From contig OZ024740.1 of assembly GCA_964016885.1 (NCBI GenBank), positions 357,616,001-357,680,000 on the forward strand: a stretch of DNA of 64,000 bases, read 5' to 3'. The stretch comes from Eledone cirrhosa. Lineage: Eukaryota. Below, one piece after another: positions 1 to 64,000 of the stretch (positions are counted from its first letter, which is position 1; each line of letters starts with the position of its first letter). The notes below the pieces were generated by a model that was given only the letters and a program-made list of their open reading frames with translations, had not been told where the DNA came from and ran no database searches. The position numbers and the translations under genes were made by a program.

Positions 1-890
1 GAAAAGAGCAAAGATTATTAAGCAACAAAAGAAAGAGAGAGGGGGAAGAAAAGGGGGTGATAGACACTACACCTATGTCAGAACGGTGTTTCGGCTACGC
101 CCCGCGGACAAAATGGCCAGGCATTTCTGCGAACAATGGCCAGGGACACCAGCTGCAACAGCCTCACCACCTCGCGGGGCTCCTTCCTCAGACGGGCTGC
201 TGTCATTCCGATTTTACAGAGGAAGTCAGCTGTACGGAGTTCAAAGATGCCTCAGGGCTCGACGGCGACTGGTGCAACGAGGAAGCAGTCGCTCAAGCCC
301 CAGTGTTTTCTCGTCTTCCTCTCCTCCGCATTACGGGCCGCGGTAACAAGGTTTGTAGCCGAAGCGACTAAGCTGGAGGCGGAGAATGTATCACAGCATA
401 CCGCTTCCCAGATGGAAGATTTACCTCCATCGAATGGGAAGAGGATAATTCTGTCGGGACGTTTGCCGTCTCCGCGATCGAGGCTTGTTGGCTCCAGTAG
501 TAACGGGAAGCCGGCTGCGTCTAGTATCCTTTTCATTATGTCGTTATGAGCGTCATGTCGGAGGAACTGGCCTGCACTCTGGCGGCATAATAAAGGGTGT
601 ATGGCGGACTCCATAACGGCATTTGTGTGACTCACACACACGGATGCCGACTTGGGCCACTTCGATGTGCGTGCACACGCCATCAAGAAGGGTACGGTTG
701 ATGAAGAGAGTACCAAATAGAGCCATGCGCCGCTGTTTGGCTGCGAAGCGGAACTGAGGCAGGCGACGCGGTATTGGTCCAAGCAAGACTCGATCCACCT
801 GAAGGTAGATATGCACTTGATGTCGTCCCAGTTACGCTGGATATTTGTATACTGGGGACGAAGAGGCCTTCGCCGGTCCAGTGGGCCATT
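1..890 (-). mobile_element. CRE-like non-LTR retrotransposon 3' end (restriction-like endonuclease domain), degraded
   Basis: H.L.C....RHD..ND, LEP..L.RGDGKRPD, AE.RK..K, PVAVE, SLAIVR.NA motifs and 3' UTR. Confidence 0.8.
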
Positions 891-1140
891 TAGAATACAG
901 AACAATATGCTATGTATAATATATTATACATAGCATTACATGTATTCAATATATATATATATATATATATAGTATTACGGGTACTATTTATGGTTATGTA
1001 TGCAATAAAACCTTTGATGGTAATATATTATATATACACAAACCCTAAATATTGAGAGATAGTCTTTAATTACTATCCTATTACCAGTAAGATAAATAGC
1101 TCAATGTAATAACATCAGTTGTTATACAGAGCAGTTATAT

Positions 1141-1751
1141 AGAGATTACAGTAATCAAAGTTCAGTTTAAGTCATTTATTTGCTTACAATTGTTTCCTCC
1201 AAACCGAGGTTTGGATTCTTCGGAGCAGTTATTTATAACATACTTGACCTCCTTTTCAACCCAAGAGACACATAAAACATATGTGCATATTGATCAACAG
1301 TGGGGTGACATTCATCAAATGAAATAGCATGGCAATTTACATATAAAGTGTTACATGATAAAAATAAAAATAAAAATAAAGTGTTACATGATAAAAATAA
1401 AAATTAAAATAAAGTGTTACATGATAAAAATAAAAATAAAATAAAATAAAATAAAATAAAATAAAATAAAATAAAAGCTTTTATTTTATTTTATTTTTAT
1501 TTTTATCATGTAACACTTTATTTTTATTTTTATTTTTATCATGTAACACTTTATATGTAAATTGCCATGCTATTTCATTTGATGAATGTCACCCCACTGT
1601 TGATCAATATGCACATATGTTTTATGTGTCTCTTGGGTTGAAAAGGAGGTCAAGTATGTTATAAATAACTCCTCCGAAGAATCCAAACCTCGGTTTGGAG
1701 GAAACAATTGTAAGCAAATAAATGACTTAAACTGAACTTTGATTACTGTAA

Positions 1752-1756
<5 letters not shown>
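1141..1756. repeat. Spacer-less long palindrome (fold-back)
   Basis: Arms 1141-1477 and 1478-1756 meet at AAG|CTT. The ~200-bp unique part differs at one position; the inner modules differ in copy number. Confidence 0.95.
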
Positions 1757-1795
<39 letters not shown>

Positions 1796-2090
1796 ACGTA
1801 TGTAGTATATTGATGTGTAATCGAAACAACACACGCCCACATTAGAATACATCGATTATATAGTCAAATCTTTAAACATTAAAAAAACCTATTTCATAAA
1901 ACTTAACGCATGTATGTATAAATGTATGCATGTGTGTGCGAGGGAATATATATGTGTGAATCAGTGCCGAAGGGTAACCTGGAAAGCAGAGCATGCAGTC
2001 CAATCACCATGGCGGAAAGTGAGGCTGTGCAGCCTTACCCCCCCCCCCCCCAATTCCCTCTAAATGACCCTCGCGGTCAAAGCCGTATCT

Positions 2091-2260
2091 TGTGTGTGTG
2101 TGTTATCTTTTTATGTGTCTACGATTTAGCAAGCAGCCAAAATTCTGCTTGCTTCAACCGACGCTGTCGTGTATGTGTGTGTTTGTGTTTGTGTGTGTGT
2201 GTTATCTTTTTATGTGTCTACGATTTAGCAAGCAGCCAAAATTCTGCTTGCTTCAACCGA
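2091..2260. repeat. Tandem duplication, 99-bp period
   Basis: Two identical ~70-nt blocks, each preceded by (TG)n. Confidence 0.9.
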
Positions 2261-2812
2261 GGCAATTGATCAACTCAAGATTCTATAACGCATGCACTGC
2301 ATGCGTTGCATGCACGCACCCTTCGCCCCTGGCGTGAATGTTTGTCTTTTTCTCTCAATTTCGTGTTTATTTTTGACCGGCCACATTCCCGGTGGCAAAT
2401 TTGTAAAGAAAAAGAAACTTCTGTCGTCCCTTGTGAAATCGTTGATTCTTTGAACCTTAAGCTTTTAAAGGTTCCAGATATTGTGGTCATTTATAACTTA
2501 TGAATTAAGGACCTGCGTTCCTTCTCCAAGAATCCAAGTTCAGTTATACATTAGTCCATGTATCCTTTTGCTACAATAATAATAGTTATGTGTCTGAACG
2601 TGTATTTGGGTACTAGATCTGCAAATTCCGTAGGTATTCTTCTTCAGTTTCTTACAAAACGTTCTTACTACACTGTCGTGGAGTGGGCAGCTGACCTCAA
2701 CAACAGATGTATGTATGTATTTAAGTTATTTTCCATCGGTACACAGCTGATCCATTCCTTTTAAATAGATTTCTCTAAATAAACATTTTAGAATAATACA
2801 TATATATTTATA

Positions 2813-2911
2813 CAGGATGTCCCCCAAAAATGTATACATACTTCGACGGCATTCTAATAAATATTGCCTGTACAGGTAATCAAAATGTGTATACATTTTT
2901 GGGACACCCTG
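2813..2911. mobile_element. Short Tc1/mariner-type MITE
   Basis: Imperfect ~30-bp TIRs caggatgtcccccaaaaatgtataca / tgtatacatttttgggacaccctg; TA on the left. Confidence 0.65.
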
Positions 2912-4128
2912 CATATATAAATGTGTGTGTGTGTGTGTTAACTTCCTCAAGTGTGTGGGGGAGTGTTTAGATGTCTTTAGATGTGTATACAAATAATTGA
3001 ATATTCACAAATCAAAGTACATCACCCTACAAATAACCAATATATATGTGTGTGTGTGTACGAGGGTTGATTGAAAAGTTCATATGCTGACCAAAACATA
3101 TCTAGAAACGAGTTTAAATACTTAGCCTGTTTGACACAAAGGATTTAGCGACATCTCCATTGCCCCTCCGTGTGTATGTTTAAAAGCACTAATTTAATAT
3201 AGTGCATTCTCTCCATTACCTATATTGATGCTGATATAAATTGATTTGCGTTTGTGATTATACTTTTATCAGTAAATACAATGTAGAATACCTTTTTCAT
3301 GGATGTGCATTTTGTGAATAATAGCGATATTCCATATATTTTTATTGATAATATCCTATTGTCATGAGAAAATTTGGGAGGTTTAAACGAACAGATAACT
3401 TCATTACATCATCATTTAATCTCCGTTTTCCCTGTTTGCAAGGGTTATATGGGTCATCACGGACCAAGTCAGTATTTATTCGGAGCCACTGATCTCTCAT
3501 GTCGGCCATCTTGAGTACATTTTAGCATGACACCAGACTAGAGAGGTTGTTATGTCTTTGATACAGTTAAAGAGTCATCTCTATCCTTTTCGGCGAAAGT
3601 TTCCCAATGGATGGATGCCCTCCCTTTCCACAACCATTCGACAGAGTGTACTGTCTATATATTTTGTCATGTCTCCAACACTAGAGAGTCCTCACAACTC
3701 TTATTTCGTGTGGTTTCTACAGGTGAACGCCCTTCCTAGGTGGATTGGTGCATTTTTCATGGCACCAGCGCGAGGGAGGTTGCCATGTCGTGACTGAAAG
3801 CTCTTCTCCGCCCATTTTTTAGCATGTCTACCTAATATAGATAGTTGAAGCTGACACTATACCATAACTTTACTGCATAAATACCATGTTTAACAGTAGC
3901 TGTAGCATTATATATGTGAACCGATTATCGCGTTGAAATTAATGGAGTTGCTTCGAAGAACAAAACAAATCTTGCTTTACGCTGTAGTGAATCGTAAAAT
4001 GGATGGATAAAATATGAGTGTGTATAAGGCCAATTCAGAGTCCTGTTATTTGAGGTTTCGTTGGCCTTAATAAAATCAATATTGATTTATGCTGTGGTAT
4101 TGAGTACTCATTCTCGAGACCGTCAATA

Positions 4129-4772
4129 TCTATATATATATAAAGTTGTAGTTCCTGTCTGTTTGTTTGTTTGTTTGTTCACGAACTCCTCCTATGGTGT
4201 TGGAGATAGACCCCCATAACTATATATATTCTGAAACTACATTGCCCAGAGTACTTGGATAAGTATATTTCATTTTAATCAATCCCGGGGACACACACCG
4301 GCTGAAAATCTTTTCCCTTCGATTTATATGAAATTTAAACCATAGGTAAATGACAAGATAGTATGCCTATTCACAAAATTTCAGCAAATTTCAATAATAT
4401 TAAGACACCCTAATGGGGGTTAAACCCCCTATAGTGAAAATTTTGGAAGCCTATAACTTGAATATTGGAACTTTGAATTTCTAATTTGAAAATAATGCTT
4501 TACACAAATATGAAATGATCAAGTTTTGAACTGATTATTTGAAAAATATTATTTACAAGAAACAAAATAAGGATAAGATTTAATAATGTAATTTTGATTT
4601 GATATATTACAAAAAGTATTGTTTTCCAATTTTTCATGCATTACATTTTACATTGAGTAATATTGAAATGCAGAGTTTTTCTCCATAAATGATATCACTA
4701 ATTTAAAATCAATCATCATTTTCTTACAAAAAAAATGTGTGAAACGCAGCAACGCGCGGGTAATTTGGCTAG
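4129..4772 (+). mobile_element. Non-autonomous Helitron, copy 1
   Basis: a|TCTATATATA start, (GTTT)n microsatellite, GC-rich subterminus, CTAG|t end; homologous to 26143-27301. Confidence 0.75.
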
Positions 4773-5035
4773 TGTATATATATATATATAGAGAGAGAGA
4801 GAGAAATAGCCGTCGAAACGGCTTGAGTTCTGCCGTCGGGGTCATACTTTTTCATATATATATATATATGACAGAATAGAATTCTTTTAAATCATTATAT
4901 ATGCTGTGTGTCCTAGCACTCTTCTATTTTTTCATAATATAACCTCTCATCTGAATTTCGGTTTCTTAACACATTGAACTTGAAACTATTATTGCTTGAC
5001 AGTATTAACTCTTCAGATTCACTCCTCATAACTCT

Positions 5036-5036
5036 G

Positions 5037-5112
<76 letters not shown>
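5036..5112. repeat. (CT)n(AT)n microsatellite, one of many
   Basis: Direct reading. Other long (TA)n tracts near 20667, 41674, 49842, 50027, 53805, 59207 and 60160. Confidence 0.95.
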
Positions 5113-5115
<3 letters not shown>

Positions 5116-5269
5116 AGGAAAAGGACGAATTGTTATGCCTTCATTACATTTATTGAGTAGTGAGGCGCGTTTCACTATTGATCAGCTCAAGGTTCGATCT
5201 GGGACGCCTGAGTCAGTAACTCTTTTACTCCCTCCCACATCATGGATGGCACATAAATGTGAGGGTCAC

Positions 5270-5520
5270 TGCTTCCGTTGCCGAACGGAATAAAATTCGA
5301 AAATACCGGGAACTATCAAACAATTATTTTTTCCATCCTGTGATATTCGAGACGTTTAATGGAGTCGGGTCATTGCCATCGAAATTCTTGTCATCTTTGG
5401 CGGCTCGTGTCAGGTGATGCCCGTGAGGGTGCCTAGTTGTTACAGCGCCTTAGCCTCACCATCATCCGTGATGATTCTGCGTGCTTATTGGCTTGCCGCA
5501 AACATTTCTGTTGGCCCTTG
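5270..5520 (+). mobile_element. Older CRE-like RLE 3' fragment
   Basis: FHPVIFETF..VG....KFL..LA.RV and LQRLSLTIIR motifs with frameshifts. Confidence 0.55.
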
Positions 5521-8500
5521 TGATGTGTGGCCGATTGTCGCACTTGGTGGTGAATTGATGGTCGTTTTTGTTTTCCCTTTGTTTTTCTTACTCTCGCTCT
5601 GGTCGTATATTTGGTGCGCTATATTTGTGAATTCCTAGCAATAGTTGATTGTATTTATATGTTTATATTTGTGTTTTAAATTTTCATTCTGAAAGAATTG
5701 TGATCAATGTGTAATGTTATTTATACAACTGTGAATAAAATGTAATATGATCTTTAACACGCACAGGGCGAGAGGAGATATATATATATATATCTTTTAG
5801 GTAGACACTTTAAGAGATCATTCGTGTTTATTGCCGAAATCCTGAAATGATTTATTTCGGCGCTTTGCTGTGTAGGTCATCTCTGTCGCCATCTATGTTT
5901 GTATTGTATAATTAAATATATGCAATTTACATTTGATGTGTAGGAGGTTATGCGAATAGACAGATAAATAGGTGGATAAACATATACCTACATACATTAT
6001 TGGCCTGTTTAGAGCCAAGCCTCTATTTCAGGATGACTTAACTTGCTAATTGACCCACACCCAAAATAGTCAACATGAAAATGTTCAACTCTGTTGTGAT
6101 TTGCCAGTTTCAAGTGTTCTCACACTGTTTTATTTATTTTTACAAAACGCGAGGTTTTCTTTTGTCTCGTTTGCTAAATTTATTGTTGCTCACAAAATTA
6201 TGAATCGAGACTTTCGTTCGTTTTTCTTTCTCCTCATTGTGTTGATCCGATTTATAAATAACCCCAATTGTGACAACTGTGGTAAGAAGCGATAAACTCT
6301 CAGTGAATCGACTCTTAAAATTCGGGTTTTCACATCACAATTGAAACCATTCTGCAATAATTATATCGCTAATAGATTTTATTAATGTTGTTAACTCGAG
6401 GTTGGCCCTCAACGAACAGAACTGTGCTCAGGATGAGTCTAGCCGCGACCATTCATACTTTCTTTTTCTGTGTATATAATCCAATGTGCCCTTCCTATTT
6501 TATGATGATATGTTATGATATGAGGCATTTAACTGTTACTTCTTGCAATCGAGCAACCATATAGAGTCTATGTCTTTGGCTCATATTGTTAATTATTCTT
6601 GTGAATAGTGCAAACGTCATATAATTTCATATAGACTTTTGAGAATGTCTGCTTTAGCTAGAAATTATTTAAAGAGCCGGGTTAAATTACCTTCGAAAAT
6701 TTGGCTATCTTTAATCCGCCGGGGTTATTGTTGTTGTTTAGCCCCAAGTCAGCTTTTATCGAGCAGACTCGGAGTATTGCAGGAATTAAGATCGGGTGAA
6801 TGACAAACCGCAGTGCAGGATTTAGTTTCGTTGCTTTACATACTGAGCTCAAGTATCAAATACTGGGTGATGGCTTGGTGGAATTTTTTAGAGCGTCGGA
6901 TAAGACGTTTTTGTAATATCTATATTAGTTCTTTAATGCCAAGATGTCTCGGTCATTGGTTTTGCTTTGACGTGATGAGGGAAGACTTGTATGTATGAAT
7001 AGCTGCTCGTCTTCTTCTCACACACAACAACAAAAAATACTTGTTCAGGCCTGCACATTGGAAAGAAACGTCTCAGTTGCAAATCCATATTTTTACACGG
7101 AGACCTTCGATTTTATTCGTCGATAATTTACACACTAATCTGTTTCGCACATATACACTTGAGTGAGTGAGTGCGTGCATGCGTGTCTTTGCGTGGTATA
7201 ATGAATGTCAGTGTGGATATCAATGATGAGTTAATTATTTAGTGGTGATCAGGTGTATCAGTCCACAGAAATGAGATTTGTTTTCGAGAAGCAAGAATCG
7301 ACTCTTCGAGTGACGTTTGTAACGTTCCTAAGCGTGTTAGCGATCTGAAAGCAGCAAAAGTGGTATAAACTGCAATAGAAGCCGCCTCGCAGATTCAAAT
7401 CGTTTCTTCGCGTGTATGAATATTGCACTAAAGTAGACCTGTTTTTATAATGTATAAGCAATATCTAAGATGCGGACTTCCAAAGGCCCTTAATACCTGA
7501 TGGGGTCGTGGGAGCATCGACGTTACATGTGGTGTCTCTTCAGCAAGCCTAGCGGAGCCCATCACTCGCCAAGTCGGAACGCAACCAATGTTTTCCACAG
7601 AGAGAGAAAGAGAGAAAGAAAGAAAGAAGCAATCCCAGTATTGAGCAGGCATTATAATTATTGACCTCGAAAGGCAAAGTTTGTTTCGGCGGAATTTGAG
7701 CATAGAGAACCGAAACAAATATGGCAAAGCATTCTACCCGACATTCTAATGACTTTTTTCTCTCTGTCTCTCTCTCTTTCAACATATTGATACATTCATC
7801 TGGGTAAGGTTGCAAGTCCTTTAGTTGATTGCTCCTTTTATCCATCGTGATCAAAGGCAATGTTGACCATGGCGAGATTTCAACTTGTCAATGTCTGTAA
7901 CTTAGTACTGAACGGTATTTTTGTCCGACGACCAACATATGAATAATATTTTTTGGATTCTAAAAGAAATTGTAAAACTTAGCGATGTTTATAAGAAAAA
8001 ACATTATTTATTAGCTGCAGATTTCTAGTTTTAAAAAAATCTCATGGGTGTAATAACTATATTAAACGTATGCCCCAAATTCTTCAATGCGAATAAAGCA
8101 TATTTTAATGCAACTACATTTATATGAAGATTAGATCTTCAATAAACAAAACAGAAAATTAATATAATACATTGTAAATATCATAAATATTTCATACTGA
8201 TAAGACGTTAGACAACACTTCAGAATATTATCTTTAAAATCAAGGTGAACAAATGCAGCTCTGTCAAAAAAAATGTTGAATGCTATGCTTTCTCAATATA
8301 ATAAACCAATTTATCTATCATTTACATGCACACCATATGAATTTCAGGCGGTGAATTGGCAGAGTCGTTAGAACGTCGGCTAGAATGCTTTATGGTATTC
8401 GTTCCGGCTCTCTCCTCTCGGAGTTCAAATCGCGCCGGGGTCGATTCTTCCTCTATATCTCTTTCACATTTCCTTTCTCTCGCTTTTCATTTTTCTCTTG

Positions 8501-11500
8501 AAGAAATCTGCTGTAGAGAGTGATGGGCTCTGCCAGGCCTAAAATGCCCAAGAAACGCCGTATGTCAGTACGGCGCCCCTACTACTCTATCAGGAGTTAC
8601 GGGAACATACCATACCATATGAATTTCATGTTTTATGCTTGTTCACTGCGGGACACTATAAATACATAAATTGAGAGTTGTCCTTCAACCTTTTTGATAG
8701 CAACTCATCCAAACCTTCCACTTGCTGTATACTGATGGTTCCTATTTAAATTTAAATCTTCCAACATAATTTTATATAAAACTCTTTGTGCTCTGTAACA
8801 AATACCAACTTAATAATTTAAATAATTTTAATAAATTCCCCACATTTTTCATTGATTAATTCAAATACTGTGTATTTTATCAGAAATATGGGAGCGAAAC
8901 TGTTAAATCATAAACACTCAGTCTATTCTATGAACTTAGAATACCAAAAAGCTTTTGATGTTATGCGATTTTGAACAAAGCAATGTATTTTTGCTTCATT
9001 CTACATACCCACATCCAAACGAAACACTAATATGGTCTTTGCTGTTCTTTATGGATATCATGTACGATGTTAAAAATGTTCATAAAAAGTATACAGCCAA
9101 TACGTTAAAATGGTTTAATCGGCTGATACATTTATTTATTTATTTATTTTTTAGTTTTAATAGCATATCAAGGGCGGATGAGTGTACAAATCTTAATAAA
9201 CGCGGTATTCATTTGAGGAGCAGCGGTGCATATGTAAGTTATAGTCGACATAAGAAAAGAAGAAAATTGCATGAATTTTTCTTCTTTGGGAGACATCACA
9301 GCAGAAAATATACCTGCTATTAAAGAACAACTCTTGACGTTCAAAGATGATTAAGTGACCCATAGTTTTCTAATTATTTGTTTCATCTCGCTTTGTCACG
9401 ATTAATCATTATCTACAGTTTAAGAGGTCCACATTTAACTATATTTCCTTTGCTGAATATAATTACTTTATCATTTCAAAGTAATTTTTTAAGTATAATT
9501 TGAAGAAAATACCAAGTAAAAAAAAAAGGAAAAGATGAAAACATTCACATAATGTTAATAAATACTCTGGTTTAGCTTGGAAGTAAAATGATGAGACGAG
9601 AATGTATTTATGCAGTTGTTCGACGCGCCAGAAATAACAGCCATATCTCTCCCAAACGACATCTTAAAAATGAATGACACATTGAATAATTTGGTCTTGT
9701 GTTTAGTACCTAGGGAAAATATGTGATGGGAAATGCTGGAATACTTTTCATCACAGATCCATTCGATTGAGGCTGACCTAGAGATAACAAAGAACAATAA
9801 ACATTGTTCATCTTTTAGATTTTTTCTTCATTTTGTACACGAAAGAAAACGTTTTTTGTTTTTTTTTCACTGCTCTATCCATTATGCTATAGAATTCCAT
9901 TCTATGACGTAATGGATAGCTTTGGAGAAAGTGGTTTACTAGATCCTCCCAGACTAGTTAAATCGGCATGGTTAACAGTTACAAGTCAACAGCTACGAAA
10001 TAAACTTTTGCAGAGTGGGATTTCCAAGGAATTGACGTTCTGCGGAGGTAAAACAGATCGTGGGTGTGGGTAGACTCTAGATTTAGGGTGAAAGCGAACA
10101 CAATATACGTGACGGTAAAAGGAAAGAAACGAGGATCACTGCGTGGAGATGGCATGAGACTAGTCAACACTGAGTATCAGGGGTCCCAGTAGTAGCGGAA
10201 AAGGCATAAAGATGAGACAGTATGTCTATGATTAGGGGCTGGAGTGTGTTGGTGAACGATTTAATTCCAAGCAGGCAACTGACCTTTCTTTGGATCGAGT
10301 CTAGGATACATGTGTGTGTGTGTATCAGCAACACTATCCTAGATATGAGAACAGTACTTGTGTGGATCACACCTGGGCTTTGTAGAAGGTTAAAAGTGTC
10401 ACCAATTTGTCACAAGGTAACCCAGAGCCTCTGATAGTACTCATTTTTTTCAGATGAATGAACTGAAGCAACATGAATTAATGTACTGTGTTCAAGGTCA
10501 CAACGCGCCACCCACTCCAAATATAGAACCCATTACCAACGATCTTGAGAACTCCTAACTACCAGGCTGCATGGCTTGTGCTACATACTAACCAATTTAA
10601 TTGAAAAAATAAAAATTCACTTGTCCTTGACTATGAACGATTATTGCGAGGATGAAACGTGACTATGAAAGGTAACAACGATAGTGACACAGTTGAAGAA
10701 TCAATGAGTTACGCTCTACTTACTGACAATAATCTGGAAAGGACTGGATAATTAATATGTGGATAAAACAGAACTGAAATCGAGGTGGTAGTGATGATGT
10801 CGTCATCGTTGTTGTTGTGATGGGAGGGTAGTAGTGTTGGAGAAAGAGGGGAAGAAGGATAGTTGATAATTGGTTGGCTTGTGGAGGTGTTTAAGTGGTG
10901 GTATTTAATCCAAAGTCAATCCTTACCGAACAGGCATATGATCAGATACATTCCTCCTGTGGCTATCACGACTTTTTAAGGCCATTTAGGACTACATTAT
11001 TGAATGTATTTTTCTTCTTTTTTTTAATGACTGAAGAGTTTTATTAGATTTTGTCACCGTTCCTAACATGTCGAGCGGCCACAGTGGCTTTTAATTGTGT
11101 TAGTTGACGGAAGGTGAAAATTGTTGATGTTTGATGTAATGGTGAATGATGTAGGGTAGTTTATAGAATGTCCAGGGTGGCTGGGGCTGGTGGAGAAATA
11201 TTTAAAATCCTTTGTTTTTTTTGCTGGAATTAAAAACATAACTACGAGTTAACTACTGGAGACGATTTGATCGACTATACTCCTCTCCCAAAATGTATGA
11301 CTTCGTTCCAATGTTAGAAATCAATAGAATACTGGTACTTCTTTTATCGATCTAGTATAAGCGTGTTATGGTTTGGTTATTAAATATACACGACTAAACT
11401 AATCATTAGCTTCCGTTCAACACCAGAGAAAGGCAAATTTGAATCGATCCTAAAGTCGTATTGTCATTTAAGTGAGTAAATGTGACATGTGGTACGAAAC

Positions 11501-14300
11501 AAATATGAAACAAACAACAAAATTATCCAATAAAATATATAATTTATATAACATCACTTGGTCCGTGAATAAGGGAGGTATGTAAATTCGTGAAGCGTTC
11601 TACATTTTTAGTATTCTCGTCCCACCAGTAGATAATTCTATAGACTGTATAGACTTAAGCATATGGTCTAGATCTCTTAAAAACCCATAAAAAAAATAAA
11701 GATAACAAACAAACGAGGGCGGTGCCCCAGCATTGCCTCAGTCGGATGGCTGGAACAGGTAAAAGAGTAAACAAATTATTTATTTCAGAAAGTGCTCTGA
11801 CTGATGAGAAGTAATTCAGTTTTTTCATCTATCGTTATTCTTGTTATTAAGTCTCCAATCTGCATAGGTTTAGTCAACATCTATGAGGTTAAATCCAATA
11901 TGAGATTTCTTTGGCGTTTAAATATATAGTGACTCCAATCCTATCATTATGTCACCATTTTCCAGAACATACACTTCATAACATACCGTTCGACGCTCTA
12001 ACGATTCTACCAATTCACTACCATGAACGGGTACTTTATTTATTGACCCAAAATTGTTGATAAAGTTGACCTCGGTTAGATTTGAACTTTGAGCACAGAC
12101 AGTCGAGAAAAATATCGCAACATAACCGAAGCTCTAAAAACTCTGCCAGGTCGTCACTTCTTACATTATTGGCCTTAGGTAGTTCTTGATTTGTATAAGA
12201 GCAGAGAACTATTTATCTCCAGTACAACTAGATACCGTCTTGCATATCTACATTCGAAGGGAAGTATTACGTTGGGAAGAACTAAAACGATGTTGTTTGA
12301 CACAATCTTCTTAAACATAAAATTAAAAATATCTCGTATCAATACTAACTACATTTACATTAGGTCCGTATACTCTTTGAACTGAATCAATTCATTTTTG
12401 AGATTGGCTTCAAAATCCTTAGGATAGCAAGAAATCAGACGATGAGTAGCCTTTTGCAATTATTCATTTTCAATTACAAGAGACTTGCCAAGAATTAATA
12501 CATTATTTTTAGTTCTGAGTAAACATCCTGTGTTTACTCAAGGCAGTACACAGCTGATCAATGAAAGGTAGTAGAGCGTTGATGCGGCACTATGCACGAT
12601 CTAAGATTAACAGGGCTGACAGCAGGCATCATAAAACTTCGTTTTCGTAATACGCTTACGCTTTCGAATTATTTCTTTTTGTAAATTGGTGTGGTAGCTT
12701 TCAGAATGACATTTTTCTAAAATTGGTGCAATAATTTGAGAAAATAAATTGGTGAAAATTTTTCAATCGGGTACAGAATTTTATTATTGCATTCAAATCC
12801 AGTGTTGAACTTTGTATACTTATAGTTGTTTGGTGGAAATGTTGTAGGAACTTTGAACAGACAATCAGTAGAAAATTTGTCTCTAAATTTTCCAGTTTTT
12901 CAGCAAGAGAATTTACATTACGGTACGCATATGCTTCTTCTATGGATCGTCGGTTAATTTCTCCAAACGCTTATGAATCTCAGCGTATCCTTGATAGAAA
13001 GCTGGAAAGATATGCAAACTACCGTGTGTCTGACAGACGTTTGTGTACAAGCAGTTGTTCGCTTCATTTCTTCACAAGCAATCTCCAAGTATATGTAAAG
13101 GCTTTGAAAATATATAAGAAGTTGTATGCAATCAAAGAAATAGGCATTTGAGGTTGATTTAATCAACATTGCCCTTCCAAACATTTACTGGCTTTGTATC
13201 TAAATCAGAAATCAATGCGTCAAAATATTAATATATATTTTGATATTTTATGGAGTTAAAAGCCATTAAGTAAATTTTATTTAATGTCTTTGTTAAAAGA
13301 TATTTAATTTAAGAATGAAACAAAAGTTTGTAGCGTTTGTTCAGAACTTTAGCAGGATAGATGCCATTAAAATTTTTAAAGGAATACCCATTGTTATGAA
13401 ATATCAATAAGCTTAATGCCCCTTTATTTTCAATGCATATTGACAGAGATAGAGTTAATGTCCATCTCTTTAGATTTAGATTTGTAGAACGTTAAATAAC
13501 AATTCTGAAGAATACGAATTTTGTGTTATTGCTGTCAGGTAACTTTTATCAGAAATGGGCCAGGTATTTAGTCAATATTCTCCCCTTCTCTTTTTGTAAA
13601 GGAAATTAATCATTGGTATTATTTCATCGATTCCCTTTCAACAAGTTTATTGAAACAGTATGAAACAAATTATCATTTTCTAATCCGTATGAAACTAATG
13701 TCCATGTAATAAAATAGTTTATTGCTGTTGTTGGTTAACCCCTAGACAGCCCTAATTGAACAGAACAATACTCAAATGTCTTATTGTGATCGTACTGTTT
13801 ATTTTTCAAGAATAGTATACCTCAGATTTCATCATCCAATATACCCTGGAGTTGTGACTTCAAAAATATTTAGCTGCTATTCCTAGTAAGTCGTAGGGGC
13901 CTTTTAGCCTCGTAGTGTATGAATAATTGTTTCTACTTTAGGCACAAGGCCAGCAATTACCCAGTGCATTACTGGTACTTTATTTTATCGACCCCGTAAG
14001 GATGAAAGACAAAGTCAACCTCGGCGGGATTTGAACTCAGATTGTAAAGGGACGTAACTATGCTGGAAAGCATGGCGTCCGACCCTCTACCGATACTGCC
14101 AATCCTGAATAATGTGCACCCATTTGGTTTTTACAATAACAGTGAAGTGAAACATTATTGCGTTGCATATCATATTGGCTTTGTATCTGAAAAATAAATC
14201 AATATCTAGTTTTGTATTTAAGTTCAAATTCCGCCAGGGTCGTTTTTTTTGTTGTTGTTTTTTTTGTATTTTATCCTTTTGAGATCGATAAAATAAGTTT

Positions 14301-14440
14301 CGGTAATGCCTTTGCCATTTTGTCCGCGGAGTGCAGACGAAACACTGTTCTGACTTAGGTGTAGAATCTGTCACCTTCTCCCCTTTTCTTTCTTTCGTTG
14401 CTTAATAATCCTTACCCTTTCCCTCCTCTTCCTCTCATAG
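14301..14440 (+). mobile_element. Short 3' end copy of the CRE-like element at 1-890
   Basis: gccattttgtccgcgg...gaaacactgttctgacttaggtgtag...ttgcttaataatc matches the reverse complement of ~10-125. Confidence 0.8.
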
Positions 14441-14486
14441 CATTTTTAGTCTTTTCCAATACTACTTTCATTTTAAAACTAATTTA

Positions 14487-14675
14487 GGGCGGTGGATTGG
14501 CAGTATCGGTAGAGAGTTGGACACCATGCTTTGCAGCTTAGAGTTACGGCCCTTTACGGTCTGAGTTCAAATCCCTCGAGGTTAACTTTGCCTTTCGTCC
14601 TTACGGGGTCGATAAAATAAAGCACCAGTAACGTACTGTGGTCGATTTAAGCGTTGTGCCTATACTAGAAATCAT
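14487..14675 (+). mobile_element. SINE, same family as 16820
   Basis: gggcggtggattggcagtatcggtagag head and the same core; flanking aaaactaattt duplication. Confidence 0.85.
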
Positions 14676-16819
14676 TTAAAAACTAATTTCGCTTTCATTT
14701 TCTCCAATAATCTTTTTGCATCAACCAATAACAGAGATGATAATTCCATGAACTTACACCACTTGCCTAAAAATGTTGATCTTGTGTCTAAATCAATGGT
14801 AAGGCCAGATAGTTGGCAGAAAAGGTAGAGCATAGGATTAAATTCTTCCCCTTACTGTTACACACACAGTTCCGACTAAGATTGTATTTGTTTTACATTC
14901 ATCGAAGGCGGGTACCAGCAGCAGCATACTGTGATGAGTTCCATAACTGATTATGTTGCACAAAAGACGTTTAAGCAAGCAATCTCGGTAACGCAAAACC
15001 CTTTTATCTCTGTTAACTCTGATCGAGCAGACCTATCCCGTAGTTTTAGGGTTATCTAATGTGTCCTTTTCAATTTTTTTTTTTTTTAATGTAGTGTGTG
15101 ACTTGAGAGAAATTTGGTTGCTATTCTTAACGAGTGAAGCGAACCAGGTAGAGTTTCCTCGTTAGCTCAACATTTTCTTGCACTGCTGTAACAATTTATA
15201 GCTAGGTCATTTGACAATATTTTTTATGTTTTTAAGCACCGCTGACAGAATACTACATTAATTTCAAACAGTGACACAATACCATACTGTTCTGGCTGAA
15301 GGTTATTGTTGATTAACTCACACTAAACTTGCTATCATTGTACCTATCCCGCCTGGATGGCAAATAAAGACAAACACCCGGTTATATACACACACAGAAT
15401 ATAAAAGAACGTAACAGCGTTTTGTCAGGCTTTCTGCTACTCCTGTCACCTACCACCCTGTTTTAAATTGTTGTTGCTGTTTAGCCCCAGATCACCTTTA
15501 ACTGAGCAAACTAAGGTCAAATGTATTCCAATCATGACCAACCAGTCTTTTTAGAAGTATCTAGGACGATATTATCTATTTTGTTCTTTATTGTTGAAGG
15601 TAGTGTGGGTTGATAAGGAAATTTGGCTGCTGTTTTTAGCACGTCGAACGACCATATAGTGACTCCCTTGTTATCTCTCTTATCTCTCTTTTTGAGTAAT
15701 ATATTGAGATTGATTTAATCGAGTATAATCCACTGCTGCCAACATTGGACTTACGCCAGAAGAAAGGTATTGCATAGCGATGTATTGACAAAAATGTGTG
15801 TTAAGTTACGGCCCTTTATATTCCAATCTCAATGATGTTGACTTTGTCTTTTATCCTTCTAAAGTACTTGTCAATTTCTAACATTGATATAATATTCCTA
15901 TTAAGTATGTTTCCTACTCTATGATAATTACTTAAACCTTTCGTTACCATATTTCTGTAAAAGACACTGTCAATGATGGAGTATACTATATAAATTGCCA
16001 TGTCTTCAGTGAAATGAGCGAACCCTGCATTGAAGTTGGATATACGCTAGAAATTATAACAGAGTAGCATGTCACTAGAACTGGAGGAGGATGGTTGTAA
16101 TTTGGGTCAGCACTATGGAATGGACTTCCGTCGTTTTCGACGATTAATGTTCCAGTTGTTCGATCAACTGAACAGCCTGCTCATGAAATTAACGTTTAAG
16201 TGATTGAGCATTCTGTAGACACGTGTACCCTTAAAAAAGATTCGACCTGGTGCAGTGTGTTGTGCCCTTTGAATTACAGGTACATTCTTACTGACGAGGT
16301 TCCAAACAGTTTTTGTCAACTCAATTTGACATACAAGGCTATGGTAAATTACATTTGCCGTACATCTCACGTAATGGGATTGAACTCAGGACTTAATGAT
16401 TGTGTAATGAACTCCTTATCCATTCGGCTATAGTGCGTCCACCATAAACGTGAGAAATCAGTAACAAAGGAATTTTTTACATTTATCCGAATAACAATTG
16501 ACTTATTTCAGACCTGTCTCCCCACCACTTTGAGATGGTGGGAGATATCTTCTCATGGGTACAGCTTTCATTATGTAAAATCTCCCCCATTTTGCCTCAT
16601 CTCTCCACGTTTTGGGGGGTTTTTCATGGTACTCCCCGTTTGGGTTTTTAGAGATTGGCAGGTCTGTTATCTCTTAACATGAAGATATCTTACAACCTTT
16701 CTGACTTATATAATTCTGTGGGGAAAAACATCTTATAATTATATTTGTGTATGAATGTGTGTAGGAACAATAACATAATTATTGTTAGAGGTAGAAGTAT
16801 ATGCTAGTATTTTAATATA

Positions 16820-17004
16820 GGGCGGTGGATTGGCAGTATCGGTAGAGGGTCGGACGCCATGCTTTCAAGCATAGTTACGTCCCTTTACGATCTGAGTTCA
16901 AATCCCGCCGAGGTTGACTTTGCCTTTCATCCTTACGGGGTCGATAAAATAAAGTACCAGTAATGCACTGGGTAATTGCTGGCCTTGTGCCTAAAGTAGA
17001 AACA
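16820..17004 (+). mobile_element. tRNA-derived SINE (Meta-like core), young copy of a high-copy family
   Basis: A/B-box-like head, core gcctttcatccttacggggtcgataaaataaagtaccag, 14-bp TSD AGTATTTTAATATA. Relatives near 8346(+), 13925(-), 14487(+), 17500(-), 17740(-), 21313(+), 24175(+), 35514(-), 38552(+), 39610(+) and 48215(-). Confidence 0.9.
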
Positions 17005-17869
17005 AGTATTTTAATATATGTCTGTATAGGTCGTGACAGGACCAACAGCCAAAACTAAACATGTATTTATGTGTTTGTGAGTATACGTATCTCTCTTAAA
17101 TACATACATAAAGAGAAACAGAGGAAGAGAGAAGTATACATACATACATGTATGTGTATATATACTTGCTAGCAGAGAAAACGGATGTTAAATGATAATG
17201 GTGTGTGTATTTGTGGATGTCTGTTATGTGTAACCGTATACAGGGAACCAAAAATAATTTACTGTTTATAATAAATGTGAATAAATGTGAATAAAAGTGA
17301 AATCGCAATGCTATTTATCTTTATTCCACAAGTAATACAAAGACAATTCAAGTAAAGTTTATATAGGTAGGTTCATTGAATGTATGAAATGCTGCCTGTT
17401 TGCAAGCTCGCTATTATTATGTTTCTTTGTTACCAATAAGCTAACTATGACCCACCCTGTGCATACAAATATTATCAACCTAATGTATAGAGTTAATATT
17501 AGCTTCTGATTTAGGTACAAAGCCAACATTCTTTTTTTTTTTGGGGGGGGGGGGATAAAACCGACCCCAGTGCGTTGCTATGTTATATTTTAACGACCCT
17601 GTAAGGACAAAAGGCAAAGCTAGCCTCGACGAGATTTGAACTCAGAACGTAAAGTGTCGTAACTATGTCGCAAAGCATGTTAACCGACGCCCTACCGATT
17701 CTGCCAGTCCACTTCCCTGTATAGAGTTAATATTACTTTCTAGCATTGGCACTAGGCCAGCAATTTTGAGAAAAAGGAGAAAGTCGATTATATCGACCCA
17801 GTACTTGCCTGGTACTTTATTTTATCAACCTTGGAATGATGAAAGGCAAAGTTGATTTGGACTCAAAAT

Positions 17870-19576
17870 CAGTGGCGGCTCGTGGCTAAAATTAGTGGGC
17901 GGGGGGGGGGGGGGGGGGCTTCAGAAATGTTTAGCCATTGTTTTAATGTTGTGTAAAACGAAACAAACATAAAATGTAAATTTATACATAAACTTGATAA
18001 AATCCTAAACGAAAAAAATGTTTTGCCTACTAATTTTTACAGTTCAAGCTTGATCTATTCATTTAAAAATGAAATCCATTCTTCTCGTTTTACTTTGAGC
18101 GAAAAGGTTAATAATTTTCTCCTTGATCCCTGGACGACTGTTGAGGAAATTTTTCTCCACTGAAAGCACTGCAAGTGCATTTAGTCTTTCAGAATTCATA
18201 GTGCTCCTTAGAAAAGTTTTTATTCTTTTCAGTGTTGAAAAGAAGCATTCTAACCCTGATGTAGTCATGGGAATTGTCGAGAGGATTTTTTATCAGTTTC
18301 GTAATTTCACTAAGAACACCATCTAGATTATTTTCCAAAATAAATTTCAGCAGCTCAATTAATTTGCAATATTCATGCATATCGGATCTATAATGGAATA
18401 CTTTTAGTTTAGTTTCAAGCTTTTATTTGTCAATCATGGGATATGCTTCAGTGGTCAGTTCATTCTTAAAACTAGTGAAGCTTTTCTTGTTGAAACATTT
18501 TGCAGCTACTAAGTAGTTAATGGAAGAATATCTGTCCTTTATATCAACACATATGCAGTCACACACTTCCTTTGCTTCTACCATGAGCGTCTTTGAGTTC
18601 CTTATTTCTAAAATAGCAGTTTTGAAATCTGTTAAATATTCATTGACTTTAGACACACTAATTTCTCGAGATTGCATTTGGTTGTAAATTAGTTCATCAT
18701 GGGGTATAAAATGATAAGAAAGCTCTAATCAAAATAAGAAATTATCACCATTCGGGTATTTAAAAATTCCTGTTGCTTCTGTATTTGATGTTGACAGAAT
18801 TTCAGGTTGCAAATTTTCATGAACTCTGTTCACGGTCGGTATGCTAAAGTTCCACCTTGTAGAGGATAGACGTGGAATGCTGACGTCAATATGCTTCTTG
18901 AAGATGGATACACGTTGTGGTGATCTTGAGAAGAATGTTGGAATAGCCAAAATGTTAGAGAAAAATTTTCTTGCGTTCCGTGTAATACTTACTGCATAAA
19001 ATTTCACGGTTCCTTTTAACCTTAATGTTATGCTCATTGATTGAAAGTCTGTATGCTTCACTAAATTCTTCCTTAATATTTACATTTCCTAAAAGTGACA
19101 GTGAAACCATATTTGACTTCTCATGTTTTTCAATTTTTTCTTTCATTTTGTTTATATTTCTAAAACCATTTTTTGTCCACGTAACATCACCTCCAAACAG
19201 CAAACACGGGAAGCAAAACAATGCATTTTAAGCTCAACGGACGCTGAGTCAAAAATAAACAATACCTTACACTCGGACAACCTGGTCGGCACTGCGTGAG
19301 TGACAACGCTCTCTCTAACCAGCGTTCAGTTTCTTTCCTCGGACATATGCGCATGCGCACAACAGCTAAACACTGCATCGCTGGAACTGTGAAATACACA
19401 GTTCCATACAAGGATTTTTGTAATTTTTCGTGAACGAGGGGTTGGGTACTGACATTAAGCTTAAGAATTATATAATGTACGAGTATAAAGAAAGAATTAA
19501 AGAAATGTTATCGATAATATCGAGTGAAAATAGGGGTTGCCGCAGTTCCGCCGAGCCTATACACAAGCCGCCACTG
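17870..19576 (-). mobile_element. Degraded, internally deleted hAT transposon (ZMYM1-like transposase)
   Basis: TIRs CAGTGGCGGCTCGTG / CACAAGCCGCCACTG (14/15 match). Fragments FCFPCLLFG..W...GF, STRWN, FSTLKRIKTFLRSTM..ERL..LA.LS.E. TSD degenerate (ctcaaaat/ctcagatc). Confidence 0.9.
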
Positions 19577-20661
19577 CTCAGATCACAAAGAGTTGTCAGT
19601 AAATTTTGTAAAGTATTTTATAAAGTTAATAATAAAAGAAATACAAATTTGAGAATTTACAGCCTCGTTACCCGAGTTTCGTGTTACCACTTAAAAAGTG
19701 TAGAATTACTTTTAACCATTATTATTATTATTATTAGGTCAGCTTTACCTTTTAAGCTTCTAGGATCGATAAAATGAAGTACTGGTCAAATAGTAGGGTT
19801 GGTATAATCGACTTTCCCCTCCCAACAAATTGCTGGTCTTATACCTTATTTAGACATCATTATTTGGCTGATGAGGGTCGCACCAAGGTCAGCTTTGCCT
19901 TTCGTCCTTCTGGGGTTAATAAAATAATGTACCAGTGAAATACTTGGGTCAATTTACTCGACGTACTCCTTTCTACCATATCGCTGGCCTTATGCCTAAA
20001 TTAAAAAGTGTTGTTATTTGGCTTATATAGTTGATGTTTAGGGTGTTCAACTCATTATGGTAGAGTTGTGAATTTGATTCCCAGACAGTGACATATCGTG
20101 TCTTTGGGCAAGACACTTTATTTCCTGTTGCTCCAGTCCACCCATCTAGTAAAATCAGTTGCAATGACACTGGTACCAAAACTGCATTAGCCTTTGACTT
20201 TCGCAACGTTGGTGACATGGGTAGCCTGCAAAAGTGACTGCTGGTCTTATACGAAACACCTAGATCGTGCTAATGCCCTAGAGAGGAATCTTCCAGGTGC
20301 AAACTCATGGTCAGTCATAACTGAAGGGGTCCTCTGTAATAATAGAATTACAAGTTATTAATTAATTAAAATATCCAACAATGTTTACTTTGGCTCTTTG
20401 AGTTCTGAGCTCAAATCCTGCTTTTCAGCCTTTCCAGGGTCAATAAAATGAAGTAAAGAACTAATCGATTTAATAGACTCCTCCCCTACTAAAATAGAAA
20501 ATTGCAGGCCTTGTGCCAATATCAGAAAACATTATATACACACGAGCACACAGATACACATACGCGTGTGTATCATCATGATTATCATGATTTAACATCT
20601 ACTTTACCTGCAAGCAAATATATATAAAACACTTATATAAAACACACAAACACAATACACT

Positions 20662-20726
<65 letters not shown>

Positions 20727-21209
20727 ATATATATGTGTGTGTGTGTGTGTATGAAAGAGTCTTTCATATTACCACACTCTACTGCCTCAAGTATTGAGTA
20801 CTCAGGTGAATAATGATCTAACAGATTTTTACTGCATCCATTTTAATATATATATATATATACATATATACAAAAATTCATATGTGTGTGTGTGATGTAT
20901 ATGTAGGCATATGTATGTGGGCGTGTGTGATAAATCATTTCGAAAGAACAATGATTTTTATAGATTGATGTGAAAATTGAAATGGCCAATAATAATTCTA
21001 AGGTGGAGTTTCAAAATATTACACCATAATTTTTGGTATCCCATTGGTATCCCATTGAAATGTACCATCCAGTGCCCTCCCACTTCCTTAGCAATGGGCC
21101 TGGTTGTGAGTACAATACCATTTTACTCTAATGTTTGAAATAACTGTTTACTTACTTTGTATTTATTGTAAATATTGTTTCTTTCTTTTTTACTCTTTTA
21201 TCAACTCAG

Positions 21210-21288
21210 GAAATTGTGAAAAAAGGAACGCAACCTTTCTTTATTCAAAAAGAAATGGATTATAAGGATCTTGACCAAGGTGTACTCC
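21210..21288 (+). CDS. Calpain exon: EIVKKGTQPFFIQKEMDYKDLDQGVL(P)
   Basis: Polypyrimidine tract, tcag| acceptor and C|gtgagt donor. Phase 0 to 1. Carries the D-x-x-QG motif that precedes the catalytic Cys. Confidence 0.9.
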
Positions 21289-24200
21289 GTGAGTTTATTA
21301 TTTCATATTATTGAATTGGCAGTATCGGTAGAGTGTCAGACACCATGCTTTACAAGCATAGAGTTATGGCCCTTTGCGTTCTGAGTTCAAATCCTGCCGA
21401 GGTTAGCTTTGCTTTTCATCCTTACGAGGCTCAATAAGATAAAGCACCAGTAATGCACTGGAGTAATTGCTGGCCTTGTGCCAAAAGTAGAAACAATTAT
21501 TTCATTTCAGAAAATGTATAAATTCCTATTTCCTCTTTCACCTCAGTCAATAAAACTGATAATCTACAAATGTATATTCCTAATCAATGGATACAGTATT
21601 GCCTACTGGTTAAGGAGTTCATTTTACAATCATTAAGTCTCAAGTGCGATCCTACTGTGGGGTATAATGAGCAAGTGTCATTCACCATAACCTTGTGAGT
21701 GAAATTAAATAGACAGAATCCCTTTAGAAGCCTGTCGGATGGACTGTCACCCTGTGTGTCACACTGAATCTTCCTGAGAATTACATTAAAGTTTCATGTA
21801 TCTGTGGAATGCTCAGCCATTTACACATTAACTTCATGAGCAGGCCATTCCAATGATGAAACACATGGAACACTCATTGTCAATACTGACAGAGGCCTAT
21901 TCCATTCCTAATCCGTAAATATTAGAATAAGTCAGGACTCGAGTCACATAAATGAATTGATTAATATTCTTCATTTTGCTCAAGTCCATAACACATTGAG
22001 TCTAATGAATCTGTTGAAGACATTGTTGTCAAATAACATCAAGTTATCTTTTGGCAAGATGTATATACATGAAAAATGATATTCTGCTCAACAAGTTAAA
22101 TATTGTTTATTGTGCTGAAAATTACCATGCATAATGTCCATTACAATTTAATACATAAATAACTTCACCAATTATCCAAGGATTGGTGCACATACAGCTT
22201 ATAGAAATTTCATTCTGCTTTGTCCTATTATAATCAACATCTGATTTTACATTTAACTACAAATTTCCTGTAGTTCAAAATGTTTTAACAACCAATATAG
22301 GTCATCATCATCATCAACTGTTTTCCTGACTAGTAAACGTTGAGCAGATTATCACAGACAAAGTCACTACTTAATCAGAGCCCTCAACCTCTCAGACTGG
22401 TTGTAGGCTGCATCTCACTGCTACTCTACAGAGTGCACCAGAACAAGGGAAATTGTTATAAATTTGACACAACCAAAATCTTTTCTATCCTTTGTTTGGC
22501 AGTTTTTCTGAATACCTTTCCTATTACCAGCCACTTTACAGAGTGTACTGGGCGTTCTTTTCATTGGTATAAATTATTAAGACATGGTCACTTGACAGCT
22601 CTAAACCATTCAATCATAGAAAATAGACATTAAACAGTGATGATGATAGCAACCTTTTCCATTTTTCTTGTATTAAAGGGGTTCCTCTAAGAATACACAT
22701 ACTAGATTTTTAAAAAATGAATAACTTTTTTGAGGTGATATTAGAAGCAAGGTCATAATTGAACACAAAACATGGTTTTAAACAAATTTTCAAATGAACA
22801 AGCCAGTTATAACTTCTATGGTGTTATGTACAAGCTCTTCAATATAGCAGTTATATCTCTCTCCCCAAACACCTTTACAATCTTGTAAAGAAGGTCACAT
22901 TTTTAAAGTCCTAAATCTCTAGATCAGCCTGACCTCTGATACAAGGGGGGGTTAATGTTAAAAACAATTATCCACTTGCTTTTGTCCCACAGGTTTGCTC
23001 AAATAGAACTAACTGAAACTAGCCAACAATGAGAGCAACAAAACTGATTACAATGACTTCTCATTGCAATGAAAACCTGTTATGACAATGTGAATATAAA
23101 TCAGGACCTGTGCAGTCAGTAATGTCAATTAATGCATTTGGATCATACAAAGATTTTAAATTTGGTATTTTTTCAGTGGCCTTTTTTTAGTGCCAATTCA
23201 TACATTTCTGTATCAATCATACTTTTTATGTAGCAGTAGTGACCATTATTCTTTGTTGTTATCCACCCCAAGTTCAACTCTTAACCCTTTCATTACTGCA
23301 TTTTAAATGAAATATACTGTATTTGAATAAATTAATTGAGAATTTGGAGAGACTTACTAAAGTTATTTCATTAAAATGATGATACAACAAAAAGTGCCCA
23401 TCCCACACTGTAAAGTGGTCATGATGCTGACACAGCAAAAAGCACCCAGTCCACACTGTGAAGTGATCGTGTAGGCATCAGGACAAAAAGCACACAGTCC
23501 ACACTGTAAAGTGGTCATGTAGGTGAAATAATAAAAAGCACATTACCTAATGTGCCCTTTCTGTAAAAATGTTGGATATGATTTGAAGGAGATTTAACAG
23601 TTGTTTCTAGCAGGTTGAGTAACCAGTGTCATGATGTTTTGTTTAATAGTATGTTGTAGTATGATGTGTTGTTTAGTATGCTGTGATGGTGGTGTGAGAT
23701 AATATGGTAGTGGGAATGATGTGATGTGATATGGTGTGGTGTGTTGTGGTGGTGTATATAGTTGGTGGTAGTATGGTGTATATTGCTTGTTATTGCTTGA
23801 CTTTTGTTCCCTCCATGACCTGTCTTTCCCCTTTTCTGACATAATACATCTGGCACAGCACTGTTCAATGTATCCATCCTTTTTCCAAAATGGTAGGGTA
23901 TAAGTTTAGGAAACTTGGCTGTTATTTATAGCATTTTTAGTGATCAGGAAAAGGTCATTAGTTGTTGCTTAACCTCAGGTCATCTTTGATTGAGGAGACC
24001 TCTGAATAAACAGCATACAAGCATTGGACATTCCACCTTTTTAGGGATATATTATCCCATAAAACATTTTCTAATAAGACAGTAGGATGCAATTTTAGAA
24101 AATTTGGTTTCTATTTCTAGAATATGAAGTATCTACATGGAAGCTCTCTCTTGTTCGCTTGTAATTATTATTTGTTAGTTATGTCCCTTTATGATCTGAG

Positions 24201-26142
24201 TTCAAATCCCGCCGAGGTTAACTTTGCCTTTCATCCATACGGGGTCGATAAAATAAAGTACCAGTAATGTACTGGGTAATTGCTGACCTTGTGCCAAAAG
24301 TAGAAACAATTATTTGTTAACTATGAAGGCTGGGAATCTGGCAGAAATGCTGAGTGTAACACAGTTTTTGATTGTGTTGCTCTAAATACTATTTCATATG
24401 ATTCCAATATAAAGTTTATCTATCTCGTATCACATTCTCCAGATTGATAAGAAACAAGCACATCTTATATTGGTATTAAATGTATTGTATTCTCTTCCTA
24501 CAAAATTTGTCATGCAATGGAATGCTTATAAAATTCTTTGCTCTAGTCCAGTGAACATCTGGCAAGTATTTCTAGCCTACTGAGAGTTAAAGGAGTGTGA
24601 AACTATTGATAGCCTAATTTCTGATCACTTTTTATTGCTAGCTTGGCTTTTACCTCTTAAGACATTCTTCATATAAAAATGCTATAACTATACTGAGAAA
24701 GTACATTACATAATCTTAGCATGAAATTGAAATATTTTTAAAGGTGTGTTTTAATATGAATGTAAATATAGGCATTTTTACAAAATGTGAAGTATCATCA
24801 ATCAATAATGCATAGTTACATGATAAACTGTACAAGATAAAGCTAAAACTTCTATAGTAAAACCATATTTAATTGCCTTCTTTTGTAAGAAAAACCCTAG
24901 CATATATTTTAAAAAAGGGTCTATCCTTTTATAATATGATAAAGTTGATTTCATATTAGAGACACTGTAGACGATTTAACCCTTTTATTACCATATCTAT
25001 AAGATACATTGTATTTGAATTAATTAATTAAGAATTTGAAGGGATTTACTAAAATTGTTGATTATTTCATTATTATAATAATAGTATTTGTAATATAATT
25101 TAACAAAAGGTTCTTATATCAAATTGTGTTGGAAGATTTGTATTTAAATAGAAATCTTTAAAAAAGAGACAGCTTTGGTCAGGTTGGTATTAAAAGGATT
25201 AATAGACATCAATACATTTATCAACTCTGCAGAGATGAATGCTGAAGCTGACTTTGGTGGGACGATACTCTATTATTTCTGCCAGCTCATTTTAAAAGGA
25301 CTAAATGGAAGCACTTGACTTGTTGAGTATATAATATTCGTAGTCTATCTTCTGGGTGTTAAAAGAAACTTATTTGTTATAGCAATATATGGATATATTT
25401 TGAAAGAGTCAATATGTAATATTTAAATACGTACATGTATAGTAATGAGTATCCATTTTTTATCTCTTTATGATTATCGGAATATTTTGTCATACTCCAA
25501 TAACCTATTATGCCTTCTTGCATGTCTGCATTTGATTATATTCAAATAATGTTAAAATGAGATAGACAGAATGAATGAATAAATAAAATAAATAATGGAG
25601 TTAGTTAATATAATGACTACAGTGAGATCATCATCCTCTTCATAATTGCTACAATTTAATGTCTATTTTCCATACTTGTAGGTGACCATTTCTTGCTCAT
25701 AGGTTTCATTTTTGGTTAAGGTTTCTAGAACTGGACGTCCTTCCTAATACCAAATACTTTATAGTATGTACTGGAAACCTTTTTCACGGCACCAGCATGA
25801 CCACCATACAGGATGGACTGGCTGCTTTTTGTCATGGCACCAGTACAACCACCTTACATGATGGACTATTTGCTTTTAGTTGGGGCACCAGCACGACCTA
25901 AAAATAAATAAATAGAATAAAATGATAAATGAATGAATAAAAATTAATAAGTAAATGAAATAACCACAGTGAGTTATGAAATACTGGGTTCTTATATGGA
26001 TTAAATTTAGGGCTTGATTCCTGGGGGTGTGTGTTGTTAAAATAGTGTAAAATGCTCAAAATGCATGGTTGGGAGGCAGTAGGAGCCATTTCTGATGTGT
26101 GTTTGAAGTAATGGCTGGAGTGTACAGTGGCCATTGAATTAA

Positions 26143-27301
26143 TCTATATACATAAATGGCAATTTCTGTCTGTTTGTATGTTTGTTTGTTTGTGAACCTA
26201 AGACTCAAAAACTACCAAACCGATCTTGATGAAACTTGACACGTGTGTGGGGCTCATACCCATTTGATTTGTTATGTATATTTCATGTTAATCAAAGGGT
26301 TCGCCAGGGCCATAAACCCCCGCTGAAAATGTTTTTCCTTCGATTTATATGAAATTTAAACCATAGGTAAATGACAAGATATGATGCCTATTCACAAAAC
26401 TTCAGCAAATTTCAATAATATTAAGACACCCTAATGGGGGTTAAACCCCATATAGTGAAAATTTTGGCCAATAAATGGAACAAGATTTCACGAACTCCTC
26501 CAATGGTTTTGGAGATAGACCTCCATAAACATATATATTCTGAAACTACTTTGCCCAGGGTACTTGGATAAGTATATTTCATTTTAATCAAAGGGTTCCC
26601 CAGGGGCACAAAACCCCTGCTGAAAAGCCTCGCTGAAAATGTTTTCCCTTCGATTTATATGAAATTTAAACCATAGGTAAATGACAAGATATGATGCCTA
26701 TTCACAAAAGTTTTGAATTGATATTTTTAAAAAAATTATTTACAAGAAACAAAATAAGAATAAGTTTTAATAATGTAATTTTGATTTGATATACCTATGG
26801 AGGCACATGGCTTAGTGGTTAGAGCAATGGCCTTGCAATCGAAAGGTTGTGAGTTCAATTCTCAGACCGGGTGATGTGTTGTTTCCTTGAGCAAGACACT
26901 TTATTTCACATTGCTCCAGTTTACTCAGCTGTAGAAATGAGATGATAGGGACTGGGGTCCCTATCATTCCACATAGTGGTCGTGTAGGTGCCACGGCAAA
27001 AACCACCCAGCACTCACTGTAAATGAGGTTGGTGTTAGGAAGGGCATCCAGCTGTAGAAATCAGGCCAGAATCAGTTCCCGTCTCACCCTTGCTAGCAGG
27101 GAAAAAGCGAACGTAAAATGAAATGATGAAATGAATGATACCTACAAAAAATGTTTTCCAATTTTTCATGCATTACATTTTACATTGAGTAATATTGAAA
27201 TGCAGAGTTTTTCTCCATAAATTATATCATTGATTTAAAATCAATCATCATTTTCTTACAAAAAAAATGTGTGAAATGCAAGGCGAGGGTAATTCGGCTA
27301 G
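26143..27301 (+). mobile_element. Non-autonomous Helitron, copy 2, with internal duplication and nested SINE
   Basis: a|TCTATATA ... GGCTAG|t; internal repeat ~26270-26400 vs ~26570-26710. Confidence 0.75.
26798..27138 (+). mobile_element. tRNA-derived SINE (V-domain-like) with RTE-derived 3' tail
   Basis: tggcttagtggttagagc A box, gagttcaattc B box, tccttgagcaagacacttta core. Tail matches the RTE 3' UTR at ~59850-60045. Confidence 0.85.
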
Positions 27302-27364
27302 TTATTGTAAAAACAAACTATTCAAATTAAAAATTTCTTGTATCAATTACAATAATACTGTAAT

Positions 27365-30112
27365 CAGTGCTGCCGATGACTGTACGTTTTGCTCAAAATT
27401 TTGATGTGCTGTACGTTCAGACGAATTTGTTGTACGTTTTAGTTATCTTGCTATCGGTTTATAAAATTCATGTTTTGACGCATTGATTGAGTGCATTTTC
27501 ACATACGCGCGTTTCGGAGCTTCACAAAAATAAAAGCATGTAAGAATGCAGATGAGACTTGTGCATGCAAGCGCGTGTTGACTTATGAGGTCAAGGGCGT
27601 CTGTAAATTTGGGGGAAGTATATGTCCAGTTTACCACGCCATATCTGTCATAAAGCAGGAATTTTTCTCGCAAACTGGTGTAAAAGGTGTGTGAATTTTT
27701 TTTCAAAAGTTTGATAGATTAGATTTACTTTTACAGAGCTAATTTATATAACCACGCCGTATCAGTCTGAACACAAAAGCAGAATTCTTATAAACAGTAT
27801 TCTTGTAAACAGTATGTGATGTTTTTAATAGTTTAATTAATTCAAATAAATCTTATAGAACTAACTTGAAGCAGATATGAGTGATAGAACTGTGAAACGA
27901 GAACATTCTTCAGATAACGAACGTAGAGCAGCAGATAAGAAGAAGGCTAGATGGGCATCCTATGAAAGGAAGCTTCCGTCCAAATTGTTGTACGATAAAA
28001 AATGTTCTTCTTGGTTGGAAGTGGGCAAGAACGATACAACTAAAGGCAAATGCGTATTTTGCAAATGTGAAATTGCCGGCAGTTTGAGTCAAATTTTACG
28101 ACATGACCACCGCAAGAATGCAAAAGAAGCGAACAAAGCAACAAAATTGACAAATTTTATCCAAACCTCTTCGTTTTCTTCACACTCCAGGAAAGTAGTA
28201 TCTGCTGAATTAAAGTACTCTGCATTTGTTGCAAAGCATAATCTACCCATCTCTATTTTGGACCACTTGCCTGGCCTTGTTGTAAATGCCATTCCTGATT
28301 CTAAAATCGCCCAGGATGTGAAGTGTGCCAGAACAAAAGGCACATCCATCTTTTCAAACGTCATCGGCCCCTATGGCTTCAACACTTTATTAAAGAAGCT
28401 TCATTCGACAAAATTCTCCCTCATCATCGATGAAACAACTGATGTTTCAACACTTAAACAACTCGTCCTTGTATCCAGATATTACGACGTTGAAATTCAA
28501 AAGACTGTCGACGATTTTCTAACGCTTATAGAAATAAATGATTGCAGTGCTGTGGGTATTTACAACTGTCTTCTATCGTTTTTCAACGAACACGCTATTC
28601 CTTTGGAAAATTTGATAGGTTTCGCCTGTGATAATGCGAGTGTTATGATGGGCAGCAAAGGAGGCGTCCAGCATTTGTTGAAGCAGACGAAACCAGATCT
28701 ACTTGTGCAAGCCTGTGTTTGTCATTCATTACACTTATGTTCATCAAAAGCGTGCAATGAATTACCAAAATCCGTGGAAGAATTGACAAGAAGTATTTAT
28801 GCATACTTTAGTCACAGTCCTAAGCGGATCAATGAATACAAAGGTCTGCAGAAAATAGCTTCAATTGACCCTCACAAAATCCTGCATGCAAGCTGCACGA
28901 GGTGGCTGTCTCTCATGCAAGTTGTGGAGCGCATTTTAGAGCAGTGGCCAGCATTGCTGGCATATTTCACCCAAGCAACATTAGAGGATGGGTGTCCGTC
29001 TACGGCTCGAAGAATTCTCACTGAAATGAAGAATCCTCTTACAAAGATGTATTTTGCATTTCTATCTTTTATTTTAAACGACGTCAACAAACGTAATCTG
29101 GAATTCCAGGCCGAAAGCTATCGGATGCATAAACTCAAAAGAGCAATCAACGCTGGAATGAAGGGAATTTTGAGCAATTTCATTAAACCTGATTTACTTT
29201 CTGTCATCATTGTGTGTGAGATTAATGTCAACGATTCAACAGCACACCAACCATTAGATCGTATCTACTTTGGTGCTGTAGCTGAGAGCATTTTACTCAA
29301 CAATTCTACCACCATTGCCCTTGATGAATTGCTGACCTTCTGACAGAATATACTACGATTCTTTGTTTGTCTTTCAAACCAAATGCTAATGCGGTTTTTG
29401 TCTTGCAATATGCAGAACAATTTGGAACTACCTGAGTCGTTAGACCCAACCAACGTGATGGAAGGAAGGCCGAGGTCAATAATTCCACTTGTTATGCGAT
29501 TTCCAAGTCTTTGTGATGAGAAAGATTACGAAGAGATAAATCAGGAATGGTGTCACCTGACGATTCAAGGTTCTTCCTTCATCCCGCACAACGATCCAGA
29601 AAAATTTTGGTTTGCTGTCTCACAAGAGACGTGTGGCGATGAGAACCGTTACCCTCTGCTGTCATCTCTTATGCTTAGTCTTCTTTCTTTACCCTACTCC
29701 TCCGCAGCGGCTGAAAGAATTTTCTCTGTTCTCCACTCTATTAAAACAAAGAATCGAAATTGTTTGAAAACTTCCACTTTTAACACTCTTGTTAGGTTGA
29801 AATATTTGTTACGACATGCCGACTGCACGACGTGGGAGCCCGATGAACATCTTTGCAAAGCATTATTTGAAAAAAGTTGTTACAACAGAGAATCTGCTCA
29901 GGAAGATGACATTTTATTTTTATGGCCTCATGTATAAATTGTCAATAAATGTTGTTAACTTCAAAAATTATTATAAAAAGAGTGTTTTTGATTGTAATTG
30001 GGGGATTTAGTAAAATTCTGTACGTTTTGGTCAGATTCTGTACGTTTTGGTCAGATTCTGTACGTTTTTTTTTTAAATTCTGTACGTTTTGAAAAAACTT
30101 TCGGCAGCGCTG
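27365..30112 (+). mobile_element. Full-length hAT DNA transposon (2748 bp)
   Basis: TIRs CAGTGCTGCCGA / TCGGCAGCGCTG (11/12 match). Perfect 8-bp TSD ACTGTAAT (27357-27364, 30113-30120). Subterminal TGTACGTT repeats at both ends. Confidence 0.95.
27877..29937 (+). pseudogene. hAT transposase with one in-frame stop (TGA 29341-29343)
   Basis: SLIIDETTD, CDNASVMMG, CVCHSLHL, TRWLS and PYSSAAAERIFS motifs. ORFs 27877-29343 and 29383-29937 share one frame. Confidence 0.9.
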
Positions 30113-33109
30113 ACTGTAATATTCAGATAATATTACGCTCAATTTTATGTAACCAATATATATAAACAGTATATAGACATGTATGAACCCATATATAATA
30201 TGATTATGTACAATTAACATATATATATATATCATCATTACTGTTTTATGTGCATTCTTCCATGCTAGCATGGGTTAGATAGGTTATCCTGTTGTGGGCA
30301 ATGCCAGATTGGGTGACCATATCTTGCTCATACGGGAACTGATTTTGGCTTGATTTCTACAGCTGGATGCCCTTCCTAACACCAACCTCATTTACAGTGA
30401 GTACTGGGTGATTTTTTACCATGGTGCCTATACGACCACATTACAGTGTGGGCTGGGTGCTTTTTTGTCATGACACCTCAACAACCACTTTGGTGTGGGA
30501 GGGGATGGCGGCATATTGTCTATATGCTTCAGCTCTGGCTTGTACCCATGGGAAGTCAGGTCTTCTGTATTACTGCATATATATATACATATATATAAAT
30601 ATATACATGCATATATATATATATATATTGTCTTGCTGTGATTTTTTAATCCATCAACAACATATATTTACTTATGAGATATAATTTTACATCTTTATTC
30701 TGAATCATGTTCTGTTTGTCGTATCACTTACATTTCTAGTAATAAAATCATACCAAAAGTAATTATGATTTTTTTATTTTACCTCCAAAGAATGTCAACA
30801 GCAGTGTTTTAATGAAGTTTCTTGTTAGTATACCTGATATTATGGCTTTAATTCATTGATAGTTATAAAAGTGAATTGTGTATGGAGAACTGTGTATGTG
30901 TCATTTCTTACATCTCAAAGCAATAAAATAGGTCTTGAAAGTATACTATTATTAAGATGAACAAATACATATAGATAGCTAGACAGGCAGACTGACAGAT
31001 AATTTTATTTGAGTTCCTACAATGGGTTGATACAAAAGCTTCAGTTGAACTTATACATTTAGATAGTAGTAGTTGCCAGAGCATAAAGGTAAATACATAA
31101 ACAAGAAATAGTTATGCATAGAAATCTAGGGCATTCAGAATTAGACAACAAAATACAATGTTCTTAGCTAATGGTGTCTTCTAGAACATCATTGTTTAAA
31201 GAAAATATAAAAAGACATCTAGATTATTATACAAAGTAGCTTTAAATAGCCTAAAATATAGAACAGGGTGGTGTTACTATTAGGAAATTGTAGACAGAAT
31301 TGTATCAAATGAATTTTTTTTTATATTCTAATATTTTAACACTTTAGAAGTTAAACCGGCCATATCCAGCCAGAATTCTCTCACCTCTTTCTGTTCAAAC
31401 TGGCCGTAACTGGCTGCTCATACTGATGTTAGGGTTTTGATCTCAAAATAAATAACATCAACATCTCATAGATTCAATATTATATGAGATAATTATGTGA
31501 GGTAAAGCCTTTACCACAAAAATACAACAGTGTATATAGAGTAATATAAATGCTAAAGGGTTAAAGTTATATATTGAAGAAACAAAGTTACAGAAATAAA
31601 ACAAAATAACATACATATATAGTATTGGTGAATCTATATCAATACTCTTGTTATACTGCTATGTTAACCTGTTTATAAAAGTAGTTGTTAATCAAATGTA
31701 CCAGCTGAAAGTGGAATGTTTAATACATTCCATATATACCAATTGAATAGAGACAATATAGGGTCTAAAAGAACTCCTCAGTCTGGAAGATCATGTGACA
31801 ACCCCTCTAGTACTGATGCACTAAGTTCACCCACTAAGTGGTATTGCTTATGTCACAATAAAATTCACCCAGTTCATTCTGAAACATGGTAGTGCTGGTG
31901 TCACAATAAAATTCACACACCCATATGCCCTGTAAGGCAGTCGGCATTAGGAAGAGCATCCAGCCATTGAAGTCATGCCAGAATGAAATGTATAAGCAAA
32001 ATGCAATCATCTGACATGTCTAGTCTCAGACAACCCATCTAACCTATGCAAGCATTGGAAATTGAATTCCTAAATAACACATCATCATCATCATCACTGT
32101 ATAATGTTTATTTTCCATGCTTGCATGGATTAGACTAGTTGTCATATTGTGTAACCAGACAGGGAAGGTGCACACATCCTAGTCATGTTTTCAATGACTG
32201 GATGCCCTTCTTAACACCAACCACATTTCAGGGTGGACTGGGTGCTTTTGTCATGACACCACTTCTACCCCATTACAGGCTAGACAGGGTGCTTTTTACT
32301 GTGACACCAACACTACCGCCTTACAGGGTAGACAGAGTACTTTTTACTGTGACACCAACACTACCACCTTACAGTGTGAACTGGGTGTTTGGGTCATAGC
32401 ACCAGCACTATCATTTTACAAGATAGGTTGGATACTTTATATCATGACACTAGCACTACCACCTCACAGAGTGGGCTGTAGTATATATGAATACACAATA
32501 TATTGCAAGTGTTATAAACTATTGACTCACCAAAGCAAAACTAAATATATCGTTCTATCTAGTGTGTGTAAAGAAAGTCAGCATAATAGAAGCTACTTTT
32601 TGCAGACACTTATGAAATTTCCTAGTGAAGAATTTAAACCTTGCACTGCAAGCTGTTTTAGTTATACAGTAATCTGGCTGTTCATCTGTTATACTGTGCT
32701 GTGCTGTCTCTATTTACAACATTAGTTTCCTCCAGTTCAGGTTCCACTTCTTCCAGATGTCTGGTACTTTGCCGACCTTTCAGTGTTATCCCATTTGCTG
32801 GTGCAGTGGCACTATGCAATGCATAATTAAGGCAGATCACAAAAAGAAAAGGGGCTAATGGATCTCCCTAGAGGACTCCAGTATTGATGGAGAATAAATC
32901 TGAGCTGGAAGAGGAACTTCATCATAGCACTGGTAATGGATGTATAGAAGTCTCCTCACAGACTGAGCTGTGGTATATATGAACACATAATTTCTAGTGG
33001 CATGACCTGAACAATTGCTTTTTCATCTGTTAATCCATCAGACTGTTACTCTAAGAACATTATTATAATCATGCTTTCAATTAATCTTTATCTTAAAACC
33101 TAGAATTAA

Positions 33110-33640
33110 CTCTTACCATCCTATAAGTGTAAAATTTCTTCTTCTTTTTTCCAACAATCTTGCTCAGGATCTACTTCTGGGTCTCCCACTGGTTGGTTTT
33201 GCCTGTAATAGCTGTCCAGCAATTTTTTCCTGAGACATTCTAAACACATGCAAATAGTATGGGAGCTGTGGTCTCTCAATTCGGAGAAGTAGCTGCTCTA
33301 CCTGGAGTGAATCTCTGATCTCTGAGCTACACACTCTATCAAGTAACGTTACTCCAAAGACACTTCAGAGGAACCCTATTTCAGTGGCTTGTATTTGCAA
33401 TCGTATTCTTTCGGTCATTACTCAAGATTCGTGACCATAGGTAAATGTTGGCATGAATACCGAATTGAAGATAGCGAGTTTGGCTTTTATACCTACCTCC
33501 CTTCTTCTGATTATTGAATGCTGAAGCTGGCACATTACAGTACCAGCTCCTGCAATCCTTGCACTTAATTCAGCCTCCTTCCCTCTATCACTTGTGAACA
33601 TGACCCTGAGATACTTGAACTTCTCTACTTGCTTCATTTA
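33110..33640 (-). mobile_element. Degraded RTE LINE fragment (different subfamily)
   Basis: QVEKFKYL.V.FTSD...ARI..A...AKLAIFNSVF.PT.TYGHES. Confidence 0.8.
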
Positions 33641-33830
33641 CTAACTAAAGCCAAGGAAGCCCACAAAACTGTCAGTACAGGGCGACCTACAGGGTAAAGT
33701 GGGAAGCATTGGTGGATAAGCTTATTGGTTTCAGCCTTATTGGTTCTCATCAGATTTGATATAGCCATTAGGTCCTAGAGTTAAGCTCTAATATACTGAA
33801 ATTTTCTTTATCTCTCTTTATTTTAATTAA

Positions 33831-34084
33831 CCCTTTTGATACCCACCCACCTAAAACTGACCTTGGTTTTATGATGAAAAACAGCTTGTTTAAAGTGTTC
33901 ATATTTAAATTTAAACCTTTCATTGTAATTTTATGTAAGAACCATTTCTTGAGTTATGTTCTAAACGCCAACTTAATAATGAGAAGTTAATTATTTTACT
34001 AAATCCCTCCAGATTTTTTATTGTTTTCAAAAGATTTAAAGATGCTAGGCATTGTCTTTCATTGGCAATATGGTAACGGAAGCG
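33831..34084. mobile_element. piggyBac-type MITE family B
   Basis: ttaa|CCCTTTTGATACC ... GGTAACGGAAGCG|ttaa; relatives at ~8688-8905, ~23285, ~24980-25200, ~44957-45160 and ~54680-54770. Confidence 0.7.
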
Positions 34085-34167
34085 TTAATACACCAATATC
34101 TATATCAGAGACTACATCGTTTACCTACTAAACTCTGTACTGAAGTTATGATTTTCACTTTTTCTAG

Positions 34168-34272
34168 CTGACTGTTGGTTCGTTGCATCTGTGGCTTCTG
34201 TTGCAATGCATGAGAAAAGTCTACTAGAGAAAGTCGTCCCACTTGACCAGGATTTTGGACAAGAATACGTAG
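34168..34272 (+). CDS. Calpain exon with catalytic Cys: (P)DCWFVASVASVAMHEKSLLEKVVPLDQDFGQEYV(G)
   Basis: tttctag| ... G|gtaagt; phase 1 to 1; DCW motif. Confidence 0.95.
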
Positions 34273-35513
34273 GTAAGTACCAGCATTTGTTTCTTGTTTG
34301 ATTTTGTGGAAGGGATATGAAAGGGGCTTTGTGTTTATTCTTTTACTATATTATTAGATGGGTTGAAGAAAAAAAAATACTTGAGATTTGTTCTCTTTCC
34401 CTATTGAATGGGTCAGGAATAACATTACCACCATCACCGACATCTACTACAAACCAATGAGGTAGCCTCCACATAGTCACTAGACCATATAGAAATAGCA
34501 GCACAATCTCCTTCATATCCCACCCTACCAACTTTAAAAGGGCAGTGTAATGATGTAGTTTGGGACACACTTGTCTAAATAAAACGAATGGAACTTCAGG
34601 ACTGAAATGCCTTTGAAAATGTGTCTGCTCAACCAATCAGTCAAGGCTAAGTTGAGTCAAACTACCACTATTACTAGTACTACTACTACTACTACTATTA
34701 CTAATGTAGGTGATTTTTTTTTTAATGAGGAGATAAGCTGTAAACTAGAAAAATGTGCCCTAGAGAGCGATGATAGTGACTTATAATCATTTCTAGCATA
34801 GGAACAAGGTCAGAAATATGGGGCTGGGTATTCAATTAAATTGATACAGTAAAGATGAAAAACAAAGACAAATGTACCCTTAATGCAATTTTCAGGAGAT
34901 TCAGTATGACTGAATGTCAAGGCTGGCTCTTTCAGTTATGAGTGCAGTTCATTTGATAGACTTCAAAAAAGTTTCCATCTATCCAATTTCACTCACAAGG
35001 CTTAGGGTGACCTAGTGTTATGGTAAATAACACTTGCTCAAGATGCCATGCAGTGGAATCAAACCAGCGACTTAATGATTACAAAGTGAACTTCTTTAAC
35101 CACTTGTCCTTGCTACATCCAATTTGATGTCAGAATCCTAAAGTAGAATGGATAAAAGTAGGTTAAGATTCCTAATATGACAATATGTCAAAGTTTTCTA
35201 TAACAGAATTGATGTTAATAAAATACTAAGAATAAAAAGGAAGAAAAGAATTACTTCGCTATGAAAACTGTACATCATCATCATCATTTAACATCCACTC
35301 TCCACACTCACTTGAGTTAGACGGGTTGTACCATTTGAGGCAAGTTGGGTCAGGTGACCGTGTCTTATTCATATAGAACTGTTTCTGGCAAGATTTCTAC
35401 AGCTGGATACTCTTCCTAATGCCAACCACATTTACAGTGTGTGCTGGGTACTTTTTGTTGTGACTCCTACACAACATATAGTAAAGAAAATAGTGAAGCC
35501 TTGTAGATATGTA

Positions 35514-35707
35514 ATAATTGTTTCTACTTTTGGCACAAGGCCAGCAATTATCCCAGTGTATTACTGGTACTTTATTTTATCGACCCTGTAAGGATGAAAA
35601 GCAAAGTTAACCGCGGTGGGATTTGAACTCAGATCATAAAGGGAGGTAACTCTATGATTCAAAGCATGGCATCCGACCCTCTACCGATACTGCCAATCCA
35701 CCGCCCT
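35514..35707 (-). mobile_element. SINE, same family as 16820
   Basis: Full-length reverse-complement copy; flanking tagatatRtaataa duplication. Confidence 0.85.
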
Positions 35708-37496
35708 AGATATATAATAATGATATGTAATAATGATTTCTAATTTAGGCACAGAGCAAGCAAATTTTGTAGGATAGGCAAAGTTGATTTAATCTATCCC
35801 ATGACTTGACCAGTACTTATTTTATCAATCCTGGAAGGATGAAAAGCAATGTTGACCTCAGCAGAACATAAAAAGCTGGAACAAATACTGTGACACATTT
35901 CTCCAATTCCCTAATGACTCTACAAATCCACTACTCTTTAGCTATGTAATAATAGTCTAGAACCACTGTTGGTTGCTGTTGCTTAGTCCCAAAGGTATTC
36001 AAACCACAACCATCAAAATCAAATTTCTTTTGTTTTTAGATAAAAATGAGCGGTTCTTTTTTAAAAAATTGGCAGAGTGTTATTTAAGGGCGATTTGGAT
36101 GTTATTTTTAGCACAGTTTTGGAAGAGGTAACGATTTTGATGTCATTAAATGGTGGTCAGGATTATAGAAATGAAACCTATGGTTTAAAACTAAAATATT
36201 GACCTTCGCAGCACAGAAAAATGCTTTGGAAACGAACTCCATGATGTTTAATATTAATACAACTCTTATATCAAAATTATGCAAAATGTGGGGAGAAAAA
36301 AGTAAAAGTGTAGCAAGTTTGATAGGTAAACACATTGCACTCACCTTTCAAACTTGACTTAGAAGAAATATTTAATATAGGAGAAGACATGATAATAATG
36401 TGTCAACTTACTTCCCTGTTTCAAGGATTCTCTACTGAAAATTCCATAGAAAATATAGGAGGTTAGAATGAGTGAAATGGTATAGACATCTCTTTCCTAA
36501 TCTACTTTTGTTGAAAGACATCAAAGTTTTGTATTTCACTATCTAATGTTCCTATGTCTATCAAATCTATATTGTGTAAAATCATCAATATTATAATAGC
36601 TGGGGATATCATAATTGGAAGCAAAGAACCAGAAAAGAAATTCAAGAAATATCAAAATCTGAAATGACCAATTATTATTCTGTGGTCTGTGAAGATTATC
36701 TCCTGTTAAAAACTCTGTTGTCACTCATTGTCAACCTCATATACCATTCTTTCTCAGTTTAAAACAAAGAGATGGTAATCAATCAACCTCTTGACTCTGG
36801 GTTATGGAGAAAATTAAATTGTCATTAACACTGCTGCTGTCATCATCATTGTCATTTTCATCTTCATCTTTTTCCTTTTATTGAATATCTATCGTTTTTA
36901 TTTATTTTTGTTGGTTTGCATGCATGCATTAGACAGATTTGCTTAACCCTTTAGCATTTAAACTGGGTGTATCTGGCCAGAATTCTCTCACCTCTTTCTG
37001 TTCAAACCGGCCATAACTGGCCACTCATACTGATGTTAAGGTATTGTTCTCAAAATAAATAATATCAAATTCTCATAGATTCAATATTATGTGAGGTAAT
37101 TACGTGAGATAAACCTTTATTGTGGAAATACAATAATATATAGAGAGTAGATGTATTAAATCACATATATATAAATATACTATTAAAAACAATTTAATAG
37201 AAAAAAAAAGTAAATTGACAAGAAAGAATGGAATGTAAAATAAGAAAATGAATTCATATTTATTTATCTGTATGGAGCAAGAGACAATTCTGGTTAGCCA
37301 AGCCTGTGAGAAGACTGTTTCAAATCCCAGTTAAAGCTGTTTCACTTCTCTTATGCTAATGCTGATCTTTGAGAGAGGCTTCAGCTTCGCAACATCCTAT
37401 TCTTGTTCTGTGAAATGAGAAATGTTTTAATGTTGGCTAAAACAAGTCAATCTGTATCTTTTTTTTTTTTTTCATATTTCTTTATTTCCTTTGTAG

Positions 37497-37650
37497 GTGC
37501 CTTCCATTTCAACTTTTGGCATTATGGACAATGGAAAGTAGTTATAATTGATGACTTCTTACCTACAATAAAAGGAAGATTGATTTATGGACATAACAAG
37601 AAAGAGCCAAATGAATTTTGGGGTGCATTATTAGAAAAGGCCTATGCAAA
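37497..37650 (+). CDS. Calpain exon: (G)[22 protein letters not shown]...[13 protein letters not shown](K)
   Basis: ttgtag| ... AA|gtaagt; hallmark calpain motifs. Confidence 0.97.
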
Positions 37651-40184
37651 GTAAGTATGGTAGCTACTGCTATTCAGGATTGTTTAGAGGTATGTGACAA
37701 TCAAGCCAAAATTTAATACTAATTATTGATTTGTAGTAAACAATTCATGTCAGTTTGTAGTTGTCTGATTTGAAATGATTTTCTAGTAGTCATAATCCTT
37801 TTGGTAATATAAGTAAATGGTATTTTTTGGCTGGACATATAGTTTCAATAGATGTATAAGGTGAAAGACTGGGGCTACAGTGTTGGGCAATTGAACAGAG
37901 ATATAATAGGGTCTGGGAGGGCTCATCAGTCTGGCAGATCATGTGACTAACTCTCTAGTGCTGGTGCCCGAATAAAACATACTCAGTCTACTCTCTAACG
38001 TGGTAGTGCTGATGCAACAATAAAATGCACCCAGTACACCCTGTAAGGTGGTTGGTGTTAGGAAGAGCAGCCAGCCATAGAAATCATGCCAGATATGGAA
38101 CATATGAACAAGACATGGTCACTTGATTGGTCTGACCTCAGAATATGACAACCTGTCCAACTTATGCCAGCATAGAAAGTGGAAATAAAATGAAAATCAT
38201 GATAATTCCAAGTGATTTATTTTTTTAATCGTTCAATGCTGATAATATTTTACAATATAAATGTAAAATAACTCTTTTAGATTTCTTTCTTTTGAGGAGG
38301 TGGGGAGGGGGCAGTTTGTTAACAACTCTCATTTACTTGAGAGTTGCTTCCACACAATCCCCAAATCTACTTTTTACCAGACATCATTTCCATGAATGTG
38401 ACACAATAAATTCAAATCCCAGATCTGTATGATTATTTCCTGGTGAGACACTGATAATAATAAATAATGAAAGACTAATCTATCTAGTTGTAAACGTTGT
38501 AGTTCTGCAAGTTGAGAGAGTATTAGTCAATACATTGAAGTATTAGCAGTTCATTGGCAGAAATGGTTAGAGCATTGGATAAAATGTTGTAGCAATATTT
38601 GTTCTGGCTCTACATTCGAAGTTCAAATCCTACAAAGGTCAACTTCGCTTTTCATCTTTCAGGGGTCGATAAAGTAAAGTACCAGTGAAATACTGATGTT
38701 AATTTAATCAACTTTGCCTTTCTCCAAAATTTGCTGGCCTTGTATCTAAATTAAAAATCCTTATTTCACTGCACTGTCTGTATGATCAAATCATTTAACT
38801 CTCAAAGGTCAAAAGTCTACTTAGGTTTAAGTAGCTATCATATTGCAGTAAAGTTCATTGTTGAAAGCAACAGGAGAACTGAAATGGCAATTGAAAAGTG
38901 TTCTGTTAGCTTGCAATGCTGACTTCTAATTTACCTTTGGGTGTAACTTGGTTTGGAATAAGCATCACAAAACTGAATAGATGAAAGACATACTAAATAA
39001 ATATGTACCCATACAAGTTATTGAATTCTGACAGCTTCTACCAGTTTTCTGTAAACAGACATAATGTATTAGTTGCATCTTATCATTGTAAGCAACAGGA
39101 ACTCTATGAAAATTACAAATTGATTGAGAGCTTGCAGTGATAAGTGGATATAGTCTAGCCACATATTGACTCCACCAGCTTGATTTGCCTTACTTTTTTG
39201 GTTCTTTGCTCTCTGGGTTTAAACCCTACTGAAGTCAACTTTGCCTTTCACTCTTTCAGATAGATAAAACAAAGTACCGGTCTAAGGTTTTTAGAGTATT
39301 GGACAAGATGCTCTTTGTACTCTGAATTAAAATCCTACTTTGGCCTACTGTGGTAAACTTGTTCTGTAACCCAATTTAACACCACCACCTGATTCTTGGG
39401 TGCATTTAGCAGAGTCTAATCTGCTATTACTTCAGTTCACCTAGTTTTGGGGTACCTGATCATCTGAGAATGTTACCTGGATCCTATCCAGAAAGAGATT
39501 GTTTACCTTTCACCTGCTTAACACCATTAAATCAGAGCTAAGAACCAATCATGAATGTTTTGAAGCTGCAAAAAACTATATTCCACTGCTTTTGTAGTCA
39601 GTTAATCACTTTATGACCCTTTACATTCTGTGTTCAAATTCCACTGAGGGTAGCTTTGCCTTTCATCCATACAGAGTTGATAAAATAAAGTACTATTAAT
39701 AAACTGGGGTGCGATTTAATCGACTTCCCCTCCCCAAAATGGTTGGCTTTGTGCCTAAATCAGAAACTATTATCATTTAACATTCATTTTTCTTTATAGC
39801 TGTGTTGCATGGGTCATCAGAGACCAAGTCAGTACGTAATTGGAACTATTGAGCTCTCAGTAGGGCTGGAGATTGCATCTCACTTACATACATTCCCACA
39901 ATTTACACAGTACACTGGGTGCATTTCATCATGAGGAAGGTTGTTATATCTTAGACACAACTTAGGAGTCCTCTCCACCCTTTGTTTCTACAACTAGATG
40001 CCCTTCTTCTCAGCAACATATAGAGACATATATAAAAATATGCACACATTGACCTATATTGTGTAAGAAATATTATATTTTATATTATTCAGATATATGT
40101 AGGCCCTTGTGGCCAATAAAGAAAGAATTATATTGAGATATAAACCTCAAGAGAGTAAATACATCTATTAATTATTCACCTCAG

Positions 40185-40362
40185 ATTGCAAGGTTCTTAC
40201 CAAGCATTGAATGGAGGAAAAATGCTAACAGCCTTAACTGATCTAACTGGAGGTATTTCAGAATATCATAAAATAATGGACAAGTTGAAAATCCCACCTA
40301 ACCTGTACGAGCTGATTCAAGACACCAGGAAGATGTATTCTGTGATTGGTGCTTCGATTTAT
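40185..40362 (+). CDS. Calpain exon: (K)LQGSYQALNGG...DLTGG...VIGASIY
   Basis: ctcag| ... TAT|gtgagt; GSY.AL.GG and D.TGG motifs; phase 2 to 0. Confidence 0.95.
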
Positions 40363-40819
40363 GTGAGTACATTATCAATGTTTATAACAATTTTTTTGCA
40401 CTCCAGAATTAGAAATCTCTAACAATTCAACAAATATAGTGTTTAAGTATATCATTTGAGAAAACAATTAGTATATATCATCATCATCACCATTTAACAT
40501 CCACTTTCCATGCTAGCAAGTCAGATAAGAAGACTGTGTTTTATTCATACAGAACTGTTTCTGACATAGTTCAGTTTACCCCCTCCTCCTACTCACCACC
40601 CTGTCAAATCCCACCACATGTACCATACACCCATAACATAATACTTATCTTTCTTCTCATTCCCTCCCTGTCACCTATTCCCTGAGCAGACAGGGATCTT
40701 CAGTTGAGGCAATGATTGACAATCTCACTACTGCTGGTGCCATGAAAATGCTCCCAATACACCCTGTAAAAGGATACCTTTGAAAATGTATCTTTGCAAA
40801 ATATACATTATTAAGAAAG

Positions 40820-41620
40820 TCGTCGTCGTCGTCATCATCGCCATCATCATCACCATCATTTTACATCTGCTTTTCCATGCTAGCATGGTGTAAACAGGTT
40901 CTTTCTAGTACAGCATCTCTCCAATTGTCTCAGTCCTTCATCATCTCCTCTGTGTGATTCAGGGATTTGAGATTAGCTCTGACACACTCTGCCCTGGTCT
41001 TCCTTCATCTCCCTCTACCACAGCTCTCTTCCACTAGGATTTCTTGGTATTTCTTCACCCAATGCTCATTATCCATTTGCATTATATGGCCATATCAGCA
41101 CAGCCATCTCTCCTGCATACCACATCTAACTCCTCTTATAACCAGCCTCTCTCTCAGCTCATCTATGCTTTGACTTTCATGTATATTAACATTGCACATC
41201 CATCGAGGCATGCTTGCTTCATTTCTCTCCAGCCTTCATATATCTTCTTTGTTCACTGACCATGTCTCAGTACCATGCAACATCACACTTTGTATACATA
41301 TATATGTATCACACAGCCAGCCTTTCTTTCAGAGAGAGAAACCTTTTACTGTAAACAAAGTTAGCAGCTCTCTGAAATTGTTCGATCCTGTTCTTATTCA
41401 AGCTACTATACTCACAGTGTCACCTCCTCCCCAAATATTTTTATCACCTAGGCAACAAAAGCTATCAACTACTTGTATGGAGTCTTCCTGGGGTTGGAAA
41501 ACATTTATTTTACTTGTGCTCTTACTACTAGTTATCCCTGTGTATCTCCCACATACAAAGTTTATCTTTTCTGTTAGTCTGCCTATTATAGCAGTACACC
41601 TCTTGTGTACCCAAGATTTA
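40820..41620 (-). mobile_element. Degraded RTE LINE 3' fragment
   Basis: Reverse-strand similarity to the 59333 element (LHGTETW, WYGH, GRGR.RKT) with a (CAT)n tail. Confidence 0.75.
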
Positions 41621-41670
41621 CATTGTGTACATCATAGAGAGTTACTACCTACTCCTTTTCTACATATTGT

Positions 41671-41743
<73 letters not shown>

Positions 41744-42188
41744 TCTGTTTGTGTGTTTATTTTGTGATACTTTGCATCCTGGTTTGACAATTACATATTG
41801 TTAAAACCAATCTCCAACATTAAAACAGATCTCCAACATTGTCTCATCCCGGTGACTAAAAGTAATGAATGAATGAAAGAAATATATACAGGTAGTATGT
41901 ATAATCCTACATCTGGTTATGTTACTTATGTTTTCTTTTCCCTTTTACTGTCACATCATATTATTGATTGCTAACAAGATCACGTGGTCACAATTATGGA
42001 TTGTAGATGGTTTGGGATATACTACAGAGTAGTATAGGTTTGCAAACTCTGAACACACAACTAAATTGCACAAGTATTTTGATCTCTATTGACGCTGTTA
42101 ATACCACTCACTTTGTTTTGTATATCATGTCTTATCTTCTAAATTAGAAATTTTTATCGCTAAGAATTTATTATTTCTTTACTTTCAG

Positions 42189-42275
42189 AAAGAGAAGAAT
42201 TCAGTATTTAGAGAAACAAAAAGAGAAAATGGTTTATTTGAGGGTCATGCATACAGCATTACTAAAGTAGCCCAG
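42189..42275 (+). CDS. Calpain exon with catalytic His: KEKNSVFRETKRENGLFEGHAYSITKVAQ
   Basis: tttcag| ... CAG|gtcagt; GL..GHAYS motif. Confidence 0.95.
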
Positions 42276-43055
42276 GTCAGTTTGAACATTATACATTTTC
42301 ACTATATATTATCTATATATAAATTTGGGAAACTTCTGTCTATCCATCACACACTGTGTGTGTGTTTGTGTGAATATATGGGTGTATAAAAGAAAGGAAG
42401 GGGATGATGGAAAAACTATAGCAAAACAGCAGCTGGCGTTTCATTATAACAAAATTCACTGGGAATAAAAAAAATAATTTGTTGTAACGAAAAATTCTTT
42501 ATAATGAGATCGACCTAACATATCAAGCATGTGGCCAGGGATTGGAAAAAATGTTGTTATACTGAAAAATTTGTTATAATGGTATTCATTATTACGGAAT
42601 TTTACATACATATATGCATACAAACAGATGCATGATATACATATATATATATATATATATATCATCATCATCATCGTTTAACGTCTATCTTCCACACTAG
42701 CATATACATATATATAATGAAACCCCATGGGGTAGAAACGTAATCTTGGTATGTTTATATACATTTTTTCTTCTAACTTTGAGTTTATAACTAATTGTGT
42801 ATGGTTCACAATATATTTAATCGATTTCCACATGCTATTGAAATGCTGGGTAAATATTCTATAGCAGTTGATCGCGAATAGATGGCTGTCGTTTATTTAT
42901 CTATTATTTCTTCATAGGTGCCTTTTAATCTTATAGCCTCGTTTAATTGGTTTTTTGTGTGGTTGATTATGCTGATTGGAAGAGGAGATGGTGTATATAT
43001 TTTATCATATGATTCTATGGACATACTTTATTGTATATAAATATGTGTGTGTGTG

Positions 43056-43088
<33 letters not shown>

Positions 43089-43347
43089 ATATATATATAT
43101 CAAAGGTATATATTGAGTTAGAAACTCAAAATAGTCTTTTACAATTAAATAGCTCAAGGAAAGAGGTTTTTCCAAGCCGTGTAATATAATTGAATATAAA
43201 ACAGAGATAAACACAGATATATACATATATGTGTTCAAATCGTAAGGGTGAAAAAAATACTAACTATGAACAATAGGGTTTGCCAGACTCAATTTTTAAA
43301 AATAAATCAAGAAAAGAAGTACAAACCGATATTGTGGCAACTGCCAG

Positions 43348-43425
43348 ACACCCAGACGGCTTGGTATTGCTGTTTCACAATTTTAGTGAAGGGAATTACC
43401 ATTACTTTTGCTCATCAGTGGGTGT
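43348..43425 (-). ncRNA. Type I hammerhead with full stem III, partly decayed
   Basis: ACACCCA-CUGAUGA-GCAA...UUGU-GAAA-CAGC(AAUACCAA)GCC-GUC^UGGGUGU; perfect 7-bp stem I. Confidence 0.7.
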
Positions 43426-43629
43426 AAAATTAGTAAACCCTTCACTTCTAAGTATCTCAGAAGACTGAATAGTGTGCGTATATAAAATAACGCACATGGA
43501 ATCAGAACATAGCGTGTCTCATAAACGTAAACTACTAAAAATAGCATCCAAGTTTACTCGACATTTAAATTAGCTCTACAAATTAAAGGAGCTGAATATA
43601 TATATATATATAATTCATCGAAAAATGAG

Positions 43630-43831
43630 AAAACTCATTGCTGGAACAGCTGTTCATATAGCCAAATGCTGTCAATGACAGCAATGGGCAAAAATACCTC
43701 AGAGGATAGAGACCAGCGGATTATCTCTCTGCCGACCACTAGTTTCTGATCTCTGTCCTCTGAGGTATTTTGCCCATCGCTATCATTGACAGCATTTGGC
43801 TGTTTTAACGGCTGCTCTAGTGATGAGTTTT
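43630..43831. repeat. ~87-bp-arm inverted repeat (hairpin/MITE-like)
   Basis: aaaactcat...agccaaatgctgtcaatga...tgggcaaaaatacctcagagga...cag versus its reverse complement, with a ~30-nt loop. Confidence 0.9.
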
Positions 43832-45228
43832 ATCTGAATTCAAATATAGTCCTGCTTCGTCTCAATCAGAGATAACAATGTTTATTCATTTATATATATT
43901 TATACATGTATGTGTGTGTGGCTTAGATATTTTTCTGACTATAGGTGTATTTTCTATGTTATGGTAGTGATGGTCTGTGTAAATTCCTTGCGAAGGTGAT
44001 CTTCATTAGGGGAGGTAACTTTTTAAAGGGACATAACTCAATTAATTCAGATAATTTGTTGATAATTTGTTTAATAAAGAGCAATGAAACTAACCTTATT
44101 GCTTGTATTGATATATTTGATTAAAAGCCCTTGAATACCTTTAATCGAACATTTCAAAATTGCTGTGTATTTTTTCTTGTGACACTGAGTGTAAAAATGT
44201 CTTGTAATTCCTTTTAGTTTAACATATAACCGATTTCATTTTACGTTCATCATATCACCCTCCTTATAACATATGGAATATTGTTAGTGAACAAACTTGA
44301 TAAAATGCAAAATTCCAAAACACAAATATGCATGCTTTTTTAAATTTATAATATACGCAGTTGTTATGTTATTTATGTATATATTTAAAACATATTTGCA
44401 ACATTATTCTACGGTAAATGTATACAATTGTAATAAAATATCTTTTTCAACATAATAAGAACAAAAGCATCTAATATTTTAGTGATTGGTTATGTTAGAT
44501 ATGCAAAATGATAGTAGCGGTGCTTAACGAATGCAGAAAACATGTGCTGACATTCTATTGGGTAGTTAATTGTTTAGATAAATAGAAATTAACAGTTGGC
44601 CATTACAGGGAAATATATTGAGAATTGAAAGATTACTTAACTTTTGAAACAAAGATTTACAAGAGTTCCCAGTGGAAGAAAGCAGCAGTAGATGAAGACC
44701 AAGGAAGAGCTGGGCAGAAGTGATGAGAACATATCTCAATTTTCTGAACCTCAGAGAGGAAATGACCAAGAAATGTAACAAGTGAAGGAAAGCTGTGCTG
44801 GAAAAGAACTGTCCAACCCATGCAAGCATAGAAAGAATAATTTTAAAAAATTATGATGATGTTAAACATCAGGTCTCATATTTTGTTTTTACTAGACTCA
44901 TTCATTTTTTATTCTAAATTCAATTGAGATATTAATTGTTTTACGCACCAATTTAAGCCCTTTGATAGCAAACCGCCTGAAATAGCCCCTGGTTCAATGA
45001 TGCAAAACTGTTTGTTTTAAAGTGTTAATATTCATTTAAAATGATAATTATATTTAAGAATTTTTGTTAAGTTTTGTTCCAAACATTAACTTAATAATGA
45101 AAAAGTTATATTTGAAAATCATTGGCAGTGTATTTCCTTAGGAATATGGCAATGGAAGAGAAACATGACTCAAACCACATATCTTAGTATTTAATTAATT
45201 TTAGATTGAAATACTACTCTCTTTCTAG

Positions 45229-45314
45229 TTGGAATTAAATAACAAAGTGCATAATTTGCTGCGCCTCAGAAACCCATGGGGAAAAGGGGAATGGACTGGC
45301 CCCTGGTCTGATAC
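45229..45314 (+). CDS. Calpain exon with catalytic Asn: LELNNKVHNLLRLRNPWGKGEWTGPWSD(T)
   Basis: ttctag| ... AC|gtaagt; RLRNPWG..EW.G.WSD motif. Confidence 0.97.
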
Positions 45315-45450
45315 GTAAGTCACATTATTTATTCTCAGTATATATTAAATATTTTAAATTCTAAACTTAACAATATATTCCTTAATAAATATAATTAATA
45401 TAACAGGAATCAATGTAATTCAATCCAAAATGACATATCAGGTCATATAT

Positions 45451-46838
45451 ACTAGTTGCATCGCCAAACTGATGGAATCCTGTGTCAGAGAAACACTTTG
45501 GAACTTCTGGAGCTCTCACAGTCTTATCCGGCCCTCGCAATTTGGATTTATCCCCAACTCCAGCTGCTGTGATCAACTTATAGAGTTTCTTGAGGACATC
45601 ACCCGGATCACTGATGGCGGCTCATGGGTGGATGCTGTTTACCTTGACTTTGCGAAGGCCTTCAATTCTGTGCCACACAAAAGGCTTATGGCAAAACTCT
45701 CTGCAATGGGTGTGAAGGATGATCTTTTTAACTGGTTGAAGTCCTTCATTCTCAGTCGAAGAGAGGTAGTCACGGTTCTGGGACAGCATTCCTCACCATA
45801 TGAGATGTCATCTGGTGTACCACAGGGATCTGTTCTTGGCTCCCTTTTGTTTGTGGCATATATTAATGACATAGATGCCAACTTAAGGAATGCCACAGTA
45901 CTAAAGTACGCAGACGACATCAAGCTGTACCTTGAGATAAAAAGGACATATCCTGAACACTATAGATCTTGCTTGCAGTCTGACCTGGACACAATGCAAC
46001 AATGGATCTCAGACTGGCAACTCAAGCTAGCTGTGGACAAGTGCACCACCATGCATTTTGGGAGTAAAAACCCAGCGTCCACATACTCCCTCCACAGCAC
46101 TAATATCAAGAAGTCTTCCTGTGAACGTGACCTGGGCATTACGGTCAGCAGCGATTTGCGTTGGACGAGGCACATCTCTAAAATTGTCAAGAGGGCCGAG
46201 GGTGTCTTAGCATCACTCAGCAAGACCTTTGTCAGCCGCTCTCCAGATATCTATTTAAGGCTGTATACCACTATGGTGCGACCACACTTAGAATTTGCAT
46301 CACCAGTCTGGAACCCCCATCTTGCTCAGGACATTGACCGCCTGGAAACTGTTCAGAGACGTGCAACCAAGCGAATACCCTCCATCAGGCATCTACCATA
46401 CTCTGAGCGCCTTGCTTCCCTGGGCATGGATTCATTGAAGCTCCGACGCCTGGCAACTGACTTGGTAAACACCCACAAAATTGTTAACCATGTTGCCAAC
46501 AACAACCCTGAGTACCTTTTTGATTTCCATGTATCTAACACACGTGGACATGCCCACAAAGTAAGAAAACAGCACAGTTCCCATGACTTTCGGAAACATT
46601 TTTCACGCTCAGAGTTGCTGAAGCATGGAACAAACTACCTGCATCAGTTGTTAGCTGTCGAGACACTGCATCCTTTAAGGCCTCCATGCTTCCCGAGATC
46701 CGCCAACACTACAGCTAACACATACACACATGTACTTCCCTGACATTTGTGTATTATTCTATGTACTATATTGACGAGTTGTAGTGCACCTGAGCACTTT
46801 ACACAATAATTTCATTATTATTATTATTATTATTATAT
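45451..46838 (+). mobile_element. 5'-truncated CR1/L2-group LINE with open RT frame
   Basis: YLDFAKAF, GVPQGSVLG, YADD, ERDLG, VRPHLE, QRRATK and TRGH motifs; (TTA)n tail. Confidence 0.92.
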
Positions 46839-47915
46839 TATATGCATATCCGATGTGCTGAGTTTATGAGCTGGTTGTCATTTTTATTATTTACTACCAT
46901 GTTACAAATCTGTTTAAAAACGTTGAGTGAGGCTACCCAACAACAATAATACCAACAATACTCTATTGTTTACCAATCTATTCTGCATCAGCAATGAATA
47001 TTTTAAACTCTCCTAGCTATTTTCACAAAAGCAAGGAAACTGGAAATTTCAGCACTCATACCAAGAACTTTAACAGAGTAAATGAAGTTTAATGAAGTGA
47101 AATGACTGCAGACAGAGACTAACGTTGGGTGAAAGACACAGCTCACTAACTTGGAATCAATAGGACTTTGTCTCTCCAATGTTATCTTCACATACTTTTA
47201 AAACTATCTATTTTAATACCTATAGGCCTATATTTCAGAATCTTTGTCCTCACTTATGATACTTGGAAATGGATAAAACAGAATTTTAAATCTTGTTTGA
47301 TTTTTCTGATGCATCTTTAGAGAAAGAAAAAGGGTCCACATTATAGAAGCTGTAATAATTTGTGAAGTAGAGAAGTTTCAACAGCTTTATGTCATTGAAA
47401 TCACCATTAACAAATTGAACTCCTAGTAATTTTACTGATTTCAGGAATTTTACTAGAAGACTATAAACTAGAGAGGTTTCTCTATTGCCTATCTGAGGTT
47501 CATATAAAGACCTAAATAGTGTACTACAAGCTAACCAAATATTCATTAATCATACAATGTCCCTGTTACTCCCAACATTGAACTGTGCCTGCATATGCAC
47601 CTATTTACAGCTGAATGGAGTGAGCTCATGAGAAATATATTGCTTCTGCAAGATATGTGTCACAGTGAGGGTATATCAAGCATCAACTCTTCAGTTGACC
47701 AACTGACACTCTACCAACACAGACAACTGTAATTCTTTCATAGAGCAGTTTAATGTCGATAGTGATGAGATAGACATCATACTAAATCATTTTTAATCTA
47801 TCTTAATAGTTTGTCCTTTTAGAAAATCCTTTTAAAAGCATAGCCCTAAAGAATTACATAATTGAGACATTAAATATACATAATAGTAATAATATATAAT
47901 TTTGTTTTGAAATAG

Positions 47916-47993
47916 ATCATACGAAATGAAAAATCTATCTGCCGACAAGAAAAAAGAACTTGAACTTGTTAAAGAAAATGATGGGGAGTTCTG
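47916..47993 (+). CDS. Calpain exon: (T)SYEMKNLSADKKKELELVKENDGEF(W)
   Basis: aatag| ... TG|gtaagt; DGEFW motif. Confidence 0.95.
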
Positions 47994-49645
47994 GTAAGTC
48001 TTCTTTTAAATTATTTTCAGTTTAAAACAACAAAAATGTTGTTGGTGAAAAAACTGTCACTTTTAATAGGCAATCATATATATAGATATTCATAGATAAA
48101 AGAAAGATGAACACAGATATATACATATATGTGTTCAAATCGTAAGGGACCAGATTCGCTAAGGTGAAAAGAATACTAACTATAGACAAGCGTGAAAAAT
48201 GGACATTAAACAATAATTGTTTCTACATTAGGCACAAGGCCAGCAATTACCCAGTGCATTACTGGTACTTTATTTTATCGACCCCGTAAGGATGAAAGGC
48301 AAAGTTAAACTTGGCGGGATTTTAACTCAGAATGGCAAGGGCCGTAACTCTATATGTCAAAGCATGGCGTCCGACCCTCTACCAATACTGCCAATAATGA
48401 GGATGATAATGATGAGAAATAACATAGACTACAGAGAACTCTTTAGTCTTACAATGAATAAAGAAAACCTCTTCCTCTTTCTTTCTCATGCTGGTGCCAA
48501 GATAAAAAGCATTCAGTATATGGTTAACAAATGAACAAAGTCGTTTGGAGAAGACATTTTAATTACATTGAGAATATAACAACTTCTCTGTTGTGAGTGC
48601 CTTGATAGAATGTACTCCATCATCATCATCATTTAACATTCATTTTTCACTACTAGCAAGAGTTGGATGGGTTTTCACAGACTGATTCAATACTCAAGTG
48701 GGGTTCCAAACCTCCCAAATAAGCCAGGGGTCTAATCTCACTCATATATGGCCCCATGCTCTACTGGGTGCATTTTATCATGGAACCAGTACTATAAAGG
48801 TTGTCATGTCTTTGACACAACTGAAGGGAGTCCCCCAAACCTTTGTTTGGCAAGCTTTCTATGGCTGGATGCCCTTCCTATCAATATCCACTTTACACAG
48901 CATGTACTGAATGCATTTATTGTACAGATCACCAAAATTAGAGCATTTGTTGCACTCTTAAACAACTGAAGAGTCCTCTCAATGGGGGAGAGGGTACTCA
49001 CCAGTGTGTCAGGAATTTTGGGTAGTGTGAAGTGGTTAAGAGAATAACTAAGGAGTGGTAGAGGAGAGTGCATGGCCAGGATGGGGTGCACAGGGATGAG
49101 ATAGTGAAGGTATCTTAGGACATTAGTGGAATGGAATAACTAATGAATAATAGTGGAGGGAGCATGGATGGGATGATGGGGGTTCAGTGATGGTGAGGAT
49201 AGCTACAAGGGAGTGTTAGTGGATGGAGTGAGAGACACGAGGATGCATCATGTCACATTTCATGCTAGCAGATGGGTCTTGACCAGCACAGCTTAGTGTC
49301 AGCCTTCATAGTCCTTTGTCATCTCTGTTGTGAGGTTTAGCTTCTTGATGTGAGGAAGGAAATCCAGCCATAGAAATTATGCCAAAAATATTTTTCCTGG
49401 TGTAGACCTCCAGCCTATTTAGGAGGTCAGTAACTCCAAATAAGAACTGACTCAAACTGTGTCGACCCATTCAACTCATACCAGCATGGAAAACGAATTT
49501 TAAATGATGTTGATGATGATGATGATCATGCTGTATATTTAGATATATGGAAGCTAATATGTGAATGTGTGTGTATGCATGTAGTCTGCGTCAAATTTAA
49601 ACCTATGAAAATATTTTTTTATCCATTCTACTGCAAATTATTCAG

Positions 49646-49739
49646 GATGAGTTATGATGATTTCATTAAGAATTTTGATGCATTAACATTCTGTCATATT
49701 CATCCTGATGGAGTATTAAAGGAAGTTGAAAATAATCTG
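49646..49739 (+). CDS. Calpain exon: (W)MSYDDFIKNFDALTFCHIHPDGVLKEVENNL
   Basis: ttcag| ... CTG|gtaagt; WMS..DF...F..L..C motif ending CysPc. Confidence 0.93.
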
Positions 49740-49840
49740 GTAAGTATCTTCTCGTTTTTTTTTTTATATATATGTATATTGATTCAATTGTATATATACA
49801 TCATATGTGTGTGTACGTGTCAACAATGCCTGAGATGATC

Positions 49841-49890
<50 letters not shown>

Positions 49891-50003
49891 CACATATATA
49901 TATAAATTTATATATATATATATTTATATATATATATACACACACATATATATATAATGTAATGTTCATCTCAGGCATATAATGTATGCATATATATATA
50001 AAA

Positions 50004-50063
<60 letters not shown>

Positions 50064-50371
50064 TATCTATCTATCTCTATATATAGAGAGAGATAGATAT
50101 GTGTGTTGTATTGAAGCGAATAACTATGTGTATACTCTGGGAATGTATCCTACATTGCCTATTGAGTACGCTGAAATACAACCAGTCCTGGCATTGATAA
50201 ATATAATGGGTCCGTCAACTCCTTATTATATATATATATATAAATAAATATTTGCTCTACGGTTTTATATATCTTATATATATATATTATCCTTATCGAG
50301 CCCTCTTCAGATTTTAGTCTTCACATTTATTATTATTACTATATATATATGTATATGCATATATGTATGCA

Positions 50372-50675
50372 TATCATCATCATTTCGTTTTAAGTCCGCT
50401 TTTTCTCTGCTTGCAAGGGTGGGATGGGAACTGATTCTGGCTTGATTTCTACAGCTGGATGCCCTTCCTAACACCAACCTCATTTACAGACCACTTTGCA
50501 GTGGAATGATATGGACCCCAGTCCCTATCATCTCATTTCTACAGCTGAGTAAACTGGAACAATGTGAAATAAAGTGTCTTGCTCAAGGAAACAACACATC
50601 ACCCGGTCTGAGAATTCAACTCACAACCTTTCAATTGCCAGGCCAATGCTCTAACCACTAAGCCATGTGCCTCCA
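50372..50675 (-). mobile_element. Second copy of the V-like/RTE-tail SINE
   Basis: Close reverse-complement match to 26798-27138 with an internal deletion. Confidence 0.85.
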
Positions 50676-50934
50676 ATATATATATTTATTTATATATATA
50701 TATTTATATATACAATTAAGTTAAAAATGTACATCCACATATGTATACTGAAATACTAGTATGCATATGAATACACACACGTGTACATATGTAGATGTAC
50801 CGAGTTTTTCACTGGACACTTTACTGTGAGTGTCCAGCTATTCTGTATGTAAACACACAGACAAACCGGTTTTTAGAGTCATACTGGTTTTCGAGGAAAC
50901 ACCTTTCCTCTATTCTCCAGAAAGCCAGACAAGG

Positions 50935-50979
50935 AATATTGGACTAGTTTCGATGTTGTTACATCTCATCAGCAATATT
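50935..50979 (-). ncRNA. Type I hammerhead ribozyme, array copy 1
   Basis: AAUAUUG-CUGAUGA-GAUGU(AACA)ACAUC-GAAA-CUA-GUC^CAAUAUU on the minus strand. Confidence 0.9.
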
Positions 50980-51400
50980 TACCTATCTTCCGGCCTTTCT
51001 AGAGAATCGTAAAAGCACATATCGTTATATGCTTTTTCTATGAAAATTAGTAGTGGGCAGACTAATTTGCATAGAGCGTGAGTACATACCGGTTCAGCGG
51101 AGACGATAAAAACAAATAACGAAACGAAATTAAATTTCGTTTCGTTTGTAACTCACGTTTGTATGACTGACGCTTAAACAATTAAGTTAAAAATGTACAT
51201 CCACATATGTATACTGAAATACTAGTATGCATATGAATACACACACGTGTACATATGTAGATGTACCGAGTTTTTCACTGGACACTTTACTGTGAGTGTC
51301 CAGCTATTCTGTATGTAAACACACAGACAAACCGGTTTTTAGAGTCATACTGGTTTTCGAGGAAACACCTTTCCTCTATTCTCCAGAAAGCCAGACAAGG

Positions 51401-51445
51401 AATATTGGACTAGTTTCGATGTTGTTACATCTCATCAGCAATATT
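51401..51445 (-). ncRNA. Type I hammerhead ribozyme, array copy 2
   Basis: Identical motif 466 bp from copy 1. Confidence 0.9.
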
Positions 51446-51977
51446 TACCTATCTTCCGGCCTTTCTAGAGAATCGTAAAAGCACATATCGTTATATGCTT
51501 TTTCTATGAAAATTAGTAGTGGGCAGACTAATTTGCATAGAGCGTGAGTACATACCGGTTCAGCGGAGACGATAAAAACAAATAACGAAACGAAATTAAA
51601 TTTCGTTTCGTTTGTAACTCACGTTTGTATGACTGACGCTTAAACAATTAAGTTAAAAATGTACATCCACATATGTATACTGAAATACTAGTATGCATAT
51701 GAATACACACACGTGTACATATGTAGATGTACCGAGTTTTTCACTGGACACTTTACTGTGAGTGTCCAGCTATTCTGTATGTAAACACACAGACAAACCG
51801 GTTTTTAGAGTCATACTGGTTTTCGAGGAAACACCTTTTCCTTGTTTTTATCGTCTCCGCTGAACCGGTATGTACTCACGCTCTATGCAAATTAGTCTGC
51901 CCACTACTAATTTTCATAGAAAAAGCATATAACGATATGTGCTTTTACGATTCTCTAGAAAGGCCGGAAGATAGGTA

Positions 51978-52022
51978 AATATTGCTGATGAGATGTAACA
52001 ACATCGAAACTAGTCCAATATT
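51978..52022 (+). ncRNA. Type I hammerhead ribozyme, array copy 3
   Basis: Stem I aatattg/caatatt, CTGATGA at 51985-51991, stem II gatgt/acatc, GAAA at 52006-52009, predicted cleavage after C52015. Confidence 0.9.
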
Positions 52023-52443
52023 CCTTGTCTGTCTTTCTGGAGAATAGAGGAAAGGTGTTTCCTCGAAAACCAGTATGACTCTAAAAACCGGTTTGTCTGT
52101 GTGTTTACATACAGAATAGCTGGACACTCACAGTAAAGTGTCCAGTGAAAAACTCGGTACATCTACATATGTACACGTGTGTGTATTCATATGCATACTA
52201 GTATTTCAGTATACATATGTGGATGTACATTTTTAACTTAATTGTTTAAGCGTCAGTCATACAAACGTGAGTTACAAACGAAACGAAATTTAATTTCGTT
52301 TCGTTATTTGTTTTTATCGTCTCCGCTGAACCGGTATGTACTCACGCTCTATGCAAATTAGTCTGCCCACTACTAATTTTCATAGAAAAAGCATATAACG
52401 ATATGTGCTTTTACGATTCTCTAGAAAGGCCGGAAGATAGGTA

Positions 52444-52488
52444 AATATTGCTGATGAGATGTAACAACATCGAAACTAGTCCAATATT
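52444..52488 (+). ncRNA. Type I hammerhead ribozyme, array copy 4
   Basis: Identical motif; predicted cleavage after C52481. Stem I extends over 52416-52511. Confidence 0.9.
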
Positions 52489-53069
52489 CCTTGTCTGGCT
52501 TTCTGGAGAATAGAGGAAAGGTGTTTCCTCGAAAACCAGTATGACTCTAAAAACCGGTTTGTCTGTGTGTTTACATACAGAATAGCTGGACACTCACAGT
52601 AAAGTGTCCAGTGAAAAACTCGGTACATCTACATATGTACACGTGTGTGTATTCATATGCATACTAGTATTTCAGTATACATATGTGGATGTACATTTTT
52701 AACTTAATTGTTTAAGCGTCAGTCATACAAACGTGAGTTACAAACGAAACGAAATTTAATTTCGTTTCGTTATTTGTATTTATATATATATTTATATATA
52801 TATATATATTTTAACCTGTTAGTTCTTTCGTTACTTTGGTATTGTGTGGTTGGGTTTTGCCTACCGCAATGTTCAATTTGTCAAGCTATTTAAACGTATG
52901 TAATTACTCTAAGGACCTACCCTTATTGAGTGCTTTGCTAACACATTCCTATTCTAGGTCGACTTTGCTTGGCCACAGCAAAAGCTTCGATTTTACTAAG
53001 CTTCCACTTGTATATATATTTATATATATATATTTATATATATATTTATATATATATATATATATTTAT

Positions 53070-53802
53070 ATTAGAAAGTGAGGTTTTTTTACAAAATGAA
53101 AAAAAACCGAGGTGTCCTATACGAGTGAAAGTATAAGGAAAAAAGATGAAATCGAAAATGCAACTGGAGTCTTTTTTTTAAAAATATATATTTATTTGGT
53201 TCCTTTACCGGTTTCGCAGTTCTTCTGCTTTTCAAAAGTAGAATTGAGATGGAGGGTTTGTGGTTTTTCTCACATCTGGTTTGTCTTTGAATGTTACTTC
53301 TGTTTTTTATAGAAAAAAGTGGCTTGAAATGCTAGGTTTTTAGAGAAGTAATTTGAATAAGTATAATAAATTTTGCACCAGTTCACATTACAAAGTTCTT
53401 ATTATATTTGCCTCCTTCAAACAAAGGGGGGTGGGGGCTCAGATTGTTTTTTCATATATGAGTGAAGTTTGGTTGGTTGATGCAGTCACGTGAATAAGCA
53501 CATCAGCTTTTGCGCCAGTTTGTGTTTGAATTTCTTTTTACTTAAAAAAAGGTGGCTCACGAAGGCTTTTTTTTATAAATGTAATTTGATTGGTTATAAA
53601 TGAAATTATGACTGTCATGTGAACAAGTACATTAAATTTTGTGCCCGTATTTTGGAATTTTTTTGTAGCCATTTAGAGAATTTTGTGCCAAACAAAAGAT
53701 AATGGTCAAGAAAAAAGGGATGGAGAGAGTTGTTCTGAGTATGACTGATGTGCTGAAATGTAATTTGATTGGTTATAAATGAAATTATACCTGTCACGTG
53801 AA

Positions 53803-53803
<1 letters not shown>
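53070..53803 (-). mobile_element. Probable Penelope pLTR-derived cassette between (TA)n runs
   Basis: Contains the U3:A8 hammerhead and an internal ~48-bp direct repeat (53577-53624 and 53756-53803); (TA)n on both sides. Confidence 0.4.
53200..53243 (-). ncRNA. Minimal type I hammerhead with U3:A8 core variant
   Basis: UUC-UA-CUU-UUGAAAA-GCAG(AAGAA)CUGC-GAAA-CCG-GUA^AAG-GAA; palindromic ACCGGU stem III. Confidence 0.65.
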
Positions 53804-53841
<38 letters not shown>

Positions 53842-53844
53842 TGT

Positions 53845-54450
53845 TCTATATTTTTGAGACGAGGAATTATTTACAAAAAAGACGGATAGGTGTCCTCATC
53901 TTGTTTTGTTATTAACACAACGTTTCGGCTGATGTATCCTTCAGCCTTCATCAGGTGTCCTAGTGATGTTATTATTAACGTTTGTTCAGGTCACTGCCTA
54001 GAATTGAATTCGGAATCTTTAGGTTAGTAGCCCGCTTTTTAACCACTTTTTTTCTCGTGAATTTTTAGGGCTTATAAACTGATATTTTTCTAACCTTCTT
54101 CAATACCGGTTCCCGTATACTACTCATATCTGCACTAGGTCTGCTTAGGAGGTTATTGTGTCCTAGCATATGTGCTGCCTCTTTTAGTTTTTGTGTTTTC
54201 CAGTCTGTGTCTATTATTTTAACTTCATCCTACAGGGGAAGGTGGTCTCCGTTTTTCCATACATGATCAGCTATACCGATTTATCGATCTCTCCTCGTGT
54301 CACAGCTTTACGATGTTCTTCTACCCTTATTTTGTGGGGGTGGCCTGTTTCGCCTTTGTATAATCTACCACAACTGCATGGGATGGAGTACATGCAGTCT
54401 TTGGTCATATTCTCTTCTATTGGTGGTTCTACCCAAGGAGATATTTGCAA
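53845..54450 (-). mobile_element. Penelope-like element 3' fragment (GIY-YIG endonuclease + pLTR with hammerhead), degraded
   Basis: CMYSIPCSCGRLYKGETG...RVEEH, then ADHVW...DEVKIID...KLKEAAHM...LLSRPS with stops. Hammerhead downstream. Confidence 0.85.
53914..53959 (-). ncRNA. Minimal type I hammerhead at the 3' end of a Penelope-like fragment
   Basis: GACAC-CUGAUGA-A-GGCUGA(AGGAUACA)UCAGCC-GAAA-C-GUU^GUGUU; ACGU palindrome. Confidence 0.8.
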
Positions 54451-54912
54451 ATCTAGGGGTGAATGTACAAGCGCATATGCATTAGGTATTAATTTAACAA
54501 ATGAAAATAATAACAACAAAGTTGAGTTTTTTTACCTATTCATATCATTGTTTTACTATTGTTTCGGAAGGTTAATCATATTGACATATTGTCTGATCTA
54601 TAGCAGTTATATAACTGTATATTATCAGACCCCATATATAGGTTCGGTCAGATTGTCTTCTTCGGAAACAATGTAAGTTTCTAAATCCCTCTGAATTCTT
54701 GATTATTTTCCAAATTATTTTGAAAATCATAGGCAGTGAATTATATTAGAAATATGCTAATGAAAGAGTTAATCATGTATCTATTTGATCCGAGGTTGAA
54801 TTGTGCCAAAATAACATTTACATAAGTGATGTCTCTTCTAACCAAGACCTCTGTGACTTTCATGTTTTTGTTTTTGATGTCTTTTAGTATTTTTGTTTGA
54901 TCTCCCTTGCAG

Positions 54913-55000
54913 GACAGAGACGTTTGGCATCTTACTACACACCATAGTTGCTGGGTTAAAGGAGTGTCAGCTGGTGGTTGTGGTAATTCTGGTTATGAAG
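54913..55000 (+). CDS. Calpain exon: DRDVWHLTTHHSCWVKGVSAGGCGNSGYE(E)
   Basis: ttgcag| ... G|gtaagt; W..G.SAGGC.N motif at the start of the C2-like domain. Confidence 0.93.
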
Positions 55001-56145
55001 GTAAGTTTGTTGCTAGAAAACTAAAATTCAAAATTTATTCATGGGGACATTCTGAAATACCATATCTAACTATTTGTCTATCTAACCAGCTGTCTATCTA
55101 TCTGTCTGTTTACTTATCTAGTTGGCTATTTCAATGCATCTCTCTTGCTATCCTCCAAGGTAACACTTTCTCCATTTTGTGAGGTGACTGTACCTGGGCT
55201 TCTGCACACCAGAGAGCATTCTCCCACAGTGTCCGGGTATGTATCATTTGGGTAGCGATGGACATATCTGTCTGTCTGTAGAATTTTCCTAGAGTAGTAT
55301 TGTATTTAGAAATACTATTCATATAATCTATTTATGCCAACTGCCAGTTCTCCCATCATATGAGAGTTGTATTGGAGCGAGGGGTGGGAGAACATTTGAA
55401 TTAGATGGAGCTTATGGTAGAGGGAGACCAGAGAGTGATTCAGGCAAGGTTGTAAGGAGTGATCTCAAGAAACTAGGCCTCATGAGGGAGATAACACAGG
55501 ATTGAATTGACTGGTGATTTTCCATCAGTGCAAGTGCTGCAATACTAGAGGTAGATATGGTGAGAGATTAGAGACTACATAATGTAGAGAAGTTCCTTAG
55601 CCTGCAGTGGACAAGACAACATCTAACACAATAGAAAACACTGAGACAATATTAATGCCAAGATTGAAAGCACCCAATTCATGCTATAATATGGTTGGTT
55701 ATCAAAGGAGACTATATTGAGTGGAGAGGACTCTTTGATGTGGTCAAACATGTAACAACCTCTCTAGTAATGATGCCATGAGGAAGTGCACACAGAGTAA
55801 TCTGTGAAGTTGTAATGTTAGTTCCATGATGAAATGCACCCAGTGCACTCTGCAAAATGGTGGTGTGCTAGTGTTGTAGTAGAGCACACCCAGTGCATCA
55901 AGTAAGGTAGTTGGTGTTGTGAGGACTATAGAAGATATGAGTAAGAAGAGGTCCCTCTGATCTGTCTAGTCATGGGCTATGACTACACATCCAACTCATT
56001 TCAGCATAGGTCTGCTTGACCAGTGCTGACATGAGACCAAGCAACAACAGGTAATTTAATACAGTAATATTATCTTTCCTTCATTTTTGTGTTTAACTTT
56101 CTTTTCTTATTGAAGAAAATTTATTTTCTTGTATCTTCTTTTCAG

Positions 56146-56285
56146 AGGAGTATTGGAAAAATCCTCAATTTGTGGTGGTTTTATCCCAGAAGGATAAAAA
56201 CAGTGAAGAGTGCACTATGATAATATCTTTGATTGAAGAAGAAACAAAAAAAGCAAAAATTGCTATCAATTTTGATGTATATAAG
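56146..56285 (+). CDS. Calpain exon: (E)EYWKNPQFVVVLSQKDKNSEECTMIISLIEEETKKAKIAINFDVYK
   Basis: ttttcag| ... AAG|gtaggg; W.NPQF motif; phase 1 to 0. Confidence 0.92.
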
Positions 56286-56764
56286 GTAGGGTTGTTTAGT
56301 CTTGTCTCATTTCTGTTTAATCTTTTGATATTCATACTCCTAACAGTATGTCATCATCAGCAGCAACAGCACCACAGTTTAACATCTATTTTCTATGCTT
56401 GCATGTTTTAGACAGATTGTAACCTTGTGAGGTTAAACAGGTCGTTTTTTGCTTGTTTTGTTTTCTATGGCTGGATGCCCTTCCTAACACCAACTACTTT
56501 ACAGCATAAACTGGAAACATGTTCATGGCACCCGTACTAGCTGCCTTACTGGGGTAGAACAACAGTAAAAACAACAACCTCATTGTTAGATTGATATTTT
56601 TAGAGACAGAATAACCTAATGGTATAGGATTAACAGTCCATGAATAATCTGCTGTAGGTGTGTTGGTGTGTTTTGTGAGGGCAAGATACTTTATTTCACA
56701 TGCCACAGTGTATTTGGAGAAGGAAAGGATTAGGTAGCAAAACTGAGAAATGTAACCAGATTAA

Positions 56765-56967
56765 CCCTTCAGCATTTCCAGCCATATCCAGCCAGAATTC
56801 TCACCTCTTTCTGTTTAAACTGGCCACAACTGGCTGCTCATACTGATGTTCTCGTATTGCTCTCAAAATAAATAATATCAAAATCTCATAGATTTGATAT
56901 TATGTGAGATAAAGCCTTGACCATGAAAATACAATAGTATATATAGAGTAATGTAAATACTAAGGGG
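56765..56967. mobile_element. piggyBac-type MITE family A
   Basis: ttaa|CCCTTCAGCATTT ... AAATACTAAGGGG|ttaa; homologous copies at 31340-31560 and 36947-~37150. Confidence 0.8.
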
Positions 56968-57126
56968 TTAACATATTTTAGGGTTATATATTAAAATTAT
57001 GAAATTAAAATATATGTAACTTCCTAGGTGTTGGGGCAGGGCTGGGTTCTGCCACAAAAAGGAGCATACCCCTGATGCCAGTATTTTATTTATTTACTCT
57101 TTAAAGTAAGTCAGAGGAGAAAGGAT

Positions 57127-58592
57127 AAATAATAATGAAATGATTATGTACAGTGCTCAGGTGCACTACAACTCATCAAAGGTGCATGTATAGTACATAG
57201 AATAATGTACAAATGTCAGGAAAGTAAACAGTATATGAGTCATGATATACATGTGTGTGTGTGGAAGGGGGATATCAGGTGTAGTGTTGGCGAATTTCAG
57301 GAAGCAAGGATGCAGTGTCTCGGCAGCTAACAACTGATCCCGGTAGTTTGTTCCATGCTTCAGCAAATCTGAGCGTGAACAAATGTTTCCGAAAGTCATC
57401 GCAGCTGTGCTGTTTTCTGACTTTGTGGGCATGCCCACGTGTGTTTGACACATGGAATTCAAAAAGATGCTAAGGGTTGTTGTTGGCAAGATGGTTAATA
57501 ATTTTGTGGGTGTTTACCGAGTCAGTTGCCAGATGTCAGAGCTTCAATGAATCCATGCCCAGGGAAGCAAGGCGTTCAGAGTATGGTAGATGCCTGATGG
57601 AAGGTATTCGCTTGGTTGCATGTCCCTGAACAGTTTCCAGGAGGTCAATGTTCTGAGCAAGATAGGGGTTCCAGACTGGTGATGCAAATTCTAAGTGTAG
57701 CCGCACCATAGCTATATACAGCTTTAAATAGATAGCTGGAGAGTGGCTGACAAAGGTCTTTCTGAGTGATGCTAAGACACCCTCGGCCTTCTTGACAATT
57801 TTAAAGATGTGCTTTGTCTAACAAATCACTGCTGACAGTAATGCCTAGGTCACGTTCACAAGGAGACTTCTTGATATTAGTTTTTGTGGAGGGAGCATGT
57901 GGATGCTGGGTTTTTCCTCCCAAAATGCATGGTGGTACATTTGTGCACAGCCAACTTGAGTTGCCAGTCAATGATCCATTGCTGCATTGTGTCCAGGTCT
58001 GATTGCCGGAAAGATCTTTGGGAGATTAGTATCAGTGTATATATTATCAAAAATGACAATAAATGCCGGTGTATGTTGTGACAAGGTTTTACTTCACAGA
58101 AGTCAAATGAATTAATATAAATAATTTGTTACCCGTTGATCACAACTCCTAGACTGGAGTGTGTAGAGAAGAACAGAAATCTTCTCTTGGAGGTGTTAGC
58201 ATTTCTTTAGGCTGCCGGTGGTATTCTTCTTGCTGGCGAAGGAAGTGAGACAGGAGTCATCTCTTGACGAGGCCTCAGGTGTTGTTGTTGTCACTTTGGA
58301 GTTCAGGATGTGAGAGAGGCTTATGCCTTGGCAGCCTTCAAACTTATAGTCCCCAGGGGGACGCAACTCCATTTAGTAGCTGAATCTGCCAATGGAGGTC
58401 GCGCCTGTCGCAAAGGGATGTAACACCTATATGTGCTGAGTTACGACCGTCGTAAAGGGACGCAACTCCCATACGTGCTGAGTCACAACCGTAAGGGGGC
58501 GCTACGCTACAGATCTATAGTGTTCAGGATCTGTCCTTTTTATCTCTAGGTACAGCTTGATGTCATCTGCATATTTCAGTACCGTGGCATTC
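57127..58592 (-). mobile_element. Second copy of the same CR1-type LINE, degraded and interrupted
   Basis: Reverse-complement similarity to ~45890-46820; broken at 58018-58511. Confidence 0.9.
58018..58511. mobile_element. Solo-LTR-like insertion (494 bp) inside the CR1 copy
   Basis: 5-bp duplication GATCT (58013-58017, 58512-58516). Minus strand reads TG...AA. Three internal AAGGGACGCAACTCC-like repeats. Confidence 0.55.
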
Positions 58593-58855
58593 TTAGGGTT
58601 CAAAACTTCTGTGGACCCTCCAAGAGTGTGGATAGCAGAATTAATAGAGTGCTAAAAACGCCTTGAGATATGTATTTACACCCATTCACTTTATATGGTT
58701 GACTTTACCATTTATCTCTCTGTATCAGTAATATATATTTATATATATTCCACAAAATGGCTGCTGAATACACGTGCTTTTTCTCAAAAAAATTTATTTC
58801 CATTCCTTCCTCTTTTCACTCTCTCTCTTTATATTTCATCTTTTATTTCTTATTC

Positions 58856-58895
58856 TTTCTTCTGATGAAGGACTAGTATCCAAAATATAAAGAGA
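58856..58895 (+). ncRNA. Degenerate (likely inactive) minimal hammerhead
   Basis: TTTCTT-CTGATGA-A-GGA(ctagta)TCC-AAAA-TAT-A-AAGAGA. GAAA reads AAAA, consistent with CpG decay. Confidence 0.5.
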
Positions 58896-59200
58896 TTTTT
58901 CCTACGATATCAAGCATTAAACTAATATATTTCTTTATAGTACTTTATTGTACTTTATTGTTGTTTGCTTTTCTGTTTCTGTTTACTTTTTACACACACA
59001 TATGTATATATATATGTGTGTGTGTGTGTGTGTAAACGTGGTTGGTGTTAGGAAGGCTATCCAGCCATAGAAAACCTGCCAGACAGCCTTATACGAGCGA
59101 GATATGGTCACCCGACCAATCTTGCCTCAAGTAGGACAAATCCCGTCTAAACCCATGCTAGCGTAGAAGATAGATGTTAACCGTTGATGATGATGATGAT

Positions 59201-59240
<40 letters not shown>

Positions 59241-59270
59241 CTATATATATATATTTATATATATATATAA

Positions 59271-59305
<35 letters not shown>

Positions 59306-59332
59306 CATATATATATGTATATATATATACAT

Positions 59333-60062
59333 ATGATGCGTGTATCCGAACAGCGATGTTGCATGGTTGTGAGACCTGGGCGCTGAAGGTGGAAGACTTA
59401 CGTAGATTAGAGAGAAACGAAGCCTGCATGCTCCAATGGATGTGTAATAGTAATATACGCAAACGACAAAGCATAAATGAATTGAGAGAGAGACTGAGCA
59501 TAAGAGGAATCAAATGCTGTGTGCAGGAGAGGCGGTTGCGCTGGTATGGACATGTGATGCGTATGAAGGATGACAGCTGCATAAAAAGGTGCAGAGCACT
59601 AGAAGTCGATGGAAACCGCGGAGTGGGGAGACCCAAGATGACCTGGGATGAGGTGATAAAAGCCGACCTTACCCAATTACACCTCGCAAAGGCGATGACA
59701 CACGACCGTGACCTCTGGCGTCATGCAGTAATACAGAGTACCCGACCTCCCATGGGTACAAGCTGAAGCATATAGACAATATGCCCCCACCGCAAGGTGG
59801 TCGTGGAGGTGCCACGGCAAAAAAGCACCCAGCCCACACTGTAAAGTGGACGTGTAGGCGCCACGAAAAAGCACCCAGCACTCACTGTAAATGAGGTTGG
59901 TGTTAGGAAGGGCATCCAGCTGTAGAAATCAAGCCAAATCAGTTCCTGTATGAGCAAGGCATGGTCAGCCGACCAGACACTGCCCACAACAGGACAACCC
60001 GTCTAACCCATGCTAGTGTGGAAGAACAGACGTAAAACGGTGATGATGATGGTGATGATGAT
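59333..60062 (+). mobile_element. RTE-clade LINE 3' fragment with 3' UTR and (GAT)n tail
   Basis: [19 protein letters not shown] and R..GRPK.TW motifs; tail acgtaaaacggtgatgatgatg. Confidence 0.9.
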
Positions 60063-60157
60063 ATATATATAATAGTTGAAACAGTAAACAAAAAAACAAC
60101 GTGGAAGCAAAGAGGCAGTATAAAATGTTAATATTAGTTTCACGCTTGAGAGTGGGG

Positions 60158-60195
<38 letters not shown>

Positions 60196-60198
<3 letters not shown>

Positions 60199-61488
60199 GG
60201 TGCAGACGATATTTGTTCGCAAGATTACTGTCTAGGAAAAAATAACAGTAGTTTTATTTTTTAAGATATATTTATCAAACTTGGGTCAGTTTGTCTTCAT
60301 AACTTGTTCTTTTGATCTCACTCGATAAACCCGCCATTGGCTTGGATGACGGCCTCAAGGTGGCCTCGGAACCGGCTACAGGCCTTCGTCACTGTTCCCC
60401 GACTTAGGCACTTGTGATCCTGGCCTTCAGATCGTCTTTCGTATTGCAGCTAGATCTGTTGGTGTCTCGTTCCACTGCACCCCACACAAAGAAGTCGAGG
60501 GGGTTGCATTCAGGCAAGCTGGGAGGCCAGATGTTAGGTGAAGTGTGGTCGACGAAGTTCTCTGACAGCCAGGCTTAGGTCTTTCGGCTGGTATGGCAGG
60601 GCGCTGAGTCTTGCTGCCACATGTACGGCTTACCTGCAGCTACCTGGTCGATCCAGGGCTTTACTACCTTGCTCAGAACGCGGATGTAGCCATCAGTGTT
60701 CAGCTTGGGGCCCTCAGGGAAGAAGTGAGGTGGCATGACGTCACCTTGACTGTTGACGACACCTAAGACCAATGTTGTCGCTGGAAACTTTGTCTGCATG
60801 ACTCTGGGCATGTCTTTTTATGAGACAGCGAGCCACTTGTTGTTCTGGGAGTTGATCTTCTGGTCTTGGCAGAAGTTTTTCTTGTTGGAGAAAAATCACA
60901 GCATGTCTGGCTCCAGTGGGTGTTTCAACTTGTTGATCAGCTTCTTTGCATGCTTCAGCCGCTTTTCTTGCATTGCCTTTGACAAAAATTGTCCTTTCCT
61001 TATCTTATATGAAATGTAGCGAATGTCTTCATGTACCACCAGCCTAATGAGCTTTTCATCCACGCCTTTCTCCCTTGCAATGGCATGCATCGTCTTGCAG
61101 ATTCATTGTTGATGATATCCTGAATTTCAGCGATGAAGTCGGGCGTTCTGATGGCGTCAAATCGTCGATCATGTGTTTTCCTCTCTGATGTTGCTTCGTA
61201 GTCGAATCCTGAATCTTCCAATTCCTTTTTAACCTTTTCCACCATTCTCCTGCTGACGCTGAGAAAGTTTGAAATTTCCTTATTTGTCCTCCCGGCGTGG
61301 ATTCCAAGAAGAACTCCTGTCTCTTCCACAAATTTGGAGGTTCAAAATTATTCATAATCAATTATTCTGAAAATAAATAATGGAAATATAGTCACTGTTT
61401 TTATGAAAACAAGAGTGACAACGGAAGTAAAAAAAATTTGCATAAAATTAGGAGTTGAAAATTGTGAACAAATATCGTCCACACACTG
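60196..61488 (-). mobile_element. Tc1/mariner DD37D (maT-type) transposon, degraded
   Basis: 27-bp TIRs with 4 mismatches and TA flanks. QQDSAPCH...WPPSLPECNPLD has 37 positions between the two Asp residues. Frameshifts and stops present. Confidence 0.9.
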
Positions 61489-62420
61489 TATATATATAGT
61501 ATTAAAAAGATCAGAGGCCATAATCAGTTGATTTAGGTTTATTTAAATCTCCATATTTTGCTGAGAACTACTAATTTTGATAGCCTGAGCTCTTCAAGTG
61601 GCATAAAACCTATAAAAACTTGAAAACATTGAAAACTTCCAAAAAAAAATTTATTTTTCATGATACAAGGGACGGCCGAATGTGTTGATGTTGTTTCTTC
61701 ATATTCTGGCCCTGAAAGACCCCCTAGAACTATGGCTGAAATGCTGGTCAATCCCAGTTTCATGTCACTATCGAGGGATGTTGAGAGTAGCAAGTCATCG
61801 TTGTAGTAACGAATTCTGCTAGTAGCCTGTTTCCCCCTACTCCCTGGCAGGCAGTGATTGTTATAGTAGTAGTAACAGCCATCTCCTCCCAACCCCAATT
61901 GTCCCTAGGTCTGCAACAACTGTGAAAAAGCCTTTGGAATATAATATTCACCCCACCCTTCTATTGACATTATATTTATAAGCTTTCTTACAACTCCCAA
62001 CCTATTCTCACCCTCTGCCTGAGAGCAAGACATCATCTCCCTTCTCCTATGGGTTAAACAGTGATCCTCAGTCAAGTCAATGTCTGACAACCATCTGAAT
62101 GCTGGTGATATGATAAAATGCACCCAGTACACTCTGTAAACTGTAGGAATGCATGTAAGTGAGATGCATCCCCTGGCTCTGTGATGGTAGTAATTCTAAT
62201 TGAGTGCTGCTTTGGTCTGTTATAATCCAAACAACCATGCTAGCATGGAAAATTGGATACTAAATGATGATGATATGTTTACTAAAACTTGAAGCTCTAC
62301 TTCTATCTCTGCTTCATGTTTATGCTAGGCTATATATTAAACGTAATAAACCTCTATTTCATCTTCTGAATATAATATAATTTTATATTGAAAAATATAT
62401 TTTGATTCTACTTTTCTCAG

Positions 62421-62638
62421 CTGCACTATCCAGTGAATTCAAAACTTACTCGTGCCAATGTCCGCAAAATGGCCACAAAGCAACAGAGGTCAAATGATGT
62501 ATATAGGTATGACAGAGAGGTCACCCACCATTATAAACTCCCTGTTGCCTACTATGTCATCATTGCAAGTACATTTAACCCAGATCAAGTGGCAAAGTTC
62601 ATGCTTAGAGTTTATACAAAAGAGACGATTAGCACCAG
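62421..62638 (+). CDS. Calpain exon: LHYPVNSK...REVTHHYKLPVAYYVIIASTFNPDQVAKFMLRVYTKETIST(S)
   Basis: tctcag| ... AG|gtaaat; REV....LP...Y.I..STF.P....F.LRV motif of domain III. Confidence 0.92.
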
Positions 62639-62721
62639 GTAAATTTTCTAAATACAATTTTTTTTCTATCAGATTCTAAATACAGTTAATATAAATGTTT
62701 ATTAATTACTGAATTAATTAC

Positions 62722-63020
62722 TGGCTTTGTGGTTAGGGTATTCAGCTCACGGTCATGAGGTTGTGAGTTTGATTCCCGCCGGCATGTTGTGTTCTATTTC
62801 ATGTTCTCCAGTCCACTCAGCTGGCAAAAATGAATTGTACCTGTAATTCGAAGGGCCAGCCTTGTCACATTCTGTGTCACACTGTATCTCCCTGAGAACT
62901 ACCTTAAGGGTACATGTGTCTGTGGGATGCTCAGCCGCTTGCATGTTAATTTCACTAGCAGGCTGTTCCTTTGATTGAATCAACTGGAACACTCATCGTC
63001 ATAACCAACAAAGTGCCAGA
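62722..63020 (+). mobile_element. Third tRNA-derived SINE family
   Basis: tggctttgtggttagg and gagtttgattccc boxes; body shared with ~16125-16445(-) and ~21600-21900(+). Confidence 0.75.
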
Positions 63021-63345
63021 TATTTTTTATTAAGTTCTGACATAGACATAGGGTTTCATGTTGAAGTTCAATTCCTGAAGGGGTTACATATTGGCCTGCC
63101 AGCTCATAAGTTGTGTATTTCGACAGTAGACACAATTATACAAGTTTAACTGTAGAAGGATAAGTAGCAGATATTCTCAACTGAAATGTAATGTATTTCT
63201 CCTGTTTGGAGATAAGTACAGATCTTTAAGAGCCACTTACAGCTTGTTTGAAATTATTGTTTAGTTAATGATAAACAACAACAAATACTGTCAAACTGAT
63301 TTTAATTTTTGTCTCCTGTTTTTTCTTCTTTTGTTTTCCATATAG

Positions 63346-63361
63346 TGAAGACATGAAAGAT
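63346..63361 (+). CDS. Probable 16-nt calpain microexon: (S)EDMKD
   Basis: About 45-nt polypyrimidine tract, tatag|TGAAGACATGAAAGAT|gtgagt. The phase-2 start matches the previous exon and the frame stays open. Confidence 0.7.
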
Positions 63362-64000
63362 GTGAGTATTCCTGTGTGATTTTTTTTTCCTTGTTTTAGG
63401 GGGAGGGGGGTCTTTTGTTTGTTTTTATGAAATGCTCTTAAATGTTTAACTAATCTAAAAATCAAATGAAGTTTGTTATTTGAAAGGCCTTTCTGTAATG
63501 GGGGATTGGAGTATTAAGGTTTAATGTATCTATAAGTTTAAGTGTACATGAAAATATAGAGGCAATAAAAAGAGTGCTAATGTAATACAGTTTTGAAAAG
63601 AAGAGAGCAACATATAACAATTAAAAAAGTACTAACCACATCCAGTTATCTCAAACATTGAGTCCACGCTAGATTTTTTTTTCTCTTAATACTATAGACA
63701 CTTCTCTATTTCCTTTTTTATTCTATCCACCGAGACTGCGGGGCAGCCAGCACGTGGGGTCTCATTTGCATATAATAGTAAGAGATGGGGAGAGCAAGAG
63801 AGACAGAGGCAGTGAGTGAAAGAGAGAGAACATCAATTGCAAACATGCACTTAATAAGATTATAGCCAGTGGCTCATGTATCATATATTAAGCACATGAA
63901 GTAAACTATAGAACCTATCCTACTTTCCTATACCAAAATATACTTCAAAGAATCACATCTTGAAAATTTCTCTTTCATAATCAAACAAATAATTCCTTTA

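What the first reader, a model, noticed from the sequence alone, without database searches (positions are those of the whole stretch)
51978..52488. Dimer-type hammerheads co-oriented with the calpain pre-mRNA
Seen: stem III is only AC-(UA)-GU, the palindrome ACUAGU, which cannot form a stable hairpin alone but pairs perfectly with a second copy. Exactly two copies lie on each strand, and the + pair is in the calpain sense orientation. Known: minimal Penelope-type and satellite hammerheads with palindromic stem III cleave as double hammerheads. Inference: host transcription supplies the tandem pair needed for dimeric cleavage, so it could cut intron 49740-54912 co-transcriptionally and release a monomer with no promoter of its own.
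Basis: partly seen in the sequence, partly recalled or inferred. Interest (0 to 1): 0.75.

Follow-up and report, generated by a model that had tools for sequence, protein, structure and literature searches.

The report
Back-to-back retrozyme masks its own hammerheads
This is one young copy of a protein-free jumping repeat that carries predicted self-cutting RNA motifs; it lies in a calpain intron as two back-to-back arrays, likely pasted in by a Penelope-type retrotransposon enzyme copying one small RNA from both cut DNA ends, and in the calpain transcript the mirror-image array is predicted to seal the ribozymes shut, so they likely do not cut the gene's RNA.

Summary
The four hammerheads, the ACUAGU stem III and the calpain intron are real. 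A dimer requirement is plausible but already known (newt/axolotl type). The proposed role in the calpain pre-mRNA is not supported. The hammerheads sit in a 466-nt unit present as two head-to-head arrays (2.4 + 2.0 units) with a 12-bp target duplication in (TA)n. In host-sense RNA the antisense arm is made first and is predicted to pair with both hammerheads; forcing the dimer costs about 550 kcal/mol. '2+2' and co-orientation are by-products: 2 of 43 two-armed copies are 2+2, and 39 of 43 carry hammerheads on both strands.

The family (at least 1,582 exact cores) is a young non-LTR retrozyme. In 42 of 43 two-armed insertions one arm ends at fixed site A and the other at site B about 70 nt further on; inner ends are random. 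An intact Penelope-like element in the same genome shows the same layout. I infer priming from both DNA ends on one, probably circular, RNA. No RNA was available. The scan has already noted this layout and the antisense masking on other DNA.

The parts
49646..49739 (+). calpain exon (end of catalytic domain region), donor GTAAGT at 49740
   Evidence: sequence and translation; upstream Peptidase_C2 exons on +; this exon alone had no Pfam hit
49740..54912 (+). calpain intron holding the insertion
   Evidence: GT..AG ends, next exon 54913-55000
50701..50712 (.). left copy of the 12-bp target-site duplication TATTTATATATA in an interrupted (TA)n tract
50713..51842 (-). left arm: 2.4 tandem 466-nt units on the minus strand; outer end at site A (unit position ~229-233), inner end at unit position ~33-36
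50935..50979 (-). hammerhead H4 (predicted cut after 50942); in calpain-sense RNA it is the antisense partner of a + hammerhead
51401..51445 (-). hammerhead H3 (predicted cut after 51408)
51842..52776 (+). right arm: 2.0 tandem units on the plus strand; inner end at unit position 293, outer end at site B (unit ~295-302)
51978..52022 (+). hammerhead H1, type I, 1-bp stem III with palindrome ACUAGU (52009-52014); predicted cut after 52015
52016..52481 (+). one monomer, cut to cut (466 nt, 36% GC, no reading frame over 60 codons); as a circle 70% paired, z = -11.9 against 40 shuffles
52444..52488 (+). hammerhead H2; predicted cut after 52481, 2431 nt before the 3' splice site
52711..52776 (+). 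segment between sites A and B (Penelope-type 'tail'), including a 29-nt near-perfect hairpin at 52743-52771
52777..52788 (.). right copy of the 12-bp target-site duplication
54913..55000 (+). next calpain exon (start of the domain III region)
   Evidence: Calpain_III hits on the following exons

Best explanation
This is a recent insertion of a non-autonomous hammerhead retroelement (non-LTR retrozyme), likely made by a Penelope-like RT-endonuclease, and in the calpain pre-mRNA its two sense hammerheads are predicted to be locked in a duplex with the antisense arm, so they likely do not cut the intron. Steps: (1, inferred) multi-unit RNA from some other, unmasked array folds double hammerheads through ACUAGU and releases 466-nt monomers, probably ligated to circles, in which a lone hammerhead is poorly active. 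(2, inferred from fixed ends) A Penelope-type enzyme nicks a (TA)n tract with a 12-13-nt stagger, and the two DNA 3' ends prime at two internal RNA sites, A and B, about 70 nt apart, one end at each. (3, inferred) Each cDNA runs through the cleavage/ligation junction for a variable number of units, and the two are joined at random points, often with a few shared bases. (4, shown) The product is two head-to-head arrays with tails outward. (5, follows from 4) Any read-through transcript meets the antisense arm first, so only hammerheads in excess of the other arm stay free; this locus (2+2) has none.
For: Architecture: of 66 loci mapped (39 picked by score including the window, 27 picked by position on one chromosome), 43 have two arms of 100 nt or more, all head-to-head and none tail-to-tail. 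42 of 43 have one A and one B outer end, 0 AA, 0 BB, 1 A+other (23 of 23 and 19 of 19 among A/B-classed pairs, p 1e-7 and 2e-6). Six of the other 23 loci show a short inverted stub with the missing end. Inner ends are uniform over the unit (KS p 0.27 and 0.84), independent between arms (7 of 43 within 40 nt, 7.5 expected) and not piled at the cut site (3 of 86, 1.8 expected); 83 of 87 arm pieces cross the junction. TSD is 12-13 bp in 9 of 36 loci tested (two of the nine, L046 and L082, are less sure); 22 were unreadable and 5 gave long (TA)n-driven matches. One template lineage per insertion: a variant private to one locus is fixed in every unit of both arms in 5 of 24 score-picked two-armed loci (window 251C 4/4 against 306 units with A in 63 other loci; L042 17/17; L053 8/8; L045 3/3; L068 4/4). 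Hammerhead under selection: a double change A-U to U-A in stem II in 16 copies from 6 loci, and a related ~520-nt family keeps ACUAGU and the loop with both stems changed. An intact Penelope-like family (775-aa RT + GIY-YIG) sits head-to-head in (TA)n with two fixed ends ~55-65 nt apart, one of each in the 11 of 14 regions that the script scored. Two internal RT start sites defining the 'tail', extension of both strands and a predicted dimer are reported for Anolis Poseidon (PMC11167929). Masking.
Against: Neither of two intact Penelope-like families examined shares significant sequence with the unit, so the partner enzyme is not identified. A circle is not proven: uncleaved multimers served as template in vitro for Anolis Poseidon and ribozyme mutants did not impair insertion (PMC11167929). 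Several arrays are mosaic (9 of 41 two-armed loci share a non-fixed variant between arms), which needs multimer templates or later exchange; arrays such as L038 and L049 look expanded or converted after insertion. In that paper the start site did not differ between strands in vitro. Masking is an equilibrium prediction: the antisense arm folds on itself first (-366 kcal/mol, 34% unpaired), and stable upstream structures can resist exchange in vivo (PMC2817708). Even in the right arm alone the dimer (-330.3) is barely better than two monomers (-328.4), and both are above an inactive fold (-343.2); tertiary contacts are not modelled. Mutation counts in the hammerhead among young copies are not clearly reduced (9 of 133, 12.8 expected).
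Confidence: 0.72

Rival explanations
1. One reading: calpain transcription supplies the tandem pair, which cuts the intron co-transcriptionally and releases a monomer.
For: Two intact hammerheads in gene sense with correct spacing. A nested double hammerhead is sterically possible. The antisense arm is self-structured and might be slow to invade (PMC2817708). Intronic ribozymes can affect splicing (CPEB3, PMC10919898 passages).
Against: Both hammerheads are fully paired in nascent and full folds, with a ~550 kcal/mol penalty for the dimer. H1 must stay free until H2 is made 466 nt later. 2+2 and co-orientation are by-products. No other array with the window's fixed variant among 15 hits, 7 inspected. 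16 of 43 two-armed loci have two or more unmatched hammerheads and are better sources.
Confidence: 0.1
2. Same element and enzyme, but the template is an uncleaved linear multimer and the long homogeneous arrays arise or homogenise after insertion (unequal exchange, conversion between the arms); the hammerhead plays no part in this step.
For: Hammerhead-independent insertion in vitro (PMC11167929). Mosaic arrays and repeated blocks. Only 1 of 9 predicted Xenopus retrozyme dimers cleaved in vitro (10.64898/2026.07.22.740005).
Against: Private variants fixed in all units of both arms in 5 of 24 loci need a one-unit bottleneck each time. Compensatory stem changes show selection on the ribozyme fold.
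Confidence: 0.2
3. The inversion comes from fold-back self-priming on an antisense template (model proposed for rotifer Penelope elements), or is an assembly artefact of a palindromic read.
For: Palindromes at inverted junctions in Adineta led to the self-priming proposal (PMC3846280 passages). The arms here are 99.8-100% alike.
Against: The arms are not mirror images: they have different fixed outer ends and independent inner ends, with a TSD outside both, repeated at 42 loci.
Confidence: 0.04

Closest known systems
Metazoan non-LTR retrozymes (Cervera and de la Pena 2020, PMC7229834; Li et al. preprint 10.64898/2026.07.22.740005)
   Same: Tandem non-coding units with one type I hammerhead each, low GC, strongly self-paired predicted circle, TSD longer than 4 bp, co-occurrence with Penelope-like elements; about 43% of Xenopus copies overlap introns.
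   Different: The unit is 466 nt (original range ~170-400; the preprint gives 51-972). The parts I read do not describe head-to-head arms with two fixed ends. Expression and circles are not shown here. No homologous pLTR was found.
Newt/axolotl HHR_Amex1 dimer-dependent hammerhead (PMC7229834; PMC4209133 for the double-hammerhead model)
   Same: One-pair helix III capped by a palindromic tetraloop; helix I with a bulge about 7 pairs from the core.
   Different: Those papers report that most invertebrate retrozyme hammerheads have a 2-bp stem plus tetraloop and cut as monomers. This one has the amphibian-like form; its activity is untested.
Insertions of endonuclease-positive Penelope-like elements (PMC3846280, PMC8557442, PMC11167929)
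   Same: 5' inverted copy head-to-head, partial tandems, a tail on one end only, microsatellite target, TSD of about 10 bp, two internal RT start sites.
   Different: No ORF. The tail is ~70 nt rather than 30-40. Arms reach 15.8 units. There is a strict one-A-one-B pairing, which was not seen as a strand preference in vitro.
Intronic regulatory ribozymes such as CPEB3 (PMC10919898)
   Same: A self-cleaving motif in gene sense within an intron.
   Different: This is a very young repeat copy, one of more than 1,500 cores, predicted to be masked by its own antisense arm.

Membership tests
non-LTR retrozyme | tandem units, each with a type I hammerhead | tested here: met
non-LTR retrozyme | no protein coding, GC under 50% | tested here: met
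   longest stop-free frame 60 codons, GC 36%
non-LTR retrozyme | dispersed multicopy family with TSD longer than 4 bp | tested here: met
   1,582 exact 38-nt cores, control 0; TSD 12-13 bp where readable
non-LTR retrozyme | highly self-paired predicted circle | tested here: met
   -158 kcal/mol, z -11.9 against 40 dinucleotide shuffles
non-LTR retrozyme | expressed as linear and circular monomers; self-cleavage | not testable with these tools
   needs RNA data or a bench assay
non-LTR retrozyme | sequence kinship to the pLTR of an autonomous Penelope-like element | tested here: inconclusive
   no significant match to two intact families; other families in the genome were not examined
Penelope-type insertion | head-to-head inverted copy with tails outward | tested here: met
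   43 of 43 two-armed loci
Penelope-type insertion | two fixed 3' ends differing by a tail | tested here: met
   42 of 43 A+B
autonomous Penelope-like element | RT plus GIY-YIG ORF within the element | tested here: not met
   none in the unit or between the arms
Penelope min-hammerhead (PMC4209133) | [quoted passage not shown] | tested here: not met
   CUGAUGA is followed directly by G10.1; it is the canonical satellite type with a palindromic loop 3
dimer-dependent hammerhead (HHR_Amex1 type) | one-pair helix III with palindromic tetraloop, conserved | tested here: met
   ACTAGT in 315 of 332 descriptor hits in fetched DNA, 11 of the rest being another family; kept in a diverged relative
dimer-dependent hammerhead (HHR_Amex1 type) | dimer cleaves much faster than monomer | not testable with these tools
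   the energy model separates them by only 2 kcal/mol in context
intronic regulatory ribozyme | able to fold in the host pre-mRNA | tested here: not met
   in silico only: fully paired to the antisense arm

The most novel reading that the evidence does not exclude
The family's insertions record the unsolved Penelope integration step. A dimeric enzyme holds one ribozyme-made RNA circle with its two active sites fixed at A and B, each cut DNA strand primes at one of them, and both roll round the circle. The 'tail' would then be the spacing of the two active sites, and the 5' inversion is obligatory twin priming. The resulting head-to-head layout puts antisense first in any read-through transcript, a built-in muzzle that spares host genes and leaves only lopsided arrays as sources.
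Probability: 0.45. Interest if true: 0.7.

Novelty: new member of a known kind. Interest (0 to 1): 0.45.

Why it matters
For calpain it likely matters little, except that an ~870-bp perfect intronic duplex is a predicted editing or silencing substrate. For mobile-element biology, how Penelope-like elements make their tandem/inverted insertions is described as undefined (PMC8557442), and how animal retrozymes integrate is proposed rather than shown. A young family with fixed A/B ends, an intact 775-aa Penelope-like ORF of the same layout in the same genome, and a 466-nt template make both questions testable in vitro.

Tried and rejected
Rfam at gathering score: no hit. Public runs: no RNA holder listed; six runs of unknown kind. 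Their contigs hold many variants of the unit, but neither junction could be read because the (TA)n was skipped, so presence/absence polymorphism of this insertion is undecided. Search for the partner: two intact Penelope-like families, 48% identical at protein level, gave no significant DNA match to the unit; the second has no CUGANGA on its sense strand. Six apparent 'b+b' ends in the first family were alignment over-extension and resolved to a+b; 3 of 14 regions were not scored there. Test that mosaic variants lie in phase from the outer ends of both arms: 13 of 21 concordant, 11.2 expected, p 0.27, not supported. A-to-G excess among array-shared variants (9 A>G against 6 T>C): not convincing. 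Offspring of this array: 15 hits, 7 fetched; 251C occurred there only in single units of other subfamilies. Promoter motifs: no exact match. A pairwise arm-length bias between A and B was not significant (p 0.05 and 0.16, in opposite directions). Lunse 2017 on dimeric Penelope hammerheads was not held; I saw only its title in a reference list. No passage on exon tethering was obtained. Searches for a prior description of this layout or of octopus hammerheads listed none by title or abstract; subscription papers and preprint supplements were not visible.

Full report
Observation. The window holds four identical type I hammerheads, two on each strand, with the palindrome ACUAGU in place of helix III. 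The bare core motif is at chance frequency in the window, but the full fold is not: a loose descriptor found only these four and one poor hit. Rfam has no match at gathering score. The gene is a calpain on the + strand, and 49740-54912 is an intron with canonical ends. A monomer must close a single A-U pair over CUAG (+5.9 kcal/mol against open), while two palindromes pair at -4.8. This is the newt/axolotl form, which cleaves poorly alone and well as a dimer (PMC7229834, passages; PMC4209133, passages). There is no extra base between positions 9 and 10.1, so it is the canonical satellite type rather than the Penelope minimal type.

What the hammerheads belong to. They lie in a 466-nt non-coding unit (36% GC) that folds as a 70%-paired circle (z -11.9, 40 shuffles). 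Here it forms two head-to-head arrays, 50713-51842 on minus (2.4 units) and 51842-52776 on plus (2.0 units), bounded by a 12-bp duplication in a (TA)n tract. The genome holds 1,582 exact copies of the 38-nt core (control 0), a lower bound because older subfamilies differ there. Those subfamilies show a double change in stem II (16 copies, 6 loci), and a related ~520-nt family keeps the palindrome and loop while changing both stems, so the fold has been under selection.

Insertion anatomy. I mapped 66 loci: 39 from the best-scoring 40 of 349 candidates and 27 taken in positional order from the first 100 of the 1,582 hits (three clusters already held were not refetched). Forty-three have two arms of 100 nt or more, all head-to-head. 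In 42 of them one arm ends at site A (unit 227-233) and the other at site B (unit 296-303), with no AA or BB; one is A plus another end. Of the remaining 23, six show a short inverted stub with the missing end; the others are single-armed, rearranged or ran beyond the stretch fetched. Outer ends run into (TA)n almost everywhere. Inner ends are uniform, independent between arms and not enriched at the cleavage site, and arms reach 15.8 units. TSDs are 12-13 bp in the 9 of 36 tested loci where a short duplication could be read. In 5 of 24 score-picked two-armed loci a private variant is fixed in every unit of both arms, including this window's. Other arrays are mosaic.

The likely enzyme. An intact, very young Penelope-like family (4.2-kb unit, 775-aa RT + GIY-YIG ORF, its own small hammerhead with palindrome AGUACU) shows the same layout: head-to-head, (TA)n, two fixed ends, one of each in 11 of 14 regions scored. 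It shares no significant sequence with the unit, nor does a second intact family, so the partner is not named. For Anolis Poseidon, RT starts at two internal sites that define the tail, both strands are cut and extended, and a dimer is predicted; ribozyme mutants did not block insertion (PMC11167929, parts 1-2 of 4 read). Inverted 5' copies, tails and microsatellite bias are known for these elements (PMC8557442 and PMC3846280, passages); the latter proposed fold-back self-priming, which the independent inner ends here do not fit. I infer priming from both DNA ends at A and B on one template that is circular or multimeric. A circle best explains the one-unit bottleneck; later conversion or expansion is not excluded, and my in-phase test was negative.

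The calpain hypothesis. In a head-to-head insertion any read-through RNA meets the antisense arm first. In calpain-sense RNA both + hammerheads are completely paired to the left arm, H1 already when transcription has just passed it. Forcing the double hammerhead costs about 550 kcal/mol, and two monomers about 155. The caveat is kinetic: the antisense arm is itself structured, and stable upstream structures can resist exchange in vivo (PMC2817708, abstract and one section). No other array fixed for this locus's marker turned up. About 43% of Xenopus retrozyme copies overlap introns (10.64898/2026.07.22.740005, parts 1-3 of 5 read), so the position is ordinary. I put intron cutting at about 10%.

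Standing. It works like, and meets the sequence-level tests for, an animal non-LTR retrozyme with Penelope-type insertion marks; expression, circles and cleavage are untested. I wrote this reading before looking up earlier notes. The scan has noted the same two-armed layout for 310-, 318- and 467-nt families in this genome (the last may be this family at another locus) and antisense masking at other genes; these notes are unchecked and not independent support. Those notes call the genome octopus-type, which I did not test. My literature searches listed no paper describing the one-A-one-B rule, but the library is partial. Other papers seen: PMC7761336 and PMC10919898 (passages), PMC4836649 (one reference line). 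Interest 0.45.

Noticed in passing
window 53886-53975 and 54271-54531 (minus): A decayed Penelope-type fragment in the same intron: a GIY-YIG-like frame (recognised by eye, no Pfam hit) followed by its own small hammerhead with palindrome AACGUU (core at 53948-53954), antisense to calpain.
   Followed up: partly
window 53132-53803: 76-90% match to the non-coding part of the second intact Penelope-like family, next to the (TA)n at 53011-53071; a third Penelope-related insertion in this intron.
   Followed up: partly
L126-L128 (G000:C26:20.69-20.71 Mb) and L129-L145: Very young autonomous Penelope-like family: 4.2-kb unit, upstream ORF of ~480 codons, 775-aa RT + GIY-YIG ORF with a Cys motif before the nuclease, head-to-head arrays of nearly two full units per arm at 99.4-100% identity.
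   Followed up: partly
L166-L180: Second intact Penelope-like family (775 aa, 48% identical to the first) with no CUGANGA on the sense strand of the unit examined.
   Followed up: partly
L078:150-1260: Related ~520-nt hammerhead repeat, 67-81% alike in part, with the same palindrome, co-varied stems and a GUA cleavage triplet.
   Followed up: partly
run X4 (organism B): A single 495-nt contig whose ends repeat (a closed 465-nt cycle) covers the whole unit at ~98% identity with an intact hammerhead, while the host's common flanking repeat is not covered. It could be a circle or a uniform tandem; the run type is not on record.
   Followed up: no
L038, L050, L076 and the autonomous family: The longest complete arms cluster at about 7.3-7.8 kb in both the retrozyme and the autonomous element; possibly a processivity limit, possibly an effect of the 10-kb fetch size.
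   Followed up: no
L182, L184-L187, L034: Older subfamilies have U at the cleavage position (GUU) where the youngest has C (GUC); most contig depth in runs X1 and X2 also shows U.
   Followed up: no
window 45358-46743 (+): 461-codon frame with a non-LTR reverse transcriptase domain (PF00078, E 3e-32) in an upstream calpain intron, in gene sense.
   Followed up: no
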